A stretch of DNA of 64,000 nucleotides from the NCBI GenBank assembly GCA_964368945.1, contig CAYJDM010000001.1, positions 42,474 to 106,473 on the forward strand. Reading direction: 5' to 3'. Source of the DNA: an uncultured Candidatus Saccharibacteria bacterium. Its GTDB lineage: Bacteria; Patescibacteriota; Minisyncoccia; Phycocordibacterales; CAIZLB01. Positions 1-64,000 of the stretch are shown one piece after another (within the stretch, counting starts at the first letter, position 1; every line of letters starts with the position of its first letter). The notes beneath the pieces were generated by a model. The model saw nothing but the letters and a program-made list of their open reading frames with translations, did no database searches and was not told the DNA's origin. The translations under genes were made by a program, and so were the position numbers.

Positions 1-596
1 ATCTTGATCTGCCTCTTCTCGATCAATATGTCGGCGGTCTTTCGCGTCATCTTGTGGATATGCGAGAGGTATTTATTGATGCGCATAGGGAAAGGATTCT
101 CCGGCTCGATTGGAGATCCATGTCCGCGCGCGAATGAATTGCCGTGGAGGTTGGCATGCTCCGATGGCGTCGATGTCTGAGCGGCAGGAAAAGCAGGATT
201 GATAGACGCGTTTTCATCCTGGTCTGCGCCCATGGGGTTGAAGGCAGAGCGGCCTTTTTTGGTAAAGGTGATGCGCGGCTGGGGCTTGGCATTCATTTTG
301 CTTCGCTTGCCGGGACCGCCTTTGGTTCGCTTTGGTCGGCTGAAGTTTTTGCTAGTCGGGGCGGCTTTGCCGTATGGCATAGCAGGTTTGCCGAATCGTC
401 GTTCCTGAGGCTTTGCAGGGCCTGCAGAGGTGCTTCTAGAGGCTGTTTTTGGTGCTCCGTATGCCTTTTTTGTACCAAACTTTGACGGGCTTGAGGATGC
501 GCCGAATTGCCTTTTTGGTCGTGCGCTAGGGGATGAGGCAGGGCCTCCTTCGGATCGAGGGCCTCGCGGCGCTGAACCCGGTTTTGATGAGAATTT
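1..596 (-). CDS. Pseudouridine synthase (RsuA/RluB family), partial. The S4 RNA-binding N-terminal motif MRINKYLSHIHKMTRKTADILIEKRQIKI begins at 86. The same frame stays open upstream to an ATG at about 596, giving a K/R/P/G-rich extension of about 170 aa. The gene continues past the window start.
   Basis: Translating the minus strand gives a canonical S4-domain start (MRxxKYL...G-x-v-xV). There is no stop codon between 599 and 84 in that frame. An AT-rich promoter-like segment lies immediately upstream of 596. The small overlapping ORFs in the track (47..292, 144..485, 199..408, 293..478) look like artefacts of this region. Confidence 0.45.
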
Positions 597-707
597 CATA
601 TATGTTTTGTTCGAAAATCATCATAGCATAGGTATTGCTATTGTGCTAAATGTATTGTGCTTAGTGATCAAATGTAATTGACATTTTCTATATAAAATTG
701 CAGTATA

Positions 708-1028
708 TTGACGCACATCAAACCCGCTCTTTACTTAATTATGACAACGACAACACCTGAAGAACTCTGGAATTCACTCACGGGACCTGAACGGATAGCT
801 CTGTTCGTGCTGACCGATGCTCGGACTCGCCGCGATACGGTCGCGTACCGGGAGGGCGCTGCGATCAACTCCGTAATGACCCTTAACAGAGGTCTCGAGA
901 CTTTGGATTATACGGCGCTTTTCCCTGATGCACAGCGATATCTCATTCGCGTCGCGGGAGAGATCCCTATCGGGAGATTCGATCTGCTGTACCGGAAGCT
1001 CATCAGTGAATTGCAAACCAAATCGTAA
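708..1028 (+). CDS. hypothetical protein (106 aa)
   Basis: ORF followed by an intrinsic terminator; no recognisable domain. Confidence 0.4.
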   Translation: MTHIKPALYLIMTTTTPEELWNSLTGPERIALFVLTDARTRRDTVAYREGAAINSVMTLNRGLETLDYTALFPDAQRYLIRVAGEIPIGRFDLLYRKLISELQTKS

Positions 1029-1050
1029 ACCCCCATCAACTCAATACAGG

Positions 1051-1085
1051 AACCCACTGTCTGAGATGGTGGGTTTTTGTTTTTC
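1051..1085 (+). terminator. rho-independent terminator (aacccac...gtgggtt followed by ttttgttttt)
   Basis: GC hairpin followed by a T-tract, directly after the 708..1028 ORF. Confidence 0.5.
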
Positions 1086-1129
1086 TAAAAAGAGTCGTAT
1101 CACAACGTTTGGATATATAATATGTTCAT

Positions 1130-1417
1130 ATGAAAAAAGTCCGCACCGCCGCTGAAGTGATTTACTTCGCGCAGATTCCGAATATCGGTCCCGCGATGAT
1201 TCGCGACTTTGAAATGCTTGGCATCACAAAGCCGGCGGATCTCAAGGGCAAGGATGCTTTTACCCTTTATCAAAAAATAAATAAGAAGACAGGCATGCGG
1301 CATGATCCATGCGTCCTCGATACGTATATGGCAGCGGTGGATTTCATGAATGGTGGGCCTGCGAGATCGTGGTGGAAATATACGAAAGAAAGAAAGGCGA
1401 AATATCCTAATATCTAA
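1130..1417 (+). CDS. helix-hairpin-helix DNA-binding protein (Cdd1 / pathogenicity-locus family-like)
   Basis: 95-aa protein containing IPNIGPAMIRDFEMLGITKPADL and HDPCVLD motifs typical of small HhH proteins. Confidence 0.5.
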   Translation: MKKVRTAAEVIYFAQIPNIGPAMIRDFEMLGITKPADLKGKDAFTLYQKINKKTGMRHDPCVLDTYMAAVDFMNGGPARSWWKYTKERKAKYPNI

Positions 1418-1501
1418 TCCGCTTCGCATCCGTATGCAATGTCTTCATCGCATCTTCATTTCTGCGGTTGCTATCTCATTTCGTGGGAGTACAATATTCA
1501 T

Positions 1502-2263
1502 ATGACATTATTTGGAAAAACGATTTTGACCATTATCATTCTTGCCATAGTCGGCATTGGCGCATACAGCTATGCGACAAGGCCTCTCGCGGCACCATCT
1601 CAAGATCTGACGGCAGAGCAGGCGACGACAACAAATTCTGGAACAGATGCATTGCCAGGCAGCTCCGATGGGCAGCCGGCCTCTTCGACCGTGGCGACTT
1701 CTACCGGAACGGCAAGCGTTGCGACATATAAGATCGCAGCAGGAACGAAAGCCGAATTCAATATCAATGAGGTCTTGCGCGGCAGCCCCTTTCTCGTAGT
1801 TGGTACGACAGCGGATATCGCCGGATCTGTTCAGGTAGATCAGGCCAAGCCTGAGGATTCCGTCATTGGCACTATCAAGATCAATGCTCGAACGCTCAAG
1901 ACCGATAGCTCGAGCCGAGACAATGCTATCGCCCGATATGTTCTCAAATCCGAGGATGATGCAAATGAATTCATAGTATTCGAAGCAAAGGAAATCACAA
2001 ATGTCCCAGCCGATGCTGCGGCCAAGGTTGTTGCAGGTCAGGCCGTGACATTCAAGGTTCGTGGAGATTTGACGATTGCGGGCATTACGAAGAGCACGGT
2101 TTTTGATGCGAATTTCACTCTTGCCAAAAACGGCCAGATCACAGGAAACGCTCAGGCTAAGATCAAGCGGTCAGATTTCAAGCTGGTCATTCCAAATATC
2201 CCATTCGTAGCGAATGTGCCTGATGAATTCCTGATCAAGATCAATGCGGTTTTGGTTAAATGA
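1502..2263 (+). CDS. YceI-like family periplasmic protein
   Basis: N-terminal TM/signal segment starting at MTLFGKTILTIIILAIVGIG, then a YceI-like pattern (KAEFNINEVLRGSPFLVVGTTADIAGSVQVD ... RDNAIARYVLKSED). Start placed at the internal ATG at 1502. Confidence 0.5.
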   Translation: MTLFGKTILTIIILAIVGIGAYSYATRPLAAPSQDLTAEQATTTNSGTDALPGSSDGQPASSTVATSTGTASVATYKIAAGTKAEFNINEVLRGSPFLVVGTTADIAGSVQVDQAKPEDSVIGTIKINARTLKTDSSSRDNAIARYVLKSEDDANEFIVFEAKEITNVPADAAAKVVAGQAVTFKVRGDLTIAGITKSTVFDANFTLAKNGQITGNAQAKIKRSDFKLVIPNIPFVANVPDEFLIKINAVLVK

Positions 2264-2284
2264 TATAAGGAATAATCATATTGT

Positions 2285-2605
2285 ATGAAATTAATTGAAT
2301 TAATTGGATTTTTCCGCAATGGTGGCACATATAGTAAATTTTGTAATGAGAACTCGCTAGATGCAAAATCGGAAGTGATTGAAATTTATGCTGAATTGCC
2401 TTTAAATACGGAATCACACATTCGTTTTTTGCCCATCGAAGAATCCAAAGGGGCGAATAAGATGAAGATCGAAGGGATCGATTGCATCAATCTATTCGAT
2501 TTCTTTTATTTTCAAGATGTTATTTCTGATGCAAAGAAGACCCCTGAAATAAATGATCAGGATTTGGCAATCAAATTGATGGATTACGCCATTAAAGACG
2601 CCTGA
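2285..2605 (+). CDS. hypothetical protein (106 aa) in an AT-rich segment
   Basis: ORF with visibly lower GC than its neighbours; no recognisable domain. Confidence 0.4.
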   Translation: MKLIELIGFFRNGGTYSKFCNENSLDAKSEVIEIYAELPLNTESHIRFLPIEESKGANKMKIEGIDCINLFDFFYFQDVISDAKKTPEINDQDLAIKLMDYAIKDA

Positions 2606-2624
2606 CTATTGAAAGCCCTTTAGC

Positions 2625-3227
2625 TTACTCGCACTTTCCTTCAGCTGCATTCACTGTAACTGAGGCGAATCCTGCAGACTTGAAGAGAAGCTCTAGCTGC
2701 TTCTTTGCATTCTCGGTTGCCTGAGTCAGGATTCCGCCCGCGCATGCTGCTTTGCCTATGGCGTCCTCGGCTTCCTGTCGGGCATTTGCCTCGATATTGA
2801 GATCGCCCTTCGTGAGGAGTCCTTGTCGTCGATCGAATACTTGCGTTGCTTCATTGTCGAGGATGACTGAGAAAATCTGCGGAGCGGGGAGATTGATCGT
2901 GATCGCATTGCCCGTACCCTGGAAGTTTTCCGCCTTGAGCTGCGTAAAATCGAAGCCGGCGATTACGTCGCCATGCGCGACGAGGAGGATTTTATCCCCA
3001 AATAAAAACTGCCGGATCGCTCCATAATTCGTGCTCGCCTCGATGATTTTGTCGATGCTGAATTGCGCAGTCTCGAATCGTCCGAGCGCCGTGACCTGCG
3101 TGATGACGGCTGCGCGCTCCGTGCCGAATCTGAGGTCGGGTCTTTTGACCAGCCAGCCCTGCACCGTGAAGATCACGATCAAGGCGATGATAATTCCCAC
3201 AAGGATGTATATAAGTCTTTTTCGCAT
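2625..3227 (-). CDS. DUF4230 family membrane protein
   Basis: Start at MRKRLIYILVGIIIALIV, a single N-terminal TM and DUF4230-like architecture. The longer ORF reaching 3290 is an upstream extension that runs through the promoter region. Confidence 0.6.
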   Translation of the reverse strand: MRKRLIYILVGIIIALIVIFTVQGWLVKRPDLRFGTERAAVITQVTALGRFETAQFSIDKIIEASTNYGAIRQFLFGDKILLVAHGDVIAGFDFTQLKAENFQGTGNAITINLPAPQIFSVILDNEATQVFDRRQGLLTKGDLNIEANARQEAEDAIGKAACAGGILTQATENAKKQLELLFKSAGFASVTVNAAEGKCE

Positions 3228-3247
3228 AGACGTATTATACATTATGC

Positions 3248-3386
3248 AAGCTTTTTGATGCATCGCACAGCATTTGGTATTTTCAAACATGCATGAGGTC
3301 TTTTGATGCTACTAGCCCTAGCCCATAGTCCGAATCCATCTCACATAGTTGTGCGATGCATCAAAAAGCTCATGCATGTTTGAAAA
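3248..3386. promoter_or_regulatory. Divergent promoter region carrying interleaved inverted repeats and six ATGCAT sites. Segments are A (3248-3269), B (3280-3297), rc-A (3350-3370) and rc-B (3369-3386).
   Basis: aagctttttgatgcatcgcaca and ttttcaaacatgcatgag each have an exact reverse complement about 100 bp downstream, in the same order (A B A' B'). The set overlaps the -35/-10 region of the 3402 gene (TGaTATAAT at 3391-3399) and the upstream region of the DUF4230 gene. Confidence 0.45.
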
Positions 3387-3401
3387 GAAATGATATAATG
3401 C

Positions 3402-6400
3402 ATGCATATTATGCCAAGCCTCAAAGAGTACGTTCTTACCCTAAAAAAATACAATCCGAAGACAGAGGATCGGCTGCTCAAAATCTATCTCCTCAAAGCG
3501 GGCTGGCCTATTTCTGATATAGAAACGGCCTTTGCTGAATACAATGCCGGCCATACATCAGGAGCGCCCATGCCTTCTCAGGCTGCGTCTGTTGCAGTGC
3601 CTGCGCCGGTTGTCTCCGCAATTCCCGCAGCTACCGCGTCAAAAATACCGACTTCAACTGCTATAGAAGTTGCCGCTCCTGAAATCGAGCCTGCGCATAT
3701 AGCAAAACCGATGCAACCGACTCCGACTCCGACTCCGACTCCGCCTTCGGCTTCTTCTTCAAAGCTTCCGCCAATCACTGCCGGTATAAATAGGCAGCCG
3801 TCGCCAGCTTCACCATCTCAAATAGAAATCGCGCCGCGCGAAATTTCTCCCGTGACGAATGCGATTCCTGTCGTCGGTACGAGCGCTTCGATTCCTGCCG
3901 GTATTCCGACAACGATAGCGCCTGTCACAACGGCTGTGGACATAGAAGTCCAGAGCAATGAGCCGATGGGCGGATTTTTATCTCCTTTTCCAAATACGCA
4001 AAATGCGCCATTGCCAAAAGAGCCCGAAAACGCGCTTCCTATAATTGATGGCAGCATCGATCGGGATTCATATGGAAAAATAATAGTGCCCGGAGAAAAT
4101 GCGGCGGCGGACAGCGGCATTCTCCTCAAGACTCCTACGGTTGCATCGATCGAGATCCTGACCGCGCTCGCAGATGGCGATGCTGCGAAAGTCCCTGGCG
4201 ATCCCATGTATGTCATGCCGGATATAGAGCGAGATCTCGCAGCTCCGCATGCATCTGATGCTCAGAATGATTTTAAGGAAAAAATCTCAACAGCGCCTTC
4301 CGAACATATTTTGGTATCCACGACGGCGGAAAGAGAGGTGGTGGATCCTGCGAATATGGCAGGCACTGTCATCGATCAAGCTCGAAGGCAATTTGCCAGC
4401 GAGGATATGGCGGCCAATCAAAGCGCTGTCATGCCAGCTGTCGCAGGTTCTCCGTCTGCATCCGGAGCGCGGTCGGCAATGATGGCCTCTGATTCGCATT
4501 CGGCATTTGCCGGCGGCGGCCTTGCATCAAATCAATTCACATCATCTGCCGATGTTCTCAATGGCATGTCTGCTGCGGTGCCCGCATCGACCGCGCCCGC
4601 CGGAATGGATGGTGCTGGATTGGCAAGCGGCCCCATGATGGCCGATGCATCCATAATCGCGCAGGATCCCGGACCTCAGCCAATCGTTGCTCCTATAAAA
4701 AAGAAAAAAAGCCATTTGAAATTATTCCTCTGGCTCGCCCTCATTCTCGTCCTGGGCGCTTTGGGATATGGATATACGCGATTCGTCCATGGCGTATATC
4801 TTTTCGTGAACCCGCCGGTTGGCCGCGAAGAGGTTTTGACATATATGACGAATTCGGCCGCCGCGCTTGAGACGGCTGAATATACGACGCAATTCCATAT
4901 GAGGGTTGCGCCGCGAGAACCGGGATCCGAAAGCATTGATTTGAATTCGATCGGCCTTGATCCGACCCTTCTTGCGGGAGGCATTTCTACCATAAAGGGT
5001 TCTTCGACTGCGCCGTTGACCGCTACGACTGCCGTGGCCACGGACGAGTCTGCAGACGCCGGATCTGCCACGGATACAGAGGATTTCCTTGCGGCATTTC
5101 CGGCAGATGCAAATATCGATGTGACGGTTAAGAGTTTTTATCAAAAGAATCGCGATGCGAGCGGCAATGCTGAGATTAAGAGCGATAATGCATTCCATCA
5201 TCAGGGAACATATTCGGGCGAAGGCGTGACAGCGAAGTTCGATGTCGAATCCGTAATCAAGGGCGGCGTCACTTATGTCAAAGCGAATGAATTCCCGCAG
5301 ATGCTGCTGGATATAGAGCCGGTAAAGGGCAAATGGATTTCGATTCAGAAGAGCGATGAAGATCTGCTCAAGAATGTTTTTCCATGGCTTTCGCTTTTCT
5401 CTCCGCTTCCTTCCGTCATGCCTTCTGCTAATGCTTCTGCTTCCACGACCAATGCCTCAGGCACGCCGATCATGGCCGCAAGCATGGGCTCTCTCGGCGG
5501 CGTGACGAATCTGACCAAGGGCTTCATATCGCCTCGACCGGCAAATGCCGATAAGCAGATCGCCCGGCTCATTTCCATAGCGGATGATGAAAAAGTCCTG
5601 CAGGTCATCGGCGATCCTATAAAGAATATTCAATCTGGCTCTGCTTGGTATATGCCGAAGCGCGTGACATATGTATATAAGGTCAAGCCGGATCTGGCGC
5701 AGTTCCTTGTTTTCATCGATCGCGCGAATACTATCCTGCAGAATGAATTCGGCACTTCGTCGATCATGGCTCTGACAGATGCCCAGAAAGCCGAGATCAA
5801 TGGCCCTGCTTTTGCCAAATTCTTCGAATATATGACGAATAATGGCCGCTTTGCCATCGAGGTCGACAAGTATAAGGCATTGGTCGGTTTTGAGATCAGC
5901 ATCAATGTCGTCTCCGAAACGAAGAGGACAGAGATCGGCGCGCGAATTTCTTTGGATAAAATAAATGACCGCATCTCTATCGAAGCTCCGAAAGCCGATC
6001 TTGATTTCTCTGATGCGTATACGCAGATGACTGGCCAGACGAGGGAGGTGATGGTGCTCAGGAATACCGCGCATGTCGTCGAGGCGATCAGATCCGCTCT
6101 CGCTGAATATCAGGCCGCGCATGAAGGGGCATTGCCAGATGATCTGATGGCTCTGCTCGCTGATCCTGCGGGCATCAAGGCCTTTGCTGCCGAGCCTGGC
6201 CTGGATGATAAGAATCTGCTTTCCTTGTATCAGTATAAAAAAATGCCGGCCACTGGAAATGGCAGCGGAAGCAAACAGGGATATCAGCTCGTCTACCAAA
6301 TCGCTCTTCCCAAAGTGCCAGAGCAATTCTATGAACTGCATCAGAACCTGATCGGATATGATTCTGCCAGCGCGATCTCTGCGGGCAGCGAGCGAAGCCT

Positions 6401-6641
6401 GCAGTATCTGAAATTCGTCAATGGAAAAAATACCGCAACCGAAAAAGTCTTGTCAGTCGAAGCAGAGGCGACGAAGCGATTGGATAGCGATAAGGATTTG
6501 ATCACCAATGGCCTCGAGCAATATATCGGGACGAATATTACCAAAAAAGATACGGATGACGATACGGTGGGCGATTATGATGAATTGCAGAAGGGTGGTA
6601 ATCCTAATGGTCCTGGTTCATGGGCAGTATTCCAAAAATAA
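3402..6641 (+). CDS. Large hypothetical membrane-anchored protein (1079 aa). It has a small N-terminal domain, a P/T/A/S-rich low-complexity region that includes TPTPTPTP, a single TM helix near aa 430-455, and a C-terminal region of about 620 aa.
   Basis: Uninterrupted 3.2-kb ORF. A KKKKSHLKLFLWLALILVLGALGYGY transmembrane segment is present. No recognisable catalytic motif. An alternative leaderless start at ATG 3411 lies 11 nt downstream of TATAAT. Confidence 0.6.
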   Translation: MHIMPSLKEYVLTLKKYNPKTEDRLLKIYLLKAGWPISDIETAFAEYNAGHTSGAPMPSQAASVAVPAPVVSAIPAATASKIPTSTAIEVAAPEIEPAHIAKPMQPTPTPTPTPPSASSSKLPPITAGINRQPSPASPSQIEIAPREISPVTNAIPVVGTSASIPAGIPTTIAPVTTAVDIEVQSNEPMGGFLSPFPNTQNAPLPKEPENALPIIDGSIDRDSYGKIIVPGENAAADSGILLKTPTVASIEILTALADGDAAKVPGDPMYVMPDIERDLAAPHASDAQNDFKEKISTAPSEHILVSTTAEREVVDPANMAGTVIDQARRQFASEDMAANQSAVMPAVAGSPSASGARSAMMASDSHSAFAGGGLASNQFTSSADVLNGMSAAVPASTAPAGMDGAGLASGPMMADASIIAQDPGPQPIVAPIKKKKSHLKLFLWLALILVLGALGYGYTRFVHGVYLFVNPPVGREEVLTYMTNSAAALETAEYTTQFHMRVAPREPGSESIDLNSIGLDPTLLAGGISTIKGSSTAPLTATTAVATDESADAGSATDTEDFLAAFPADANIDVTVKSFYQKNRDASGNAEIKSDNAFHHQGTYSGEGVTAKFDVESVIKGGVTYVKANEFPQMLLDIEPVKGKWISIQKSDEDLLKNVFPWLSLFSPLPSVMPSANASASTTNASGTPIMAASMGSLGGVTNLTKGFISPRPANADKQIARLISIADDEKVLQVIGDPIKNIQSGSAWYMPKRVTYVYKVKPDLAQFLVFIDRANTILQNEFGTSSIMALTDAQKAEINGPAFAKFFEYMTNNGRFAIEVDKYKALVGFEISINVVSETKRTEIGARISLDKINDRISIEAPKADLDFSDAYTQMTGQTREVMVLRNTAHVVEAIRSALAEYQAAHEGALPDDLMALLADPAGIKAFAAEPGLDDKNLLSLYQYKKMPATGNGSGSKQGYQLVYQIALPKVPEQFYELHQNLIGYDSASAISAGSERSLQYLKFVNGKNTATEKVLSVEAEATKRLDSDKDLITNGLEQYIGTNITKKDTDDDTVGDYDELQKGGNPNGPGSWAVFQK
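3715..3743 (+). repeat. Short tandem repeat (ccgact)x4 encoding (TP)n within the 1079-aa gene
   Basis: ccgactccgactccgactccgact visible in the sequence. The repeat is in-frame and a candidate for slipped-strand length variation. Confidence 0.5.
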
Positions 6642-6754
6642 TGCCGTCTGCTTTGCCTGACTGGACAAGCTTTGTAAATATGGTTCAATAATATCGAAAT
6701 AGTACAGATTCTCTGGCTTTTCCAATCAACCCAAACCCAAGCACTGCCATATCC

Positions 6755-7054
6755 ATGAATACGATCTATCTCAATGCTCTGGCTGCCGCCATCATTGCCG
6801 GCACCGAAGTCGCTCCGCATCATCTCAGATCTCTCTGCCGATTCGGGCAACAGCATGCTGACCGAATGAACCGAGTTGTTATCGGCGATATCGTCCAGTG
6901 CCAATCTTGGAATGGGACATCCATCGAACGAGGGCCCGAACCCATCCTCGGCAATGCCGATGAAGCCGAATACGTGATCGGGCAGATCCGTCTGCTTTCC
7001 GGCACGGTCTGGACTGAGGTGGAAGCGGAATTGTCTGCGCCCATTGCTGCCTGA
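6755..7054 (+). CDS. hypothetical protein (99 aa)
   Basis: Codon usage resembles the host (atc/ctc/gcc rich). A terminator hairpin lies about 40 nt downstream. Competing antisense ORFs overlap, so the call is weak. Confidence 0.3.
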   Translation: MNTIYLNALAAAIIAGTEVAPHHLRSLCRFGQQHADRMNRVVIGDIVQCQSWNGTSIERGPEPILGNADEAEYVIGQIRLLSGTVWTEVEAELSAPIAA

Positions 7055-7097
7055 GCGCGCTTTCGATTATATGCGCCGGAGAATATGTTATGCGAAA

Positions 7098-7127
7098 AGC
7101 CGTCCACCCCTGGACGGCTTTTTTCCT
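7098..7127 (+). terminator. rho-independent terminator (gccgtcca cccc tggacggc followed by ttttttcc)
   Basis: Perfect 8-bp stem followed by a T-tract. Confidence 0.5.
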
Positions 7128-7168
7128 TAGGGAAATGAGGTTTTCCACAACTTTCTTTGCATATATTC

Positions 7169-7197
7169 TTGACGGTGAACCATGGTTCACTTATACT
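7169..7197 (+). promoter_or_regulatory. Sigma70-like promoter TTGACG-17-TATACT. A perfect 16-bp palindrome GTGAACCATGGTTCAC fills the spacer and acts as a Cheo-type LexA/SOS box (GAAC-N4-GTTC).
   Basis: -35 at 7169-7174, palindrome at 7175-7190 and -10 at 7192-7197 are seen directly. GAAC-N4-GTTC is the established Gram-positive-type LexA operator core. lexA lies 350 nt downstream on the same strand. Confidence 0.6.
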
Positions 7198-7249
7198 ACA
7201 AACATACAAATTTAGTATAAGTAACGCCGAAAGGCACCACAAAGAAAAT

Positions 7250-7447
7250 ATGTCAAAAATCAACCTTATGTACATGATTAATAAAGAGATCAAATTCCTT
7301 AATAGCAAGATCGACCGCAAGATCGTACGAGGCATCTCATATGAGCGAGAGGCACGAAAGCATCGGGAATTGGTCCACAAGCTTCGCAAATTGGAGAGCG
7401 AGGCATCTATGGCTCGAACATTCTCATTCGCACATTTCCTATTCTAA
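7250..7447 (+). CDS. Small basic hypothetical protein (65 aa) downstream of the SOS-box promoter and upstream of lexA
   Basis: ORF MSKINLMYMINKEIKFLNSKIDRKIVRGISYEREARKHRELVHKLRKLESEASMARTFSFAHFLF in an AT-rich segment. Weak call. Confidence 0.3.
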   Translation: MSKINLMYMINKEIKFLNSKIDRKIVRGISYEREARKHRELVHKLRKLESEASMARTFSFAHFLF

Positions 7448-7544
7448 TTCGGAATAATCCGTTGACTCGGAACCGGCTGGCCTGGCAGTCCTGACATACG
7501 AGCCTGGCGAGTCAGATACAGTGATATACTAAAACCACAAACAA

Positions 7545-8138
7545 GTGAACAATTCATTCGAGGAATATAAACATAAGATCTCAGACTTTTGCCGATCCAA
7601 TCGGCGCGTGCCTGGGTATCAGGAAATTCAGCATCTTACAGGATTCAAATCCAAGAATGCCGTTTTCAAATTGATCGGCAAATTGGTTGATGATGGTCTT
7701 TTTGAAAAAGACAGCCGCGGGAAGCTTTCGATGAAGGCTTTGTTCGGCGAGGTGCCCATGCTTGGTGTCGTAGAGGCGGGTATTCCGACTGCTGCTGAAG
7801 CCAAGACTGATTTCTTGGACAGCACGAGCGTTGAAGAATTCCTGCTCGGCGATATGAAGGGCGATACATTCATGCTGGAAGTAAAAGGGGAGTCGATGAT
7901 CGATGCGCATATCGCGGAAGGCGATCTCGTTCTGGTCGAGCGCAATGAAAATCCAAAGATCGGCGATATCGTCGTCGCTCTCGTTGATGGAGGCTGGACG
8001 CTCAAATATTATCGCAAGGATAAAAATGGCCAGGTCTATCTGCAGCCTGCGAACGAAGCATTCAGCGATATTTATCCTGAATATGAAATGCAGATCGCGG
8101 CTGTCGTGCGCGCTGTCATCCGCAAGTTTAAAAAATAG
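7545..8138 (+). CDS. lexA: LexA repressor (S24 peptidase). GTG start, with a TGaTATACT extended -10 box 14 nt upstream.
   Basis: N-terminal winged HTH (GYQEIQHLTGFKSKNAVFKLIGKLVDDG), an Ala-Gly cleavage site (VEAGIP), the Ser nucleophile in GESM and a Lys in the TLKYY context. Confidence 0.9.
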   Translation: MNNSFEEYKHKISDFCRSNRRVPGYQEIQHLTGFKSKNAVFKLIGKLVDDGLFEKDSRGKLSMKALFGEVPMLGVVEAGIPTAAEAKTDFLDSTSVEEFLLGDMKGDTFMLEVKGESMIDAHIAEGDLVLVERNENPKIGDIVVALVDGGWTLKYYRKDKNGQVYLQPANEAFSDIYPEYEMQIAAVVRAVIRKFKK

Positions 8139-8178
8139 CACCATCTACGCAGCAAAATTCACTCTTTTAAAAAACTAA

Positions 8179-8210
8179 CCCCTCCACCTATAATGTCGGT
8201 GGAGGGGTTT
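8179..8210. terminator. bidirectional terminator hairpin (cccctccacc ... ggtggagggg)
   Basis: 10-bp perfect stem flanked by T-rich sequence on both strands, between convergent genes. Confidence 0.5.
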
Positions 8211-8234
8211 GCGTATTGGTGGCTCAGGGACATC

Positions 8235-8438
8235 CTATCGGGTGCGACGGTCAGCGTGATTCACGATGAGGGTCCACATAAGGATCCAGGCCGTTAGAGA
8301 TCCGAAAAACCAGGTAAACCAAAATCCGATTGGACCGGCTGACATCCCAGAATAATGCCTCAGAACCGCACCGGATGCGATCATGATGACGATAAACGAG
8401 ACAAATAATAGGAGCGCGACGATGGGTGTGAGTTTCAT
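8235..8438 (-). CDS. small membrane protein (67 aa, two TM helices)
   Basis: Hydrophobic ORF. A terminator lies downstream on the minus strand. Confidence 0.4.
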   Translation of the reverse strand: MKLTPIVALLLFVSFIVIMIASGAVLRHYSGMSAGPIGFWFTWFFGSLTAWILMWTLIVNHADRRTR

Positions 8439-8537
8439 GGCGGATATGCGGGTTTGCGGGTCGGGGTTGTGTTCGGGGTTCTGCCGTTAAGGTTACGTCA
8501 ATTTTTGAGAAAAGGCAAAACGGATTATAATTGCCAT

Positions 8538-9041
8538 ATGACAATCGCTAAAACCTCGAAAACCCCAAAAGGCGAGAAAAACTACTGGCTCCTCAAATCA
8601 GAGCCTGATTGCTATTCGATCGATCAGCTCAAGGCTGATGGCAAGACGCCTTGGTCGGGCATTCGCAATTATCAGGCGCGCAATTTCATGCGGGATGGCA
8701 TGAAGGTCGGGGATCTTTGCCTTTTCTATCATTCGAGCACGGCTTCGTCTGCGGATATGGGAGTGGTAGGCATAGGCAAGGTGGCGTCGAAGGCGTATCC
8801 GGACCCGACTGCTTTTGATAAAAAAAGCGAATACTATGAGCCTAATCCAAAGATCGAATGGGCGAATGTGGATATCGCATTCGTGAAAAAGCTCAAGCGA
8901 ACAGTGACGCTGAAAGAGATGAAGAATGACCCCGCCCTCAAGGGCATGATGCTGGTGCGTCCTGGAATGCGCCTCTCGATACAGCCGGTTTCGGAAAAAG
9001 ATTTCAACCATATTGTGCAAAGCTCATCTGAAATCGTCTAA
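8538..9041 (+). CDS. EVE-domain (PUA-like) protein
   Basis: NYWLLKSEPDCYSI...GIRNYQARNFMRDGMKVGDLCLFYHS pattern typical of EVE domains. Start taken at ATG 8538. Confidence 0.7.
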   Translation: MTIAKTSKTPKGEKNYWLLKSEPDCYSIDQLKADGKTPWSGIRNYQARNFMRDGMKVGDLCLFYHSSTASSADMGVVGIGKVASKAYPDPTAFDKKSEYYEPNPKIEWANVDIAFVKKLKRTVTLKEMKNDPALKGMMLVRPGMRLSIQPVSEKDFNHIVQSSSEIV

Positions 9042-9095
9042 AAAATGCTACACTATATGCATACGCACAAATCGCATATATATAGCTAATAATCT

Positions 9096-9578
9096 ATGAA
9101 CCCAACTACCAATCCAAATCCAAATTTGAATCCTGGGCTTAATCCTTCGCCGCTTCGGCCTTTGGCACAGGGCGGCTTGCGACAAATGCCGCAAAAGAAG
9201 GGCCATCTCGCATTTACGATCTTTCTCGTATTGATCATCTTGCTGGCATTCGGATATATGGGATGGAAATGGTTCGCCAATCAGCAGGAGATTCAGAATC
9301 TGCAGGCTCAGAATGCTCTATTGCAAATACAGCTTGCCAATACCCCTATAACCACAGTCGCTTCAGGCATTAGCACGGACGATGAAGCCGCTCCTGAGGC
9401 TTCTACGACGCCTGCCATCGAGACTAAGCCGAGCACTTCCAATCAGGCATCTGTTTCGGCAGCTTTGAATAAAAAGCCAGTCAATGTCAAAAAACCTTCA
9501 GCAGGCTCGGATATGTCATTCACTCTCGACAAACCGACGACAACTGACGATTCGAATCCTACGATCAGCGAGATATAA
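9096..9578 (+). CDS. hypothetical membrane-anchored protein with coiled-coil and S/T-rich tail
   Basis: N-terminal proline-rich segment, one TM helix, then QEIQNLQAQNALLQIQL. Confidence 0.45.
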   Translation: MNPTTNPNPNLNPGLNPSPLRPLAQGGLRQMPQKKGHLAFTIFLVLIILLAFGYMGWKWFANQQEIQNLQAQNALLQIQLANTPITTVASGISTDDEAAPEASTTPAIETKPSTSNQASVSAALNKKPVNVKKPSAGSDMSFTLDKPTTTDDSNPTISEI

Positions 9579-9592
9579 AGAATTATCATCCC

Positions 9593-10342
9593 ATGCAAAC
9601 GAAGCATAAAGAATTGCCGGAAAGAGGTCTGCTCAATCTGATATATCAGAAGCTGGAGTCTGGCAGCAATGCGAGCGAAATTGAGCATATGCTCTTGAGA
9701 GCCGGGCTGGATAAGGAAATCGTGCATGAGGCCGTGCAATATGCGGTAAAGAACGACACCTTGAAGCATCAGCGCGAAGCAGAGAAGAATGATTTTTTGC
9801 CGCCCCTCATGAAGAAAGGAGGTTCTAATGGCGCGATCGCGGAATCGATATCCAAAGTCATCGGATCGCAGATGAGCCATAAGGGGCTATTTCGAGGCAG
9901 GCTGAGAAGGAAGGATTTCATTATCGGGGTGCTTTTCTTTTTTGGTTTCGGATTCATACTCGCGAGCATCATGGTGAGCTGGGCGCAATTTTTTACCCCG
10001 GAACTTGCGAATGCGGTCGAGCGATTGATCGTGGCGGATACTTCCGGCGTTTGGCTGCTTTTCATTCCGATCATGTTCGCTCCGATCACCCTGATGATCC
10101 TGTCATTGATTACAAGGCGCCTTCACAATCTCGGATTGCCAGGGTGGATATCGCTTCTGTACCTGATGGCATTCATTTCGCCATTCGGTCCATTGGGCGG
10201 ATATGCATTCCTCGGTATGCATTTCGTCCTGCTCGTATTGATGATCGTGATGATTTCGGTAAAAGGGCATCCGAGCCCGAATAAGCATGGCGCTTTGCCT
10301 ACGAGCGAAGGGTCTATTTTCAAAAAGATCTTCGGCGAATGA
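9593..10342 (+). CDS. membrane protein with a C-terminal DUF805-like domain
   Basis: The GRLRRKDFIIGVLFFFGF motif, followed by multiple TM helices, matches the DUF805 signature (GRxsRkeYW). Confidence 0.5.
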   Translation: MQTKHKELPERGLLNLIYQKLESGSNASEIEHMLLRAGLDKEIVHEAVQYAVKNDTLKHQREAEKNDFLPPLMKKGGSNGAIAESISKVIGSQMSHKGLFRGRLRRKDFIIGVLFFFGFGFILASIMVSWAQFFTPELANAVERLIVADTSGVWLLFIPIMFAPITLMILSLITRRLHNLGLPGWISLLYLMAFISPFGPLGGYAFLGMHFVLLVLMIVMISVKGHPSPNKHGALPTSEGSIFKKIFGE

Positions 10343-10371
10343 TGCTATACTAATCGCATAAGCTCATATAT

Positions 10372-10683
10372 ATGGAAACACTAATCAAGGCGGATATTTT
10401 TTTCTTCATAACAGCGGTGGCGGTCGTCCTCATGACGCTCGTAGGGCTGGTGGCATTGTTCTATGTCATTCGATTCGCTCGGATGGCTTTTCTCATATCC
10501 AAAAAGATCAAGAGCGAAAGCGACAATATCTCTCATGATATCGCCATGATTCGGGCAAAGGTGCAGGAAGACGGATTCGGCATACGCACCATGATCTCAT
10601 TGTTCAAGGGCTTTTTTGGAAATAGCCTAGGCAAGACCCGCAAAAAGAAGGCAACAAAGGCAAAGACCGAAGACGAGGAATAG
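10372..10683 (+). CDS. small membrane protein (103 aa)
   Basis: One TM helix and a basic C-terminus. Confidence 0.4.
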   Translation: METLIKADIFFFITAVAVVLMTLVGLVALFYVIRFARMAFLISKKIKSESDNISHDIAMIRAKVQEDGFGIRTMISLFKGFFGNSLGKTRKKKATKAKTEDEE

Positions 10684-10763
10684 ATTAAAAAAACATTAAG
10701 CCCTCCGGGGAAACTGAGGAATTCCGGGGTTTGCTTTTTCGTACATATGCTACACTTATAGGC

Positions 10764-11237
10764 ATGGCAACACCAAAAAACACAAACAAGAAAGAAAAGT
10801 CAGCTCACACCGGATTGAAAGTAGCCGGTGTTATTGGAGGTCTCGCGGCGGCAACTGCAGCGGGCGTCTACTTTATGAATCACAATAAGGGCGCTCAGAA
10901 GAAAATGAAGGAAGCGAAAGCCTGGGTCGTGAAAGCGAAGCAGGAGGTTTTATCAAAGATGAAAAAGTTCAAGGAGATCAATGAGGATCTTTACAATAAT
11001 GCAGTCGAAGGCGTTATGGAGCGATACAAGAAGATCTCTACCGTCGATGGCAAAGAGCTTGCTACGGTTACAAAGGAGCTCAAGTCTCATTGGAAGAATA
11101 TTTCAAAGGAATTGAAGGGCGGCGCCAAGGCTGTCGTAACTGGCGCGAAGTCAGTCAAGTCCGCTGTAAAGTCAGTGGTCAAGGGCAAGCCGGCTCCAAA
11201 GGCAGCTGCAAAGCCAAAGTCTGCGCCTAAGGCATAA
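10764..11237 (+). CDS. Lys/Ala-rich membrane-anchored hypothetical protein
   Basis: TM segment followed by KAxK repeats. Start placed at MATPKN. Confidence 0.4.
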   Translation: MATPKNTNKKEKSAHTGLKVAGVIGGLAAATAAGVYFMNHNKGAQKKMKEAKAWVVKAKQEVLSKMKKFKEINEDLYNNAVEGVMERYKKISTVDGKELATVTKELKSHWKNISKELKGGAKAVVTGAKSVKSAVKSVVKGKPAPKAAAKPKSAPKA

Positions 11238-11270
11238 GATCGGCGAAATAAGATTGCGAATATAGTACAT

Positions 11271-12098
11271 ATGAAATCAGAAAACACTTCATGGGGCGGC
11301 GTGGCCTCTTGGTATGATGAATACCTCAATGATGGCGATACATATCAAGCCAAGGTCATTTGGCCTAACTTGAAGCGCATTCTGAACATAGGCACTGCTA
11401 GCGGATCTGATGAAAAGTCGGATACAAAGAAAATACACTTGCTCGATTTGGCATGCGGGCAAGGGTATTTTTCTTTTCTCTCGGCACAGGAAGGCGCTGA
11501 TGTGATCGGTCTGGATATCGCTCCGGAATTGATCCAGGTAGCCAAGGCGAGAGCGGAGAAAAGTGCCCAGATGGCCTTGAAATTCGACGTGGCACCGTCT
11601 CATAAGCTGGGTGCGGTATCAGACAGCGGTCAGGATATTGTCATATGCGTGCTGGCGCTTCAGAATATAAAGGAGCTTGATGAGACCATTGCCGAATGCG
11701 CGCGCGTTCTCAAGAAGAAGGGCAGATTCGTCTTCGTCCTCAATCATCCGAGCTTTCGCATCCCGCAATATTCGGATTGGCATTTTGATACGAAGAAAAT
11801 GATCCAGGCCCGAACGGTTTGGAAATATATGCAGGAAACGACGATCGCGATCGATATGAACCCAGGCCTCAGCGCTGACAAAAGCAAGGCGGGCGTCGCC
11901 AAGAATATGACCTATTCTTTCCATCGGCCGCTGCAGCTTTTCATCAAATTATTGGCCAAGCATGGCTTCTATATCAGGCGCTTGGAGGAATGGTGTTCTC
12001 ATAAGAAGACCGAAGCCGGGCCTCGAAAAGAGGCTGAAGACAGGGCGCGAAAGGAGATTCCCATGTTCATGTGCATAGAGGCTCAGCTGCTCGAATAG
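11271..12098 (+). CDS. class I SAM-dependent methyltransferase
   Basis: Motif I LDLACGQGYFSF and motif II context. Confidence 0.7.
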   Translation: MKSENTSWGGVASWYDEYLNDGDTYQAKVIWPNLKRILNIGTASGSDEKSDTKKIHLLDLACGQGYFSFLSAQEGADVIGLDIAPELIQVAKARAEKSAQMALKFDVAPSHKLGAVSDSGQDIVICVLALQNIKELDETIAECARVLKKKGRFVFVLNHPSFRIPQYSDWHFDTKKMIQARTVWKYMQETTIAIDMNPGLSADKSKAGVAKNMTYSFHRPLQLFIKLLAKHGFYIRRLEEWCSHKKTEAGPRKEAEDRARKEIPMFMCIEAQLLE

Positions 12099-12154
12099 GC
12101 GCCAAATAAGGCTCGAATCCGGGCGGATTGTGCGGTATACTATAAGGGTTACTT

Positions 12155-13279
12155 ATGTCACTCCTACGCCCTCTATTCCTGCTTCTTCTCTTTTTCGGGG
12201 CTCTTTTTCTATTACGCGGACCTCTGCATAATTTCAATGGAAATGCGCATATCGTGAAGCAGGCATATGTGGACCCTTTTATTTCTTTTGTAAAAGGGAT
12301 GGCGACGTCAAGCGGCGGCTCATATGCATCGTCTTCGCGTCCTACTATTTTTAATCCATTTAGCGGCTCGCTCGCGATGAATTGGATTCCCGGATCTAAT
12401 TCTGACGGCTCGTCATCAGCCGCATCGACGACAGGCTCAGGTGCTGCTGATGGAAAAAACACCGATGGCAAAAGCGAAAACGATGCTCAGAAGCCAAAGC
12501 CGGCCACTGGGACTACGGGCACGAATAAGGACATCATCACTGCATCCAATGGCACGATCACGGCGGACAATTCCTCTCTAAGCCTGAGCGGTATTTTGAC
12601 GTCTACCAATAAGGAGCGAACAAGCCGGCAATTCCCAGCGCTCAAGAATTCGCGGGCGCTCAATGCGTCCGCGGAAAAGAAATTGCAGGATATGTTTTCG
12701 AATCAGTATTTCGAGCATGAAAGCCCCAGAGGCGTCAGCGTATCGGATCTCGTCCGAAATGAAAGCTATGAATATATAGTGGTAGGGGAAAACCTCGCGC
12801 TCGGCAACTTCGGCGGCGATGTGCAGGTGGTTACGGCATGGATGAATAGCCCGGGACATAGGGCGAATATCCTCGATCCACGCTTTCAGGAGATCGGCAT
12901 CGCTGTAGGACGCGGAATCTATAAGGGCAAAGAGCAATGGATCGCGGTTCAGCATTTCGCCAAGCCTCTTTCGTCTTGCCCTGGTCCGAATTCGGAGCTC
13001 AAGAGCAAAATCAATACGCATACGACTGATCTTGCCGTAAAAGAAAAGGCGCTGACTGCTCTCAAGGCAGAGATAGATGCGACGACGAATCGCGATGAAG
13101 CTTATAATGCCAAGGTGACGCAATACAATAACCTTGTCGGCGAATACAATGTATATCTCGAATCTCTCAAGGATGAGATTAGCAGATACAATGAGCAGGT
13201 AAGGGCATTCAATGCATGCGCAGGGCTTGTGGCGAAGAAGAGCTCGAACACTGCGTCGGTTTCTGGTGCGACAAATTAG
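12155..13279 (+). CDS. CAP/SCP/PR-1 domain secreted protein (YkwD-like) with a coiled-coil C-terminus
   Basis: Signal/TM segment at the N-terminus and the WMNSPGHRANILDPRFQEIGIAV motif. Confidence 0.7.
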   Translation: MSLLRPLFLLLLFFGALFLLRGPLHNFNGNAHIVKQAYVDPFISFVKGMATSSGGSYASSSRPTIFNPFSGSLAMNWIPGSNSDGSSSAASTTGSGAADGKNTDGKSENDAQKPKPATGTTGTNKDIITASNGTITADNSSLSLSGILTSTNKERTSRQFPALKNSRALNASAEKKLQDMFSNQYFEHESPRGVSVSDLVRNESYEYIVVGENLALGNFGGDVQVVTAWMNSPGHRANILDPRFQEIGIAVGRGIYKGKEQWIAVQHFAKPLSSCPGPNSELKSKINTHTTDLAVKEKALTALKAEIDATTNRDEAYNAKVTQYNNLVGEYNVYLESLKDEISRYNEQVRAFNACAGLVAKKSSNTASVSGATN

Positions 13280-13309
13280 TGCGCGATAGGCACAACGAGG
13301 CTTTTCCAT

Positions 13310-13352
13310 GCGTAGAAGAAACCCGGACGTTACGTCCGGGTTTCTTCTACGC
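13310..13352. terminator. Long perfect hairpin (about 20-bp stem) between convergent genes; probable bidirectional terminator
   Basis: gcgtagaagaaacccggacgt-t-acgtccgggtttcttctacgc. Confidence 0.5.
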
Positions 13353-13388
13353 ATCATTCTGTCCAGCCGCTGAATTTTTGTATTCGCG

Positions 13389-14642
13389 CTATCTGATCAA
13401 GAATGCATACCGGATGCCCAATAACATGATGAGTCCGAGTACCACGAACATATAGCTAAACGGCAGCAATGTCAGCAGCAAGGCGACGAGAATCGGGATG
13501 ACGATATATGGCAAAGCTCGCGTCATTCTGAATATGCTGATGAAGCCCGAATTCGTAGGGCTGACATGCTTGAAGAAATAGCTTTCGCTTGAGACTTCGA
13601 CGATGCTGGCGCCAATGTGGATGATGAAAAGCAATATGGCCCAAGGGATGATATTTTGCACAGTAATGAGCGGGACAATCATCGATCCGATTGACATGAT
13701 GAGAAAGCCTGCGATGAGGAGGGGTTTTTCCCTGGCGATGCGGTCCTGGAGCTTGCCGATTTTGCCCTGGAATAATACGAAAGGCAGGGAAGTCATGACG
13801 AGCAAGAAGCCCGTCTCATTCCATGTAAATCCTATATGCGTATGCAGATAAATAGGCAGATAGATGGCGCTCCAGCCAAAGAAGAGGTTGAGCAATACGC
13901 GGTCCATGAATACGTCGAAGACATTCTTATGCTTGAGGAAATGCATGAGCGTATCCTTGATATGCACATCTGGATATGTGAGATCTCTCATCTTGCTGAA
14001 ATTCGTTTTGAGAATGATGATAAAAGGGATGAGGAAGACCGCGCTGATCACATAGATCTTCCAATAGCCCATATCGTGGAGCGAGGCCATGCTTATCGTG
14101 CTCCCACTCGCTCCGCCGCTGGTCGCGCTTTCGGTAAGCGCTGATGATGTGCTTATGATCAGTCCGGCTATGAATGGAGTGATGACGGTCGGCAAATTCC
14201 ACATTGTCAAAAACATTCCGCGCGCAGAGCCCGTCTCCTCTTTCGGCCTAAATTCCTCCAAGAATAGGTCCATGCAATAGATAAGCAATGGTGCCGCTGC
14301 GGCATGCGCGAAGAAAGCGAGAAGGAGCAATGCTGGGTAAAAAGGGAATGCCAGCACGATAAGGGCTGCGATTTCCAGTGTCGCCAATCCGAGCGTCATT
14401 TTGAGCAGGCCGAATTTGCGCAGTATTTTGGGTGCTTTTATGAATAGGGCAATATTGAGAATTGCTCCGATCGCATAGAGCACGCTTACGCCTGCCTCTC
14501 CGACGAAAGACTGGAGATATGTCGAGTTTATGAAATAAACGAAGAAGAAGTGAAATGAGAGGAGGAGGACCGATACGAGGATGATCAAGACCGAGCTGAA
14601 TTTATTTTGCTGACTCGAAGGGGAAGGGGACATGCTTTCCAT
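13389..14642 (-). CDS. polytopic membrane transporter (MFS-like, about 12 TM helices)
   Basis: Hydropathy pattern. No definitive motif. Confidence 0.45.
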   Translation of the reverse strand: MESMSPSPSSQQNKFSSVLIILVSVLLLSFHFFFVYFINSTYLQSFVGEAGVSVLYAIGAILNIALFIKAPKILRKFGLLKMTLGLATLEIAALIVLAFPFYPALLLLAFFAHAAAAPLLIYCMDLFLEEFRPKEETGSARGMFLTMWNLPTVITPFIAGLIISTSSALTESATSGGASGSTISMASLHDMGYWKIYVISAVFLIPFIIILKTNFSKMRDLTYPDVHIKDTLMHFLKHKNVFDVFMDRVLLNLFFGWSAIYLPIYLHTHIGFTWNETGFLLVMTSLPFVLFQGKIGKLQDRIAREKPLLIAGFLIMSIGSMIVPLITVQNIIPWAILLFIIHIGASIVEVSSESYFFKHVSPTNSGFISIFRMTRALPYIVIPILVALLLTLLPFSYMFVVLGLIMLLGIRYAFLIR

Positions 14643-14688
14643 GCGGTATAGTATAATCTATTTCCGATGACCGCGATACATAAATAAT

Positions 14689-15879
14689 ATGAGCACTACC
14701 AAAAAAAAGATAGTATGCATCGCATCCGCAGCGGTTTTTGTCATTGTCGCAGCCATCTCAGCTGGAATCTGGATAGCGAAAAACAAAACGGCGAGAGTGG
14801 ATGGCGATCAGGTCCGGGATGGGGACGGCTCAGCTGCATCAGGAACGATGCCGAGCAATATAGATGCTGCAGGCCGCCATATAAGCCATGAATTGACCCT
14901 TGATGAGGCAAAAGCAATCATCGCGAAATATCCGACCAAAAATGCAGCAAATCCCCAATTCGTTCTATTCGCATTCGACGGCTCCCGTTCGCTGTCGATG
15001 TGGAAGCAAAGCCTGCAATTCGCCCGTGAAATGAATGCCTCCAATGCGCCGCTTCACTTTACGTATTTCATCAATGCCGTATATATTTTGGATCCTCAAT
15101 TCCATGGCTTATTTGCATCGCCTGGGCAATCTCCCGGAGTATCGAATATAGGATTTGCTACAAGCCGCGAGGATGTGCTTGCGCGCATAGGACAGATAAA
15201 TACCGCATATAAGGAGGGTCATGAGATCGGATCGCATAATGTCGGCCATTATGAGGGCGTGACTTGGTCATTCGATGAATGGATGGGGCAATTCGATCTA
15301 TTCGACAAGATCGTCCTGCATCCAGAATCTATGCGTCCCGAATATCATATCGATGTGCCAGCATCCGAGATCGTGGGATTCAGGGCACCGGATCTCTCGG
15401 TCAACGATGCGATGTATGACGCCCTCAAGGAAAAGCATTTTCTCTATGATGCAAGTCGAACTGCCACCGCATATTATTTCCCTCATAAGGACAAAAATGG
15501 CCTATGGGAATTGCCTTTGCCGAGCGTCGCTATCGGTCCGAAGGATAAGCGAGGCAGGCAGGCGAATGTGCTAGCGATGGATTATAATTTATTTTTTCAT
15601 GATACCAAGGGCGTGGATATTGCCAAAAAAGGCACGGTCCTGTGGGACACCCTGTATGATCAGACGGTTGACGCTTTTCTCAATCAATTCAAAATCCAAT
15701 ATTCGGGCAAGCGCTCGCCGATTTATTTCGCCAGCCATTTCTCGAGCTGGAATGATGGCGCTTATTGGGAGGCAATGAAGGATTTCGCCCGATCGGTCTG
15801 CAGCAAGCCCGAGGTCTATTGCGTGACGTATAAGGATTTGGCGATGTGGATGGAAGCGAAGGCGACCCTGGATAGATAG
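14689..15879 (+). CDS. polysaccharide deacetylase (NodB homology / CE4 family)
   Basis: GHEIGSHNVGH and GFRAPDLS motifs. Confidence 0.7.
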   Translation: MSTTKKKIVCIASAAVFVIVAAISAGIWIAKNKTARVDGDQVRDGDGSAASGTMPSNIDAAGRHISHELTLDEAKAIIAKYPTKNAANPQFVLFAFDGSRSLSMWKQSLQFAREMNASNAPLHFTYFINAVYILDPQFHGLFASPGQSPGVSNIGFATSREDVLARIGQINTAYKEGHEIGSHNVGHYEGVTWSFDEWMGQFDLFDKIVLHPESMRPEYHIDVPASEIVGFRAPDLSVNDAMYDALKEKHFLYDASRTATAYYFPHKDKNGLWELPLPSVAIGPKDKRGRQANVLAMDYNLFFHDTKGVDIAKKGTVLWDTLYDQTVDAFLNQFKIQYSGKRSPIYFASHFSSWNDGAYWEAMKDFARSVCSKPEVYCVTYKDLAMWMEAKATLDR

Positions 15880-15890
15880 GAGACTTGTTT

Positions 15891-16568
15891 TTAATGTATG
15901 TATTTATATACAGTGCCGTCGTCTTGTACTATGTAATTTGGTTTTTGGTATTCTGGCGTATCAACGAATCCTCCAGGTCCATCCTGTACTAATAGATATG
16001 GATATTTGTCGGAAGCAAATATTTGAAGCCATGTACCGCTTTGACAATTTCCTGGTATTTTTACTAGTTCACGAGAACCCTCAGTTTTATCCTCATACAA
16101 GCATCCCTTCCAAATCGGTGACCCTCCATATTCTTGGAAATAGTATTTTTTTCCTGCTGTTTGCAGGGAAATCTCAGAAATGCTACTGTCTCGCACTTGC
16201 AGGTGCTCTCCAGGTAATAACGGTCGCATGTTTCTGTCATATGCTGATCGGGCCACAGGCCCCGGATCTTTTCCTGATGCAGCTTTTTGATCTTCCGACC
16301 ATTTCACCATAGTTGCTTGAGACATGGTGGAAGAAAATTCATTTAAATCTGCGCCATTGAAACCAGAGGCCTGAGAGAGTCTTTCGCGAAAAGCCCGATC
16401 TTCCATCGTCGGGATGTCTTTTAGGATCGACGCCCTCACCGAAGGATTCCATAAGAACCATTTGAATGGAAAGTATAGAATTACGAGGATTAAAATTATT
16501 TTTACCGCATGGTTATGCCTAGGCTTTTCCTGCATGCTGACAGGCGCTGATGTAATGTTCGGAATCAT
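15891..16568 (-). CDS. hypothetical membrane-anchored protein
   Basis: ORF with an N-terminal TM helix; no recognisable domain. Confidence 0.4.
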   Translation of the reverse strand: MIPNITSAPVSMQEKPRHNHAVKIILILVILYFPFKWFLWNPSVRASILKDIPTMEDRAFRERLSQASGFNGADLNEFSSTMSQATMVKWSEDQKAASGKDPGPVARSAYDRNMRPLLPGEHLQVRDSSISEISLQTAGKKYYFQEYGGSPIWKGCLYEDKTEGSRELVKIPGNCQSGTWLQIFASDKYPYLLVQDGPGGFVDTPEYQKPNYIVQDDGTVYKYIH

Positions 16569-16683
16569 TCCTATAGCATAACATAAGGAAGTTGTTGAGT
16601 GGGTGCAAAGAAAAAACCGCCATAACCTTTTGTGGAACAGCGGCTTTTCTATCTGTTTTATGGTGTGATTCAGGTTCGCTGAA

Positions 16684-18894
16684 TTACACGCAGATCATCA
16701 CCGGAATAATGATAGGTCGCTTCGCAGTCTGCTGGAAGATGAATCGGCCGAGAACGTCTGAGACGACATCCTTTACATAGTCGATATTGACCGGATGCAT
16801 ATCATGCGTAACCTGCTCGACGGTATTTTTTACCAAGAATCGAATCTCTCGAAGCAATTCCTGCGATTCTCGCAAGTATACTGAACCTCGTGAGATGATG
16901 TCCGGAGACTTCTTGAGGCGGCCAGTAGCGGCATTGATGACGCCTACGACCACATAGATGCCGTCCTGAGAAAGGATCTGTCGATCTCGGATGACGACGT
17001 CCTGGATATCGCCGATAGTGAATCCGTCCACCATGACCACATTGTCTGGGGCTTTAGCAGAGAGTCGGACCATCTTCGTGCCGTTCTCCTGGATCTCGAC
17101 GATCGTTCCATCATCTGGCACGCAGATATTGGCTCGAGGGATGCCGAGGTTTTCAGCAAGCTCAGCATGAAGCTTGGTCATATAGTAATGACCGTGGATG
17201 GGGATAAAGAATTTCGCTCGCATCTTTCGGTGCAGCCATTCGATTTCGCCTCGGTTACCGTGACCCGTCGAGTGGATATATACGTCCGAAGTTCGATAAT
17301 GCATGATCTTCGTTCCTTGTCGCGCGATGCTGTCCTTGAGCTTCTGAACAGACCGCTCATTTCCTGGAATGATCGAAGATGAAAGGAGGACCGTATCTCG
17401 CTCAGTCAATTTGAAATGCTTGTACTGATTGTTCGATACGCGCATGAGGAAGGCGAATTCCTCGCCCTGCGCACCCGTTGCGATGATTACGATTCGGTCT
17501 GGCGGATACTGGTCGATATCCTGAGGAGCGATGAAGATATTCTTGTTCACCTTGAGAATGCCGGCCTGGATGGTGATATCGACATTGTTCTTCATGCTTC
17601 GTCCTTCGATGATGACCTTCTTGCCGAATCGCTCGCAGGCATGGATGACATGCGCGATTCGATTCACATGAGAGGAGAACATGCCCATGATCAATCGGCC
17701 CGTAGAATTCTTTACGATTTCTTCGAGGTTTTCATGAACGACATAGTCAGGAGTAGAGAAGCCTGGGTTTTCGATATTCGTAGATTCTCCAAGGTAAAGG
17801 AGAACGTTCTTTCCATCAAAGAGCCCATAGTTCTTTTCTTCCTCCGCGGTCGGAACTCCATCTCGGTGATCGAGCTTAAAGTCTCCGGGAGTCGTAACGT
17901 ATCCATGAGGAGTCTCGATTGCGATACCCATTGAATCTGGGATCGAATGGTTTACTCCATAGAATTTGATTGAAAGGTCTCCGATCTTTACCTGAGCATC
18001 GCCTTCGATGATCCTATATTCAAAAGGCTTAACATGAGGGAATTCAGCCTGTCGCTTCTTGAGCATCAAGGCCGTAAGGTTTCGAGTGTAAATTGGCGGA
18101 TTGCCGATTCTGTCCATGATAAAAGGAAGGGCGCCGATATGGTCCAAGTGACCATGAGTCACAAGCATGGCTCGAACCTTATGCTTTCGCTCTTCGAGAT
18201 ACTTGGTGTTTGGCAGGATATAGTCGATACCTGGATGGTCAGAATCCTTGAATTTGAAGCCGGCATCGATAACGATGATGTCATTGCCGATTTCGACGAC
18301 GGTCATATTCATACCGACTTCTTCTACTCCTCCGAGAGGGATGACTCGGATATTTCCTGGCGCGAGCGGAGGGATGGCAACATTAGGGTTGCTCTTTTGG
18401 ATGCTCGAATGCTTCTGAGGCGAGCCTGTAGGGCGAGATCGCATTCTGTTTCGAGCATTCTTGAGTCGCATCTTCTGCTCTCGGTCATCGCCTCCATTTC
18501 CTCCAGGTCCGTTTTGTCCGCCAAAGCCTTGTCCTGACTGCTCAGTAGCTCGATGGCCATGGCCTATGGCGCCGTCCTGCGCATCGCCAAAGTCCGCATC
18601 TTCTGCGCGGATAGCGGTATCATTGTCTCCTGCGAATTCCTGGTCTTCAGGAAGGACGTCATCATGGTCGAATCGCTCGCTGAGGCTTTCGTCCTCGCTT
18701 GAAGCGGGGATGGGATCGAAATGGCGTTCTGCCTGAGCAGAGTCCGGTCCGGCTGGCGCGAATGTCTCGCGAGCAGCAGGGTTTTTGCCTTCGGCTTCGA
18801 GAGCCTGATTCACCAATTGCTTGAATTCTGAAACGGCATCGAGGTTTTTGTCTCCATTGTTTGCCGCTCCGTTAGTGTTATTGTTTTTGTTCAT
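16684..18894 (-). CDS. rnj: Ribonuclease J (MBL fold, beta-CASP and RNase J C-terminal domains) with an N-terminal low-complexity extension of about 170 aa
   Basis: IRVIPLGGVEEVGMNMTVVEIGNDIIVIDAGFKF...LVTHGHLDHIGALP and later conserved blocks. Confidence 0.9.
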   Translation of the reverse strand: MNKNNNTNGAANNGDKNLDAVSEFKQLVNQALEAEGKNPAARETFAPAGPDSAQAERHFDPIPASSEDESLSERFDHDDVLPEDQEFAGDNDTAIRAEDADFGDAQDGAIGHGHRATEQSGQGFGGQNGPGGNGGDDREQKMRLKNARNRMRSRPTGSPQKHSSIQKSNPNVAIPPLAPGNIRVIPLGGVEEVGMNMTVVEIGNDIIVIDAGFKFKDSDHPGIDYILPNTKYLEERKHKVRAMLVTHGHLDHIGALPFIMDRIGNPPIYTRNLTALMLKKRQAEFPHVKPFEYRIIEGDAQVKIGDLSIKFYGVNHSIPDSMGIAIETPHGYVTTPGDFKLDHRDGVPTAEEEKNYGLFDGKNVLLYLGESTNIENPGFSTPDYVVHENLEEIVKNSTGRLIMGMFSSHVNRIAHVIHACERFGKKVIIEGRSMKNNVDITIQAGILKVNKNIFIAPQDIDQYPPDRIVIIATGAQGEEFAFLMRVSNNQYKHFKLTERDTVLLSSSIIPGNERSVQKLKDSIARQGTKIMHYRTSDVYIHSTGHGNRGEIEWLHRKMRAKFFIPIHGHYYMTKLHAELAENLGIPRANICVPDDGTIVEIQENGTKMVRLSAKAPDNVVMVDGFTIGDIQDVVIRDRQILSQDGIYVVVGVINAATGRLKKSPDIISRGSVYLRESQELLREIRFLVKNTVEQVTHDMHPVNIDYVKDVVSDVLGRFIFQQTAKRPIIIPVMICV

Positions 18895-18930
18895 AATTTT
18901 TTTGTTAATTTAAATTTTTTGATAATTGTA

Positions 18931-20694
18931 TTAAAAATTCCACTTATATTTCGTATCCAGATACCATGCGTGGATATTCATGAATCGCTCTGAGGAATCA
19001 TTGATATTCTGCAATTCCTGACCTTCGATTCTCTGGTGCTCCAGATAGGTATAGTTAGGAGAAAAAAGAAATACCGCTGGAATGTCATTGTGGAGCTCTC
19101 GGACAAAATCTGACTGAGCCACTACTTTCTTCACGGGATCATTCGTGCTTCTCGCGAGCTCGATCGCCTTGTCGGCATTCGCATTCGCATAGAGCGCGAT
19201 ATTGAGTCCGGGATCATTTCGCTGAGATGAATGCCAGAAAGGGTAGAGGTCCAGGTCTCGTCCGACAACTTGTCCGAATAGCAGGGCGCTATACTTTCGA
19301 GGCCGGATGATCTTCTGCGTCAGATCGGATCCCTCATATACCTCGACATTGATATCGGCGCCGATGGCTTTCCACTGCTCTTTGAGCGTCTCCGCTGTCT
19401 TCTTCAATTCAGGGGAATTAGATGTCGTGATTGAAAAAGCCAATCGAAGGGCAGGGGAAGGATTCGTGCCTGCCGTATCCGCCTTTCGCTCATAGGTGCC
19501 ATCAGCGCCCAAAGCCCAGCCATTAGCCTCGAGCAATTTTTTCGCGCCCTCGATATCTGCTGCAGACATCGAAAGAACGGCTGAGGAACTAGCTGACGTC
19601 CCTGTAGCTGCTGCAGATGATGAGCTTGCGGTGCTTGTCGCCGCGCTGCTCAATGCGATGGGCGAAGGGATCGGAGAAAAGATCGGGCTGCCATATTGAT
19701 TGAGCACGGTCTTGATAAGCGCGTCTCGGTCGACGCTCATATCGAGCGCTTTGCGGACCTCTTTGCGGAGGAGGACCGGGGCGGTATTCTGGTTGAAGAA
19801 TACTGCGAATGTTCGAGGCAGAGGGGTCTGAAGCTCGATGATATCGTCATTGTCTTTTTCACGGATAGTGGCCGCGATCTCAGAGCTGACGCCGCCCAGA
19901 TTGTCGATGTCTCCAGATTCGAATGCATTCACCGCATCTTCCTGATTTTTATAAAATCTGAGGACGACGGTAGAAATCAGCGGGGCGCCGAGGGCATAGT
20001 TGCCAAAAGAAGAAAGCGTATACGAATCTGAGAGATTGTCGCTGCTATCGGTGATTTTTTTGACCATAAATGGACCAGAGCCGATCGGATTCGTTCTATT
20101 ATATGTGCTGACATCGAATATATCGTTTTCTATAGTAGACCAGATATGCTGAGGCAGGATTCCGATAGTGAGATTCTCCGCAAAAGGAGCATATGGCTTT
20201 TTCAAGATGAATTTGATCTCTTTTTCATCGACTTTCTGAACCGTTACGCCTGCGAAATTAGAAGCCTTGGGGCTCTTGATGAGAGGGTCTACTGCTTTCT
20301 GGATCGTGAATTCGATATCGTCTGTCGTCAGCGGCGCACCGTCATGGAAAGTCAGATTCGGCTTGAGAATGAAATCATATGTAAGCCCGTCTTCTGAAAT
20401 GGTCCAAGATTCAGCAAGGTCCGGTATAAGCTTTCCTTCAGGCGAGGCCTTGAGAAGCCCGGAATAGATAAGAGAAACCGCATCTCGATCAGCATCCGAG
20501 ATCGCGAGCAGAGGATTGACGAATCGAGTATAGCCGATTATGCCTTCCTGAATTTTTCCGCCGGCAACAGGAAGCTCGGTTCCATATTTTTGGATGGAAG
20601 TTTTATATAAAAATATGCCGCTGATTACGAATACGATAAGCGCGAGGCAAGTAGCGAGCTTTTCGCTTGGACGCATTGATTGATAGGTGTTCAC
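18931..20694 (-). CDS. ABC transporter substrate-binding protein, family 5 (peptide/nickel type)
   Basis: ESWTISEDGLTYDFILKPNLTFHDGAPLTTDDIEFT signature. Confidence 0.75.
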   Translation of the reverse strand: MNTYQSMRPSEKLATCLALIVFVISGIFLYKTSIQKYGTELPVAGGKIQEGIIGYTRFVNPLLAISDADRDAVSLIYSGLLKASPEGKLIPDLAESWTISEDGLTYDFILKPNLTFHDGAPLTTDDIEFTIQKAVDPLIKSPKASNFAGVTVQKVDEKEIKFILKKPYAPFAENLTIGILPQHIWSTIENDIFDVSTYNRTNPIGSGPFMVKKITDSSDNLSDSYTLSSFGNYALGAPLISTVVLRFYKNQEDAVNAFESGDIDNLGGVSSEIAATIREKDNDDIIELQTPLPRTFAVFFNQNTAPVLLRKEVRKALDMSVDRDALIKTVLNQYGSPIFSPIPSPIALSSAATSTASSSSAAATGTSASSSAVLSMSAADIEGAKKLLEANGWALGADGTYERKADTAGTNPSPALRLAFSITTSNSPELKKTAETLKEQWKAIGADINVEVYEGSDLTQKIIRPRKYSALLFGQVVGRDLDLYPFWHSSQRNDPGLNIALYANANADKAIELARSTNDPVKKVVAQSDFVRELHNDIPAVFLFSPNYTYLEHQRIEGQELQNINDSSERFMNIHAWYLDTKYKWNF

Positions 20695-20810
20695 TTGGGT
20701 GCTTTTCTACGCTAAAGGCTGGCTAAAGCGGCTTGAATAATAGATGTGGAGTATCTACGCGGGGTCTATGTGGCCATGCAGCATTGGCTGGAAAAACGGA
20801 GCCTTACAAC

Positions 20811-21041
20811 CTATCGGATCCTCAATGTGATAATTGTGCTGACAACAAACAAAATCGATATCACAATCGTGAATAGGAATAAGAATTTATCGAAACCTCG
20901 TCGTGTTCTCCAAGTAGAAACAGAGTCGCCGCCGCCAAAAGCGCCGCCGGCACCAGCTTCAGATTTCTGAAGCAGCACGCTCACCGTAAGAAGTACGGCA
21001 AGGACGATCTGAATCACAGGGAGTGTAGAGTAAATATCCAT
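20811..21041 (-). CDS. secG: preprotein translocase subunit SecG
   Basis: LLQKSEAGAGGAFGGG...RGFDKFLFLFTIVISILF pattern. Start placed at MDIYSTL. Confidence 0.7.
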   Translation of the reverse strand: MDIYSTLPVIQIVLAVLLTVSVLLQKSEAGAGGAFGGGDSVSTWRTRRGFDKFLFLFTIVISILFVVSTIITLRIR

Positions 21042-21155
21042 CGCATATAAAGATAGCATATATGAATGTCGGTCGCAAGGTCTTTTGCCTGTTTATATGT
21101 GAGCGAGCTGCTTGGGGTATGTGGCTGGATGGCTAATAATAAGGCTAAAATGAAA

Positions 21156-21191
21156 AGACCGTCTCGGAGAGGGCAGAGCCCCGAGAACGGT
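21156..21191 (-). terminator. hairpin terminator downstream of the 163-aa gene
   Basis: gaccgtctcgg...ccgagaacggtc stem, with a T-tract on the minus strand. Confidence 0.45.
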
Positions 21192-21682
21192 CATTTTTCT
21201 TCATCGTTCGCGGTTTGGCGGGGTTGATAGGATGACAGATGCGCCTGATTGAGCCTTATGGTGGCGATGGCGCCTTCCGAGACGGTCTGGAAGTAGGCAT
21301 AGGCCGAAACTACCGCATTTCTCGGTATTTCGATGGCGCCAGGCCTGTTCAGTCTAGCGTAATCATCTTTGGCTTTCAGCGCCTTTTCCACTGCCAGGAA
21401 GTACTCCTCGCAGCCTTTTAGCCTGCCGAACCAGATCTTCCAGCATGTCAGGCGCTCTGGACCCCGAGGAAATCCTGCATCATCACTACCTGGTGGCAGG
21501 CTGGCGACAAAGACCTCACGCATCCTTTCGTCGATTTCGCGGAGTGTTTCTCTGGCTTTTGCGATGAATTCTCGGATGTCTTCAGCGGTATTCGCTTTGA
21601 TCTTGTCGCGCAGATCGTTCATGTATCGGCCGAGCACTCGACCGATACCTTCGGAGGTGTCGGTTGGGGCGCGTTTGAACAT
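21191..21682 (-). CDS. hypothetical protein (163 aa), divergent from the MerR-family regulator
   Basis: ORF; no recognisable domain. Confidence 0.45.
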   Translation of the reverse strand: MFKRAPTDTSEGIGRVLGRYMNDLRDKIKANTAEDIREFIAKARETLREIDERMREVFVASLPPGSDDAGFPRGPERLTCWKIWFGRLKGCEEYFLAVEKALKAKDDYARLNRPGAIEIPRNAVVSAYAYFQTVSEGAIATIRLNQAHLSSYQPRQTANDEEK

Positions 21683-21789
21683 AATGATTTGGTGGGTTTG
21701 TCGGGGGTTGGGTGGGAACTTTCACGAATACTTTATGTCGGAATGATTAATATGTAAATGACGGGAGGCAGAGGTCGTGTCGCGTAGTA

Positions 21790-21820
21790 TTGACTTGGAC
21801 GTTACGTCCTAGTTTATGCT
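21790..21820 (+). promoter_or_regulatory. MerR-type promoter TTGACT-19-TATGCT with dyad GGACGTtACGTCC inside the 19-bp spacer
   Basis: The spacer length of 19 bp and the dyad in the spacer are seen in the sequence. This is the established architecture of MerR-family-regulated promoters. Confidence 0.5.
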
Positions 21821-21872
21821 ACATTGAGGTCGATCAAGTCGACTCGTATTATTAGAGAATCGAAAATGAGTC

Positions 21873-22730
21873 ATGACACAAAATAGAGCCATATATAGAG
21901 AGGATCCAGGCAATTCAAGGCGCGGAATGGATGACCCGACCGCTTTTGCCAAACACCTTGCGTCATATAGTATTCAAGAACTCGCAAAACTTGCGAATGT
22001 TAGCAAGCGGACGCTCAAGCATTATGACGAGGTCGGCCTGCTCAAGCCGCAGCGGCAGGGGAGCAATAATTACCGCAGATATACGCGCGATGAGCTTTTG
22101 CGGCTCCAGCAGATCCTTTTCTTCAAGGAATTGGATTTTCCTCTGAATGAAATAAAGAAAATCATGAATTCGCCGAACTTCGATATGCAGAAAGCGCTCG
22201 AGAATCATCGCGCGCTCATTGCGATCAAGCGAGACCGATTGGATAGGCTCATGAAGACGATCGACCAGACAATTACAAAGATAAAAGATCCAAAAGATAA
22301 AAAAACACTTATGACAGATCAAGACTTATATTCTTCTTTTTCAAAAGAAGAGGAGGAGAAATATGCCGCCGAGGCAAAAGACAGATGGGGAAATACTGAG
22401 GCCTATAAGCAATCGCAGGAACGATATGGAAAAATGTCCGACCGGGAGAAAGAGGCCGTGGCTGTGGCGGGCGATACGCTTATGAAGGAAATCGCAAAAG
22501 CATTCAAGGCAGGCGAAAGCGCGACTGGTCCTGGAATGCAGAAATTGATAGCAAGGCATTATGAAGGGTTGCGAACATTCTATGATCCGAATCCGGAAAT
22601 GTACCGAGGCTTGGGAGAAATGTATGTTGCAGACGAGCGATTCACCGCATTTTATGACCGATATGCGGTAGGCCTCGCTCCATTCATGCGTGATGCGATG
22701 GTTGCATACACTGAAGGGCTTGCCGCATAG
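21873..22730 (+). CDS. MerR-family transcriptional regulator with a TipAS-like C-terminal effector domain (TipAL-like)
   Basis: HTH at YSIQELAKLANVSKRTLKHYDEVGLL. C-terminal EMYVADERFTAFYDRYAVGLAPFMRDAMVAY resembles TipAS. The start may be the internal ATG at about 21927. Confidence 0.8.
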   Translation: MTQNRAIYREDPGNSRRGMDDPTAFAKHLASYSIQELAKLANVSKRTLKHYDEVGLLKPQRQGSNNYRRYTRDELLRLQQILFFKELDFPLNEIKKIMNSPNFDMQKALENHRALIAIKRDRLDRLMKTIDQTITKIKDPKDKKTLMTDQDLYSSFSKEEEEKYAAEAKDRWGNTEAYKQSQERYGKMSDREKEAVAVAGDTLMKEIAKAFKAGESATGPGMQKLIARHYEGLRTFYDPNPEMYRGLGEMYVADERFTAFYDRYAVGLAPFMRDAMVAYTEGLAA

Positions 22731-22752
22731 ATAAGTGATATACTATTTCCAT

Positions 22753-23415
22753 ATGAAAGTAGTAGGAATCGGAATATTCATAATCATGGTGATGGGCCTG
22801 ATATTTTTTACCATTCAAATCGTAAAACAGGTCGACTTCAAGGCAATCCCTTCTGCGCAGGACAAGACGCAAAGCCTCAATACCTTTGCCGATATCAAAT
22901 CCAGCATCACATTCCAATATCCCGAAACATGGACGCTCCAATCTTCTGGTGCCTCTGCGCAATTTGCGCCGGTATTCAAAGCGATTGTCGCTGAAAATGC
23001 TGCGGGATATTTTGGCATATCGCGAAAAGAGCTCAAAAGATATCCGACATCCGCCGAGGATTTCGAATTCTATTCTGAGGATACGGCATTCAAGAGCTTT
23101 TTGAATGATGTCATTGCCAAAGATTCAGGCATTGCAGATGATGAGATAAAAATCATAAGCTCATCGCGCTCTGCCTTGAAGAATGGCCTGCCTGGATTCC
23201 AGGTCCAGTATTCTGTCAGGAATATCCGGGGCACGGTCTATTATCTATATTCGCGAGATGCCTTGCAGATGGTGATCTCTGCTTTTGTGAGCGATCAGGC
23301 TATTGATGCAGGTGATGCTGGCGCAACAGGCAATCCTGCTGTGAAAAACGATCCGCTCTATACGAATTTCAAGGCGAGCGTGGATGCGCTGATGAATACG
23401 TTTTTGACTATCTAG
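22753..23415 (+). CDS. hypothetical membrane-anchored protein
   Basis: ORF 4 nt after the MerR gene stop; N-terminal TM helix. Confidence 0.45.
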   Translation: MKVVGIGIFIIMVMGLIFFTIQIVKQVDFKAIPSAQDKTQSLNTFADIKSSITFQYPETWTLQSSGASAQFAPVFKAIVAENAAGYFGISRKELKRYPTSAEDFEFYSEDTAFKSFLNDVIAKDSGIADDEIKIISSSRSALKNGLPGFQVQYSVRNIRGTVYYLYSRDALQMVISAFVSDQAIDAGDAGATGNPAVKNDPLYTNFKASVDALMNTFLTI

Positions 23416-23421
23416 CTTTAT

Positions 23422-24651
23422 CTAGAATTCGATTTCACCTCTGAGAATCTGCTCCTTTGTCGATGTTGAAATAAGGCCACTTGAGATGCGGACGATTTCT
23501 GCCAGCATTCGCGTTCGATCGGAATCGGATGCTATGCGCACGCGCGTATTCGTTATGTCGATTGGCATGAGTTTAATTTTTTTCAAAAAAAGCCTGTCGC
23601 TTGCTGCAAGCTCAAGGCCGATAGTGAGGCCATGCGTCGTATCATATGAGAAATACTGGTCGAAAATATAATTGCCGAGCGAATAAAAAATCGGCTTGCC
23701 CTTGTAGGTCTCGACGGATTGCACGATATGCGGATGCGCGCCTATGATCATGTCTGCGCCAGCGTCGAGCCAGGCATGTGCGAGTCGAGTCTGCGTGGCG
23801 GTCGGGGTTTTTTGATATTCATTTCCCCAATGCGGGAATACGATTATGAAATCAGCCTTGTCTGCCGCCAACTTTTTTATCTCAGCCAAAATCTCAGGCT
23901 CGCCGTCTTCAATCAATCCATGATAGCCGATCAGGCCTATGCAATATGGCCGGCTCAGATCTCCTGTCTGCATGCTCGAATCGATGCAATGAGTGGTCGA
24001 GATAGGGCTCGCGATCGCATCGGTCTGTCCATTCGTCGCAGCATTTTCTGCATTGCCAAAAAAATCGATGCCGCTTGAAGCCAGCCGCTGCGCTGTTTCG
24101 CGGAAACCGGCAGCGCCAAAATTGCCGGCATGATTATTCGCAAGCGAGACGATGTCGATGCCGCTTTTTTTCAAAAGATCAGCCGTGCTCGGCGGAAATG
24201 TGAATGTGAATCCCGGGATGGCTCTGCCGGCTGAATCCACGGTCTTTGAAGGATTCGAGGTGATCGGCCCTTCGAGATTGCCGATCGCGATATCGTATTG
24301 GCTTGCGAGGAATCGCGTCGTCGATGCGAAGGTGTCTTCTTCGCCATTTGCGCCCTGTGCCACAATGCGCGTCCTTACTCCGCGATCGAACATCATATCG
24401 CCGATGAATAGGAGGGTGAGGCCGTCGGGTTTTTTATGCTGAAAAAAACTCGAGCCCGATACTGGTTCGGATTCAGAGGCAAGGACATCCATGGAATCGA
24501 CAGATGTGAAATAAAAATATCCGAGCGGAATGAGAATGAAAAAACAGAGAGCTGCCAAGAGAATATTGCTGATGAGCCGGCAGCGCCGATCATGGAGCCG
24601 GTCTCGCACCGCGTCTGGCTCGCCCGGCATTGATTTTTTACCATCATTCAT
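23422..24651 (-). CDS. capA: CapA/PgsA-family metallophosphoesterase
   Basis: LLFIGDMMFDR...SLANNHAGNFG...GAHPHIVQ blocks. Confidence 0.8.
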   Translation of the reverse strand: MNDGKKSMPGEPDAVRDRLHDRRCRLISNILLAALCFFILIPLGYFYFTSVDSMDVLASESEPVSGSSFFQHKKPDGLTLLFIGDMMFDRGVRTRIVAQGANGEEDTFASTTRFLASQYDIAIGNLEGPITSNPSKTVDSAGRAIPGFTFTFPPSTADLLKKSGIDIVSLANNHAGNFGAAGFRETAQRLASSGIDFFGNAENAATNGQTDAIASPISTTHCIDSSMQTGDLSRPYCIGLIGYHGLIEDGEPEILAEIKKLAADKADFIIVFPHWGNEYQKTPTATQTRLAHAWLDAGADMIIGAHPHIVQSVETYKGKPIFYSLGNYIFDQYFSYDTTHGLTIGLELAASDRLFLKKIKLMPIDITNTRVRIASDSDRTRMLAEIVRISSGLISTSTKEQILRGEIEF

Positions 24652-24692
24652 AGTAGGGCTATTATGACATAGGGGCAGGGCTAAACATATGA

Positions 24693-25607
24693 ATGTATGA
24701 TAAAATAAGCCCTATGAAATTCTTTCGAACAATAACGAATTCCTTGGTGAGCAAGGATTTTTACTCAGATATCCTGCACAATGACCATCCAAAGAAAGTA
24801 AGAAAGGGCATATGGTACCTTTTCCGCGTCTATATAATAGTGGCGCTATTCCTGACCATTCTCGTTTCGATCAATATCTCGGCTGTTTTGCCAAAGCTTG
24901 CGACGACAGCGCATACCATCCTTCCGGAAGGGGCTGAGGTTACGATTCAAAACGGCGTTCTGACAACCAATACGAATCCTCTCGTAATTCCGCTTCCTCC
25001 AGGCGAGGCGAGAAGCGGGGTGGATGCGGTTGCATCATCTTCGCGCTCAGATGCCCGTGCATCCGCGATTGATGTGACGAATCTGCTCGTCTTGGACGTT
25101 ACGGCATCTACGAGCATCGAGGATCTGGAATCCAAGGACACATTGGCACTCCTTACATCGGACGGCTTTATCTTCAAGGGCGAAAACGGCCGATACTCTG
25201 TTGGCAAATTCGCCAATCTCAAGGATCTCGATGTGACTATCGATGAGGCATGGCTTGTGGAGAAAGTAGAATGGGTAAAAGGCTTCGCCAAATTCGTGCC
25301 ATTCATCGCTTTCTTCTTCATCCTTGCTACCATGTTCGCATCGTCTCTGTTTTTCTCAATCCTATACGCGCTCATCATTATGCTCATACTGAAGGTCCAG
25401 AAGCGATCGACGACATTCCCCACGGCCTATGTTATTGCGCTCTATAGCCGAACATTCAGCCTGGCAATAGGCCTAATCGCATATGTCTTGCCGTTCTTTG
25501 GCAAGAATACTGTCAGCATCATTCTTCAGCTAATCTTCATCGTCCTTATGCTACGCTCTAGGCAGGCTATAATAAATGAGGAAGATGATGCGCATGAGAT
25601 AGCTTAG
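24693..25607 (+). CDS. polytopic membrane protein (possibly DUF1189-like)
   Basis: Hydropathy pattern. Family assignment is tentative. Confidence 0.4.
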   Translation: MYDKISPMKFFRTITNSLVSKDFYSDILHNDHPKKVRKGIWYLFRVYIIVALFLTILVSINISAVLPKLATTAHTILPEGAEVTIQNGVLTTNTNPLVIPLPPGEARSGVDAVASSSRSDARASAIDVTNLLVLDVTASTSIEDLESKDTLALLTSDGFIFKGENGRYSVGKFANLKDLDVTIDEAWLVEKVEWVKGFAKFVPFIAFFFILATMFASSLFFSILYALIIMLILKVQKRSTTFPTAYVIALYSRTFSLAIGLIAYVLPFFGKNTVSIILQLIFIVLMLRSRQAIINEEDDAHEIA

Positions 25608-25665
25608 CTTAATCAGGCCTTAATCTCGTCAGCGTATATTTTATCTATATAAAAAACTTATAAAA

Positions 25666-26241
25666 ATGAACCCAATCACAATAATAGTAACGGTACTCGT
25701 CGTCATCCTGCTGGTCTATATCGTGTCGCTTTATAATAAATTCGTCTCATATATAAATAGGACAAAGGAAGCCTGGGCGGATATCGATACGCAGATCAAG
25801 CGACGATATGATCTCATTCCGAATCTCGTCAATACGGTCAAAGGCTATGCGGCACATGAATCGCAGACTCTCGAGGCGGTGATCTCTGCGCGAAATAGCG
25901 CCATCAATTCGAAGAACGATAAGGCGAATATGCATGATCAGGCAGAAAAGGAAAATGCCATCACGGGCGCTCTCAAGTCCGTCTTCGCCCTCTCCGAGGC
26001 ATATCCTGATCTCAAGGCGAATCAGAATTTCCTCGAATTGCAGCGAGAATTGTCTGACACTGAAAATAAGCTGCAGGCGGCTCGACGCTTCTATAATGGC
26101 AATGTCCGAGATCTCAATACTCGAGTGGAGCTTTTCCCGTCAAATATCATCGCCCGAATCTTCAAGTTCGGCAAAATGGCATTCTTTGAATTGGGAGAGG
26201 AGAAGGAGGCTGCGCAGAAGCCTGTTGAGGTGAAATTCTAA
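25666..26241 (+). CDS. lemA: LemA family protein
   Basis: N-terminal TM helix plus IKRRYDLIPNLVNTVKGYAAHE...AYPDLKAN...ARRFYNG signature. Confidence 0.85.
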   Translation: MNPITIIVTVLVVILLVYIVSLYNKFVSYINRTKEAWADIDTQIKRRYDLIPNLVNTVKGYAAHESQTLEAVISARNSAINSKNDKANMHDQAEKENAITGALKSVFALSEAYPDLKANQNFLELQRELSDTENKLQAARRFYNGNVRDLNTRVELFPSNIIARIFKFGKMAFFELGEEKEAAQKPVEVKF

Positions 26242-27414
26242 ATGATCATGAAGCATTCGCCAGAAAGCAGCGTCGAAGCGCCTGAAATCCCTTCAGTAGA
26301 CGAAGGGGGCAAAGAAGAGGGTCCTGAGCTCTTTTCGCAAAAGCTCAAGGGCATTTTCGTAAGGGCCGTGACAGAAGGGATCATGGATTCTGGGTATGAT
26401 CTGCATGATGAAATGCAAAAAGAAAGAGGCGTCGAATTCGTAGAGCAGAGGATCCTCGAAAAAGCCTCAAAAGGAAATCTCCTTGAGGCATATGCAGACG
26501 GATCCGATCTGAATGGCGCAGAAATAAGAGACTGCATGGACGATGGGTCGTATTATTGGATGCACAAAAAAGATATGGGCAGGGAAAGAGAGCAGGGCTC
26601 GATTGTCAAGGAAACCGTGGCAATCGAAAGCGCCAGGACTCACGAAAGGATTTTTTCTAGGATAGATATTGAAAATAGATCCAGCCGAGAAAGCATTTGC
26701 ATGAACGATATTCTTCCTGATTCATGTTTCTTCGCTCCTAATAATGATTACCCTATGAAGTCATATCATGGCGCTGATGTGAGCAATGGCAGCTTTGGCT
26801 ATGTTCCAGCTCAAGGCAGCGCCCCCTTCAATACGGTCTTATACGGGGACATTGGCTCTAATCAGGGGTTGATCAGCTTGCTGCATGAGGTGGCGCATGC
26901 ATGGCAGGACCGTTGCCAGCCATCGGCAATACACGATTATCTATATGTGCAGGGTTTGCTTAAAAGGACGTTGGATGTCATGACTCTTGAAGACGCGCTT
27001 TCTCTGAATGATTCGGACTTCGGCAATATCAACGTCGCTTTGGAGAATGAGATATTGGACATCGTAGGAGCTCCGGTAGGAACGACCCATGAGGAGATGA
27101 AAAAGAAGGCTCGCGATTGCATTGATGAAACGTCTGCTTTTTTAAAAAATTCTGGAATCGAAATGCATGCAGGGAAAGTGAAAGACATCACCAATCTTCA
27201 TCTCAAAGTCGCAGCGAAAAATTTTATTTGGGCAGAGCGCCATGCCTCGAGCACCGCACTAAAGGCATATAGGGCCATGAAGGCGGCTGATCTGATCCCT
27301 GATCCTGATGAGACTGATGATATTCTCGGGCATATTCATGATGGCCTGTCTTCATATCAGCAGTTGCTTCCCATTTTAGAATTAGAAGAAGTAGGAGATT
27401 TTACAAAAAAATAA
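26242..27414 (+). CDS. cytoplasmic HExxH protein with a DUF4157-like zincin motif (SAPFNTVLYGDIGSNQGLISLLHEVAHAWQ)
   Basis: The HExxHxxQ motif is preceded by a G-rich segment, as in DUF4157. No signal peptide. Located between lemA and htpX. Confidence 0.5.
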   Translation: MIMKHSPESSVEAPEIPSVDEGGKEEGPELFSQKLKGIFVRAVTEGIMDSGYDLHDEMQKERGVEFVEQRILEKASKGNLLEAYADGSDLNGAEIRDCMDDGSYYWMHKKDMGREREQGSIVKETVAIESARTHERIFSRIDIENRSSRESICMNDILPDSCFFAPNNDYPMKSYHGADVSNGSFGYVPAQGSAPFNTVLYGDIGSNQGLISLLHEVAHAWQDRCQPSAIHDYLYVQGLLKRTLDVMTLEDALSLNDSDFGNINVALENEILDIVGAPVGTTHEEMKKKARDCIDETSAFLKNSGIEMHAGKVKDITNLHLKVAAKNFIWAERHASSTALKAYRAMKAADLIPDPDETDDILGHIHDGLSSYQQLLPILELEEVGDFTKK

Positions 27415-27428
27415 AGATTCATATTCAC

Positions 27429-28352
27429 ATGGCCACACTCTACACCCACCAAGAATCAAATATCTCTAAAACATGGCTACTCATGCTATTCATGTTCGCG
27501 CTTATCATGGGCGTCGGATGGTTTTTGAGCTATTACTATAATAATCCCGCGATTCTAGTCATCGCAGTCATATTCAGCGTGGCGATGAATATTTTCAGCT
27601 ATTGGTTTTCTGATAAAATCGCCCTCTCGATGTCAGGCGCGAAGCCGACTTTCGATGCTGACCATGCCGATGCAATTCAGCCGCAATATATAGAGCTCAA
27701 TCGAATCGTCGAGAATCTCGCTATCACTGCCGGGCTTCCAAAGCCTCGCGTCTATGTGATCAATGATGCGGCGCCGAATGCATTCGCGACTGGCCGAAAC
27801 AAAAATCATAGCGCGATTGCCGTGACTACAGGGTTGCTTGCCACGCTCAACAGAGCGGAGCTCGAAGGGGTGCTGGCGCATGAGATGGCGCATGTCGGCA
27901 ATAAGGATATCCTGATCTCGACGATTGCTGTGGTTCTTGCTGGGTTCTTGTCGATCGTCGCCGATATGTTCATGCGATCGAGCCTGTATGGATTCGGAGG
28001 AGGGAATAGTGACAATGACAATGGCAAAGCGGGCGGATGGCTCATGATTGTCGGAATAGCGCTCATGGTCCTCGCGCCGATTGCCGGCTTTCTGATCCGA
28101 ATGGCCATTTCGCGAAATCGAGAATATTTGGCTGATGCAACGGGCGCGCTTATCACGCGATATCCGGAGGGCTTGGCCAGCGCATTGGAAAAGATTTCTT
28201 CATATCAAGCTCCGATGAATAAGGCGACGAATGCTACCGCTCATCTATACATATCAAATCCATTCGGCGCTAAGGCAATGCGCGGCATGCATGCATTGTT
28301 CATGACGCATCCGCCGGCGGAGGAGCGGATTAAAAGATTGCGACAGGGCTAA
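27429..28352 (+). CDS. htpX: zinc metalloprotease HtpX (M48 family)
   Basis: HEMAHVGNKD zinc-binding motif, four TM helices and conserved C-terminal block. Confidence 0.85.
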   Translation: MATLYTHQESNISKTWLLMLFMFALIMGVGWFLSYYYNNPAILVIAVIFSVAMNIFSYWFSDKIALSMSGAKPTFDADHADAIQPQYIELNRIVENLAITAGLPKPRVYVINDAAPNAFATGRNKNHSAIAVTTGLLATLNRAELEGVLAHEMAHVGNKDILISTIAVVLAGFLSIVADMFMRSSLYGFGGGNSDNDNGKAGGWLMIVGIALMVLAPIAGFLIRMAISRNREYLADATGALITRYPEGLASALEKISSYQAPMNKATNATAHLYISNPFGAKAMRGMHALFMTHPPAEERIKRLRQG

Positions 28353-29110
28353 ACTACAATCCGCGGCTCAATCTTCCAAGTGGTTTGGAATATGTAATCA
28401 TTATGTCCCAATATCTGCTTCACTCGATCGAATTCATCGTCATTTAAATCAAAACGTTCTTTGAAGCCTTGAGACGGGCTCTCGATCTTTCTGTATTGGA
28501 TTCTTGAAAATTCAACCGACAATGTTTCGAGGTGATTTTCGATAGTCTTTGCAGATGAGAAACAGGCAGTCGGTCGATATAGTTTTTGAATAGCTCCACC
28601 TACTAGCTCTTGAAAACTTTCTTCCCAAGAAGCGCCATCTGAATCAGGTGCGCCGAGATGCTGAATCAATACGCAGTTCTTGGTCACTCTCACTGCCTCA
28701 GATAGTATGCGCAGCTGTTCTTCCAAGTTGTTCCAATGAAGGACATATCTCATTATTGCAAAATCAAAACTTTTATCACCAAACGGCAGCATCGATGCTG
28801 GTGATTGTATCGTGTGGTATGCGATTTTATTCAATGAGAGGGCTTGCTCGTTCTCATCTGTGGCAGTTGTCTCAAATTGCATTTCAGGAAGCCGAGATAA
28901 GATTCTTTCCAAGAGCTCCCCTTTATACGATCCGATATCGAGCAGGGAAAAGGGCTTACCTTTCACATCTAGCCCGCCCACTTCTTCGCGCAATGCCGTC
29001 GAGAAAAGGATGGGTGTTTGATTGAATAATTCATCAATAACCTTTGAGGTTGCGGTCTTTCCGGCGAAAATGTCCGAAGCTTTTTCTCCCATATCCTTGA
29101 AAGATGACAT
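28349..29110 (-). CDS. class I SAM-dependent methyltransferase
   Basis: KPFSLLDIGSYKGELLERIL motif I. Confidence 0.6.
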   Translation of the reverse strand: MSSFKDMGEKASDIFAGKTATSKVIDELFNQTPILFSTALREEVGGLDVKGKPFSLLDIGSYKGELLERILSRLPEMQFETTATDENEQALSLNKIAYHTIQSPASMLPFGDKSFDFAIMRYVLHWNNLEEQLRILSEAVRVTKNCVLIQHLGAPDSDGASWEESFQELVGGAIQKLYRPTACFSSAKTIENHLETLSVEFSRIQYRKIESPSQGFKERFDLNDDEFDRVKQILGHNDYIFQTTWKIEPRIVV

Positions 29111-29124
29111 GTTATAATCATATC

Positions 29125-30126
29125 ATGCAGAAATTGGTATTTTTCGACACAACTCTCCGGGATGGCGAACAGGCTCCTGGGAATACGATGAATCCGAGAC
29201 AGAAGCTTGAGATAGCACTCGCATTGGAAAATTTGGGTGTCGATATCATCGAGGCAGGATTCCCGGCTTCTTCCGAAGAGGATTTTGAAGCATGTACGAT
29301 GATTGCCGAAAATATAAAAAATAGCGTGGTGTGCGGCTTTGCTCGCTGTAAAGAGGAGGATATCATGGCGGTGTTTAATTCCTTAAGAAATGCCAAAAAA
29401 CCAGCAATTCATATTTTTCTTCCTGTCTCCGATTTGCATCTTGAGAAAAAAATGGGTATCGATAGGGCGGCAGCGCTAGCTCTGGCCGAGCAGACTCTCA
29501 AAAAAGTGTCTGATAAATTCGCGACCGTTTATTTCGGGCTTGAGGATGCGACACGGGCGGACGAAGGCTTTCTGATCGAGATGATTGGATTGATTTCGAA
29601 ATACCATGTTGATTGTATCAATCTCGCTGATACAGTCGGGCGCTCTCAGCCAAATGAGATCGAGGCACTAGTCATTAGATTGAAAAAAGAGTTCCCGGAT
29701 CAGTCTTTTGGATTGCATTGTCATAATGATTTAGGCTTAGCCACGGCGAATGCATTAGCAGCTGTGCACGCTGGAATACATCAGATACAAGTTACGATGA
29801 ATGGCATAGGCGAGAGAGCTGGAAATACGGCACTCGAAGAGGTTGTCGCAGCATTGATAGCAAGACCGGATTACTATAATGATGTAAGCTTCAATATCCT
29901 CTCGAAAAAGATAAGGAATGTATCAAGTCTGGTATACCAAACGCTCGGAAGGACGGCATCGTTTGAAAAATCTGTAGTAGGCATCAACTCCTTTCGACAT
30001 GAGGCAGGGATACATGTTGACGGTCTTCGAAAAGATGCGAAAACATATGAGATATTTGACCCTCAAGAATTCGGTTATGAACGAGAAATAGTACAAGGCA
30101 GGCATTCGGGAAAAACTAATACATAA
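29125..30126 (+). CDS. 2-isopropylmalate/homocitrate/citramalate synthase family protein (HMGL-like catalytic domain only, about 333 aa)
   Basis: [13 protein letters not shown] ... [20 protein letters not shown] signature. Lacks the LeuA C-terminal regulatory domain. Confidence 0.7.
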
Positions 30127-30139
30127 TTTACACAATCTC

Positions 30140-31255
30140 ATGAACCTTTCTACAAATAAAACTGACTCAGCAGAAAAGGAAATATATATCGCCGGAGGTT
30201 GCTTCTGGTGTACTGAAGCGGATTTTGCCAAAGTCCCGGGCGTGATTTCCGCGACATCGGGATATTCTGGCGGCCATAAGGCGAATCCGACATATGCCGA
30301 AGTCTGCAGCGAGACTACGGGCCATCGAGAGGCGGTCAAGGTCCTCTATGATCCCGCGCAGACGACATATCGCGATCTGCTCATTTTCTTTTTCGAGCAT
30401 ATCGATCCGACAGATGCCGGAGGGCAATTCCATGATCGGGGCGAGAGCTATACAACGGCGGTTTTTTATCAAGATGATACGGAAAAAGAAATTGCCGAAG
30501 AGCTGATCGCCAAGCTGAATGATACGAATGTATTCGGAGCGCCGATTGCGACGCTGGTTTTGCCGTATGCGAATTTTTATCCTGCGGAGGAATATCATCA
30601 GAATTATAGCGAAAAAAGCCCCGCGCATTATCTGCGATACCGCGCAGCCAGCGGCCACGATGAAGTGGTCAGCAGAAATCAGGGAAAAGTCGCTCGCGTC
30701 TGCGCAATCAAGGACGAGGCAAAAATCGTCAAGGATCTCAAATCCGTTCTCGGAGAATTGCCTGTCGTCACTGCTGTAAATGATCCTGCGAATCCCGCGA
30801 ATTCATGCGCGGATCCTGAACCGGTCGGTATGACGAACAAGGATTTATCGAAACTCAATGATCTCCAATATCATGTTACCCAGACCGAAGGTACCGAGCC
30901 GCCTTTTCAGAATGAATATTGGGACAATCATGAAGAGGGAATCTATGTCGATGTCGTTTCTGGCGAGCCTCTTTTTTCATCGCATGACAAATACGATTCG
31001 GGCACTGGCTGGCCTAGCTTCGTGAAGCCTATAGATGAGAATGCGCTCGCGACAAAAACGGACATGAAGCTCGGCGTGCCTCGCGTAGAAGTTCGCAGCA
31101 AGGTTGCAGATTCGCATCTTGGCCACGTATTCGATGATGGCCCGAAAGATCGCGGCGGCAAGAGATATTGCATGAATTCGGCATCTATGCGCTTTATTCC
31201 AAAATCAAAGCTTGAGGAGGCGGGTTATGGGAAATATGCTGCGCTGTTTCAATAA
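30140..31255 (+). CDS. msrAB: bifunctional peptide methionine sulfoxide reductase MsrA/MsrB
   Basis: MsrA GCFWCTE at the N-terminus; MsrB CxxC...[10 protein letters not shown]...RYCMNS at the C-terminus. Confidence 0.9.
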
Positions 31256-31428
31256 TCGGTTTTTTTTCTGTACAGTAACGTCATGTTGGAAAAATTAAAG
31301 CGAGTCCGAGACTGGATTCTGAACAAGACACCTGAAATCAAGCATCTCTCCATGAGCGATGCTCTGTTGTCAAAAATCGTAATCGATATAAAGAAGGAAG
31401 CCAAAACCCTCAATTCAAGAAGCTGCCA

Positions 31429-31803
31429 TTGCGCGATCTGGAGCTCATTCATCCGATCAATAGGCCGACAGCAATGGAAAAAGTGCGCGATAGAGCGAAA
31501 TCGCTCATGCCGGTTCGTGATCGATTGTTGCGAGAGGGCGCAATTTCAAATGAGATGCTGATCGAATTCATGCCGTCGGTCAGCCCAATACAGGTGATTC
31601 CTTTTGAAGGCAAATATCTGGCATTTGAAGGCAATGGCCGATTGGCCTCGCTTCAAGAAGTTTTCAAAGGCAAAGAAATGATGCTCGATGTCGAAGAATT
31701 TAAAATCTCTGATAATTCTCAAATACTGGAAGATATTAAGAAATTGCAAGAAATATTCGCGAGCACAAGTGGATATGAAAAAACGGGGCCTCAGCATTGC
31801 TGA
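31429..31803 (+). CDS. ParB/sulfiredoxin-like domain protein (124 aa from a TTG start). May be the 3' part of a frameshifted gene that begins at 31283.
   Basis: LRDLELIHPINRP...VRDRL...QVIPFEGKYLAFEGNGRLASL resembles the ParB N-terminal domain. The upstream ORF 31283..31561 looks protein-like only in its first ~47 aa. Confidence 0.4.
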   Translation: MRDLELIHPINRPTAMEKVRDRAKSLMPVRDRLLREGAISNEMLIEFMPSVSPIQVIPFEGKYLAFEGNGRLASLQEVFKGKEMMLDVEEFKISDNSQILEDIKKLQEIFASTSGYEKTGPQHC

Positions 31804-31836
31804 GACCCCGTCGCGAAACGCTTTCTGTGCGCTGAA

Positions 31837-33261
31837 TCAGAGGATGGGCTCCGGTTTGTAGCCCGCCGCATCCGGATATTTTGCCGTTACGGCCGCAATC
31901 CGCGACAGTACTTTTTCCACTTGTTCGACGGCCGCGCCATGAACAGGCTCCGAGACCAGCTTCATGATTGTATCGCGTGAGAGAACGAAATCCGCATCAG
32001 TTCCCAGAGAATCGACGAGGGTGTTGGGACCTCCCGCGCGCATGCTTTTGATTGCGGATACTGAATGTCCCTTAATAATCTCGTGTGCCGTTTCTCTGCC
32101 CATTCCTTCCTGAACCGCTGCCATGAGCAGGCGAGTGGAAGACAGGAAGGGAAGCTGCTGTTTCAGCTCTTCTTCGATCATGCCCGGAAAGACGCCGAAT
32201 TCATCGAGAATGGTCAAGGCGGTTTCGAAGAGGCCGTCGAGAGTCATGAATGCGCCTTGAATTGCGACGCGTCGCACCACCGAACAGCTCACATCGCCTT
32301 CGTTCCATTGGCTGCCGACGAGGCTTTGGGCCATAGAGGCGAATCCTTTCAATACGCTGAGCAATGCACAGATCCGTTCGCATGAGCGAGCGTTCATCTT
32401 GTGGGCCATGGCATTCGACCCGACCTGACCTTTTGCAAAGCCTTCGGTGGCCAGCGAATGGCCGGACATGAGACGGATGGTAAGGGCCATATTTGACGGT
32501 CCCGATGCGAGTTGTACCAGATGTGATACCACCTCAGCATCGAGCGACCGCGGATAGACCTGTCCGATGCAGTCGAATGCATGGCTGAATCCCAGATGGT
32601 GCATTATCTTGTCGTCGAGCTCCGCAGCTTTTTCGGGGCCTTGGAGCAAATCCGCCATGTCCTGCTGCGTTCCCAGCGCGCCTTTCATTCCTCTCAACGG
32701 ATATCCGGCAATAAGGACTTCAAACGCATTGAAGGCATGCAGCAATTCTTCAGCCCAGCTTGCGAACCGATGACCGAGTGTCGTCACTTGGCCTGGTACA
32801 TTATGCGTGCGTCCGCAGATGTTGAGCAATTTGAACTCGTCAGCGCGTACCCCCAATCGGTGCAGGACCGTTATGGTTCTGTCACGAATGAGATTGAGCG
32901 CCATGAGGATTTGCAGCTGCTCGGTGTTGTCGGTCAGGTCCCGTGATGTCATTCCCGCGTGGATGAGCTGAAGCCCGGCGAGCTGATTGAAATCGGTAAT
33001 GGCGGCGTTGACGTCATGGCGTGATTTTCTTTCGCGCTCTGCAATAGATGCGAGATCGATATTGTGCATCACGGCTTCGTACGCGGCTATGTCCTCGTCT
33101 TTGATGTCGCGGCCCAAGTCTTTCTGTGCCTTGAGCACCGCGATCCAGAGTTGCCGCTGGAGCAGCTGCTTGTTTTCAGGTGTCCAGATTTGAACCATTG
33201 GGCTTGAAGCATAGCGGTCTGCCAGCACATCGGGTAGTTGGGGTTTGGTGGATTTGTTCAT
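31837..33261 (-). CDS. purB: adenylosuccinate lyase
   Basis: Fumarate-lyase signature GQVGSNAMAHKMN and PurB-like N-terminus. Confidence 0.9.
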   Translation of the reverse strand: MNKSTKPQLPDVLADRYASSPMVQIWTPENKQLLQRQLWIAVLKAQKDLGRDIKDEDIAAYEAVMHNIDLASIAERERKSRHDVNAAITDFNQLAGLQLIHAGMTSRDLTDNTEQLQILMALNLIRDRTITVLHRLGVRADEFKLLNICGRTHNVPGQVTTLGHRFASWAEELLHAFNAFEVLIAGYPLRGMKGALGTQQDMADLLQGPEKAAELDDKIMHHLGFSHAFDCIGQVYPRSLDAEVVSHLVQLASGPSNMALTIRLMSGHSLATEGFAKGQVGSNAMAHKMNARSCERICALLSVLKGFASMAQSLVGSQWNEGDVSCSVVRRVAIQGAFMTLDGLFETALTILDEFGVFPGMIEEELKQQLPFLSSTRLLMAAVQEGMGRETAHEIIKGHSVSAIKSMRAGGPNTLVDSLGTDADFVLSRDTIMKLVSEPVHGAAVEQVEKVLSRIAAVTAKYPDAAGYKPEPIL

Positions 33262-33457
33262 TGCGGTGTATCAGTTATGTCTTGGTTGACGGTTGTTCTT
33301 AGGAAGGCTTTCTTATCCAGCATATGGAACATATTTAAAAAACCTCTGCCAGTATCATGCCTTTTGAGGGTTTTTTCGTCAAACGGTCTGGTGAGCGATT
33401 TTTTATGCCTATTTCAGAACTTTGACCTTTGGGTATGAAAGGGCATATAATTGCCCC

Positions 33458-34141
33458 ATGCCAGCAACAAACAAAAAACTATTTGTCATCTCATTTATCA
33501 TAGCCGTCATAGCGATACTCGGCTTCATTTGGTTCGCCACTACCCATCTGGGCACTCCTGAATACGGAGTGGACAATGGCCATGGCACGACCACGCCTGA
33601 ATTGCCTCTCGGAAATATCGAATATCCGGAACCGGGCGAGACTCCTGTGGATGCATTCGCATATGCGGATGTATTCTTCACGACGCTCAATGCTTTTCCT
33701 GATGGAAAGGGCGCAGGCGCTATCGGCTGCGGCGACGGACTCGTCTCATACAGGATTCCTGTCGATGAGATAAATGCCGCGACTCGCGGAGATCTCAGCT
33801 CATTCCTTCTGCAGAAGATCCAGGATCCTGCCTTCTTCGCTGAAGCAAAGCTCTCATATGCCGCATCATTCGATCCTGCTACAAAGAATTCGCCTATCAA
33901 GGTTCTCGCTGGTCCTGCAGACAAGAATCTGGAATTGTATAGCGTGCTCTCTCGGACGAAGCTGACGGTTCAAAGCCTCAAGGATGTCCCTGGTGCATAT
34001 GAGCTCAAGCTCAAGGGTCAGGCGACTCTCGGCGGAGTATGCGATCAGCCTCGATTGCAGGCTCAGCTCCAGCATCTAGCTGAATCTGGCGTCGCTACGA
34101 CGACCGATGTCTCAGTATTCTTGAACGGCAAGAAGCTCTAA
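33458..34141 (+). CDS. hypothetical secreted/membrane-anchored protein
   Basis: N-terminal TM/signal segment; no recognisable domain. Confidence 0.45.
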   Translation: MPATNKKLFVISFIIAVIAILGFIWFATTHLGTPEYGVDNGHGTTTPELPLGNIEYPEPGETPVDAFAYADVFFTTLNAFPDGKGAGAIGCGDGLVSYRIPVDEINAATRGDLSSFLLQKIQDPAFFAEAKLSYAASFDPATKNSPIKVLAGPADKNLELYSVLSRTKLTVQSLKDVPGAYELKLKGQATLGGVCDQPRLQAQLQHLAESGVATTTDVSVFLNGKKL

Positions 34142-34160
34142 TTATTGCCACGCTTGATCG

Positions 34161-36134
34161 TCAGAAATTTCTAACGATCGACAGCTCCCATTTGGCGCGA
34201 ATCACCTTGATTGCGAAAGCATTGAGGTGTTTTTGCAATATAGGCGTGAGGTTGTGACCGGATGGAATTGCGGATTTTGCCGCGAGAATATTCCTGAATA
34301 TTTCGCATTCTATTTCTGCCTGAGTGTGCAGGATGCGCATTGTGGTCGCTTTCGGATTCTTGGCTGATTCATCTGAGCTTTCATCCTTGGCATCGTCGGA
34401 AATTTGCCGCGCCAGATTGAAATGCTCAAAGAATGTGCGGATCGACATGACTTCGCTTTCCGATGCGCCAGCTTTGAGCATTGCAAGCATTGGGACGAGG
34501 GAAGTGCCTATGGATTTGCGAGCATGCATGCAGAGCGGCATTTGGCCTTCGCTTTTGGTCAGGAGGAGATATGAGATATCCGTGTCTATCAGGATGCTTT
34601 CGATTTCCGCAGGTATTTGGATATCGTGCTCTTCGATCCCGTCAATCAGTTTTTGCAGCTGGGCTTGGAATACGGTATTTGTGAGGAAGAGGATTGGCAG
34701 AGATTGCGGCAGGAGCTCCTGGTCGTAGATTTTGTCATATAGGAAATATGTGCAAAGCCCTAATGCATGCGTCAGCATGGCATCCTCGAGCCAGTCCTGA
34801 TCGCTTATGATTGCAGCGCATGATTCCAGAGAGATCGTGAAATCCGTCCCGGATAATAATCTTTCCACGATTTCCGTATGATCGCTGAGGACTTCGAATT
34901 CGGTCAGGGTGGTACGGATCGAATCGACGATTGAAATTTCAGGCGAGGAGTATGGACTGAGAATGGGCTCTGCCTGAGATGCAGATATGCCGATTCCATT
35001 GGCGGCATACTCAGCGTACTCTCTGAAGGAGATTGTCCCGATTGCGGTTTCGAACATGGCCAGAAATGATATGAGCCGGCTTGCAGCATATCTCGTCTTG
35101 CCATCTTTCATTGAGTGGATATACAGAGGATCTGCGTCTGGCTCTCGCAAGGGTATTTCATTGAGCACAGCTATTGTATCTTTGGCTAAGTTCGGCGGCG
35201 CCAGTCTCAATAGGCTGGCGGCATAGAAATAAAGGTCGGTATCGTTTTCGATTCTGATGCGATGGCTGACGGTTTCTTTTTTCTCCATAATCGTATTCAT
35301 GATAAAACTTGCCAGCTCTGACCTTTGCTCATTAGACCAGACGCATCTGGATATCATATATATGGCAACGGGCAGGGAATGATAGAAATCGGAAAACCAA
35401 AGCGACTCTATCGGATTGCGCAGAAATGCCATAAGCTTTTCGAATATATGGGATTTGGTCCGAAACATATGCGATGGGTCTACGGCATCGAAAAATGCCA
35501 CAACAGAAGACATTGCGACGATGTCAGCGGATTCCCATTCCGTATCGTCCTCAGCGCAGTCTGGCCGCTTTGCTTTGTCCGAGTCGGCGAACCATGTATT
35601 GAATAGATGCGGCGAATCCGGCTTGCGAGCCTCTTCTAGATTCTTGAGGCAATTTGCGAAAATCGAGCTTGGCGGCATTCGGTCTTTCCATGCATGGGTC
35701 GAAAGCGCATGCAAAGCGCTGAATGTGCTATCTATATCGGCTGGCAGGCATCCATCATTCTCGATTCCTTCCAGATTGGCATGAATCCAATCGAAGGCGT
35801 TTTCATCCAGTGAACGATTAAAGCCCACCGGGTGAAAATAATTGAGACGATCGCGGCTGTCTTTTGATCCAAATAATCTGATGGCAATACTGTCTGCGAA
35901 TCTGCGTATTTCAGATATCATATAGGGCATCCTATAATCGCTTTCCTTGAATGAAACCGCCGAATCTATATATACCAGAATGCGGGAAAGGGAAGTGAGG
36001 GCGACGCTGTCGATGAATGATATGGGAGGTTCGGCTGCCGTGCCCGCTTGTGCCAAGGCAAATAGCTTTTCGATGCAATCGAATATATCGAGTTTCTGGT
36101 ATGGATGAGCGCTTGCTGGGTTTTTCTTGGTCAC
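34161..36134 (-). CDS. large hypothetical alpha-helical protein (657 aa), no TM; Asp-rich motif LARQISDDAKDESSDE near the C-terminus
   Basis: Long ORF ending beside tRNA-Ser. No confident domain match. Confidence 0.55.
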   Translation of the reverse strand: MTKKNPASAHPYQKLDIFDCIEKLFALAQAGTAAEPPISFIDSVALTSLSRILVYIDSAVSFKESDYRMPYMISEIRRFADSIAIRLFGSKDSRDRLNYFHPVGFNRSLDENAFDWIHANLEGIENDGCLPADIDSTFSALHALSTHAWKDRMPPSSIFANCLKNLEEARKPDSPHLFNTWFADSDKAKRPDCAEDDTEWESADIVAMSSVVAFFDAVDPSHMFRTKSHIFEKLMAFLRNPIESLWFSDFYHSLPVAIYMISRCVWSNEQRSELASFIMNTIMEKKETVSHRIRIENDTDLYFYAASLLRLAPPNLAKDTIAVLNEIPLREPDADPLYIHSMKDGKTRYAASRLISFLAMFETAIGTISFREYAEYAANGIGISASQAEPILSPYSSPEISIVDSIRTTLTEFEVLSDHTEIVERLLSGTDFTISLESCAAIISDQDWLEDAMLTHALGLCTYFLYDKIYDQELLPQSLPILFLTNTVFQAQLQKLIDGIEEHDIQIPAEIESILIDTDISYLLLTKSEGQMPLCMHARKSIGTSLVPMLAMLKAGASESEVMSIRTFFEHFNLARQISDDAKDESSDESAKNPKATTMRILHTQAEIECEIFRNILAAKSAIPSGHNLTPILQKHLNAFAIKVIRAKWELSIVRNF

Positions 36135-36247
36135 GCCTACATAATAATGATGAGCGATTAAATCCAGATCAATTTCTGATATATTTTGTGAAATTTCGCA
36201 AAAGATGATATTTTTCTACAGTGCGCAAGTGGTGCGCGACAAAAAAA

Positions 36248-36334
36248 GGAGAGATGGCAGAGCGGTCGAATGTACTACCTTGGAAAGGTAGCATGGGAGA
36301 AATCCCATCGGGGGTTCGAATCCCCCTCTCTCCG
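36248..36334 (+). tRNA. tRNA-Ser (anticodon GGA)
   Basis: Manual fold. Acceptor stem GGAGAGA/TCTCTCC, discriminator G, anticodon stem-loop CTACC-TTGGAAA-GGTAG, long variable arm and T-arm GGGGG-TTCGAAT-CCCCC. CCA is not encoded. Confidence 0.85.
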
Positions 36335-36341
36335 CTACATA

Positions 36342-36377
36342 ATCAAAACAGGCTGCACTGCTGCAGCCTGTTTTGAT
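36342..36377 (+). terminator. perfect 16-bp stem hairpin immediately downstream of tRNA-Ser
   Basis: atcaaaacaggctgca-ctgc-tgcagcctgttttgat. Confidence 0.4.
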
Positions 36378-36400
36378 TATGTCGAGGAAGAGGTTGATGA

Positions 36401-37165
36401 GAAAGGCGGAGCGGATGCCATCCCAGCAAGGATGGCCGCGAGCCGGGGTCGAGCAAATTTCTGAGCGACGGCGAAAATAAGAAGCAGGTTCTCGATGATA
36501 TAAGCCTGACCGTGAATCGCGGAGAAAAGATCGGGCTTGTGGGCCTCTCTGGCGCGGGCAAGTCCACGATATTCAAGCTTCTGCTCAAGGAGCGCGAGAA
36601 TTACGAAGGCGAGATCTATGTCGACGATGTTCCGCTCCGCACTATTAGCAAGCAGGATTATTTCACGCGCACGGCAATCGTCTTGCAGGATACGGAGGTA
36701 TTCAATTTCTCTTTGCGAGACAATGTGACGATTTCCAACTTCGATCATGCTGCGAATGCTGGCTTGCTCGACAAGGCGCTGACTGTCGCTCATGTGAATG
36801 AATTCGCTCGGGCATTGCCGCAAGGCATTGATACCAAGATCGGCGAGAAAGGCGTCAAATTATCCGGCGGCGAAAAGCAGCGCGTCGGCCTCGCTCGAGC
36901 CGTCTTCAAGGATCCGCAGCTTCTCTTGCTCGACGAAGCCACGTCTCATCTAGACGTCGAATCAGAGGAAAAAATCCAAGACTCGCTCCATCAATTCTTC
37001 CAGTCCGTAACCGCCATCGTGATCGCGCATCGCCTTTCGACGATCAAGGAGATGGATAAGATCGTCGTCCTCGAAGGGGGCAAGATCATAGAGCAGGGAA
37101 GCTTTGCCGCGCTCCAGAAGCAGAAGGGCCGATTCTCTGAATTATGGGCGAAGCTGAAGGTTTAG
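36401..37165 (+). pseudogene. 5'-truncated ABC exporter. Only the C-terminal ATPase domain is present and the transmembrane domain is absent.
   Basis: The frame opens at 36401, right after the tRNA hairpin, and reads FLSDGENKKQVLDDISLTVNRGEKIGLVGLSGAGKST (Walker A), LSGGEKQRV (signature) and LLLDEATSHLD (Walker B). There is no upstream TMD and no in-frame ATG before the GTG at 36512. Confidence 0.6.
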
Positions 37166-37197
37166 CACTGAAGGGTCTGATTTCGAGGCTTTGATTT

Positions 37198-37220
37198 GGA
37201 TATCGCAATTTGCGATATCC
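37198..37220. repeat. palindromic element copy 1: GGATATCGCAA-t-TTGCGATATCC (intergenic)
   Basis: Perfect 23-bp palindrome. Confidence 0.65.
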
Positions 37221-37309
37221 AATCTGATAACAGGAAGCGCCAAATCGGTGTTTCCAAATTTTCCAATTTGATCATTTCTTCATATGCTGTTTGCTAGAAT
37301 CTGGCGCAT

Positions 37310-37879
37310 ATGGAAAAAGAAATAATGCCTGAAGAGCCATTACATGCGGATCTCATAAAAGAGAAGATTTATATCATAAGGGGAAAGAAAGTCATGTTCG
37401 ATAAGGATTTGGCCATGCTGTATGGTGTGTCTACGGGCAGATTGAATGAGGCTGTCAAAAGAAACGTGAAGAGATTTCCTGAAGATTTCATGTTTCTGTT
37501 AAATAAGGCCGAATTAGAGCCGTTTTTAAGATCGCAATCTGCGATCTTAAAAAATACCGATAAGGGAGGTTTGATATCGCAAATTGCGATATCAAACCGA
37601 GGCGGTATTCGAAAGCCGTCTTTTGTATTCACCGAACAAGGCATCGCCATGCTCTCCAGTGTCCTGAATAGCGACAGGGCGATAGCCATGAATATCCAGA
37701 TCATCAGGATCTTCACGAAGCTCCGAGAGATGATCGATACGTACAAGGAACTTCGAGAAAAGGTAGAGGAGATGGAAAGGGAAAACGTTACGAATTTCAG
37801 GGAAATATTCAGGATCATCAGGCTGCTTATCAAGGAAGACGAAGGACCAAAGGGTCAGATGGGGTTTAGGGCAGATTGA
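37310..37879 (+). CDS. ORF6N-domain protein (KilA-N-like DNA-binding domain), carrying an in-frame palindromic insertion
   Basis: VMFDKDLAMLYGVSTGRLNEAVKRNVKRFPEDFMF...FVFTEQGIAMLSSVLNSDRAIAMNIQIIRIF matches the ORF6N pattern. Confidence 0.7.
   Translation: MEKEIMPEEPLHADLIKEKIYIIRGKKVMFDKDLAMLYGVSTGRLNEAVKRNVKRFPEDFMFLLNKAELEPFLRSQSAILKNTDKGGLISQIAISNRGGIRKPSFVFTEQGIAMLSSVLNSDRAIAMNIQIIRIFTKLREMIDTYKELREKVEEMERENVTNFREIFRIIRLLIKEDEGPKGQMGFRAD
37524..37552. repeat. palindromic element copy 2: TTTTAAGATCGCA-atc-TGCGATCTTAAAA (inside the ORF6N CDS)
   Basis: 29-bp palindrome. Confidence 0.6.
37568..37598. repeat. palindromic element copy 3: GGTTTGATATCGCAA-a-TTGCGATATCAAACC (inside the ORF6N CDS)
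   Basis: Perfect 31-bp palindrome sharing the GATATCGCAAnTTGCGATATC core with copy 1. Confidence 0.65.
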
Positions 37880-37900
37880 CCATTATGATATCATCATCCT

Positions 37901-39388
37901 ATGAAGCGAGCATTAAGTGCTGGTCAAAAATCGGCCTGGTATACGCCATATTTCAAGGATAAAAAGATAACCGTTATGGGTCTCGGCGTCCTCGGGCGCG
38001 GAGTGGGTGATATCGCTTTTCTCGCAGAGCAGGGTGCGCATTTGCTCGTGACGGATGTAAAGTCCGAGGAATTTTTGGCAGGCTCTCTCGCCAAGCTCAA
38101 GAAATATCGCGATATCAAGTATCGCATCGGCAAGCATGATAAAAAAGATTTCGCTTCATCCTCAGCGGATCTCATTCTCAAATCAGCGAGCGTGCCCCTG
38201 GATTCCGAATTCATCCTTCATGCCCAATCCAAGAAAGTGCCGATCGAGATGAGCGCTGCGCTCGTGACCAGCCTGATCAAGGAGCATTTCGGCGATTCGG
38301 TTACCGTGATCGGAATAACCGGGACAAGGGGCAAGTCCACGACGACTTCTCTGATCGCGCATATCCTCAAGAACGCCGGCAAAAAAGTTCACCTCGCCGG
38401 CAATGTGCGAGGGGTCAGCAATCTGCCTTTGCTCAAGAAAATAAAGAAAGGTGACTATGTAGTTGCAGAATTAGACTCATGGCAGTTGCAGGGATTTGGC
38501 ACAAAAAAGATCTCTCCAGACTTCGCCGTCTTCACTTCATTCCTCGACGATCATCTGAATTATTATAAGGGCGATAGGGAGTTGTATTTCAATGATAAGG
38601 CGCATATTTTCCGCTCACTCAGCGGGACTAATGCGCAGCAAAAATTATTCGCATCACCGCAAGCAGCAAAGGAGATCCGCAAGCGCTATCCCAAACAGAA
38701 TATGATTGTCGGAAGCGCCGGGGCTTGGGCCGATGATTTCAAGACTGCCTTGATCGGCGAGCATAATATGCAGAATATCCGACTGGCCGCGCTGGTGGCT
38801 GCGCGATGCGGTATTTCGCTCCATGCTATCAAAAAGGCCCTTGGAATGGCCCTGCCAGAGCCTGGGAGGCTCGAATACGTGAGCAAAATTGGAGATCTTC
38901 ATATATACGACGATAATAATGCGACCTCGCCAGACGCCGTTGTGGCGGCCCTGGATTCTTTGCATCAAAAATACAATAAACCCGGCCATACCCCGCATAT
39001 CCAGCTCATTATGGGCGGCGCGGACAAGCATCTGGATCTGGCCAAGCTCCGCAGATCTTTATCAAAATTTCATCCCGCACTTACCCTGATCGGCGGCACT
39101 GGTACCGAGAGATTGCTGAAAGAAATGAATGCCGGAAAATCTGCCAGGCAATTGGCGATGGCGGAATCTGAGACAAGGCCATTCGATAATTTCCAGGCGG
39201 CCCTCGAGCATGCATTCGCATCAGCTGCCGCAGCAAAGACGAAATCCGGCGCAAGAATAAAAAACAAAATCGTCGTCCTCAGCCCCGGCTTCGCATCATT
39301 CGGCATGTTCAAGAATGAATATGATCGCGAGGATCAGTTCAAGGCTTTTATCAAAAACCTTACCAAGAAAACAAAGGCCGCCAAATAA
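37901..39388 (+). CDS. murD: UDP-N-acetylmuramoylalanine--D-glutamate ligase
   Basis: MurD-like N-terminal Rossmann segment (VMGLGVLGRGVGDIAFLAEQGAHLLVTD) and Mur-ligase P-loop GITGTRGKSTTTSL. Confidence 0.85.
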   Translation: MKRALSAGQKSAWYTPYFKDKKITVMGLGVLGRGVGDIAFLAEQGAHLLVTDVKSEEFLAGSLAKLKKYRDIKYRIGKHDKKDFASSSADLILKSASVPLDSEFILHAQSKKVPIEMSAALVTSLIKEHFGDSVTVIGITGTRGKSTTTSLIAHILKNAGKKVHLAGNVRGVSNLPLLKKIKKGDYVVAELDSWQLQGFGTKKISPDFAVFTSFLDDHLNYYKGDRELYFNDKAHIFRSLSGTNAQQKLFASPQAAKEIRKRYPKQNMIVGSAGAWADDFKTALIGEHNMQNIRLAALVAARCGISLHAIKKALGMALPEPGRLEYVSKIGDLHIYDDNNATSPDAVVAALDSLHQKYNKPGHTPHIQLIMGGADKHLDLAKLRRSLSKFHPALTLIGGTGTERLLKEMNAGKSARQLAMAESETRPFDNFQAALEHAFASAAAAKTKSGARIKNKIVVLSPGFASFGMFKNEYDREDQFKAFIKNLTKKTKAAK

Positions 39389-39394
39389 AATATT

Positions 39395-40753
39395 ATGAAA
39401 AAAGAATCAGAAACATCCGTTATGCTTGATACCATGGTTGCCGAAACGCTTGCGTCTGGCAAGTCGATATATTTTCTCGGCATCAGCGGCATTGGCTTGT
39501 CAGCACTTGCACAATATTTCAAGAATAAGGGCGCGCATGTGATGGGGTCCTGCGATAAGGATTCATCCGTCGTTGAAATGCTGATGAAAAAGGAAATCGA
39601 AGTCACGATTGGCCATGATGCTATGCATATCACCGATAGTGCGACGGAAATCGGCTGCGTTTTTTATACCGTAGCGATACCAGAAGACAATCCAGAGCTT
39701 GTGGCCATCAAGGAGCTCGGCATCCCTCTTTATACATATGCGGAAGGCCTCGGGCATATATCTCGGACAGCAGCGCGCAATGGCGGAAATACGATCGCGA
39801 TCGCTGGCAGTCATGGCAAAACGACGACCACGGCAATGATCGCGGATATCATGATTGCCGCCGGACTCAACCCGACCGTAATTGTCGGCTCTATGCTTTC
39901 GGAAGGCCGCGGCAATTTTATAGCTGGCAATGACGATTGCTTCATCGTTGAGGCTTGCGAGTTCAAGGAATCATTCCTCGAATTATCGCCATCGATTTCA
40001 GTCATCACGAATATCGACAATGACCATCTCGATTACTATAAGACGATGGAGAATCTGCTCGGCGCATTCATTTCTTTTGCCAAAAATACGAGCCGCGCAA
40101 TAGTGACCCATCCGAAATTGCCATATGTCTCTGATCTCGTATCCGCTCTCGATGGCCTGCCAAATACCGCGCAGATAATAGATGCGGATATGCAGAGTGT
40201 GGATTTCGAAATAGCGATCCCTGGAGCGCATATCATCGCAAATGCTCAATGCGCACTTGCGGTGGCAAAACTGATGAATGTCGATCTAGAAATCGCGCGC
40301 AAAAGCCTAAGCGAATTCCGCGGCACATGGCGCCGCAGCCAATTCAAGGGCAAGACAAAGAATGGCGCCGAAATTTACGATGACTATGCGCATCATCCGA
40401 CCGAGATCGCCACGACGCTCAAGGGTTTCAAGGAGCGATATGCGGATAAGAAGATCACCGTTCTATTTCAGCCGCATCTGTATTCGCGAACGAAATTTCT
40501 TTTCGATGAATTCGTCGAGGCTCTGAGCATTGCTGATACGGTATGGTTCGCTCCTATATATGCGGCTCGGGAGGTGCTTGATACGTCCGTATCGTCAGAG
40601 AAACTAGTCGAGGCATCTCTGAAGCGCGGCGTGGATGCGCACTTATTTGCAGGCGATCTGGACGTTTTCGATAATCTGAATGAAAACGATATTCTCATAA
40701 CCATGGGTGCAGGAGATATCAATGGGCAGGGTGAAAGCCTGGTTGGGCGATAA
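39395..40753 (+). CDS. murC: UDP-N-acetylmuramate--L-alanine ligase
   Basis: YFLGISGIGLSALAQYFKNKGAHVMGSCD and AIAGSHGKTTTTAMIA. Confidence 0.85.
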   Translation: MKKESETSVMLDTMVAETLASGKSIYFLGISGIGLSALAQYFKNKGAHVMGSCDKDSSVVEMLMKKEIEVTIGHDAMHITDSATEIGCVFYTVAIPEDNPELVAIKELGIPLYTYAEGLGHISRTAARNGGNTIAIAGSHGKTTTTAMIADIMIAAGLNPTVIVGSMLSEGRGNFIAGNDDCFIVEACEFKESFLELSPSISVITNIDNDHLDYYKTMENLLGAFISFAKNTSRAIVTHPKLPYVSDLVSALDGLPNTAQIIDADMQSVDFEIAIPGAHIIANAQCALAVAKLMNVDLEIARKSLSEFRGTWRRSQFKGKTKNGAEIYDDYAHHPTEIATTLKGFKERYADKKITVLFQPHLYSRTKFLFDEFVEALSIADTVWFAPIYAAREVLDTSVSSEKLVEASLKRGVDAHLFAGDLDVFDNLNENDILITMGAGDINGQGESLVGR

Positions 40754-40780
40754 ATCGGCAAGTCATGTTAATATCAGAAT

Positions 40781-41269
40781 ATGAAATTACTCGAGCTTCT
40801 CAATACAGATAGCGTGACTGAGGATGAGGCCTCGGCCTATAAGCATCGAAACGCTGTCCGCATCATCGCTTTTGATAATGAAAAGCGAATTGCCTTTATA
40901 TATGCGAAAGAAAGAGGCTATTACGAACTTCCAGGAGGCGGAGTCGAGAAAGGCGAATCTTTGGAGGAAGGGGCAATAAGAGAGGCGAAGGAAGAGGCTG
41001 GCTGCAGTATCCGTATTATTGGCGAAGTCGGAATTTTTAAGGAGTATATTAAAAAGAAGAATCTCATCAACGAGACATTCTGCTATATCGCCGAAATCAT
41101 CGGAGAAAAAGGAGACATGTCTCTGATGCAAGATGAAATCGCTGAAGGAAAAGCCGTTATGTGGATCGATGTCGATGAGGCAATCAAGCTCATTAAGACC
41201 AACCCGTCTCCGGATCTCTATCCTGATTCGATCGCAAGAGATCTGACGTTTTTGGAGAATTTGAAATAG
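40781..41269 (+). CDS. NUDIX hydrolase
   Basis: Nudix box GGGVEKGESLEEGAIREAKEEAGC. Confidence 0.8.
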   Translation: MKLLELLNTDSVTEDEASAYKHRNAVRIIAFDNEKRIAFIYAKERGYYELPGGGVEKGESLEEGAIREAKEEAGCSIRIIGEVGIFKEYIKKKNLINETFCYIAEIIGEKGDMSLMQDEIAEGKAVMWIDVDEAIKLIKTNPSPDLYPDSIARDLTFLENLK

Positions 41270-41302
41270 AAAATTCGAATTTGTTACAATTGACGCATTA
41301 TC

Positions 41303-42913
41303 ATGGATAAAAAAAGCCTCAAAGACCTCATCGCATATCTCAAGGAGCATGATCCGATGCTGGAGATTTTTCATGGCGATATGTCAGCGCCTGTCGGCAC
41401 GGTTCCGAAAATATCAGTATCCGATATCACCAACCGCTCGGATATGGCAGCGGCAGACAAAGTATTTTTTGCAATAAAAGGAAGCGTCAAGGACGGCCAT
41501 TCATATATAAAGGATGCGATAGAAAAAGGATGCAGAGTAATTGTATGCGAGACTTTGCCGAAGGTATCTGCAAAAGAAGGCGGCCAGGATCAGGGCATCG
41601 TCTATATCAAAGTCACGAATTCAGCGCGCGCTTGGGCTCTCGCTGCGCATTGGCATTTCGATTTTCCTTCGAGCGATATGATTTTGGTTGGCGTGACAGG
41701 GACGAATGGCAAGACGACGATTGCGACATCGATTTTTACGATCTGGAAAAATATTGGAAAAACAGCAGGGCTGATCTCCACGATTGAGAATAGGATAGGG
41801 GAACAGGTTTTTCCGACGGAGCATACTACGCCGGATGCTTATGATATCGCGGCTTTATTCGCGCAGATGAAGGGTAAAAAAGTCACGCATGTCGTTATGG
41901 AAGTGAGCTCACATGCTTTGTCGCAGGAGCGAGTGGCCGGACTGCGATTCGATGTGGGGATCTTTACGAATCTGACGCAGGATCATCTGGATTTTCATCA
42001 GACCATGGAGAAATATGCCGCTGAGAAGAAGAAGCTTTTTACCAATTATTTAGACAAAAACTCTCTGGCGATAATCAATGCTGATGATCAATGGGCCACA
42101 TTCATGGTAGAGAATCTGAAATGCAGGGTCACGACATATGGCAAGGGTCCTGCAAACGGAGCGCATGCGGCTGTCTTTGACGGCTTATACAAAATCGACA
42201 ATGTCGAGCTCGGGCTTACGGGCAGCCGCTGGACTCTGAGCGGGCAGCCGGTGACCAGCGCATTGGTTGGGCTTTTCAATGTATACAATATGACGGCAGT
42301 CGCTTTGGCAATCAATGCGAGCGCGGAGCGGGATATTTTCCAGAGCATATCATTGCTGCGCAGCATTGCAGCGCCGAAAGGCCGCTGCGAAATCGTGCAT
42401 GCGGCGAATCCCATGATTGTCGTTGATTATGCGCATACTCCTGATGGTTTGGAAAAGGTGCTCGAAACGATGCGCGCGATTCTGCCAGCGGGCAAAAAGC
42501 TTGTAGCGGTATTCGGCTGCGGAGGAAATCGCGATACGACCAAGCGGCCCAAGATGGGGGCCATAGCTTCGCGCCTCGCCGATACCGTCATTGTCACATC
42601 CGACAATCCGCGCAAGGAAGATCCGATGGCGATTATCAAGGATATCAAGGCCGGGATTGTTTTGGACAAGGAAAAAGAAAAGCATGACAAATATGCCGGC
42701 TCGCAAGATCAGCAAAAAGCCCAATTCATTCCGGATCGTGCCGAAGCTATCGCAACGGCGATTAAGCAATATCCGGACGAGGTGATTCTGATAGCGGGCA
42801 AGGGTCATGAGGATTATCAAATCATCGGCACGGAAAAGCATCATTTCAGCGATCAGGAAGAGGCTTTGAATGCTCTCGGACATCTGGCAGTTAGGAAAGC
42901 TATCGGCGCATGA
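41303..42913 (+). CDS. murE: UDP-N-acetylmuramoyl-L-alanyl-D-glutamate--2,6-diaminopimelate ligase
   Basis: VGVTGTNGKTT P-loop and the DNPR motif (TSDNPRKEDP), which indicates meso-DAP specificity. Confidence 0.85.
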   Translation: MDKKSLKDLIAYLKEHDPMLEIFHGDMSAPVGTVPKISVSDITNRSDMAAADKVFFAIKGSVKDGHSYIKDAIEKGCRVIVCETLPKVSAKEGGQDQGIVYIKVTNSARAWALAAHWHFDFPSSDMILVGVTGTNGKTTIATSIFTIWKNIGKTAGLISTIENRIGEQVFPTEHTTPDAYDIAALFAQMKGKKVTHVVMEVSSHALSQERVAGLRFDVGIFTNLTQDHLDFHQTMEKYAAEKKKLFTNYLDKNSLAIINADDQWATFMVENLKCRVTTYGKGPANGAHAAVFDGLYKIDNVELGLTGSRWTLSGQPVTSALVGLFNVYNMTAVALAINASAERDIFQSISLLRSIAAPKGRCEIVHAANPMIVVDYAHTPDGLEKVLETMRAILPAGKKLVAVFGCGGNRDTTKRPKMGAIASRLADTVIVTSDNPRKEDPMAIIKDIKAGIVLDKEKEKHDKYAGSQDQQKAQFIPDRAEAIATAIKQYPDEVILIAGKGHEDYQIIGTEKHHFSDQEEALNALGHLAVRKAIGA

Positions 42914-42936
42914 TGGCGGCATGATATAATTTCTCC

Positions 42937-43512
42937 ATGTTTACAGGAATATATGCAACTATCACGTATATCGTGATCGGCGGGGTTCTGCTCTTTTTGC
43001 TTGCCAGAAAAGCGGGCGGGCCGAAGAAATGCGAAGTCTGCGGTACTGATACGAAGGAATATTATACGGATGCCAATGATAAGGGAACATATCTTTGCAG
43101 GAATCATCTTGTTGAGCGATGGAAAAAAGATTTTATTTCAGCGTCGGCGCAGATGATGGTGATCGAGCCTGATTTCGAGAATTATCCATATGGATATCTA
43201 TATGCATCGCCTGAGACTTTGAAGAAATGGCAGTATTCCAAGGCTGTCGTCGAGCGGGTTCGCGAAATTCTCGCAGCTATTTCTGGAAAGAATTGTGCGA
43301 CTTGCGGGATGGGCGCGACGATTGCTTTTTATAAAAAAGAAGAGTATGAAGTGCCAAATATGGAAGGTCTCAAGGAGCCGAATTCATATCTCTGCACTAA
43401 ATGCTGCGCGGCGATTATCGAGCCTCGCATCCGCGGCGCTATAAAGCCCATTGGAGAAGGGTTGTATGCCCCGAGAATTGAGGCCGGCGTCTATCATGTG
43501 CAGGAATTCTAG
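42937..43512 (+). CDS. hypothetical membrane-anchored protein with two CxxC pairs (zinc-ribbon-like)
   Basis: CEVCGTD...C and CATCG...CTKCC motifs. Confidence 0.45.
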   Translation: MFTGIYATITYIVIGGVLLFLLARKAGGPKKCEVCGTDTKEYYTDANDKGTYLCRNHLVERWKKDFISASAQMMVIEPDFENYPYGYLYASPETLKKWQYSKAVVERVREILAAISGKNCATCGMGATIAFYKKEEYEVPNMEGLKEPNSYLCTKCCAAIIEPRIRGAIKPIGEGLYAPRIEAGVYHVQEF

Positions 43513-43571
43513 GATTAGCCGCTGTGCTGCCACGGAGTCGGATCGGTTTTTTGTCGTGATATAATCCTCGC

Positions 43572-44177
43572 ATGAATAAAGCAATACTATATATAGTGAT
43601 AGCGGCGGTATTAATCGGCGGAGGATTCGCTTTGGCAAAAAACAGCAAGCCCGAAGCATCCAATATGCCAAATCAGGTGGCAAGCGATGCTTCTACGGAC
43701 GCTGCCCCTGCGACAGAGACGCCGGCGAATACATCAGGAAAGAAAATGGCATTCGATGCATTCATCAAGCGCGGCGATGGCTCTTATGTCTGCACGGTCA
43801 GCCAATATATGTCCAATATGGAAAATAAGGGAACGGTATATATAGAAGGATCCGAGGATCAGGACAAGAGAAAGATCCGAGGCGATTTTAATACGGTCGC
43901 GGAGGGCATGAAGATCGACAGCTCATTCGTCATAAAGGACGGATATACATATTCTTGGAATTCATTCATGCCAAAATCAGGCTTCAAGATGGCCATGCCG
44001 AAAGCCGATGCGTCCGCCGATGCCAATGGAGCCGTGACAGCGAATCAGAATGGCAATTCAGGAAACTATGTATGGAATGCATCGCAGATAGGAGATTATG
44101 ATTGCCAGCCTTGGACTGTGGATGAGGCGAAATTCGCTTTGCCTTCGACGGTGACTTTCACTGAGGTGAAGTCTTAG
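43572..44177 (+). CDS. hypothetical secreted protein
   Basis: N-terminal signal/TM segment. Confidence 0.45.
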   Translation: MNKAILYIVIAAVLIGGGFALAKNSKPEASNMPNQVASDASTDAAPATETPANTSGKKMAFDAFIKRGDGSYVCTVSQYMSNMENKGTVYIEGSEDQDKRKIRGDFNTVAEGMKIDSSFVIKDGYTYSWNSFMPKSGFKMAMPKADASADANGAVTANQNGNSGNYVWNASQIGDYDCQPWTVDEAKFALPSTVTFTEVKS

Positions 44178-44377
44178 TCTGCATATTGAGCGCTGCCTAT
44201 GGTCTGCACCTCATTGGGCTCTTTATTCGTCCAATCATAGAGGAAAGCGGTGATGAGAGCGGCCAGTCCGATTATGGCGGCGATGATATAGGCGATGATT
44301 TTGATTATCGAATCTCGAGCGGCTTCTTTCGTCAGCTCGTTCTTATCATTGGGATTCATATGGATAAAAGTATACAC
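44174..44377 (-). CDS. small membrane protein (67 aa)
   Basis: One TM helix. Weak call. Confidence 0.3.
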   Translation of the reverse strand: MYTFIHMNPNDKNELTKEAARDSIIKIIAYIIAAIIGLAALITAFLYDWTNKEPNEVQTIGSAQYAD

Positions 44378-44509
44378 CGATTTGGCCTATATGGCGCTTA
44401 GCGACGCGCATTGTATTTCCCGGCGCAGAGGTGTATAAATGAAAATAGATTCAGTACGCACTTGTGCGGAATCCTCAGTTTCGACAACCTCAACCCACCT
44501 CAAAAAAGC

Positions 44510-45316
44510 ATGAAAAAACCGAGTCGCAAAAAGCCCTCTCGGACCCATGCGGGACGAGGCGAAAAAAAGAAAAAGCCAAGCTATGCTGAGCATAGAGAAG
44601 CCTTCATGGCTCGGAAAGCAAGGTCTGCTTCATTGAGAATAGATTCCTGGATGCATATCAGGAAGAGGGCTGTATATGCCGCTCGCGATCAAAGTCGCAA
44701 GTATACTCACGATGATCTGACCCTGATTTCCGTTTCGCCCCAGTACGATATCGCGCTTGTATGCGGAGCTTTGCTCAAAGGCAGATTCTGCCGTTTCCAG
44801 ATCGATGGAATATTTCGCGATTTGTTTCGCAATGGAGATTATCTCGAGTTTCGAGATGGGGATTTTGATTGGGGCGTTTCTCCGCATGAATATCCCATCC
44901 ATATTTTCATTGAATTTCTGGCGGAATCCCTCCTCGATGTCAGAAAAAGGAATCCTTCATGGGGATTCATGATGAGGCTGCGGGATCAAGCGGCATTCCA
45001 GACCATTCTTGAAGAAAGCTTCTCTCTCGGCTTGCGAGTCAAAAAGCTCCTCAGGATGCTCAAAAACATGAACCTTTGTCCAGAAGATTGGCAGCTTGCA
45101 ATGGTCCAAGAGCTAGTCGACTCGGAAGATGCGTTTAAGGTAAATGAAAATACCGATAACGATATCGTGCCGCTTTTTGATCTGCAACGAGGATGGACGG
45201 CACTTCTCAGCTTTGATGAGGCGAACAGCTTGTTCATTCCTCCGGAACCCAGATTTCGCCTGCCTATAGACCCTGAATTCGAATGGCCGATCGGCGTGCC
45301 TCTAAAGATGAAATAG
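44510..45316 (+). CDS. hypothetical protein with a basic N-terminus
   Basis: ORF with start placed at MKKPSRKK. No recognisable domain. Confidence 0.4.
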   Translation: MKKPSRKKPSRTHAGRGEKKKKPSYAEHREAFMARKARSASLRIDSWMHIRKRAVYAARDQSRKYTHDDLTLISVSPQYDIALVCGALLKGRFCRFQIDGIFRDLFRNGDYLEFRDGDFDWGVSPHEYPIHIFIEFLAESLLDVRKRNPSWGFMMRLRDQAAFQTILEESFSLGLRVKKLLRMLKNMNLCPEDWQLAMVQELVDSEDAFKVNENTDNDIVPLFDLQRGWTALLSFDEANSLFIPPEPRFRLPIDPEFEWPIGVPLKMK

Positions 45317-45448
45317 CCTCCCGCCGCTGCAATGCAGTCGCGGGAGGCTCTCTGTTTCTGGCCTATGCGGCACTGGGCCGCACAACCCGCGATTTTTGCC
45401 CGCATTCGGCTTCATGTTCTCTTCATAAAAAGGTGCTAGAGTTAGATC

Positions 45449-46126
45449 ATGAAATTATTGCTCGTAGAAGACCATAAGAAACTTGCAGAAAATATCAAGC
45501 AGGGCCTCGTCCAGGAAGGCTATGCCGTTGATATCATCGAGGATGGTCTCGAGGCTGAAAAGCATATTTTGATAAACCAGAACGAATACGATCTCGTCCT
45601 GCTGGATCGGCTATTGCCAGGCAAGGATGGCGTGGCCATCTGCAAGAATTGGAGAGAGCGGGGCGTGCTGCTTCCGGTCCTGATGCTTACGGCGCTCGGT
45701 GCGGTAGAAGATAAAGTGACTGGCTTGGACTCTGGTGCGGATGATTATCTCGCCAAGCCTTTCGCTTTTGAGGAATTGCTCGCGCGCATCAATGCATTAT
45801 TGCGAAGGCCGAAGCAATCTGCGCCGGATGTGATCACTGTCGGAGGGCTCGGTGGAATTACGGTGAATCTGACAGAGCGAAGCGTCATGACGGGAGGCAA
45901 GCCATTGTCACTGACGCTGAAGGAGTTTATGATTCTAGAATACCTAGTTCGCAATCCGAATATGGTAGTCTCGCGCGATACGCTGTATGCACATGCATGG
46001 GATTATGCAGACGGATCCTCGAGCAATACGGTCGATGTACATATGAAGAATTTGAGAAAAAAATTAAAGAAATATGGAAAACTCATCCAAACAGTCCGAG
46101 GCCTCGGATACAAAATCGAAATCTGA
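45449..46126 (+). CDS. response regulator, OmpR family (receiver plus winged-helix)
   Basis: LLVEDH...DLVLLDRLLPGKDG...TALGAVEDKVTGLDSGADDYLAKPF. Confidence 0.9.
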   Translation: MKLLLVEDHKKLAENIKQGLVQEGYAVDIIEDGLEAEKHILINQNEYDLVLLDRLLPGKDGVAICKNWRERGVLLPVLMLTALGAVEDKVTGLDSGADDYLAKPFAFEELLARINALLRRPKQSAPDVITVGGLGGITVNLTERSVMTGGKPLSLTLKEFMILEYLVRNPNMVVSRDTLYAHAWDYADGSSSNTVDVHMKNLRKKLKKYGKLIQTVRGLGYKIEI

Positions 46127-46145
46127 TCAGGCGGCGCAGTCGGCA

Positions 46146-47189
46146 ATGCCGAAGCCTGTTTCTCGGTCAAAAGCAGCATTGGGCAGCTTTTTTTCCGTTC
46201 GGCTCAGGCTGACGCTCTATTATGCGCTTTTCACAGCGGTCATCATTGGCGGATTCAGCATCATTTTATACCAGACGCTGCTGACGAATTTCGCAGAGAC
46301 GCTCAAGGATACGGCTCCCGGCCTCAATCCTCATGTCTTCCGCGCGGTCATCGATCGCGCGCATCTGATTCTGGTCAACAGGCTCTTCATTGCTGATGCC
46401 GTGATCCTGCTCTTTGCCACGGTGCTCGGATTCTTTTTGACACATCGCACATTGAAGCCATTGCGAGATAGCATGCAGAAGCAAAAAAGATTCATCGCCG
46501 ATGCATCGCATGAATTGCGAACGCCGATCGCCGTAGTCATCTCTGGCCTCGAGGTCGCTTTGCGAAACAAGAATCTCAATGTGGAAGATGCGCGCAGAAC
46601 CATCACGGATACGCTCGAGGAAATGAAGGAATTTTCAGTCATGACGAATCAGCTGCTCGATCTTTCAAAGACGGAGAATTCGGAGGCTACCGCATATTCG
46701 ACATATGTCCCGCTCAATATTGCGGAGCTCGTCCGCAATACATCGATCAAGATGAAAAAGCTGGCGGATGAAAAAGAAATCAATTTTACGATGAATATCG
46801 ATGAGGAAACTCCTGAGCCGGTACTCGTAAAAGGCAATGAAGCCGAGCTCAGTCGGGTTTTTTACAATATTATCCACAATGCGATCACCTATACGCCAAA
46901 AGGCGGCGCAATTACGGTGGAAGGCCATATCAGCCTGGGCAAATACATAGTCACGGTTACGGATACCGGCATGGGCATATCGAGCAAGATCTTGGGCAAA
47001 ATATTCGAGCCCTTCTTCCAAGGCGATGTATCTCGAACCGAGGGTGCGAATGAGCGAAAGGGAAGCGGCGCCGGTCTCGGCCTGCCCATCGCTCGCAAGA
47101 TTACGGAAAGCCATAATGGCTCGATAGTCATAAAGAGCAAGGAAAATAACGGTACAAAGGCTGTTATTAGTTTGCCCCTATCTTCATAG
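46146..47189 (+). CDS. sensor histidine kinase (two TM helices, HisKA and HATPase_c)
   Basis: H-box FIADASHELRTPIAVV, N-box and G-box GMGISSKILGKIFEPF. Start placed at ATG 46146, just after the response-regulator stop. Confidence 0.85.
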   Translation: MPKPVSRSKAALGSFFSVRLRLTLYYALFTAVIIGGFSIILYQTLLTNFAETLKDTAPGLNPHVFRAVIDRAHLILVNRLFIADAVILLFATVLGFFLTHRTLKPLRDSMQKQKRFIADASHELRTPIAVVISGLEVALRNKNLNVEDARRTITDTLEEMKEFSVMTNQLLDLSKTENSEATAYSTYVPLNIAELVRNTSIKMKKLADEKEINFTMNIDEETPEPVLVKGNEAELSRVFYNIIHNAITYTPKGGAITVEGHISLGKYIVTVTDTGMGISSKILGKIFEPFFQGDVSRTEGANERKGSGAGLGLPIARKITESHNGSIVIKSKENNGTKAVISLPLSS

Positions 47190-47250
47190 TAAGTTCATGC
47201 CCCTGCGCTATCATTAATTCATTATCAGCAAGGCAGATAGTTTCAAGGCA

Positions 47251-47760
47251 ATGCCTTTAATCAAAAAAAATATAGTGAAATACAAAAGAAGAATCACATC
47301 CGGTGCGCTGGCTCTCACCCTATTCGTAGGAGGAGGATCATCCGCATATGCGGCTCATATCCAGGGTTCGACATCGACGCCGGCACATTCCAATGTCGGA
47401 AGCCAACGCGTACGACCTGGGCAGGCAGGACAGGCGGCTCACTTCCATGGCTTGGGTCTCAATCATAATCGCGCTACAGGCACGATCGTTGCTCTGACCT
47501 CGACAGGGTTTACTTTAGAGATCCATAAGCCCAAGCTTGGCCCAAAGCGAGGCTCATCGACATCGACGCCGGAAATCGTATCTTTTGATATAAGGACATC
47601 GTCTAATACGGTTTATCAAAAGGATGGCGCAGCGGCCACTGCAGCAGGCCTGGCCGTTGGCCAGAAGGTTGTCGTTGTCGGAACCATCGATTCGACAGCG
47701 CAGATAGTCACAGCGACAAAAGTTAACGTTATAACCAAGCTTCCAAAGAAGGCCAAGTAA
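47251..47760 (+). CDS. hypothetical secreted protein (signal peptide)
   Basis: ORF followed by a terminator. Confidence 0.45.
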   Translation: MPLIKKNIVKYKRRITSGALALTLFVGGGSSAYAAHIQGSTSTPAHSNVGSQRVRPGQAGQAAHFHGLGLNHNRATGTIVALTSTGFTLEIHKPKLGPKRGSSTSTPEIVSFDIRTSSNTVYQKDGAAATAAGLAVGQKVVVVGTIDSTAQIVTATKVNVITKLPKKAK

Positions 47761-47827
47761 TAAGTAAGCATAAAGGCGCGCCGGCACATATTTTAAGCGG
47801 TCCCAAAGAACCAAGATAGCAAATTCC

Positions 47828-47860
47828 GAAAAGCCCCTCGTGAAGCAGGGGCTTTTCTGT
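47828..47860 (+). terminator. rho-independent terminator (gaaaagcccct...aggggcttttc)
   Basis: Hairpin followed by a T-tract. Confidence 0.5.
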
Positions 47861-47909
47861 TGCCTTTGGTTGATGCGCGCCGATTTGCCCATATGCTATA
47901 ATATTAGCC

Positions 47910-48650
47910 ATGAAATCATATATCGCGGAATTAATGGGGACTTGCTTATTCGCACTTATTATCATTCTTGCTTCGGGTTCTGGCGCTTGGGTCGTTACGA
48001 TCTTTGCCGTTTTTATTTTGACAATGCTTTCGTATACGATCGGTCATATCAGCGGAGCGCATGTCAATCCTGCCATCACGGTCGGAGCGATCATGACGAA
48101 TCGCATCAAGCCATTGAAGGGCTTGTATTACATCATCGCTCAGCTTGCCGGAGCCGCATTGGCGATTCTCTTTTCAAAATGGATCGGCGTCGAGACTATC
48201 GTTAGCGCTCATAATGGAGTCGATTGGAGATTGTTCGCTGCCGAGCTCGCAGGAACTCTCGTATTCGCATTCGGAGTCGCTTCTGTAATGTTCAAGCGAA
48301 CTCAGCCAGGCCCGTCTGGCTTCGTCGTCGGACTTTCACTTTTCGCTGGAATCATGCTTTCATCCCTTATCCTTAGCGGATCAGATCAGGGCGCAGTATT
48401 GAATCCTGCTATCGCCTTTGGCCTCAATCTCGTAACTTGGGAAGCATTGCTCGCTCCGCTTCTCGGCTCGATTGTCGGAATGTGGCTCTTCGTGGCAATC
48501 AGCGAGGATTGCGGAGCTGCTTGGAAGAATCTCACGTATATGTTTGGCAAAAAGCGACCAGCCGGCGAAATGCCACCAGCTCAGCCATACCTGCACTCAC
48601 ATACTCATGCGAGCAATCCTGCCAATGATGGCATTGCGCATTCAGCATAG
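47910..48650 (+). CDS. aquaporin / MIP-family channel
   Basis: Two NPA motifs (SGAHVNPAIT and VLNPAIAFG) and six TM helices. Confidence 0.85.
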   Translation: MKSYIAELMGTCLFALIIILASGSGAWVVTIFAVFILTMLSYTIGHISGAHVNPAITVGAIMTNRIKPLKGLYYIIAQLAGAALAILFSKWIGVETIVSAHNGVDWRLFAAELAGTLVFAFGVASVMFKRTQPGPSGFVVGLSLFAGIMLSSLILSGSDQGAVLNPAIAFGLNLVTWEALLAPLLGSIVGMWLFVAISEDCGAAWKNLTYMFGKKRPAGEMPPAQPYLHSHTHASNPANDGIAHSA

Positions 48651-48656
48651 CCTCCT

Positions 48657-49304
48657 ATGTCAAAAAAAGTACTCGTAGTCACAGCTCATCCGAGCAGCAA
48701 GGGCCTGACGCATCGCATTGCCGATGCATATAAGCGCGGTGCGGAATCCGTCGGCGCCTCTGTCGAGATTCTCGATCTGTATAAGGCTGAAGAGCAGGGC
48801 ATGAAGCAGGGCTTTCTCAAATACGAGAATATTCGCGAAACTCCTACCGACGAGATCAAAACGCTTATGCAGCAAAAAATCGCCGCCGCTGACGAGCTCG
48901 TCTTCGTGCATCCGATTTGGTGGCTGGGTCCGCCCGCCATTCTCAAGAATTGGATCGACGTCAATATGAGCGCTCGATTCGCTTTCCGCTATGAGGCACG
49001 CAAGGGATTCTGGTCCAAGCTCGTCGGCTTCTTCGCCGGCTGGCTCGTAGGAGGTGGAAAGCGCATCGGCATGCTCAAGGGCAAAACCGCCTGCGTCTTC
49101 ATAACATGCGATGGCTCTTTCTGGCTCTATCTGATGATGGCATTGCCATTTTGGTCAACTTGGCATTTTGCGATTTTGTATTATTGCGGAATCAAGACGC
49201 GCTCATTCCGCATCATGGATCGCAAGACATTCCGTCCTGAAGCGGACTGGGAGGCTTTTCTCAAGAAAGTCGAAAAGATCGGCCGCAAGGTTGGAAATAA
49301 ATAA
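48657..49304 (+). CDS. NAD(P)H-dependent oxidoreductase (flavodoxin-like fold, Flavodoxin_2 / quinone reductase family)
   Basis: KVLVVTAHPSSKGLTHRIADAY...DELVFVHPIWWLGPPAILKNWID. Confidence 0.7.
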   Translation: MSKKVLVVTAHPSSKGLTHRIADAYKRGAESVGASVEILDLYKAEEQGMKQGFLKYENIRETPTDEIKTLMQQKIAAADELVFVHPIWWLGPPAILKNWIDVNMSARFAFRYEARKGFWSKLVGFFAGWLVGGGKRIGMLKGKTACVFITCDGSFWLYLMMALPFWSTWHFAILYYCGIKTRSFRIMDRKTFRPEADWEAFLKKVEKIGRKVGNK

Positions 49305-49313
49305 TCGCGCGCT

Positions 49314-49994
49314 ATGGAAAACGAAATCAAAAACGATAATCAGAACCCAGTTTCAGAGCCTGCGTCGATTCAGCCAGCCGTCGTAGGCGGGAACAGCGGC
49401 CCGAGCCATTTCTATCTGCTCGTCGCTCTTTTCCTCGGCATCATAATCGCCTCGCTTCTCGTATTCAGATATGCGGAAAGCAAGAGGGCTGCGTATGGAC
49501 AGGGTCAGAGCCCGGCTGCTGAATCTGTTCAAAAAGAAAGAGAGCTTGCGCCGACTGTTTCGACAGAAAAGCAATCCCTCCGAACCGATGATGCGCCGAA
49601 GACGGTGGCTGCGAAAACAGCCGCGCCAGCAAGCGCTTATGAGATGGCAGATATCAAGATGGCGGGCAAGACTTTCTCTGCGGAAATTGCCGATACATTC
49701 TCATTGCGCGAATCGGGCTTATCGAATCGCGCTTCGATCGCAAGCGATAAGGCCATGCTTTTCATTTTCGAGACAGACGATAATCATCTGTTCTGGATGA
49801 AGGATATGAATTTCGCTATCGATATGATCTGGCTGGATTCGAATAAGAAAGTGGTCCATATTGCCAAAAAAGCGGCGCCCGAATCATATCCGCAGACATT
49901 CGGTCAATCCAAGAATTCCAGATATGTAATCGAGGTCAAATCCGGCATTGCCGATTCTATCGGATTGCAGGTAGGGGATATTGTGAGTTTTTAA
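49314..49994 (+). CDS. DUF192 domain protein
   Basis: AEIADTFSLRESGLSNR...MLFIFE...FWMKDMNFAIDMIWLD...YVIEVKSG pattern. Confidence 0.7.
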   Translation: MENEIKNDNQNPVSEPASIQPAVVGGNSGPSHFYLLVALFLGIIIASLLVFRYAESKRAAYGQGQSPAAESVQKERELAPTVSTEKQSLRTDDAPKTVAAKTAAPASAYEMADIKMAGKTFSAEIADTFSLRESGLSNRASIASDKAMLFIFETDDNHLFWMKDMNFAIDMIWLDSNKKVVHIAKKAAPESYPQTFGQSKNSRYVIEVKSGIADSIGLQVGDIVSF

Positions 49995-50012
49995 TATAAA
50001 AAGCAAAAACAA

Positions 50013-50047
50013 AAACCGCCCGTATCTTGCGACACTGGCGGTTTTCG
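50013..50047. terminator. bidirectional terminator hairpin (aaaccgcc ... ggcggttt). It serves the DUF192 gene on the plus strand and rnpB on the minus strand.
   Basis: Stem flanked by A- and T-tracts on both strands. Confidence 0.5.
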
Positions 50048-50540
50048 TATGCCTATAAGCCGAATTCTGTTCTTCGATGCCTTGCGACAGGGAAGGGACA
50101 ATCATTCATCTTGTCATGCGATTGCTCGCATGATCTTTGCGTCACTCCCTTCAAATATACACGTGGTAATTCGAAGGGCACGGACTTGCACAGGGGTAAG
50201 GATTTTGCCGTTTCACTCCTCGGATCTCTCCGTGGATTCATCCTGCGCGGCGCTTCGATCATTGCTGATCTGGCGCTTATGCGCGGGATGCCGTTTGCTT
50301 TCGCTCTCGGCGTCACTGCTCGCACCTCTCAATTCGCAAGCCTTCATTGCCGGGACGTTTTTCAACATGAGCAATGCCTGCTGCGGTTGCGACGGGAATT
50401 ACCCGCTACCTTGCTCGAATGCTCCTTCCTGCCATTGATTGCACTCGCTGGCAGGGAATCGTCACATTCGCTGTGTTCGGACTTTCCTCTCTCCTTGCCT
50501 TGTATATGCAAAAGGAAGGTCGAGCGATTGTCTGGCACGT
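50045..50540 (-). ncRNA. rnpB: RNase P RNA (bacterial type, probably type A). The 5' end is uncertain and could lie at about 50540 or about 50580.
   Basis: The minus strand reads GAGAGGAAAGUCCGAAC (P4 5' strand, CR-I), GGAGUGAAACGG (GGGUGAAAnGG-like) and near the 3' end CUGUC...GAACAGAAUUCGGCUUA (P18 and P4 3' strand, CR-V). The P4 pairing AGUCCGAA/UUCGGCUU covaries with E. coli AGUCCGGG/CCCGGCUU. An upstream TTGCTT-N16/17-TGaTATAAT promoter and a downstream terminator are present. All overlapping ORFs are non-protein-like. Confidence 0.7.
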
Positions 50541-50659
50541 ATATATTATATCATATTTTATGTAAAAAAGCAAAGTACCGCCAAAGCGGCGATTCGCAAG
50601 AAAAGCAAAAGGCGCCGCGGCACGTAAAAACGTGTCCGCAGCGCCGTATAGGGCCCAGG

Positions 50660-51421
50660 CTAAGCGCGCCCGACGTTCGGAGAGTCCTCCATATTCCTCG
50701 GCCAGACTTTCGCGGGTCCGATGGGCAAGGTGAATGTCCGAGGCTCGATATTGTCCGAAAAAGCGCCAAAGGCTCGCACGGCATCGATCTTGTTGCTCAA
50801 TAAATCGATGCTCGGATCCGATGCCGGATATGGATCATTGGGGTCCGCTTGCTTGGCTCTGCCCTCTGTGGCTCGGAGCAGGCTTCGCATGTCCTTCTGG
50901 ATTGTCATCAAGAGCCAGTGGGCGAGCAAGGACGTCCTTGCGGCCAAAACGACCTTTGAGGCAGCTTCGCCGTATCTGATGCATTCGATTTCCTGGATGG
51001 TGACCCATTCTCGATCTTCGAGCATCAATTTGGACGGGCTAGGAGCCTTTGGATCGTTCAGGATCTTTTTGCCAAAGGCATTGACCAGATCGGCATATGC
51101 CTCTCTGGCATCCTGCGCCTCCTTTCCATATGGCTTGGCAATCATGCGGCGCCAGATGGTCCAGCTGACAATCATGCCCACGAAAGAGACCGTGATGATC
51201 GCCTTGGGCACGAAGTCGTGGGATATCCGCAGCGCAGGAGATAGATTCATGAGCTGTAGCGCAACGCCAAAGAGGAGGAAGCCGAATAAGATCAGAAGGC
51301 ATCGGCCTGCACGGTTCGACATGGCTTCGTTTCGGATAGCCTCAGTCAGCTGCTCCGTGGTCAGGAGGACCTGGTTGCGAGCGATATACCACTCGATCAG
51401 GTAGCGTGGGATTTTTTTCAT
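50660..51421 (-). CDS. hypothetical membrane protein
   Basis: Start placed at MKKIPRYL, with two TM helices. An imperfect hairpin and T-tract terminator lies at about 50604-50641. Confidence 0.45.
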   Translation of the reverse strand: MKKIPRYLIEWYIARNQVLLTTEQLTEAIRNEAMSNRAGRCLLILFGFLLFGVALQLMNLSPALRISHDFVPKAIITVSFVGMIVSWTIWRRMIAKPYGKEAQDAREAYADLVNAFGKKILNDPKAPSPSKLMLEDREWVTIQEIECIRYGEAASKVVLAARTSLLAHWLLMTIQKDMRSLLRATEGRAKQADPNDPYPASDPSIDLLSNKIDAVRAFGAFSDNIEPRTFTLPIGPAKVWPRNMEDSPNVGRA

Positions 51422-51658
51422 TATATGGAATGTGCTATGCCGGGTGTTGGCGCGGCGGGTTGGGTTTCGGGGTTTCTGGCTTGATGGATTGTACGGAATC
51501 GGGCTGATGGGTTGGCATCTGAGCCTTCTCACGCGTTCGCTTTTCGAAAATCGCGATATCCATACTTAATCATTCTTATATATACATGTCAAGTGTCTGC
51601 CGAGTGCCATGACCGCCGTTGTACCCAGTTTTGAGGCCGTAAAATAAGGGCGTATGGT

Positions 51659-53518
51659 ATGATGGCGGCAATGGTAGGCAAAATCATAAAGCTTTTCAAT
51701 AAGGTAAATGGCGAAATCAGCGGCGTGCATCAGGCCGCCTTCCTTATCGGATTCTTTACATTGCTCGCACAGATTCTCGGTTTATTTCGCGATCGCGCGC
51801 TCGCGCATTTCTTTGGTGCAGGATTGCAGCTCGATATTTATTATGCAGCATTCAGGATTCCTGATCTGATCTTCGCGACCGCTGCATCTTTGGTGTCGAT
51901 ATCGGTGATCATTCCTTTTATCAATAAGGCGGAAGGAAAGTATATTGAGAAAAAAGAGGAGAAGATCGAGGAAAAAAACAGCAGCGAAATAGTGAATATC
52001 GATACGGATCTCGGCAAGAAGGCGAATGCCGAAGTGCGAAATATTCTCGATTCATTGTTCAGCTCATTCAGCGGGCTGATGATTATCATTTCTGTCATCG
52101 CGTATATGCTGATGCCTTATCTTTCGAAATTCGTTTTCAAGGGCATCACTGATCCTGCGGCGGTAGAACAGATCATCATGCTGTCGCGCATCCTTTTGCT
52201 TCAGCCTATCTGTCTCGGGATCTCGAATATCCTCGGCTCCCTGACGCAGCTGCGCAAGCGATTCGTGCTTTATGCGCTGTCGCCGATCTTCTACAATGCG
52301 GCGATCATTTTCGGAATATTCTTCTTGCGGCCGCTATTCGGAATTTCCGGAGTCGTTTGGGGCGTCATCATCGGAGGGCTTTTCCATTTCGCCATCCAGA
52401 TTCCTTTTATCAAAAAAGAATGCCTCCTGCCTCGACTCGTGCGCCCAAGCAGGATCGACTGGAAAGTCGTGCGCGATGTATTCCGATTATCGATTCCTCG
52501 AACCCTGACTTTGTCGGCGTCCATGATCGAATTGATCGTGCTTACCGCGCTTGCATCCACGCTTGCCGTCGGATCGATTTCGGTCTTGAGCTTGTCATTC
52601 AATATCCAGTCTGTTCCGCTCGGCATCATTGGCGTAAGCTATGCGCTTGCTGCTTTCCCGACATTGTCTGCATTTTTCGAAAGAGGCGAGCGCGACAAAT
52701 TCCTGGCGCAGATGATTACGGCGATACGGCATGTGATCTTCTGGTCAGTGCCTATCGCCGCTTTTTTCATCGTGCTTCGCGCGCAGATCGTGCGAACGAT
52801 TCTCGGATCAGGAAATTTCAACTGGGACAATACTCGATTGACTGCCGCATGCTTGGCCTTGTTCGTGATATCGCTCGTGGCGCAGGGCTTGAAATTGCTT
52901 TTCGTGCGCGCATATTATGCCGCAGGGCAGACCAAGAAGCCTCTCGTCATCAACCTTTTGTCTTCGGTAATTACGATTGCCAGCCCTGTGCTTTTTATCA
53001 TGCTCTATAGGCATAATCCTGCCTTCGGTGAATTCTTCGCGCGGCTCTTTAGGGTGCAGGGAATTGCCGGCATCGAAATCCTCATGCTGCCGCTCGGATA
53101 TACGATCGGCACATTGGCAAATGCGCTGGCGTTCTGGATCAAATTCGAAAGCGAATTCAGCCATGGCGAATTGTTCCGACATACTTGGCGCTCTTGGATG
53201 GGCTCTCTCGGCGCAGGGGTGATCGGCGGATTCTTTGCATATATAGGACTCAATATGTTCGATACCGTATTCGAGCTCAATACGGTGCTCGGCGTATTCC
53301 TTCATGGATTCGTGGCGGGCATCATCGGCGTCATCTTCAGCATCATCATTCTCAAGATCCTGCGCAATGAGGAGTTCGAGGAAGTCATCGCCACTTTGCA
53401 TAAAAAAGTTCCGGCCGTCGCGATCTTCGGCTCATGGTTCGGCAAAAAGGCAGCGCCTGCAGATCTTTCGAAGGCAGGAGATGTCCTCGTCTTGGAGCAG
53501 GATAAGATGGAGCATTAA
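51659..53518 (+). CDS. murJ: lipid II flippase MurJ (MviN family) with a charged loop insertion
   Basis: HQAAFLIGFFTLLAQILGLFRDRALAHFFGAG...YYAAFRIPDLIF and a multi-TM topology. Confidence 0.85.
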   Translation: MMAAMVGKIIKLFNKVNGEISGVHQAAFLIGFFTLLAQILGLFRDRALAHFFGAGLQLDIYYAAFRIPDLIFATAASLVSISVIIPFINKAEGKYIEKKEEKIEEKNSSEIVNIDTDLGKKANAEVRNILDSLFSSFSGLMIIISVIAYMLMPYLSKFVFKGITDPAAVEQIIMLSRILLLQPICLGISNILGSLTQLRKRFVLYALSPIFYNAAIIFGIFFLRPLFGISGVVWGVIIGGLFHFAIQIPFIKKECLLPRLVRPSRIDWKVVRDVFRLSIPRTLTLSASMIELIVLTALASTLAVGSISVLSLSFNIQSVPLGIIGVSYALAAFPTLSAFFERGERDKFLAQMITAIRHVIFWSVPIAAFFIVLRAQIVRTILGSGNFNWDNTRLTAACLALFVISLVAQGLKLLFVRAYYAAGQTKKPLVINLLSSVITIASPVLFIMLYRHNPAFGEFFARLFRVQGIAGIEILMLPLGYTIGTLANALAFWIKFESEFSHGELFRHTWRSWMGSLGAGVIGGFFAYIGLNMFDTVFELNTVLGVFLHGFVAGIIGVIFSIIILKILRNEEFEEVIATLHKKVPAVAIFGSWFGKKAAPADLSKAGDVLVLEQDKMEH

Positions 53519-53588
53519 AAGGAAAAACCGCAACGAAAAAACCGCCGACCCTGTGAGGGGCCGGCGGCTGGCTAGGATGCGCTGCGTC

Positions 53589-54395
53589 TCAGACGCGAAC
53601 AGGCCGTCGATGGGATTCGTTCCAGGTGTCGCCCGGTCCTGATTTCTCAAAGAAGAACCCCCGTTTCGTATCATAAGCGATGAGGCCGAAGCACCAAGCC
53701 TTCGAGATGGCGGTATCCAGCTTTTCCCTGAGCGGATCGGCGGCTTTTCGTCCATCTTTTTCATCCTTGGATTCTATCCTCATCGCTTGAGCGCGCATCT
53801 CCATAAGCGCATAATACGCCAGCGTAGAGCATGCGGACTCACGAATCGAGTCTCCCTTATCGGTGCTCCAGCAGTATACTTCAAATGATTTCGTTACTTT
53901 TTCGAGCCATTCCTTGTCAGCGGCCAAGGTCGGTTCGTCCCAATTCCATCGGTCGATTTTCTCGAGATCTTCGGGATTGAGGAATTGGCATAGGGATTTA
54001 AAATCATCGATCATGAGTCCGAAGCTGCCGGTCAGCACTCGCCGTCTTCCGTGAAAGTCTCCGTCGGGATAGCGGTGCCACCTCGTCTCTCTACGGATTT
54101 GGCCGAAGTCGAACATGGCGGTGAGCAGGATGAGAATGGGCGTCAGGAGCAATAGGTCTTGCCACCAGCTCCTCTGCCCGCTGATTCGAGGAAAACAGAA
54201 GTAGTAGAGGGTGATGAAAATCGCTATCGCGACGAGCGCGATGACAGTGTTCCAGACGATTTTCTTCCTCCGATAAGGAAGGAATTCCTCATAGTCATCA
54301 TTCCATTTTTCCAGCTGCGATAGCGTCGTTTTCACGGACGGATTCGCTCTGTGCCACCACTGGATGGCGTATTTGGGCATTTTGATATGTTTCAT
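53589..54395 (-). CDS. hypothetical membrane protein
   Basis: ORF with two TM helices. A hairpin and T-tract lie at about 53542-53567. Confidence 0.45.
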   Translation of the reverse strand: MKHIKMPKYAIQWWHRANPSVKTTLSQLEKWNDDYEEFLPYRRKKIVWNTVIALVAIAIFITLYYFCFPRISGQRSWWQDLLLLTPILILLTAMFDFGQIRRETRWHRYPDGDFHGRRRVLTGSFGLMIDDFKSLCQFLNPEDLEKIDRWNWDEPTLAADKEWLEKVTKSFEVYCWSTDKGDSIRESACSTLAYYALMEMRAQAMRIESKDEKDGRKAADPLREKLDTAISKAWCFGLIAYDTKRGFFFEKSGPGDTWNESHRRPVRV

Positions 54396-54595
54396 TGCAA
54401 TGTACTCTGTTTGCTCGTGTTTTCGCCTTCCTGCGGTCTGGCATGAGTACCGGGGTCTGCCGGTATTGGATTGGGCGTTCCGCTACTGAGCTTGTAGCTT
54501 CTGGAACGAATTAGACTATTTTTGTACAAAAAAGTCAATAAATAGAAAAGCCGCTTGTCTGGCGGCTTTTCATCTGTGCCTATGTCGGTCTGGGA

Positions 54596-54955
54596 TTATT
54601 GCTTCGCTTCCTCAGCGTTCTCAGCCTTGTTTCTTCGTCCCAGCCGGTTGACGAATTTGATAGTGACGAATACCGAGAATCCTACGATGATCAGATTGAG
54701 CACCGTATTGAGGAATGCGCCATATCGGATAGAGCCATATGCCCATGTGCTGAAATCAGGCTGATGCGCGATCGTGGTGATTGCGCCGAGGATGATGTCC
54801 TTCACGAGGGAATTGACCAGCTCATTGAAGGCTGCGCCGATGACGACGCCGACAGCGAGGTCGATGGCATTTCCTTTGACTATGAATGATTTGAATTCGC
54901 TGAAGAATCCTTTTGTCTTATCTTTTAGGTGCAGGTCTCTGAGGTTGGGTGACAT
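54596..54955 (-). CDS. mscL: large-conductance mechanosensitive channel MscL
   Basis: FFSEFKSFIVKGNAIDLAVGVVIGAAFNELVNSLVKDIILG signature. A terminator lies at about 54547-54570. Confidence 0.85.
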   Translation of the reverse strand: MSPNLRDLHLKDKTKGFFSEFKSFIVKGNAIDLAVGVVIGAAFNELVNSLVKDIILGAITTIAHQPDFSTWAYGSIRYGAFLNTVLNLIIVGFSVFVTIKFVNRLGRRNKAENAEEAKQ

Positions 54956-54999
54956 TGGTTTGCTTGGTTGGTTGCGATTAATTTGCCTTTAGCTAGCCA

Positions 55000-55752
55000 T
55001 TAGTTAGCCTTGGGCGTGCTTGTAGGAGTCGTGGCTGCGCCATTAGATGTGCTTGTGGCAGCAGGAGCGTTCTTTGCCGCTTCGAGAGCGTCATCGATAT
55101 TCTTCTTGAGCTCTGCATACGTGCTTACGCCTTCCACGATCTTGTGATCAGCGCCGATGATGAGGGTCGGAGTCGACTGGATCTTCATGTCTCGCGCCTG
55201 GTCAGCGTCGCGGTCTACCATCTGTCGGATGACCTTATTGAATGTCTCTGAAGCGAGATCGGATTTGAATACTGCGATATCTCCTACGCCGACTTCAGTG
55301 GCATAGCCTGCGAATAGGGTGGCTGTATCAGCACCTACTTTTGTCCATTCATCCTGCTTTGCGAAGAGGGTAGAGGCCATCTCAAAGAATCGTCCCTGCT
55401 TGCCGGCTGCGAATGCCGCGACTGCGCTCTTATATGAAATCTCTCCATGGATAGGGATGATTCGGAGGCCATAATTAAGAGATCCTTCGTATTCCTTCAA
55501 TAGCTTGTCGAGATTGGGGCTGAGCATTGCGCAGGCTGGGCATGCGAAATCTCCAAATTCGATAATGGTCACATTCTGGCTCTCAGGCTGCTTGGTTCCG
55601 AGGATCATTGGGGTTGTCGTCGATATGAGGGTGTCTTCATTCACTACGACGGATGATGTTTTCGGCGTGCTCTTTGTAAGCGCGAGGCCGGCGACGATGA
55701 TGATTGCGGTGATGATTACGACGATTGATACTGATTTGATTTCTGAGTTCAT
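55000..55752 (-). CDS. DsbA-like thiol:disulfide oxidoreductase (thioredoxin fold, CPAC active site)
   Basis: IEFGDFACPACAML, with an N-terminal TM anchor. Confidence 0.75.
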   Translation of the reverse strand: MNSEIKSVSIVVIITAIIIVAGLALTKSTPKTSSVVVNEDTLISTTTPMILGTKQPESQNVTIIEFGDFACPACAMLSPNLDKLLKEYEGSLNYGLRIIPIHGEISYKSAVAAFAAGKQGRFFEMASTLFAKQDEWTKVGADTATLFAGYATEVGVGDIAVFKSDLASETFNKVIRQMVDRDADQARDMKIQSTPTLIIGADHKIVEGVSTYAELKKNIDDALEAAKNAPAATSTSNGAATTPTSTPKAN

Positions 55753-55835
55753 AAATTTGATTTGGATTAGTTGATATTTTTTATAAATATTTGATTAAAA
55801 ATTCATCGATTGCGAAGTCCTGTCCGGATATTTTT

Positions 55836-56351
55836 TTACATATTCTTCTTCACATGCTTCCTATTGATAAGCATGAGGGCGATGATGACAGAGAATGCTA
55901 CGAATGCGAGGAAGGGGATCGTTACGAAGCCGAAATATTCGATGAACTTCGTTGTGCATGATACGCCCGTCGTACAAGGAGCAAGGGTATCAGGAATCCA
56001 TTTGTAATAAAGCAGATTGTGATAGAGGGAGATGATCCATCCTATGATTGCGGCTGGCAATACATAGAGATGCACGAGCCGGTCCTTGCGCACGATTCCG
56101 ACGATAAGCGTCAGGACGAGCGGGAACATGAGGATGCGCTGATACCAGCAGAGGACGCAAGGCGGGTATCCTGCAATATTGCTAAAGTACATGCTTCCCA
56201 AAAAGGCTACGATGGCCTGGACCAGGGCGAGGAGCTGGGCGTTCTTGCCGACCCAGTCCCAGAAGCTCTTCGGCGCGGCAGTCGGGGCCTGGCCAGCAGT
56301 CTCCGGGGTTTGGCTAGGCGCCAGATCCGGAGCGGTTGTGGATGTATTCAT
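55836..56351 (-). CDS. dsbB: disulfide bond formation protein B (DsbB/BdbC family)
   Basis: PCVLCWYQRI and CTTGVSCT cysteine pairs, with four TM helices. Start placed at MNTSTT 56351, which is preceded by TTGAAA-17-TATAAT with the TATAAT 7 nt upstream of the ATG (leaderless). The longer ORF reaching 56444 runs into the inverted repeat. Confidence 0.75.
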   Translation of the reverse strand: MNTSTTAPDLAPSQTPETAGQAPTAAPKSFWDWVGKNAQLLALVQAIVAFLGSMYFSNIAGYPPCVLCWYQRILMFPLVLTLIVGIVRKDRLVHLYVLPAAIIGWIISLYHNLLYYKWIPDTLAPCTTGVSCTTKFIEYFGFVTIPFLAFVAFSVIIALMLINRKHVKKNM

Positions 56352-56398
56352 GAAGAAGATTATAGCCTTTTTGTTGGGTTTTTTCAAAATAATGGCAA

Positions 56399-56502
56399 CT
56401 TTTCCTCCTGCCACATTTCTGCATGCGTAAGTCCTCGGTATCATGAATCTGCCCTTGTTTTCCCCTGCGGATACGCATGCAGAAATGTGGCAGGAGGAAA
56501 AG
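56399..56502. repeat. Perfect 31-bp inverted repeat (arms 56399-56429 and 56472-56502, 42-nt spacer) between the divergent dsbB and ZIP-transporter promoters
   Basis: cttttcctcctgccacatttctgcatgcgta and its exact reverse complement tacgcatgcagaaatgtggcaggaggaaaag. Confidence 0.7.
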
Positions 56503-56552
56503 AGGCGGGCAAATTCCTATAATTAGTGGTAGGATAAGATTCAATAGTCTTC

Positions 56553-57389
56553 ATGGATTCTTCATTCGTTTTTCAGCCAAATTTGGTCTATGGCCTCGGC
56601 GCGGTCATCATTGTCAGCCTGATTGCGCTCGTCGGAGCAGGGCTTTTTTTCATATCGAAGGAACGCAGCGCAAAAATCATCCCATATCTCGTCAGCCTTG
56701 CCATCGGCGCGCTGCTTGGTGATGCGATCCTGCATTTATTGCCTGAAGCATTCGAAGGTGCGGGCTCGATCTGGCTCTTCATTGTCGCTGTCTTGGGAGG
56801 ATTCGGGATTTTTTATCTATTGGAAAACGTCCTGCACTGGCACCATAGCCATGACGGCGATGAAAAGCATCATGGGCATGGCCAGCATATCGGAGGGATG
56901 ATTACGGTCGCGGACGGGCTGCACAATCTCATTGATGGCATCATCATCGCCCTCGGATTCCTGATCAGCAGGGAAGTCGGGCTCGCCACGACGATCGCAG
57001 TGATCCTGCATGAGGTTCCTCAGGAGATCAGCGATATGGGCCTGCTCATTTATGCGGGCTGGTCTCGCAAAAAGGCTCTGATTGTGAATTTTTTGTCCGG
57101 CTGTACGGCGATTGTCGGCTTTCTCGTCGTTTTTCTCCTTGATGCGCATTCATTCGAGGTTGAGGCTTGGCTGCCATACTTGCTCGCACTGGCTGCAGGA
57201 GGATTCATATATATAGCCGTGATCGACCTTATTCCGAATTTGCATGCAAAATCTCACCGGGGACATGAGCATGGCTGCGATGATGATGGTCGTCCACATG
57301 GCGTTCAAGGCAAAGGCTCTTTCTGGAGGCATGTGCCCATGATGGTCCTGGGGTTTGGGATTATGTTGCTGCTATTCGTGCTTGAATAA
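56553..57389 (+). CDS. ZIP-family metal (zinc) transporter, ZupT-like, with a His-rich loop
   Basis: HEVPQEISDMGLLIYAG and HWHHSHDGDEKHHGHGQH. Confidence 0.85.
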   Translation: MDSSFVFQPNLVYGLGAVIIVSLIALVGAGLFFISKERSAKIIPYLVSLAIGALLGDAILHLLPEAFEGAGSIWLFIVAVLGGFGIFYLLENVLHWHHSHDGDEKHHGHGQHIGGMITVADGLHNLIDGIIIALGFLISREVGLATTIAVILHEVPQEISDMGLLIYAGWSRKKALIVNFLSGCTAIVGFLVVFLLDAHSFEVEAWLPYLLALAAGGFIYIAVIDLIPNLHAKSHRGHEHGCDDDGRPHGVQGKGSFWRHVPMMVLGFGIMLLLFVLE

Positions 57390-57709
57390 TGGGTTTCCTG
57401 TATCGACTCTCAGGTCCTATCGCTGTCTTTGCGTTGTCTTTGCGTTTTTTGATTTTTTCGAGCTTCTTCTGAGCGGCTTGATGTTTTTAGCTCTAAGTTT
57501 CAGTTCTATCGGCAAGGTTGTTGCCGATAGGTGTGGCCCCACGGCTTAAGATATGGCTAAATTAAGATAATACAGAAAACTCTGAAAATGCAGAAAATGC
57601 CTAAAGCCAAATCAATGTCTCAGATACAATTAATATAAATACGTTCGTGAATACATTCGCGCTCGGAATCTTTATCAAAACTTCATGTCCGGTGTATACT
57701 ATACAAACC

Positions 57710-58009
57710 ATGACAATAAAAATTTACAGCACGCCTACCTGCACATACTGCACTATGGCCAAGGATTATTTCAAGACTCATAATCTCGCATATGAGGAAT
57801 TCAATGTCGCTGCCGATACCGACAAGCGAAAGGAAATGGTTGAAAAGAGCGGACAGCTCGGCGTTCCGGTAATCGATATCGATGGCCAGATCATGGTCGG
57901 ATTCGATGAGGAGAGCTTTGCAGAGCTCATTGCGGGATCAAATGATGCGGTCGCTCCGACGGGTGATGCGCCTACGGATGCTCCGGAAGCTGATGCTTCT
58001 GCGCAGTAA
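57710..58009 (+). CDS. glutaredoxin-like protein (NrdH/Grx family, CTYC active site)
   Basis: MTIKIYSTPTCTYCTMAKDYF...GVPVIDIDGQ. TATACT lies 9 nt upstream of the ATG. Confidence 0.7.
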   Translation: MTIKIYSTPTCTYCTMAKDYFKTHNLAYEEFNVAADTDKRKEMVEKSGQLGVPVIDIDGQIMVGFDEESFAELIAGSNDAVAPTGDAPTDAPEADASAQ

Positions 58010-58051
58010 TTTATTCGTCACATTGCGATTCAGATTTAGATCAATTCATTT

Positions 58052-58585
58052 ATGAAAAAAAGATTTCTCTATACATTTCTCGCTTTCGTTCTATTCGGCG
58101 TCATCTTCGGCATATATCAGGCAAGGGAGGAGCAGAAAACTTCCGTCCTTTCTGATACGGCGAGCTCGACTCAGTCTGTCGGCGGCATCGACGAAGCATC
58201 AAGCACTCCGGCATCAACGGTATCAGCGACTACTTCGACTTCTACAAAACCTCAAACTAATCCAACAAAACCAATGTCAACAGTAACCGCTCAGAATGGC
58301 GATACGGTATTCGTACAATATACAGGCAAGCTTACCGACGGAACGGTATTCGATAGCTCTATTCCTCGAGGCCAGCCATTCTCATTCCAGCTCGGCGCTG
58401 GCATGGTTATCGCCGGATGGGAAAAGGGAATTCTCGGCATGCATGTGGGCGAAAAGAAAACCCTCACTATCCCTGCAGCTGATGGCTATGGCGCCAATGG
58501 CGTTCCGAATGGCCGAGGCGGATATGCCATCCCTCCGAATGCTACGCTTATCTTTGATGTGGAGTTGGTTGATGTGAAGAAGTAG
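58052..58585 (+). CDS. FKBP-type peptidyl-prolyl cis-trans isomerase with an N-terminal anchor
   Basis: [21 protein letters not shown]...[30 protein letters not shown]. Confidence 0.85.
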
Positions 58586-58732
58586 TCTGTCCCATCATAG
58601 ATCGCATTTCGAAAGCCCTTGCGCTACAGCGCTGGGGTTTTCGTTTCTTGACTTGTAGTCATGCGGGTATAAGCTGTAAGACAGAAAGTCGAGCCTGTTG
58701 GAGATGGCTCACAAGTAAACATCCAACCCACA

Positions 58733-59188
58733 TTGCATAATATGAACTTGATTCCGTTGCTTACCGCGTTCACCCTCGCCATGACCTTGGTTCCGTACGT
58801 GCGTGCTGAAGAGCCTGGCCAGGACCATGTCGTCGGAACCATGAGCGAAGAGCTCAAGACCCTCCATGACGGCTTCTCCGTTGCCAGTGAGCAACTGAGC
58901 GAGGCTCGAAAGCTGCTCTCGGCCGAAAATCTGCGTTGGCGGCAACGTCAAATACATGGCATCAAGATTCGCCAGCATGAGCGCGAAGAACATGCGGGCT
59001 TAATGGCCAAACTTGAAAGCCGTTACAAGGCTGCAATGGCTGCGTATGCTCCACTGTATGAGCAATTCAAAGAAGCTGTGGAAGCCGAATTCCCACGGAT
59101 GCGGAGCATCGCACACAGCGCCTGGTTTGTTCAGGAAGAGCGCATTGGCTGGAATGATCGGCCTGTCACGTATGTTTTCGGTTTCTGA
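58733..59188 (+). CDS. hypothetical secreted protein (151 aa) with codon usage unlike its neighbours
   Basis: Signal peptide. Enriched in ctg/acc/cgt/ggc codons compared with surrounding genes. Confidence 0.45.
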   Translation: MHNMNLIPLLTAFTLAMTLVPYVRAEEPGQDHVVGTMSEELKTLHDGFSVASEQLSEARKLLSAENLRWRQRQIHGIKIRQHEREEHAGLMAKLESRYKAAMAAYAPLYEQFKEAVEAEFPRMRSIAHSAWFVQEERIGWNDRPVTYVFGF

Positions 59189-59245
59189 TTTGTGAGGATG
59201 GCCTCATTGCCGGTTCTTTTTGAGATGCCGACCTCCTGCGGTTTT

Positions 59246-59282
59246 GCCGCAGGAGGTTTCTCTTTTGATGGTATTTTTGTTA
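59246..59282 (+). terminator. rho-independent terminator (cctcctgcgg ttttg ccgcaggagg followed by tttctctttt)
   Basis: 10-bp stem followed by a T-tract. Confidence 0.55.
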
Positions 59283-59308
59283 CTATCATGTGCAAGCGAA
59301 AAGCTTAT

Positions 59309-59380
59309 GCCGCCGTCGTTCAATGGATAGGACTATTCTTTCCTAAAGAATCGATCTGGGTTCGACTCCCAGCGGGGGCA
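59309..59380 (+). tRNA. probable tRNA-Arg (anticodon CCT); one G-G mismatch in the acceptor stem
   Basis: Manual cloverleaf. Acceptor GCCGCCG/CGGGGGC, D-arm GTTC-AATGGATA-GGAC with A20, anticodon stem-loop ATTCT-TTCCTAA-AGAAT, T-arm CTGGG-TTCGACT-CCCAG, discriminator A. Total length 72 nt. Confidence 0.55.
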
Positions 59381-59466
59381 CAAAAAAGTAAAAAATATAA
59401 CAGCCGCGAAACCTTTCGGAATCGTGGCTGTGAATTTGTGACAATCTATCGGCCATGAGTAGATCG

Positions 59467-60162
59467 CTACTCCAACTCGAGCATCTTCACAGGGCGTTTG
59501 GACGGATCGAGGTGGCCCAGGAATTCATCGAAGTTACGAAGAGCGCTGATGATGCCCGTTTGCGCAATATCGACGGCTTGCTGAAAGGCAAACCAGCCAT
59601 GGAATGAGATTCGAGCTCGGAGATAATGCTTTTCGAAAGCGCCGATTTCAGTAATCCCGGCGGCTTGCCAGCCAGCAGATGCGACGGCTGTGATGAGATC
59701 ACAGGCTTCTGATGCAGGCCGCTCTGATTGACCCAATTCCAGCTCATCGAATTCCTCAGGAACAGTTTCGTCATCGATGCATTTATCTATCATCGGTTCT
59801 CCCAGGAATTTATCTCGGGCGAAAACTTCTCTGACATTCGCGGGCAGTGCAAATGCCCTGATAAAGGAAGCTCCGTTTTCCGTATTCGCATAATGAGCTT
59901 TTCGAACCGGATCGCCATTTGTGTGAAATTGCTCTTCGCTTGCTGAGACGCCGATCCACTCTGATTCGGAATAGCTGACTTTTCGGCTCTCGGGCTTGTT
60001 GTCGGCGATAAGCATGCCAACGATTCCGTACTGGCTGATCAGGACATTTGTGGGTATGAAGAATCTGGGCTGAGCGAAGGCCGTTGCGACTATTTCTTTC
60101 GGAATGGCAAGCGATAAAGGACTGCCTTGCCAGAGGCTAAGTTCGGAATTTGGAATTGTCAT
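59467..60162 (-). CDS. hypothetical protein (231 aa)
   Basis: ORF with a terminator hairpin downstream on the minus strand (about 59402-59431). Confidence 0.45.
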   Translation of the reverse strand: MTIPNSELSLWQGSPLSLAIPKEIVATAFAQPRFFIPTNVLISQYGIVGMLIADNKPESRKVSYSESEWIGVSASEEQFHTNGDPVRKAHYANTENGASFIRAFALPANVREVFARDKFLGEPMIDKCIDDETVPEEFDELELGQSERPASEACDLITAVASAGWQAAGITEIGAFEKHYLRARISFHGWFAFQQAVDIAQTGIISALRNFDEFLGHLDPSKRPVKMLELE

Positions 60163-60259
60163 GGTTCAGTGGATTCTAACGGGTTTGGGTACTATTGGTT
60201 CGAAGTTACGATATGTCACAAGAGTGGGCATGTCAACCAGATGCTATATAATATAGCGC

Positions 60260-61582
60260 ATGAACATCCTCATAACAGGATCCGGAGGACGAGAGCATGC
60301 GCTGGCTTGGAAAATAAGACAGAATAAGGCGGTCGATAAAATCTTCATGGCACCCGGCAATGCGGGCACGGCTTTAATCGCGACGAATGTATCAGTCTCG
60401 ACAACCGATGAGATTATTGAATGGGCAAAAGGAAAAAACGCCGTAAGCGCCGCAAGTGTCGATGCTGCTGAGCGGATCGACCTCGTGATCATCGGGCCCG
60501 ATGATCATCTCGCAGAAGGCCTCGTGGATCGTCTGACCGAACTCGGCATTCCGACATTTGGTCCGACCAAGGCCGCTGCGCAGATAGAGTGGTCGAAGGC
60601 ATTCGCAAAGCAATTCATGAAAGAGGAAGGCATTCCCACTGCGGCATATGAAATTTTTATCAATATAGAAAAAGCCAAAGAGCATATTGCTCAGATTCCG
60701 CGAGATGCATTCCCGATCGTAATCAAGGCAAGCGGATTGGCTCTGGGCAAAGGCGTGATAATTCCGCGCAATCCTGAGGAGGCAGTCTGTGCTCTGGATG
60801 ACCTCATGGGGAGCAAGGTATTTGGCGAGGCGGGCAGCGAAGTCGTGATCGAGGAATTCATGCAAGGCCGCGAGATATCAGTGCATGCATTCTGCGATGG
60901 AGAAACGGCAATCGTTCTGCCAGCCGCACAGGATCATAAGAGGATTTTTGAAAACGATATGGGCCCTAATACCGGAGGGATGGGAACGATCGCCCCGGTT
61001 CCATGGGTCACCGATGAAATGCTGCGAGAGATACAAGAGAAAATCGTCATGCCGACATTGGTCGCGATGAAGCGCCGTGGAATGCCTTTCAAGGGAATTC
61101 TTTTTCCTGGGATAATGTTCACCGATTCTGGTCCGAAGGTTATTGAATTCAATGCGCGTTTCGGGGATCCTGAGACTCAGACATTCATGCGATTGATGGA
61201 AAGCGATCTGGTCGATATCGCATTCGCTAGCATCAATGGCACATTGAATGAAAAAAAGATCAGATTCTATACGCAATCGGCATGCTGCATTGTCTGCGCA
61301 TCCGGCGGATATCCTGGCTCATATGAAAAAGGAAAGGTGATCGCAGGACCAGGCTTGCTCGATATGGTCGCCGAAAATAATGATGAGGTTTTTGTTTTTC
61401 ACGCCGCAATGAAAAAGAATGATGCTGGGGTTTTTGTTACGAATGGAGGAAGGGTGCTCAATGTCACCGCGACCGGAACTGATCTGCGGGAAGCCCTTGC
61501 GAAGTCGTATGCAGCGATCGATGAGATTTCATTTGAAGGAATGCAATATAGGAAGGATATTGGGAAAAAGTCTTTGAGTTGA
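60260..61582 (+). CDS. purD: phosphoribosylamine--glycine ligase
   Basis: MNILITGSGGREHALAWKI and an ATP-grasp architecture. TATAAT lies 7 nt upstream of the ATG. Confidence 0.9.
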   Translation: MNILITGSGGREHALAWKIRQNKAVDKIFMAPGNAGTALIATNVSVSTTDEIIEWAKGKNAVSAASVDAAERIDLVIIGPDDHLAEGLVDRLTELGIPTFGPTKAAAQIEWSKAFAKQFMKEEGIPTAAYEIFINIEKAKEHIAQIPRDAFPIVIKASGLALGKGVIIPRNPEEAVCALDDLMGSKVFGEAGSEVVIEEFMQGREISVHAFCDGETAIVLPAAQDHKRIFENDMGPNTGGMGTIAPVPWVTDEMLREIQEKIVMPTLVAMKRRGMPFKGILFPGIMFTDSGPKVIEFNARFGDPETQTFMRLMESDLVDIAFASINGTLNEKKIRFYTQSACCIVCASGGYPGSYEKGKVIAGPGLLDMVAENNDEVFVFHAAMKKNDAGVFVTNGGRVLNVTATGTDLREALAKSYAAIDEISFEGMQYRKDIGKKSLS

Positions 61583-61602
61583 TTATTTTATATAAAAAAT
61601 TC

Positions 61603-61640
61603 AGCCTTGCCCCAGTATAGCGGGGCAAGGCTTTGTGGAA
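61603..61640. terminator. bidirectional terminator (agccttgcccc agtatagc ggggcaaggct)
   Basis: 11-bp stem flanked by T-rich sequence on both strands. Confidence 0.55.
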
Positions 61641-61679
61641 TTCGTTTGTGATTGGGGTAAAGAACCGAAGCGATCACGC

Positions 61680-62396
61680 TCACAGTGTTTCCGCCGCTGC
61701 ATGCATGAGCCCGATTTGCCACTCTTCAAACCCCGCATCAAACGGCGGTACGCCGTCATCGGCGATCGGGGGCCTAACGCCCTCGAAGTTCGTCTCGAAG
61801 ACCAGGTCGCCAAGTTCCCATACCGCCGTGGTCTCAGGATCAACGACGTCCTTGTAGTTCGGGGGAAGTGGGAAACCTAGGTGTTTGGCAATGTAGTATG
61901 CACCCGATTCATCGACTTCGGCTTTCCAGCCCGAGATGCCGATATAGACATGTGTTCCGTCCGGAAAGACAAAGCAGATGCATCCAGGATACGTATTGTC
62001 GTCCGTGTTTCTATGCGACGTGTTTGCGCATTGTCCCGAGCAAATCTCTTTTCCGCCAGAAGTATGGCATTTGCGAAGTGCATAGAATTTCTTGCCGACA
62101 TGGAATGTGGCACCGCCGAGACGATCTGGTTGCGGCTTGCCAAACGAGACCGTCAATTCGGAAGGTGTAGCGTCGCCCGGGCCGAAGACCGCAAGCAGCA
62201 TGGATCCTCCCGTGCGGAATCGGATCTTGTCGTCGCCGATCTGGAGACTGAGTTCATCCAGGCAAGCCAGCAGGCTGTCGGTCGGGATGCGCAGAAGGAC
62301 TTGCAATGCGGATGTCGGTGCTGCATAGGTTGGGGGATCGAGATCGCTATTGCTGGCAGCGTCGCGGCCCAGCTCTACAGGAGGTCTTTTGGTCAT
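61680..62396 (-). CDS. hypothetical Cys-rich protein (about 238 aa)
   Basis: The ORF is protein-like. The overlapping plus-strand frame (61881-62558) is R/C-rich and looks non-coding. Confidence 0.45.
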   Translation of the reverse strand: MTKRPPVELGRDAASNSDLDPPTYAAPTSALQVLLRIPTDSLLACLDELSLQIGDDKIRFRTGGSMLLAVFGPGDATPSELTVSFGKPQPDRLGGATFHVGKKFYALRKCHTSGGKEICSGQCANTSHRNTDDNTYPGCICFVFPDGTHVYIGISGWKAEVDESGAYYIAKHLGFPLPPNYKDVVDPETTAVWELGDLVFETNFEGVRPPIADDGVPPFDAGFEEWQIGLMHAAAETL

Positions 62397-62558
62397 GATA
62401 TGGGTGTGTTGTATGCCTCGCTTCAATCAAAAAGAACTTTCCCACCAAGGAAAGCCCTGTTTGACCATGGCTTGGCTGGTTGGAATAGGGCTATACTATG
62501 TATCTGTTTTGTGTTATTGTCAAACCATATTAATTCGCAAGCAAATCGCGCCGTCACC

Positions 62559-63578
62559 ATGATCATAAAACCACAGAAAGACTATGAGCTCCTCGATTCC
62601 GGAGATGGCATGAAGCTCGAGCGATATGGCGAGATCGTTCTCGCGCGCCCGGATCCTCAGGCGATTTGGCCCAAGCGTCTCAGCATGAAGGATTGGGACA
62701 ATGCCGATGCTACATTCATTCGCGCAACCGGTCGCGGCATCGAGGCTGGCGACGATGATGCCAAGGGCAAATGGCATATTCGTCCAGACAAAGCCTCGAA
62801 GCTCAAGGCTCTCAAATCAGCACTCAATGGCGAAAAGACCGACTACTATGCATGGCCGATTTCTCTCGGTCCGATTTCGATTTTCGCGCGATTGACGCCT
62901 TTCAAGCATACGGGAATCTTTCCAGAGCAGCTTGAGAATTGGCAGTGGGCTGATGCGATCTTGAAGGATTCAGATTCATTTGATAAAAAAGACCCGGCCG
63001 CAGCCAAACCCCGCATCCTCAACCTCTTCGGATATTCCGGCGGAGCAAGCGTCGCATGTGCGAAAGCCGGCGCTGAAGTCACGCATGTCGATGCATCTCG
63101 CGCGGCAATCTCATGGGCAAAGGAAAATATGACGGCATCAGGCCTCGATGAAAAAGCGATCCGGTGGATTCTCGAAGATGCAGTGATGTTCGTGAAGCGC
63201 GAATTGCGACGCGGAAATAAATATGAGGGAATCATCATGGATCCGCCTGTTTTCGGTCGCGGAGCCAAAGGCGAGGTGTGGAAAATCGAGCGCGATCTAC
63301 AGCCTTTCCTGGAATTGTGCTATAAGCTCCTGTCCGACAAGCCCTTGTTTTTTATCCTAAACGGATATGCCTCTGGCTATTCATCGATATCGTATGCGAA
63401 CAATCTCAGCACCCTCGTTGAAAAATTCGGCGGGGAAGTAGAAAATGGCGAATTGCTGATTCAGGAATCCTCGACTAATTCTGCGGCAGGCATCGAAGCT
63501 GGCGACAAGCCAGCAGTCATAAAAACGCCTATACGATATCTCTCAAGCGGCATCGTCGCGCGGTGGAAAAAGGCCTAA
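62559..63578 (+). CDS. class I SAM-dependent RNA methyltransferase (RlmI/RlmK-like, Methyltrans_SAM family)
   Basis: LNLFGYSGGASVACAKAGAEVTHVDASRAAISWAKEN and DPPVFGRG motifs. True start is at ATG 62559; the track ORF runs on from 61881. Confidence 0.65.
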   Translation: MIIKPQKDYELLDSGDGMKLERYGEIVLARPDPQAIWPKRLSMKDWDNADATFIRATGRGIEAGDDDAKGKWHIRPDKASKLKALKSALNGEKTDYYAWPISLGPISIFARLTPFKHTGIFPEQLENWQWADAILKDSDSFDKKDPAAAKPRILNLFGYSGGASVACAKAGAEVTHVDASRAAISWAKENMTASGLDEKAIRWILEDAVMFVKRELRRGNKYEGIIMDPPVFGRGAKGEVWKIERDLQPFLELCYKLLSDKPLFFILNGYASGYSSISYANNLSTLVEKFGGEVENGELLIQESSTNSAAGIEAGDKPAVIKTPIRYLSSGIVARWKKA

Positions 63579-63676
63579 GAATGGCTGGCCGGGGCATGAT
63601 ATACTTATAGCACTATTTATAAATCATATAACTGATCGCATGCATAAAGGCGTCGGTCAAATTCCTATCAATCTCT

Positions 63677-64000
63677 ATGGTTAGACGCTATCATGAATCT
63701 GCGGTTCAGCCCCTCAAAAATGCGGATATTGTGGATGAAAATTTTGCATTGAAACATAAGGATGACGATAGATTCGATGTCAGCTTTGATGAAAAGAATG
63801 CAGAGTCGGAGACAGCGCCAGAGGTAGAGAATGGTCCTGAATTAGAGAAAGCAGAATCAGAACCCGCGCCAAACCCGGATGAGGGCGATTTGGTCTATGA
63901 CTTCGAAGCTGCAAAAGCAAGCTCTGAAGCGGAATCGCAGGCAAAAGCCGCGGAACTTCTCAAAAAAATGAACGAAGATGCGGGAGTGGCGACACCTCCT
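63677..64000 (+). CDS. acidic hypothetical protein, partial (runs off the window)
   Basis: Open frame MVRRYHESAVQPLKNADIVDENF...E/D-rich, with no stop before position 64000. Confidence 0.3.
   Translation, partial: MVRRYHESAVQPLKNADIVDENFALKHKDDDRFDVSFDEKNAESETAPEVENGPELEKAESEPAPNPDEGDLVYDFEAAKASSEAESQAKAAELLKKMNEDAGVATPP

Follow-up and report, generated by a model that had tools for sequence, protein, structure and literature searches.

A palindromic DNA element translated in frame within ORF6N genes, a putative target site for the genes' own product

Within a 64,000-nucleotide stretch of Candidatus Saccharibacteria DNA (hereafter the window), a short gene for an ORF6N-domain protein contains two long palindromes in frame, and a third palindrome precedes it. 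The locus raises the question of whether such palindromes are foreign elements that have inserted into an otherwise normal gene, in the manner of the Rickettsia palindromic elements (RPE), or whether they belong to the gene itself and serve some purpose there. The original prediction, made from this locus, had described three palindromes of 23, 29 and 31 bp; all three exist, at measured lengths of 27, 31 and 31 bp, and are placed as claimed, one being intergenic and two lying in the ORF6N coding sequence. The intergenic palindrome (37196..37222), detected by repeat search, folding and comparison with homologous upstream copies, is 27 bp long and reads TTGGATATCGCAA-T-TTGCGATATCCAA, with 13-nt arms around a 1-nt centre located 101 nt upstream of the ORF6N ATG. 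Repeat search and folding likewise delimited the two in-frame palindromes: one of 31 bp (37523..37553; codons 72-82), with 14-nt arms and the 3-nt loop ATC, encodes FLRSQSAILKN, and the other, also of 31 bp (37568..37598; codons 87-97), with 15-nt arms and a 1-nt centre, encodes GLISQIAISNR. The sequence GATATCGCAANTTGCGATATC occurs 2 times in the window versus 0.01 expected, and two matches were obtained in 0/100 shuffles. Folding as DNA gave the three hairpins energies of -12.2, -13.4 and -15.2 kcal/mol (z-scores from -6.9 to -9.7). These three copies are the only ones in the 64 kb, all of them at the ORF6N gene, the other 63 kb holding none. A role as intrinsic terminators was rejected for all three because T-tracts are absent; no T-runs follow the stems, and none of the palindromes was called in a terminator scan.

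The region containing the ORF6N gene begins with a tRNA-Ser gene with anticodon GGA (36248..36335, forward strand; ARAGORN; Rfam tRNA, 56.8 bits). Its 3' end is overlapped by a large hairpin (36331..36388; repeat search) with 27-nt arms that are 93% complementary and a 4-nt loop; this hairpin lacks a T-tract, and no terminator was called there in the terminator scan. The sequence gives no support to a tRNA-linked genomic island or to the tRNA-linked insertion junction that had been proposed: no second copy of the tRNA-Ser 3' end was found in the 64 kb with up to 3 mismatches allowed, no integrase gene is present at the junction, and housekeeping genes lie on both flanks of the tRNA-Ser/ABC/ORF6N region (its neighbours include msrAB, a lyase gene, murD and murC, a NUDIX gene and a further Mur ligase gene). 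The concern that the junction might be an assembly error was also dispelled: two independent Logan assemblies match it base for base, and it is therefore not the artefact of one assembly.

Between the hairpin and the palindromes lies what is left of an MsbA/HepA-type fused ABC exporter gene after 5' truncation (36455..37165, forward strand; Pfam, NCBIfam, tblastn), namely the nucleotide-binding domain alone. The frame is open from 36401, directly after stop codons at 36395-36400, to a stop that ends at 37165, and its first in-frame start is a GTG at 36512, inside the nucleotide-binding domain. Walker A (GLSGAGKST), signature (LSGGEKQR) and Walker B (LLLLDEATSHLD) motifs are retained, and ABC_tran (PF00005; E = 2.6e-30) is the sole Pfam match. 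Alignments to NCBIfam models of fused exporters, which are 572-610 residues long, cover only positions ~344-572 and score 233-241 bits against cut-offs of 602-780. Relatives at 78% identity have a transmembrane domain; when these were used in tblastn, similarity began at 36455-36491, and no PF00664-type transmembrane remnant was found anywhere in the window, nor any by tblastn upstream of 36455. The frame thus has the nucleotide-binding domain of a fused exporter but neither the transmembrane domain (PF00664) nor a complete frame with a start codon, and the original reading of it as a 5'-truncated remnant is borne out by the partial NCBIfam alignment together with the transmembrane domain found only in relatives. 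An intact ABC gene was not found in a syntenic relative, because the closest ORF6N homologue has a different context. The fragment is an ordinary 5'-truncated pseudogene, unrelated to the palindromes and the result of plain gene decay.

The ORF6N gene (37310..37879, forward strand) encodes a protein of 189 aa that matches Pfam PF10543 at 104.6 bits (cut-off 27.8), with residues 18-118 spanning the profile completely (1-86 of 86). Since 101 residues are aligned with 86 profile positions, the protein is longer here than the Pfam consensus, and the original prediction ascribed its additional residues to palindrome insertion. This holds to the extent that the window protein has one unit more than P0002, its closest relative among more than 7,900 scored (81% identical), which has one palindrome copy versus two; the extra copy is the palindrome at 37568-37598. 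It does not hold in the sense of an insertion into a normal ORF6N domain. The protein is predicted to consist of an N-terminal winged-helix-like DNA-binding domain and long C-terminal helices forming a coiled coil (residues 122-175 of the structure model), a build that resembles that of MerR, RacA and pSK1 Par, and the palindrome-encoded residues 74-100 fall in a low-confidence loop of the model (pLDDT <50). Pfam, PHROGs and fold searches with the protein returned only ORF6N, anti-repressor and winged-helix matches. Judged by its nearest relatives, the locus is probably of Patescibacterial origin.

A conserved 5' block (37265..37309, forward strand), recognized through DNA homology with the locus of an 81%-identical homologue (L161), appears to travel with the gene. 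It contains ATTTCTTCAT at 37274-37283 and an extended -10-like TGcTAGAAT at 37292-37300, and other ORF6N genes of Patescibacteria are likewise preceded by a motif resembling ATTTCTTTAT. The block is probably the promoter, the one basis for this assignment being its conservation between the window and L161; a scan with the sigma-70 consensus called no promoter upstream of the ORF6N gene. No Shine-Dalgarno sequence precedes the ATG, so the mRNA may be leaderless. The palindrome right arm TTGYGA was considered as a -35 hexamer and rejected, there being no correctly spaced -10 in the window.

The relationship between palindrome and gene becomes clear from the rest of the family. In 160 homologous ORF6N loci, fetched with peptide patterns outside the loop, perfect palindromes nearly always encode the loop that separates RFPxDF from FTEQG. 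Their arms measure 6-19 nt, their apex is CA(A)N(T)TG, and a gene has 1-4 of them in tandem. The stems differ from gene to gene and also from copy to copy. At least one in-gene palindrome is present in 84/94 genomic and 66/87 viral ORF6N genes, and a palindrome score of 8 or more was obtained for 108 of the 120 distinct loops, at the position homologous to that of the window palindrome at 37523-37553. Nearly all genes have the palindrome centre 195-285 nt from the start, and 106/107 in-gene copies are in phase 0. Some 90% of ORF6N genes, from many phyla, carry the palindrome at the same position. Genes with it are found in more than 20 bacterial phyla (including Patescibacteria, Planctomycetota, Bacteroidota, Omnitrophota, Actinomycetes and Campylobacterota) and also in phages and plasmids; a search of cultured phages matched five unannotated gut-phage records only. 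At three loci, independent of one another, the palindrome is translated in frame +1, where it encodes VAICDR or VITNCDS. A search of the literature for links between ORF6N or KilA-N and palindromes found nothing relevant.

Copies outside the coding sequence follow the gene closely. Upstream copies, seen at no fewer than 19 loci, are mostly found 42-134 nt ahead of the ATG, where they immediately precede the conserved promoter-like block, and further copies are found just downstream of some ORF6N genes. One locus (L005) has six downstream copies with a 51-bp period, in which every stem is different yet self-complementary; a CRISPR-like array was rejected here, since it is the repeats that vary and the spacers that are related. 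Non-coding copies are as perfect as in-gene ones, and of 30 such palindromes outside genes, 29 have an ORF6N gene no more than 450 bp away. The window core occurred 80 times in metagenomes, with 62 occurrences inside ORF6N genes and 6 more at most 500 bp away; in 12/80 no ORF6N gene was detected nearby, and solo copies were found in GC-rich genomes. In distant members even the apex is altered, as in L285 (TCGAAAtTTTCGA). Short-read assemblies were observed to break at ORF6N palindromes. Taken across the family, the element can be described as a 27-39-bp perfect inverted repeat, translated in frame into what is modelled as a disordered loop belonging to the wing of the ORF6N winged-helix domain. 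The usual LRSQ...S motif is the translation of the palindrome itself, and the signature peptide (L/W)(R/K/I)(S/C/F/Y)Q(I/F/N)(A/V/G)(T/I)S is mostly a by-product of translated DNA. The palindromes of the window are members of a conserved class of DNA element that is integral to ORF6N genes, and are not foreign insertions.

Several lines of evidence show that selection acts on the self-complementarity of the DNA, not on the protein or RNA: the covariation of the stems, the subfamily read in frame +1, the non-coding copies, the shuffling of synonymous codons and the low confidence of the encoded loop. When synonymous codons were permuted, the observed arm length was never reached in 71/156 genes, and in the window gene the observed arm length is 15 against a permutation maximum of 8. 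Changes on both sides were found at 12/14 stem pairs, with 356 compensated cells observed versus 114 in shuffles; the covariation score was 0.573 versus 0.178, the observed value being reached in 0/500 shuffles, and slid controls gave 0.117 or less. Cells of G·U type made up ~2% and were no commoner than A·C-type intermediates. After duplicates were removed there was no asymmetry between G:T and A:C mismatches in gene orientation, a comparison in which raw counts are dominated by redundant gut-phage sequences and by coding constraint at stem positions 7-8 (K/R and T codons), and which is read only as absent G·U tolerance. Rfam gave nothing at the palindromes except one noise match with E = 5.3.

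The gene and its palindromes appear in varied surroundings. No conserved partner gene was found, since no neighbour family occurs in more than 4 of 80 loci. The DNA that L161 has in common with the window starts 45 nt ahead of the ATG and ends with the stop codon; its flanks are unrelated to those of the window, a different genomic context, and the upstream palindrome of the window falls outside the common block. In Segatella, two plasmids (2.9 and 4.1 kb) have no coding capacity beyond Rep and an ORF6N protein, and both ORF6N genes contain a palindrome. Among 112 proteins, the correlation of identity between N- and C-terminal halves was rho 0.07, versus 0.18 and 0.31 within halves, for segments that are short, noisy and nearly saturated.

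What, then, are the palindromes for? The best functional model is still the one first suggested, that they are candidate sites for the ORF6N protein itself. We give a probability of roughly one half to this reading, in which the protein targets the palindromes of its own gene, possibly as extruded hairpins, either to autoregulate that gene or in a centromere-like role. The palindromes would be putative cis-acting sites of the gene's own product, which may act as a dimer of winged helix and coiled coil, like MerR, RacA and pSK1 Par, and could recognise them either in duplex form, through their two-fold symmetry, or extruded as hairpins (cruciforms). Autoregulation may result, with the upstream copy as operator and the intragenic sites as a roadblock or loop; binding may in addition nucleate a centromere-like or silencing complex on the small mobile unit to which the gene belongs. 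The putative sites of the window gene number three, two of them within the gene and one upstream, and the upstream copies in the family place dyad-symmetric sites by the promoter of the gene for the supposed binder, as in a self-binding operator. The long C-terminal helices of the model also count in favour, being suited to symmetric DNA. Against the protein's own sites is the finding that copies at one locus differ yet stay symmetric (e.g. GGTCGCAA, ATATCGCAA and AAGTCACAA), with perfect symmetry that extends to 13-19 nt. Base-specific recognition of a duplex by a dimer does not require such features, which suggest instead that hairpins form, or that mutation itself makes the arms symmetric, for instance by template switching, a process that could work without the protein. 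Regulation alone does not account for the intragenic position. The solo metagenomic copies, the altered apex of L285, the position of the upstream copy outside the block shared with L161, and the failure of the scan to find a promoter also speak against this reading.

Other explanations have to be weighed against the same observations. The model of the original prediction, an independent selfish RPE-like element inserted in frame into the ORF6N gene, could draw on the copy number that differs between close relatives, the disordered loop in which the encoded peptide lies, and the minority of solo copies elsewhere. It is largely refuted, however, by the distribution of the element, which has the same codon position across phyla (~90% of ORF6N genes), underlies the signature motif of the family, is absent from the remaining 63 kb of the window, and is ORF6N-linked in ~85% of metagenomic occurrences (68/80) and in 29/30 extragenic copies; of the explanations considered here, we regard it as the least probable. 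Only marginally more credible is a quasi-palindrome without function that is tolerated in a disordered loop and kept perfect by intrastrand template-switch correction, its duplicates spilling into the flanks. Arm symmetry beyond any plausible protein footprint, the retention of Watson-Crick pairs alone and a loop that tolerates 1-4 copies would all agree with this, but the palindrome has been kept in more than 20 phyla, in other reading frames and on tiny plasmids despite the proneness of palindromes to deletion, and neither the conserved apex nor the clustering near promoters would be expected without selection.

Hairpins acting in the ORF6N transcript, through mRNA stability, RNase III processing or pausing of ribosomes or RNA polymerase, are also unlikely. 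They would be very stable when folded, and copies in coding and 3' regions, such as the L005 array, recall REP sequences as 3' stabilisers; yet G·U pairs are tolerated no more than A·C (~2% of cells), many copies lie upstream of the likely promoter and hence outside the transcript, and T-tracts and Rfam family matches are absent. Somewhat more weight, though still little, is given to the palindromes as hairpin-based recombination or mobility sites, comparable to those of REP/RAYT, attC or IS200/IS605 ends, at which host or helper machinery or template switching would move, duplicate and reshuffle the ORF6N unit and its halves. Much of the above is compatible with such sites: stems that conserve structure through Watson-Crick pairs only, with a conserved apex; palindromes on either flank of the gene; close relatives in unrelated contexts with sharp homology edges and no conserved neighbour; tandem arrays of variable copy number; solo copies in GC-rich genomes; and a correlation of identity that is higher within halves (0.18 and 0.31) than from one side of the palindrome to the other (0.07), in segments that are short and noisy. 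Against them, no recombinase or HUH nuclease linked to the ORF6N gene was found, the homology block of the window and L161 ends elsewhere than at the palindromes, the palindromes are not dispersed in the genome, and a central spacer of 1-3 nt is unlike the core sites of tyrosine recombinases.

The ORF6N element resembles RPE in being a palindrome whose in-frame translation the protein tolerates, as part of its surface or of a disordered segment. RPE, however, are 100-150 bp long, and a single genome has them scattered between genes and in many genes that are unrelated, whereas the ORF6N element is 27-39 bp long and tied to one gene family and one codon position across phyla; the 64-kb window has no copies away from the ORF6N gene, and 68 of the 80 metagenomic occurrences are tied to such a gene. 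Like REP/RAYT systems (REPtrons), in which palindromes of ~30-35 nt flank a specific gene, form arrays and keep their stem structure, the ORF6N palindromes stay with a gene; unlike in REPtrons, the protein is not an HUH/Y1 nuclease according to Pfam, PHROGs and fold searches, and the palindromes are few, local and also in-gene, where REP sequences number hundreds per genome. Cis sites within the gene of their binder are known from lambda O, where the ori iterons lie in the part that encodes its linker, from parS in spo0J/parB and from pac in terS. These share with ORF6N the tandem, dyad-symmetric sites in the region coding for a flexible segment of a DNA-binding protein, so that the amino-acid sequence is a passenger of the DNA element. 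They involve other protein families, a replication or packaging role is known only from those systems, and iterons are near-identical within a locus, whereas each ORF6N copy has its own self-complementary stem.

The repeated sites of pSK1 Par (PDB 8csh) and the ram sites of RacA adjoin the protein's own gene, as do the putative sites of ORF6N, and the likeness to pSK1 Par extends to the presence of the ORF6N gene on small plasmids (the Segatella Rep and ORF6N pair). Sequence homology of the ORF6N protein to pSK1 Par or RacA is undetectable. The ORF6N sites differ from those of both in being long perfect palindromes that also lie inside coding sequence, with stems that covary rather than being identical in sequence, and in that binding is predicted only. 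PADLOC matched the window ORF6N protein to PDLC04856 (PDC-S05; E = 4.8e-51, positions 4-165 of 177) over its full length; the family is listed as the candidate anti-phage system PDC-S05. With one representative of that system, T7 and T5 plated ~1000-fold less efficiently (preprint 10.1101/2024.09.26.614923); this representative is described with a RhuM domain, and so possibly belongs to another subfamily than the window protein. Descriptions of PDC-S05 assign no role to palindromes.

A broader reading, which we hold tentatively and with less confidence than that of target sites as such, is that ORF6N genes are self-referential gene-site units. The in-gene hairpin or cruciform palindrome would predate the divergence of many phyla, dictate the Pfam motif, and be the target of the gene's own product or of the machinery that propagates it, constituting a previously unrecognised class of gene-embedded DNA element, carried by a module of one gene that serves mobility, partition or defence. 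ORF6N is a very abundant family of unknown function, especially common in Patescibacteria, and the palindromes offer a handle on that function, as synonymous recoding of one arm destroys the palindrome with the protein unchanged, and binding to duplex and to hairpin can be compared directly. Domain alignments, dN/dS and conservation scores for the loop reflect selection at the level of DNA. A conserved "protein motif" can thus be a DNA element, and ORF6N is a clear family-wide case.

The ORF6N gene of the window (37310-37879; PF10543, 104.6 bits) contains two palindromes in frame, at 37523-37553 (14-nt arms, 3-nt loop) and 37568-37598 (15-nt arms), and a third lies in intergenic DNA at 37196-37222 (13-nt arms). 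These are far beyond chance, with two occurrences of the 21-mer palindrome core in the window against 0.01 expected and DNA folding z-scores of -6.9 to -9.7 for the three. The remaining 63 kb of the window hold no palindrome of this class, and no Rfam family matched them. The junction sequence is identical in two independent assemblies. Independent short-read assemblies of the same organism end inside the ORF6N gene, at 37452 (contig L164) and at 37562 (contig L163), the latter between the two in-gene palindromes, and the palindromes may be the cause of such fragmentation. A 154-aa ORF running antisense through the gene (37369-37833, minus strand) is probably spurious; it translates the palindromes as DIAICDI and IADCDL, and the palindrome yields the same peptide family from either strand.

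The palindromes are a property of the ORF6N family, not of the window's genome. The window protein has thousands of relatives, and in an alignment of 38 of them the two conserved domain halves are separated by a region that varies in length and holds one to four copies of (L/W)(R/K/I)(S/C/Y)Q(I/F/N)(A/V/G)(T/I)(S/L). When 80 genomic and 80 viral loci were fetched by peptide patterns outside this region, every motif copy was a perfect palindrome at the DNA level, with arms of 6-19 nt and its centre at the first base of the codon following Q or H. At least one in-gene palindrome was present in 84/94 genomic and 66/87 viral genes, and 108 of 120 distinct loops scored at least 8. Position within the gene is fixed: nearly all in-gene centres lie 195-285 nt from the gene start, in phase 0 in 106 of 107. 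Hosts include Patescibacteria, Planctomycetota, Bacteroidota, Omnitrophota, Margulisiibacteriota, Acidobacteriota, Actinomycetes, Verrucomicrobiota, Nitrospirota, Spirochaetota and others, and the palindrome is also found in Campylobacterota and in Segatella plasmids. A Legionella oakridgensis plasmid (L287) has an ORF6N gene (2989-3885) that encodes a longer protein (298 aa) and adjoins a site-specific integrase; no palindrome of at least 9 pairs was found in this gene, so the element has been lost in some lineages.

Selection acts on the self-complementarity of the DNA, and the palindrome is kept by compensatory change both within and beside ORF6N genes. Synonymous codons were permuted within each of 156 genes, with the protein kept constant, and the observed arm length was never attained in 71 of them; for the window gene the observed arm was 15 against a maximum of 8. 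The encoded amino acids covary (S with A or V; C, F or Y with G; K with T; I with I), which is the exact prediction of the layout c1 c2 CAA N TTG rc(c2) rc(c1). Among 110 distinct palindromes, selected for at least 7/9 inner pairs (a selection that makes the percentage of paired cells partly circular and leaves pair-type diversity unaffected), both-sided changes occurred at 12 of 14 stem pairs and compensated cells numbered 356 (114 in shuffles). For covariation, the score was 0.573 versus 0.178 in shuffled sets, a value reached by 0/500 shuffles, and slid controls gave at most 0.117. At three independent loci (L033, L040 and L077) the same palindrome is translated in frame +1, as VAICDR, VITNCDS and VVTNCDN, and non-coding copies are as perfect as those in genes. 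The AF2 model gives the palindrome-encoded residues 74-100 a pLDDT below 50 and places them in a loop that joins helix 66-77 to strand 105-108. At one comparison locus (L005), six copies lie 3' of the ORF6N stop codon (5640-5930, period 51-53 bp), with stems all different and self-complementary; relatedness among the spacers marks it as a tandem array that has diverged. The array sits between convergent ORF6N and topA genes, and one G·T pair in its last copy is the sole departure from self-complementarity.

Copies outside the gene remain close to it. In a scan of ±5 kb around ORF6N genes for palindromes with the family apex and arms of at least 9, 29 of 30 extragenic palindromes were within 450 bp of the gene. 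Upstream copies are grouped 42-134 nt 5' of the ATG, directly 5' of a conserved block that resembles a promoter, made up of ATTTCTTTAT and, after it, a -10-like element. In Patescibacterial ORF6N genes a motif ATTTCTT(T/C)AT, sometimes doubled, is placed between the upstream palindrome and the -10-like element, about 30-60 nt 5' of the ATG (window 37274-37283; also in loci L001, L003, L005, L007, L009 and L161). These genes have no upstream Shine-Dalgarno sequence, so their mRNA may be leaderless. At a Chitinophagaceae locus (L027:4447-4902), three identical TTTGAGGTCGCAATTTGCGACCTCAAA palindromes with a period of about 163 bp precede the ORF6N gene, a fourth lies at the gene start and a fifth downstream. 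In the reverse direction, a metagenome scan with the core of the window's palindromes gave 80 occurrences. ORF6N genes contained 62 of these and had another 6 within 500 bp; around the remaining 12 no ORF6N gene could be detected, some of them lying in remnants of ORF6N genes or close to the end of a contig and others being solo in GC-rich DNA. Such solo TTTGATATCGCAAATTGCGATATCAAA copies on GC-rich metagenome contigs include L225:1430-1476, where flanks lengthen the palindrome to about 47 bp, L177:4770 and L193:346, just 5' of XRE-like and HicB-like antitoxin ORFs, and L184, L208 and L240, which are one locus in related organisms.

The ORF6N gene moves as a unit complete in itself. No family of neighbouring genes is shared by more than 4/80 loci, and the closest homologue (81% protein identity) shares DNA with the window only from 45 nt 5' of the ATG to the stop codon, flanked by unrelated genes, ruvX among them. 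This homologue has one in-gene palindrome and a degenerate copy overlapping its stop codon, and the window's second in-gene copy stands where it has a non-homologous stretch. The extra residues, originally ascribed to insertion of a palindromic element into the ORF6N gene, are therefore an added palindrome unit and do not stem from insertion into an ancestor that lacked palindromes. Two Segatella copri plasmids, L285 (NZ_CP152354.1, 2,955 bp) and L286 (NZ_CP152486.1, 4,140 bp), have only Rep (replication initiator) and ORF6N annotated, each ORF6N gene with an in-gene palindrome of different apex (GTGGTCGAAAtTTTCGACCAC and GAGGTTATCAAAAaATTTGATAACCTC); this gene content hints at a role in plasmid maintenance or regulation.

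The neighbouring ABC ATPase frame, which opens at 36401 with Walker A, signature and Walker B motifs, was correctly predicted to be a 5'-truncated remnant. Its first possible start, a GTG at 36512, is already within the domain; Pfam finds ABC_tran only, and the NCBIfam alignment covers about 344-572 of 572-610-residue fused permease/ATPase models (MsbA, HepA) at 233-241 bits, against cut-offs of 602-780. The nearest relatives (at most 78% identical) continue N-terminally into a transmembrane domain (PF00664) that has no counterpart in the window: in tblastn with these relatives similarity begins only at 36455-36491, and no transmembrane remnant was found anywhere in the 64 kb. The further proposal that the fragment marks a tRNA-linked insertion junction found no support. 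Neither a second copy of the 3' end of tRNA-Ser(GGA) (36248-36335) nor an integrase was found, and the flanks on both sides are housekeeping (msrAB, a lyase, murD, murC, a NUDIX gene and another Mur ligase); simple decay of the gene is enough to explain the fragment. A hairpin at 36331-36388, overlapping the last bases of the tRNA, has unusually long arms (27 nt) and no T-tract, and gave only microRNA-precursor noise matches in Rfam. On the other side, the tRNA adjoins a 657-aa ORF (34161-36134, minus strand), for which Pfam, NCBIfam and PADLOC gave no match.

With a probability of about 0.5, the palindrome is predicted to be bound by the dimeric winged-helix protein that the ORF6N gene itself encodes, the sole component found with it consistently. 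In the structural model, residues 122-175 form long C-terminal helices, which suggest a coiled-coil dimer. Relatives are labelled anti-repressors in PHROGs, and in PADLOC the window protein matches PDC-S05 (E = 4.8e-51), a candidate single-gene defence system, one representative of which gave E. coli about 1000-fold protection against T7 and T5 (preprint 10.1101/2024.09.26.614923); that representative is described as a RhuM-domain protein, and the result may not carry over to the window's subfamily.

Copies within one locus have different stems, each of them fully symmetric to a distance of 13-19 nt. Selection therefore seems to favour the ability of a strand to pair with itself, as a hairpin or cruciform; alternatively, template switching homogenises the arms. 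Among the rival readings, hairpin-based recombination or mobility of the gene unit is doubtful. RNA hairpins are less probable again: G·T pairs make up about 2% of cells, no more frequent than A·C intermediates, a pattern that speaks for a constraint on DNA limited to Watson-Crick pairs and against a stem in RNA. Neutral symmetrisation, in which template switching would homogenise the arms, is improbable, and RPE-like insertion, the original prediction from the in-frame copies, slightly more so, as the dispersal through the genome that defines RPEs was not seen in the window or in the metagenome scan. REP/RAYT elements were also rejected, ORF6N not being the HUH transposase that defines them. 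A literature search found nothing relevant to palindromes of ORF6N genes.

For a palindrome bound by the product of its own gene, the nearest parallels in logic are cis sites that lie within the gene for the binder, as known for lambda O with the ori iterons, parS within spo0J and pac within terS, together with pSK1 Par and its centromere. In none of them does a codon position that stays constant from phylum to phylum come together with perfect stems that covary and with persistence in more than one reading frame. Binding by the ORF6N protein would allow autoregulation through the upstream site and the intragenic sites, and perhaps also assembly of a Par-like or RacA-like nucleoprotein complex.

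Follow-up and report, generated by a model that had tools for sequence, protein, structure and literature searches.

The question raised by this locus is whether the 64-kb window analysed here, from an uncultured Candidatus Saccharibacteria bacterium, holds a gene for the RNA of RNase P, a universal ribozyme that trims tRNAs by taking the 5' leader off their precursors, beneath a 258-aa open reading frame that public data place on the opposite strand. A search of the region with Rfam at gathering threshold returned no RNase P: the best score is 65.8 bits, where RF00010, the bacterial class A model, requires 100. Absence of rnpB, which this null result would imply, was dropped after a scan by E-value. 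As judged from its sequence, the minus-strand interval 50049-50538 is the RNase P RNA gene (rnpB), missed by standard annotation.

In the E-value scan of the region, RF00010 matched 50040-50541 on the minus strand with E=1.2e-19, the alignment running end to end over model positions 1-367, and in the scan of the whole window the same family was the top match (E=9.2e-18). It was the sole significant Rfam family for the region as well as the best, class A outscoring class B in clan competition. The RF00010 cut-off was reached by 12 of the 20 other relatives tested, with scores of 100-126 bits (maximum 125.7), and these passing relatives have the same architecture with shorter arms. A preliminary description of this DNA had proposed an unannotated minus-strand RNase P RNA here, somewhat long for type A at 470-500 nt. 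Both points hold: the RF00010 match is full length, the core helices can be drawn and co-vary where they vary, and the RNA measures 490 nt from P1 to P1, compared with 367 positions in the class A model and a family median of 355 nt. The excess over the model is due to expansions at helix tips. Those of P3, the hairpin at the P5.1 position, P9 and the specificity-domain hairpin H2 add some 135 nt and drag the Rfam score under its cut-off, to which the lack of canonical P13/P14 in the specificity domain and of GGU in the P15 loop also contributes. The description had taken the lack of an Rfam hit above threshold as the outcome that would count against the gene. Taken literally, that is the outcome obtained (65.8 versus 100 bits), and we judge the test badly chosen because RF00010 is matched over its whole length with E ~1e-19, relatives score 100-126 bits, and thresholds for CPR genomes need lowering (PMC8172020). 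The features of the locus are collected in Table 1.

Table 1. Features of the rnpB locus, in the order in which the minus strand is read (coordinates of the window; RNA letters as in the transcript)
Feature	Coordinates	Strand	Basis or remark
258-aa ORF over rnpB, spurious	50027..50803	+	gene call in public data (L001)
-35 hexamer TTGCTT	50568..50573	-	17-nt spacer to TATAAT
-10 hexamer TATAAT	50545..50550	-	predicted start ~50538-50540, first base of P1
RNase P RNA (rnpB), P1 5' strand to P1 3' strand	50049..50538	-	490 nt
P1 5' strand GUGCC	50534..50538	-	pairs with GGCAU 50049-50053
P2 5' strand GACAAUC	50526..50532	-	pairs with GAUUGUC 50097-50103
P3 hairpin	50489..50524	-	~14 nt above family median length
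CR-I / P4 5' strand GGAAAGUCCGAAC, bulged U	50475..50487	-	sequence motif
P5.1-position hairpin (type B naming), between P5 and P7	50416..50470	-	55 nt
P8, GCGGG-UAAUU-CCCGU	50393..50405	-	covariation
Expanded P9 arm	50330..50391	-	64 nt; family median 15 nt
P10/P11 5' strand and J11/12 (CR-II-like) block GAGGUGCGAGCAGUGAC	50312..50328	-	invariant in all homologues
H1, P12-like hairpin, GAAA tetraloop	50290..50311	-	loop and covariation
H2, expanded hairpin, GCAA tip	50240..50289	-	50 nt; median 19 nt
H3, GAGA-tetraloop hairpin	50217..50236	-	covariation
J12/13 (CR-III-like) GUGAAAC and P11/P10 3' strands GGCAAAAUCC	50200..50216	-	conserved in 104/104
P15 (GUC/GAC), internal loop CGUG / AGU, P16/17-like extension, apical CCACGUG	50141..50185	-	
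P18, UCAUGCGA-GCAA-UCGCAUGA	50114..50133	-	covariation
P19-like hairpin in J2/4, CUUC-CC-UGUC-GCAA-GGCA-UC-GAAG	50072..50095	-	covariation
CR-V / P4 3' strand ACAGAAUUCGGCUUA	50056..50070	-	sequence motif and covariation alignment
Intrinsic terminator hairpin with GCAA tip; both strands have U/T runs	50009..50048	.	fold -29.9 kcal/mol for region

Two independent pattern scans yielded 104 distinct full-length homologues, drawn from genomes of Patescibacteria and from metagenomes. The genomic hits are labelled Patescibacteria, Paceibacterota, Parcubacteria or Saccharibacteria throughout, with one exception labelled 'bacterium' only. Over these 104 sequences, 75 core pairs are 89.9% standard, compared with 68.8+/-0.35% in 500 permutations, and shifted registers of the same pairs give 13-62%, with a single outlier of 79% at P3base +2. 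Covariation is strong for P1-P5, P7, P8, P15 and P18 and for several lineage-specific hairpins, and wherever the core helices vary among the 104 sequences the changes are compensatory. A separate test on 9 sequences, pseudoknot included, gave 87.5% paired versus 77.2+/-0.7% in shuffled alignments and 34-42% in slid controls, with 65 double-change pairs versus 38.6 in shuffles, a count that 0 of 500 shuffles equalled. RNAalifold independently finds P1, P3, P5.1, P8, H1-H3, P18 and P19; the minimum free energy of the RNA has a z-score of -3.77; and in an alignment-free test the individual arms form closed hairpins in 66-99% of homologues. P1-P4 can form, and the core helices P1-P5, P7, P8, P10/11, P15 and P18 can all be drawn.

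In the catalytic domain the universally conserved blocks are all present: GGAAAGUCCG, GCAAG (J5/15), AGAUGAAUG (J18/2) and ACAGAAnnCGGCUUA. The P4 pseudoknot, in which GGAAAGUCCG pairs with ACAGAAnnCGGCUUA around a bulged U, comprises 8 pairs that are 99.8% standard across 103 sequences; the pair between RNA positions 69 and 483 is AU in 69 sequences and GC in 34. The P4 strands and the J11/12 block were themselves used for retrieving or filtering homologues, and their invariance is partly a product of that selection. P1 has double changes at 5/5 pairs in the 104 sequences (e.g. GC43/AU21/CG6), P2 is 93.5% standard with double changes at 7/7, and the co-varying pairs of P3 are 97-100% standard. 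P15 is 96.5% paired, all three of its pairs showing double changes, and P18 is 92.9% paired with double changes at 8/8 pairs and a GNRA loop in 101 of 104 sequences. The P19-like hairpin, found in 78 of the 104, has double changes at its four basal pairs (4/4).

Between P5 and P7 the RNA carries a hairpin that occupies J5/7, and no strand of a P6 pseudoknot was identified there. Seven basal pairs of this P5.1-position hairpin co-vary, and it is 53-55 nt long in 9 close relatives, the family median for the region being 22 nt. The P15 loop lacks the GGU that pairs with the tRNA 3' CCA, its 3' strand reading (G/A)AGU, which is kept across the family. This fits the tRNA genes, both of those within the 64-kb window having no encoded CCA. 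No co-varying partner was found for the apical CACGUG loop of the P15-17 arm, which is conserved and palindromic. Two further pairings involving this arm were considered. A contact between the NUGCA of the P5.1-position hairpin and the UGUAU at the arm tip, two motifs that co-occur strictly, is unsupported, as for the sole informative substitution (in L006) there is local compensation inside the arm as well. RNAalifold pairs the apical CACG with CGUG in the P15 loop; this pairing was not adopted, as it is invariant and clashes with the co-varying P16 stem.

The specificity domain is rearranged. P7 pairing is backed by covariation, and P8 is 99.3% paired with double changes at 3/4 pairs. In 87% of sequences the P9 arm closes into a hairpin, and 84 of 104 relatives have a short one there with a GNRA cap. 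P10/P11 and the CR-II- and CR-III-like blocks are present and invariant, and hence carry no covariation signal; in the metagenome set the invariance of J11/12 follows partly from the search pattern, outside which the GUGAAAC block of J12/13 lies. H1 has a GAAA loop in 102 of 103 sequences, and its RNA pairs 238-253 and 242-249 co-vary above all 1000 permutations. The basal pairs of H2 co-vary among close relatives (helix 18: double changes at 5/8 pairs), and H3 shows double changes at 7/7 pairs, with a GNRA loop in 79 of 104 sequences. H2 and H3 are two extra hairpins 5' of the GUGAAAC block. No P13/P14 separates J12/13 from the 3' strand of P11, GUGAAAC running straight into the GGC of P11. 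P11 itself is reduced to 2-3 pairs, and half of the homologues have U/U or U/C at U222-A340. A model in which P11 pairs GCC (RNA 235-237) with GGC (337-339) and encloses an H1-H3 multiloop was rejected, given that position 238 co-varies with 253 (0/1000 permutations as high) and only at chance level with 336.

Most of the individual elements listed in the preliminary description are present: both conserved P4 strands (GGAAAGUCCGAAC at 50487-50475 and ACAGAAUUCGGCUUA at 50070-50056), a block GGAGUGAAACGG at 50219-50208, and a GUAA hairpin, which forms P8 at 50405-50393. Two need correction. The supposed P18-like CUGUC...GACAG hairpin is the P19-like hairpin of J2/4, GACAG being absent and the true P18 lying at 50133-50114, and the UGCAAC element is absent from the RNA. 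The 'type A' label is approximate: RF00010 is the best family, and against the label stand the lack of canonical P13/P14, the lack of an identified P6 and the hairpin at the P5.1 position. An Rfam scan of the specificity domain alone gave nothing significant, its sole match being a faint one to RF00011 (positions 188-215) at the GUGAAACGGCAAAAUCC block, and the models therefore cannot place the domain in class A, in class B or with the archaeal RNAs. Even in a high-scoring relative, Rfam aligns the J12/13-P11 region at low posterior probability.

The upstream promoter and the bidirectional terminator shared with the DUF192 gene, both postulated earlier, can be recognised. The placement of a sigma-70-type TTGCTT, a 17-nt spacer and TATAAT puts the predicted transcription start near the first base of P1. 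In 66 of the 104 homologues a -10-like hexamer precedes P1 by 4-12 nt, and in 73 by 1-22 nt. A generic promoter scan chose a weaker neighbouring combination of hexamers. At the other end, the terminator hairpin (50048-50009) sits between rnpB and the convergent DUF192 gene on the plus strand (stop 49994), and weak terminator-type matches to Thr_leader occur there on both strands. Equivalent hairpins of different sequence follow P1 in L005, L006 and L008. Relatives with DUF192 proteins that are just 40-56% identical have a homologue in the syntenic place, flanked by DUF192 and MurJ. Downstream of DUF192 in L002, a contig carrying P0002 (a 74% identical DUF192), there was no RNase P match; L003, which also carries P0002 and is only 941 bp long, and L010, where synteny is lost, provided no usable homologue. 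L019 was rejected as a homologue, its similarity being a chance 20-mer match within unrelated high-GC DNA.

Three other explanations of the locus must be weighed. That an overlapping ORF (e.g. 50027-50803, plus strand) is a real protein-coding gene has in its favour the calls of public pipelines and tblastn similarity in relatives. The ORFs cited in the preliminary description (50027..50803, 50049..50438, 50053..50325 and 50374..50565) do exist at exactly these coordinates, and its dismissal of them as Cys/Arg-rich noise was apt: the 258-aa ORF is 10.4% Arg and 5.0% Cys, and its frame is unconserved. A Pfam search of this ORF gave no match, its tblastn similarity jumps between frames in every relative, 28 of the 39 indels are not multiples of 3, and the ORFs called at the locus in relatives differ (146 aa, 202 aa or none). 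What is conserved instead takes the form of paired compensatory changes. On these comparisons none of the overlapping ORFs is maintained as a reading frame and the RNA is non-coding, and a protein-coding gene is exceedingly improbable.

A degenerating or non-functional rnpB remnant, with activity supplied from elsewhere in the genome by another rnpB or by a protein-only enzyme (HARP/PRORP-type), would account for the sub-threshold Rfam score, the missing canonical elements and the weak P11, and the evidence assembled here spans 64 kb of the genome. We nevertheless regard it as very unlikely. None of the universally conserved core blocks is disrupted, 104 sequences share the architecture and show compensatory changes, promoter and terminator are retained, synteny persists across deep divergence, and the expansions lie at helix tips and fold as helices. 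The intact core, covariation, synteny and placement of the expansions thus indicate a constrained RNA and not decay. Less likely still is an RNA derived from RNase P that keeps P4-like motifs and serves mainly another function, e.g. as a regulator or scaffold. The unusual specificity domain, the large lineage-specific arms and the palindromic CACGUG loop could be read in this way; however, the RF00010 match is full length with the catalytic-core blocks in canonical order, shorter family members clear the Rfam cut-off as ordinary RNase P RNAs, and each locus holds a single copy, its context being a housekeeping one.

We conclude that rnpB is very probably a single-copy gene of this Patescibacteria (CPR) bacterium, encoding the catalytic RNA of RNase P. 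The minus strand would be transcribed from its own promoter, from about the first base of P1 to the terminator shared with DUF192. P1-P5, P15 and P18, including the P4 pseudoknot, would form the catalytic domain. Docking of the tRNA T-arm would fall to the specificity domain, made of P7-P11 and the CR-II- and CR-III-like blocks GAGCAGUGAC and GUGAAACGG, and the GNRA/GAAA tetraloops of P9, H1, H3 and P18 would give the usual long-range contacts. The P5.1-position hairpin appears to stand in for the P6 strand, and three hairpins, provisionally named H1-H3, lie between CR-II and CR-III, with no P13/P14 after CR-III. The 64-kb window, when searched by crude motifs for rnpA, encoding the RnpA subunit, and for rpmH, yielded nothing convincing.

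RNase P RNAs that are diverged and expanded, and for which the RF00010 threshold must be lowered, have been described in CPR genomes (Lui, Nielsen & Arkin 2021, PLoS Comput Biol; PMC8172020). In 35 circularised CPR genomes, that study reports large helix extensions and missing P13, P14, P16 and P17, with the CCA-binding motif missing in 23 of the 35; the peculiarities it stresses are different ones, the loss of P12, P15 or P18, and it mentions no P5.1, P19, 'type B' or three-hairpin array. Compared by description, the present RNA is alike in coming from the Patescibacteria, as the labels of the nearest genomes indicate, in its sub-threshold RF00010 score, in its helix extensions and in lacking P13/P14 and a CCA-binding motif. 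With this precedent published, the present rnpB is a new case of a known phenomenon.

With class A (RF00010; the E. coli M1 RNA type) it shares P1-P5, the P4 pseudoknot with its bulged U, P7-P11, P15, a GNRA-loop P18, J18/2 AGAUGAAUG, J5/15 GCAAG and the optional P19. It differs from that class in having no P13/P14 after J12/13, three hairpins before J12/13, no identified P6, no GGU and a length of 490 nt. Class B RNAs have P5.1, P10.1 and P15.1 and lack P6, P13, P14, P16 and P17 (PMC2858038). With this class (RF00011; the Bacillus type) the present RNA shares the lack of P13/P14 and apparently of P6, a hairpin at the P5.1 position, and P19. It differs in that no P10.1 or P15.1 was found and in that the P15 arm consists of one extended hairpin with a P16/17-like extension; also, the organism is not a Firmicute. 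The rRNAs of CPR bacteria have expansion segments, which are lineage-specific helix-tip insertions of variable length in an essential structured RNA. The insertions described here are likewise at helix tips and in the same bacterial group, in another molecule and with no mechanistic link.

The annotation point is useful, whereas the biology is unsurprising, the function being the expected housekeeping one. Since the Rfam cut-off is missed, this genome, and probably many related MAGs, seem to be without an essential gene, which affects completeness checks that use universal RNAs. In addition, a spurious 258-aa 'hypothetical protein' has been deposited in the place of rnpB, polluting protein databases. 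The 104-homologue alignment provides comparative data on how an essential ribozyme of ultra-small bacteria withstands expansions at its helix tips and the rearrangement of its specificity domain. More tentatively, these 100+ sequences may define a distinct structural class of Patescibacteria RNase P RNA, a mosaic that mixes class A with class B traits. The features of this possible class would be a P5.1-position hairpin for P6, a P12-like hairpin with an invariant GAAA loop and no GGU in the P15 loop, together with two hairpins 5' of CR-III instead of P13/P14 3' of it, and expansion hot spots of up to ~300 nt. Such a class, if true, would deserve its own covariance model, recovering rnpB in many CPR genomes now scored as 'missing'.

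At Rfam gathering thresholds the whole window yields two tRNAs only. When matches are reported by E-value, a full-length match to RF00010, the bacterial class A RNase P model, is found at 50040-50541 on the minus strand (model positions 1-367; 65.8 bits, E=1.2e-19), and RF00010 is the top match of an E-value scan over the whole window (9.2e-18). The preliminary description, which proposed an unannotated RNase P RNA here, took the absence of a match above threshold as grounds for rejection. Formally that is the outcome, since the Rfam cut-off is 100 bits, but the test is unsound in this case, as shorter relatives pass it. Judged from its sequence, the region is very probably a genuine rnpB from a CPR bacterium, and almost certainly a functional one, which escapes threshold-based annotation and has spurious ORFs laid over it.

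To assemble relatives, species-representative genomes were scanned with a DNA pattern, giving 8 loci, seven labelled Patescibacteria, Paceibacterota, Parcubacteria or 'Saccharibacteria' and one (L014) only 'bacterium'; it is on these labels that the assignment to CPR/Patescibacteria is based. A second, independent pattern, GAGGTGCGAGCAGTGACGCC, matched at least 120 metagenome contigs. One match, at 5762-5781 of contig L019, proved to be a chance occurrence of the scan 20-mer in unrelated high-GC DNA, and therefore not all of these matches are rnpB. A motif filter was passed by 119 of 139 sequences (138 loci plus the window), and 104 distinct full-length homologues taken from all loci, with P4-to-P4 spans of 201-643 nt, were aligned with MAFFT. 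Homologues were found or filtered by way of the P4 strands and the J11/12 block, whose invariance is thus in part a product of selection; no such selection applied to the co-varying helices.

The structure of the window RNA was drawn by hand, aided by local folding, and scored on this alignment. Standard pairs made up 89.9% over the 75 core pairs; 500 column permutations gave 68.8+/-0.35%, and shifted registers 13-62%, with a single outlier of 79% (basal P3, +2). Compensatory changes support P1 (5/5 pairs), P2 (7/7), basal P3 (3/3), P4 (5/8), P5 (4/5), P7 (3/5), P8 (3/4), P15 (3/3) and P18 (8/8). The GG/CC to AA/UU change noticed earlier in P4 corresponds to RNA pair 69-483, where 69 sequences have AU and 34 have GC. 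For the nine closest sequences, RNAalifold independently recovered P1, P3, the hairpin between P5 and P7 (the P5.1 position), P8, three S-domain hairpins (H1-H3), P18 and P19. With the P4 pseudoknot included, 87.5% of pairs formed in these nine versus 77.2+/-0.7% in shuffles, and 65 pairs showed double changes versus 38.6; none of 500 shuffles scored as high on any measure, and sliding the 3' partners left 34-42% paired. Furthermore, the 490-nt RNA has an MFE z-score of -3.77, and in an alignment-free test 66-99% of homologues, depending on the arm, folded it as a closed hairpin.

The alternative, that the region encodes protein, draws on ORFs that do exist exactly where they had been placed, and on public contigs carrying an identical DUF192 protein, where gene callers set a 258-aa ORF over the RNA. 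The largest ORF has no Pfam match. In tblastn against relatives, similarity to the 258-aa ORF is broken across frames in every relative; only 10 of 39 indels relative to the four closest are multiples of three; and the ORFs called at this position differ or are missing among relatives. These ORFs are non-coding, and their products are now reaching protein databases as hypothetical proteins. The RNA itself is kept in place: the local order is HisKA, hypothetical, MIP, Flavodoxin_2, DUF192, rnpB, a 290-aa hypothetical (minus strand) and MurJ, and next to DUF192 homologues of 40-56% identity the order is preserved, each followed by a homologous RNA to which Rfam gives only 28-50 bits. The two hypothetical proteins flanking murJ lack Pfam matches; a BLASTP alignment of 107 aa at 23% identity (E=7e-6) marks them as weak paralogues. 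On contig L097, a 16S rRNA 3' end (1-618) lies ~2.8 kb upstream of rnpB (3425-3861) on the same strand.

Coordinates of rnpB, its elements and neighbouring features (window positions unless a contig is named)
Feature	Position	Strand	Detail
tRNA-Ser(GGA)	36248-36335		3' CCA not encoded
DUF192 gene	49314-49994	+	
40-nt hairpin 3' of P1	50048-50009		U/T runs on both strands; faces DUF192 stop codon
Largest ORF	50027-50803		
rnpB	50049-50538	-	490 nt, P1 to P1
P4-strand motif	50070-50056	-	ACAGAAUUCGGCUUA
P18	50133-50114	-	UCAUGCGA-GCAA-UCGCAUGA
P15-17 arm tip	50157-50166		CACGUG(U/C)A(U/C); RNA 380-389
Conserved block	50219-50208	-	GGAGUGAAACGG
P8	50405-50393	-	GUAA-containing hairpin
P5.1-position hairpin	50416-50470		NU(G/A)CA tip
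P4-strand motif	50487-50475	-	GGAAAGUCCGAAC
Promoter -10	50550-50545	-	TATAAT; 17-nt spacer
Promoter -35	50573-50568	-	TTGCTT
Two hairpins, then U-runs	50577-50643	-	downstream of 290-aa gene, just upstream of promoter
murJ-flanking hypotheticals	50660-51532; 53589-54395	-	
tRNA-Arg(CCU)	59309-59381		3' CCA not encoded
Spurious ORF, L001 contig	1184-1960		258 aa
Spurious ORF, L005 contig	3839-4279		146 aa
Spurious ORF, L006 contig	3673-4281		202 aa

Both proposed P4 motifs, the third conserved block and the GUAA hairpin (P8) were located on the minus strand. 'GACAG' and 'UGCAAC' are absent from the RNA, and the CUGUC hairpin, previously likened to P18, sits in J2/4 at the P19 position. From the promoter position, transcription is predicted to begin near G50538, where P1 itself begins. 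Of the 104 homologues, 66 have a -10-like hexamer 4-12 nt ahead of P1, and 73 have one if any distance is allowed. Relatives carry counterpart hairpins of other sequence after P1. The upstream gene has terminator-like hairpins of its own, which probably shield rnpB from read-through; one shows a weak match to an rnk-leader-like terminator.

Compared with the class A, B and C feature table of PMC2858038, the C-domain is canonical (P1-P5, P15 and P18, with J3/4, J5/15, J18/2 and J2/4), J2/4 containing a P19-like hairpin. As in class B, a hairpin occupies the P5-P7 junction. No P6 partner was found, and the P15 arm is a single extended hairpin whose loop 3' strand reads (G/A)AGU; the lack of the CCA-binding GGU fits the window's two CCA-less tRNA genes. 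The S-domain runs P10/P11, a CR-II-like block GAGCAGUGAC, H1-H3 and a CR-III-like block GUGAAACGG. The last directly adjoins the P11 3' strand, and thus P13/P14, which lie 3' of CR-III in class A, are missing. The loop of the P12-like H1 is GAAA in 102 of 103 sequences, that of H3 is of the GNRA type in 79 of 104, and H2 is variable; the designations H1-H3 are ours, and the three may be functional analogues of P12-P14. An alternative pairing closing H1-H3 as a multiloop was tested and rejected. P11 is very short.

Nine long-form relatives, the window RNA among them, combine a conserved, palindromic CACGUG at the apex of the P15-17 arm with a P5.1-position hairpin of fixed length (53-55 nt), and the two features co-occur strictly. 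L020, a tenth sequence, shares the CACGUG of the arm, yet its P5.1-position hairpin is only 13 nt. A tertiary contact between the two is plausible; we found no covariation testing it.

The window rnpB belongs to a kind already published. Of 35 circularised CPR genomes studied by Lui, Nielsen & Arkin (PLoS Comput Biol 2021; PMC8172020), 10 seemed devoid of RNase P RNA, and only a lowered RF00010 bit-score threshold brought it to light. Most of the RNAs had to be refolded by hand owing to 'large extensions of helices' or absent helices; many lacked P13, P14, P16 and P17, and the CCA-binding motif was missing in 23 of the 35 genomes. P5.1, P19 and class B features are not mentioned there, and our literature search found no further treatment of CPR RNase P RNA. 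What novelty remains is the S-domain and P5.1 architecture common to a large clade; that this architecture is really a distinct one, not described before, seems rather unlikely to us, though it may deserve its own model.

The low RF00010 score stems in part from the length of the window RNA, which exceeds both the family median (355 nt) and the length of 90 of the 104 sequences. The surplus lies at helix tips, namely P3 (30 nt versus a median of 16), the P5.1-position region (60 versus 22), P9 (64 versus 15) and H2 (50 versus 19). Among 20 other family members, 12 scored 100-126 bits against RF00010 and 8 scored 31-98; with few exceptions the shorter forms clear the cut-off and the most expanded score lowest. 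Even in a relative scoring 125.7 bits, the S-domain is aligned with low posterior probability. Bigger expansions occur in the P5.1 of L101 (173 nt), the P19 region of L086 and L038 (160 nt) and the P15-17 arm of L029 and L117 (304 nt). The L029 expansion folds into a long irregular helix; this RNA, identical on six metagenome contigs, scores only 31.4 bits.

Follow-up and report, generated by a model that had tools for sequence, protein, structure and literature searches.

A perfect 31-bp inverted repeat between the divergent dsbB and ZIP transporter genes of a Candidatus Saccharibacteria bacterium, probably an insertion from an undescribed family of intergenic hairpins

This study examined a perfect inverted repeat in 64,000 nt of DNA from an uncultured Candidatus Saccharibacteria bacterium (here called the window, meaning the whole stretch that was analysed). 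The repeat lies between the divergent genes for DsbB and a ZIP family metal transporter and, on balance, is probably an inserted copy of a non-autonomous intergenic hairpin family of about 100 nt, akin to REP, REPIN and MITE elements. The family is previously undescribed and matches no curated RNA family. Besides the window copy, it was found as seven copies in three related CPR contigs (L003, L005 and L138) and as at least nine copies in GC-rich contigs, and 17 copies were compared. The repeat and its neighbours, which belong to a gene cluster with the order mscL-dsbA-dsbB / ZIP-glutaredoxin-FKBP, are as follows.

55836 to 56351, minus strand: dsbB, 171 aa, DsbB (PF02600, E = 3.8e-13)
56399 to 56429: P1 outer stem, left arm, 31 nt, CTTTTCCTCCTGCCACATTTCTGCATGCGTA
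56430 to 56471, minus strand: conserved core, 42 nt, with boxes invariant in 8 CPR and 9 Myxococcota-like copies; read on the minus strand, TCCGCA (56471-56466), an inner helix GG/CC formed by 56465-56464 and 56438-56437, an apical part of 25 nt and finally GAGGAC (56436-56431)
56472 to 56502: P1 outer stem, right arm, the exact reverse complement of the left arm
56553 to 57389, plus strand: ZIP family metal transporter, 278 aa (PF02535, E = 1e-44)

A repeat search confirmed what an earlier, sequence-only reading of this DNA had described, with the two arms being exact reverse complements over 31 nt (100%) and 42 nt apart. That reading had also called repeats of this size rare in 64 kb, which held, since this one is the longest inverted repeat in the window among those with arms up to 300 nt apart, and the 31-nt arm has no match elsewhere in the window, even with up to three mismatches, nor in any of 100 shuffles. 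Its length is far beyond chance expectation. The peptide YACRNVAGGK, said to occur in open reading frames of both strands, was seen in the translations of both. Prediction of the folding energy, one of the checks that had been suggested, gave -67.9 kcal/mol for the plus strand and -67.2 kcal/mol for the minus strand when the repeat was folded as a single strand (z about -9), a value equalled by none of 200 shuffles. An intrinsic terminator was considered and rejected, as none was reported by the terminator scan and there is no U tract, the stem having a T run at its start and an A run at its end on both strands.

The nearest relatives of the ZIP transporter are metagenomic proteins, and the named ones lower in the list belong to Paceibacteria and other Patescibacteria (CPR). 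The metagenomic contigs encoding the closest of these relatives, given here by L-numbers, have a conserved gene order and served for all comparisons of the locus. Another suggested check, a search for further copies, returned related hairpins with other arms, at other positions in the related contigs; these were traced through short BLAST matches of the window loop that clustered in unannotated spacers.

L003, 4801-4908: dsbB-ZIP spacer, arms differing in sequence from those of the window and placed at another point relative to the promoters
L003, 5808-5907: ZIP-grx spacer
L005, 6681-6778: dsbA-dsbB spacer
L005, 8676-8772 and 8774-8877: two copies in tandem, ZIP-grx spacer
L138, 5282-5377: downstream of mscL, 27-bp perfect arms and a 42-nt loop
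L138, 11598-11688: between FKBP and a tRNA-like sequence

The ZIP protein of L003 is 71% identical to that of the window, and L002 carries an apparent remnant of the hairpin. While the 64-kb window holds a single copy, L003, L005 and L138 have two to three copies per locus of 11-21 kb. In the dsbA-dsbB spacer of the window (55810-55830), the sequence TTGCGAAGTCCTGTCCGGATA resembles collapsed family boxes (AGGACTTCGCAA on the minus strand against AGGACTTAGCAA), and may be a relic of the element, L005 having a complete copy at that position.

All 17 copies share the boxes TCCGCA and GAGGAC (12 invariant positions) and a bulged C. On the strand that reads TCCGCA...GAGGAC, the order is outer stem, a short irregular junction, TCCGCA, inner helix, loop, GAGGAC and the other arm, with an unpaired C or CU directly after GAGGAC. 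Pairing of UCC with GGA gives a 3-bp helix and leaves a GCA/GA internal loop. The inner helix begins directly inside the boxes and consists of GG/CC, ACA(G)/(C)UGU or GCAG/CUGC depending on the copy, and so covaries, while the apical loop has about 12-25 nt according to how far the inner helix extends. The outer stem has 26-33 nt per arm and stays complementary, although its sequence differs between the CPR copies; similarity between arms of different copies was at chance level, like that of shuffles, in 32 of 36 pairs, whereas core similarity was significant in most. A covariance model built from seven CPR and four GC-rich cores, with the window copy left out, recovered the window core as a full-length match (56422-56477, minus strand; 21.7 bits, E = 3e-4), the only significant one in 64 kb, the next-best match having E = 0.13. 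Perfect arms, seen in three CPR copies, are a sign of youth or of active maintenance.

The GC-rich copies came from a scan of metagenomes with a pattern of the two boxes, which matched at least 120 loci, mostly by chance. Among the matches listed there were no new CPR copies, but at least nine copies of a GC-rich hairpin in at least eight loci, on contigs of about 70% GC. These contigs look like Myxococcota, as they encode cysteine-rich-repeat lipoproteins that we take to be typical of that phylum. Their hairpins have 31-nt arms that are mostly fully paired (up to 30-31 pairs), with the boxes directly inside the arms, a bulged C and a 9-bp inner helix. Seven stem pairs were changed on both sides among the eight distinct rows, a number reached by none of 500 shuffles. 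The boxes of these copies were imposed by the search pattern, while the stems, stem length, bulge, inner helix and geometry are independent of it, and with some reserve the GC-rich hairpin is regarded as a true relative of the CPR family. It forms the centre of a dispersed repeat of about 300 bp that occurs in unrelated genomic contexts and adjoins unrelated genes, and one contig, L026, has two copies 1.6 kb apart.

The 300-bp repeat was observed at L026 7470-7760 and 9080-9390, and also in L019, L049, L062, L071, L089, L104 and L105. It contains several covarying hairpins, for example GGATGAG...CTCATCC against GGCAGAG...CTCTGCC, and in L089 one of its borders is triplicated in tandem. It had no match in Rfam or in the plasmid collection.

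The spacer between dsbB and the ZIP gene was compared among the orthologous loci, as had also been suggested, and the repeat proved absent from most of them. It is missing from seven of ten orthologous spacers (8 of 11 contigs) of identical gene order, and spacers of 58-71 bp without the inverted repeat are found in L001, L004, L005/L006, L007/L008, L010, L136 and L137. The closest relative is L001, in which the ZIP and DsbB proteins are each 93% identical to those of the window; its spacer measures 69 bp against 201 bp in the window, and the pairwise alignment of the two is interrupted once, by a clean gap of about 133 nt on the L001 side. From the spacers of the relatives, including L001, the ancestral state is concluded to be the short one, and the window carries an insertion of about 133 nt between two formerly back-to-back promoters. 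The features that bear on this insertion are these.

56375 to 56507: segment of about 133 nt that L001 lacks, made up of the hairpin plus a few bases beside it; exact borders ambiguous
56394 to 56398: possible 5-bp target-site duplication, first copy, GGCAA (TTGCC on the minus strand)
56508 to 56512: possible target-site duplication, second copy, GGCAA

Only one TTTTGCCAAAA is present at the empty site of L001, and the 5-bp direct repeat TTGCC flanking the window copy could tentatively be read as a target-site duplication. Direct repeats flank the copies unevenly, with TTGCC at the window copy, CTTTAT around the L005 pair, and none at L003b or L138. A flank common to the window and the GC-rich copies, GGAATTTGCC, was dismissed because TTTGCC is already present at the empty site of L001.

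Gene order in more distant relatives differs between dsbB and ZIP. In L138 (7107-9975) and L139 (8069-9984), the interval holds an operon with genes for a Fur-family regulator and a YibE_F membrane protein, to which L138 alone adds a nicotianamine synthase and an acetyltransferase. These genes were lost in the clade of the window, where ZIP is joined directly to the dsbB promoter region. It is plausible that ZIP was ancestrally under the metal control of a Fur-family protein, and the repeat has nothing to do with it. The dsbB-fur spacer of L139 (7928-8016) has a different perfect inverted repeat, with 23-nt arms and a 43-nt AT-rich loop; its geometry is almost that of the window hairpin, but it lacks the TCCGCA and GAGGAC boxes.

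The predicted promoters on either side of the hairpin were compared with those of the same loci.

56359 to 56387, minus strand: dsbB promoter-like site, TTGAAA-17-TATAAT, 11/12 in the consensus scan
56518 to 56523, plus strand: TATAAT hexamer, not conserved in relatives
56527 to 56535, plus strand: ZIP extended -10, TGGTAGGAT, from comparison of orthologous spacers

The dsbB site had been proposed from the sequence alone and was recovered by the consensus scan, with 11 nt between its end and the left arm and with its -10 element 7 nt from the ATG at 56351. This -10 hexamer (ATTATA or AGTATA in plus-strand reading) keeps its spacing to the start codon throughout 10 orthologous loci, and because that spacing is 7 nt in all of them, a leaderless dsbB mRNA is predicted, a prediction conserved across the orthologous loci. 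For ZIP, the sequence-only reading had chosen as -10 a TATAAT at about 56517; the hexamer is present, but the element common to ten orthologous loci is an extended -10 of the form TGnTA(G/C)NAT, which in the window reads TGGTAGGAT and lies further downstream. The old dsbB -35 (TTGCCA in L001) abuts the hairpin in the window, where a new TTGAAA stands at proper spacing, and the ZIP promoter of the window retains the extended -10 only.

These observations can be combined into a scheme in which a hairpin element inserted into the dsbB-ZIP spacer after the lineage split from its closest sampled relative. The two promoters, which overlap within about 69 bp in the relatives, would thereby have been moved about 130 bp apart; new DNA would have taken the place of what used to precede the ZIP extended -10, and the hairpin would have come to stand 11 nt from the leaderless dsbB promoter. 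The conserved, asymmetric centre is probably recognised by a trans-acting protein, which would mobilise the single-stranded hairpin or bind to it. The arms would need only to pair, and their pairing is probably preserved through hairpin-templated correction or because selection acts on the folded strand. The data show the repeat itself, the insertion polymorphism, membership in the family, covariation and the lack of a known RNA family; what we infer is that the element is mobile in CPR genomes, that it has a protein partner and that expression may be affected. Support for the insertion comes from at least seven separate placements in four related genomes, from the perfect arms of three CPR copies and from the GC-rich copies, whose dispersal is clear. 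Counted against mobility are the single copy in 64 kb, so that proliferation in the source genome is not shown, the lack of common terminal sequences among the CPR copies, unlike classical MITEs and REPINs, and the equivocal target-site duplications. No transposase, integrase, reverse transcriptase or HUH enzyme was recognised among the approximately 60 open reading frames of the window.

Among known systems, the likeness to REPINs is considerable. REPINs are REP doublets that form hairpins and are mobilised by RAYT tyrosine transposases (Bertels & Rainey 2011, PMC3116915), and their ends, invariant 16-mers overlapping the REPs, are their most conserved part, with a less conserved spacer (PMC3116915). 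The present family likewise consists of non-coding, non-autonomous intergenic hairpins of about 100 nt, predicted in single-stranded DNA or mRNA, with compensatory stem changes and presence/absence variation. Compensatory changes, a mark of REPINs, occur both in the GC-rich stems and in the covarying inner helix of the CPR copies. Unlike in REPINs, however, it is the ends that vary and the centre that is invariant, and the window has one copy where REPINs number hundreds per genome. Genomes with REPINs carry a cognate RAYT gene (a Y1 HUH transposase), often beside REP clusters, but no RAYT or Y1_Tnp protein and no other transposase family was found among the approximately 60 window open reading frames.

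Copies of bacterial MITEs such as Correia, RUP and Nezha share terminal inverted repeats, because these are bound by the transposase. A MITE-like insertion was one of the options raised by the sequence-only reading, beside a shared operator and a possible cruciform, and is the closest of them, given the small size, long inverted repeats, promoter-proximal intergenic insertion, possible promoter effects and possible short target duplication. It departs from a classical MITE, however, as the ends vary while the centre is conserved, the CPR copies are without a common terminal sequence, the GC-rich hairpin occupies the interior of its repeat of about 300 bp and not the ends, and the window has only one copy.

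Integron attC sites also offer a partial parallel; they carry R boxes (RYYYAAC/GTTRRRY) conserved at the base of the stem, and their top is variable. They are recombination sites read as folded single strands, as is presumed for the present family, and common to both are structure conserved over sequence, extrahelical bases and asymmetric internal loops. The base of the present hairpins is instead variable and has no R box, as seen from the stem bases CTTTTCC, ATTTTCAC, TTTTTTGAC and TGCGAGG, and neither an integron integrase nor a cassette array was found in the window. To our knowledge, none of the K-turn, loop E, the hairpin, twister or pistol ribozyme cores, PyrR or CsrA sites, dif/Xer sites, retron msd or ssoA origins fits the boxes.

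Database searches were in keeping with a family that had not been described. Rfam 15 gave nothing at gathering score in the window, L005 or the GC-rich loci; at E-value thresholds, only generic eukaryotic miRNA precursors matched, with 42-44 bits against gathering scores of 90-96. Blastn against the plasmid collection found no match, the core pattern had 0 matches in viral contigs, and a search of the genome-contig collection with the ZIP protein also found none. In that collection the core pattern matched five times, in unrelated phyla and without flanking stems, and these matches were taken as chance. The literature on CPR or myxobacterial hairpin repeats yielded nothing relevant.

A serious though less likely alternative is a structured RNA that acts in cis, or a site for an RNA-binding regulator, belonging to the envelope thiol-redox/metal cluster (dsbA, dsbB, ZIP, glutaredoxin). 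It would be co-transcribed with its neighbours and would influence how stable they are, how they are processed (RNase III, for example, could cut the duplex of about 30 bp) or how they are translated. All eight CPR copies lie in spacers of one cluster (mscL-dsbA-dsbB-...-ZIP-grx-FKBP) or at its two borders, the only copy of the window among them. By our own arithmetic, six independent placements of this kind have p of about 0.002 given the cluster's share of the loci (31-39%), a figure that depends on counting the border spacers and is inflated by ascertainment, all loci having been fetched around ZIP. The cores of L003b and L005_1 are about 88% identical by our count within spacers that otherwise do not align, and these two copies appear to be orthologous. 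The location in a single cluster and this apparent orthology fit a retained function better than random hopping.

The strands of the hairpins bear on the same question. Where arms are imperfect, the mismatches are G.U on one strand. In all five copies with co-directional flanking genes (L003b, L005_1, L005_2, L005_3 and L138_2) this is the sense strand, which for that reason folds better than the antisense strand by 7-16 kcal/mol. The asymmetry hints either that the transcribed strand is constrained in its single-stranded form or that mutation is biased in connection with transcription. In L138_2 the core is flipped relative to transcription, a sign that both orientations of the core are possible. 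As to strand, the copy in the window is uninformative because its arms are perfect and its genes divergent. Orientation relative to replication was rejected as an explanation, L003a and L003b having opposite directions within 1 kb.

Several observations weigh against the cis-acting RNA. The hairpin is absent at most orthologous loci, including that of the relative with 93% identical proteins; its position varies between genomes; the core of L138_2 is flipped, as noted; and the GC-rich relatives adjoin unrelated genes. In the window, moreover, the copy lies upstream of both the predicted leaderless dsbB promoter and the ZIP -10, so that no known transcript covers it. An inserted hairpin repeat and a cis-acting RNA are not mutually exclusive, because REP-like elements are often co-opted.

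A wider proposal, which we consider rather doubtful, is that the Patescibacteria and Myxococcota-like copies represent one cross-phylum class of module. In this proposal, the asymmetric core of about 40 nt would be read as folded RNA or single-stranded DNA by a conserved protein, one arm would serve to regenerate or correct the stem of about 30 bp through fold-back synthesis or hairpin-templated repair, and the module would be retained preferentially around the thiol-redox/metal cluster in CPR. Regeneration or correction of this kind would explain how arms can be entirely different between copies and yet be perfectly complementary within each.

The sequence-only reading had also offered a locus-specific operator, a double-stranded DNA site that would serve both the dsbB and the ZIP promoter by binding a repressor that senses metal or redox state. 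The repeat does sit between divergent promoters, 11 nt from the dsbB -35, and the Fur-family gene between dsbB and the ZIP operon of the more distant relatives makes metal regulation plausible, but the operator is now very improbable. Dispersed related copies and absence from the 93%-identical relative both argue against it: the repeat is not conserved at orthologous promoters, and the half-sites of an operator would have to be the arms, which are wholly different from copy to copy, and it is a non-palindromic centre that is conserved. No Fur-family protein was found among the scanned window open reading frames of at least 150 aa, a limit that a shorter Fur could escape, and we know of no Fur, Zur or Rrf2 boxes resembling 31-bp half-sites 42 nt apart. 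Finally, although perfect arms are what a very recent duplication would leave, a neutral local palindrome arising by inverted duplication or replication slippage, its family likeness coincidental, is scarcely credible, given that the leave-one-out model recovers the core at E = 3e-4, that the 12 invariant box positions, bulge, inner helix and arm length are common to 16 other hairpins, and that neither arm resembles the empty-site sequence of L001, which also led to rejection of an arm derived from it by inverted target duplication.

Other structures were observed in the window and the related loci. A second complex inverted repeat (3249-3386) separates two divergent genes, one for a DUF4230 protein on the minus strand and the other, on the plus strand, an open reading frame of 1079 aa without a Pfam match; it is rich in ATGCAT, and its 21-nt perfect arms (A) and 24-nt arms of 92% (B) are arranged as A-B...A'-B' and are not nested. 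It was rejected as a member of the family, its similarity being not above chance. A perfect 23-bp palindromic hairpin with a 1-nt loop (13308-13354), between convergent genes for a CAP-domain protein (end 13279) and an MFS transporter (end 13389), may be a bidirectional terminator. A 27-bp hairpin (93%) with a 4-nt loop (36331-36388) begins in the last bases of tRNA-Ser(GGA) (36248-36335). The spacer between ZIP and glutaredoxin is unusually long in the window (about 320 nt) and contains a 9-bp hairpin, CTATCGGCAAGGTTGTTGCCGATAG (57506-57530). All orthologous loci conserve the promoter region of glutaredoxin, CTTTATCAAAACTTCATG...TGTATACTAT, which ends 9 nt ahead of the ATG. Between the same two genes, L005 (8115-8620) and L007 (10790-11330) share a conserved non-coding block of about 470 nt, in which two stretches are 79-84% identical with no reading-frame preference and a terminal hairpin is followed by a T run. 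This block has no Rfam match, is absent from the window and the other loci, and may be an undescribed RNA gene.

Hairpin-forming intergenic repeats are already known; what is new here is the inverted pattern of conservation, the lack of a match to any curated RNA family, and the presence of the same core in a distant phylum. In well-studied bacteria, small hairpin repeats such as REP, REPIN and MITE elements shape promoter architecture and mRNA stability, but almost nothing is known of them in the reduced genomes of CPR. A recent insertion that splits overlapping promoters of envelope redox and metal-uptake genes would represent a natural experiment in promoter rewiring. The inverted pattern, together with the recurrence of the same centre in Myxococcota-like genomes, points to a protein or enzyme that reads the folded strand, and such a protein, if found, would define a new element-enzyme pair or an RNA-protein regulatory module.
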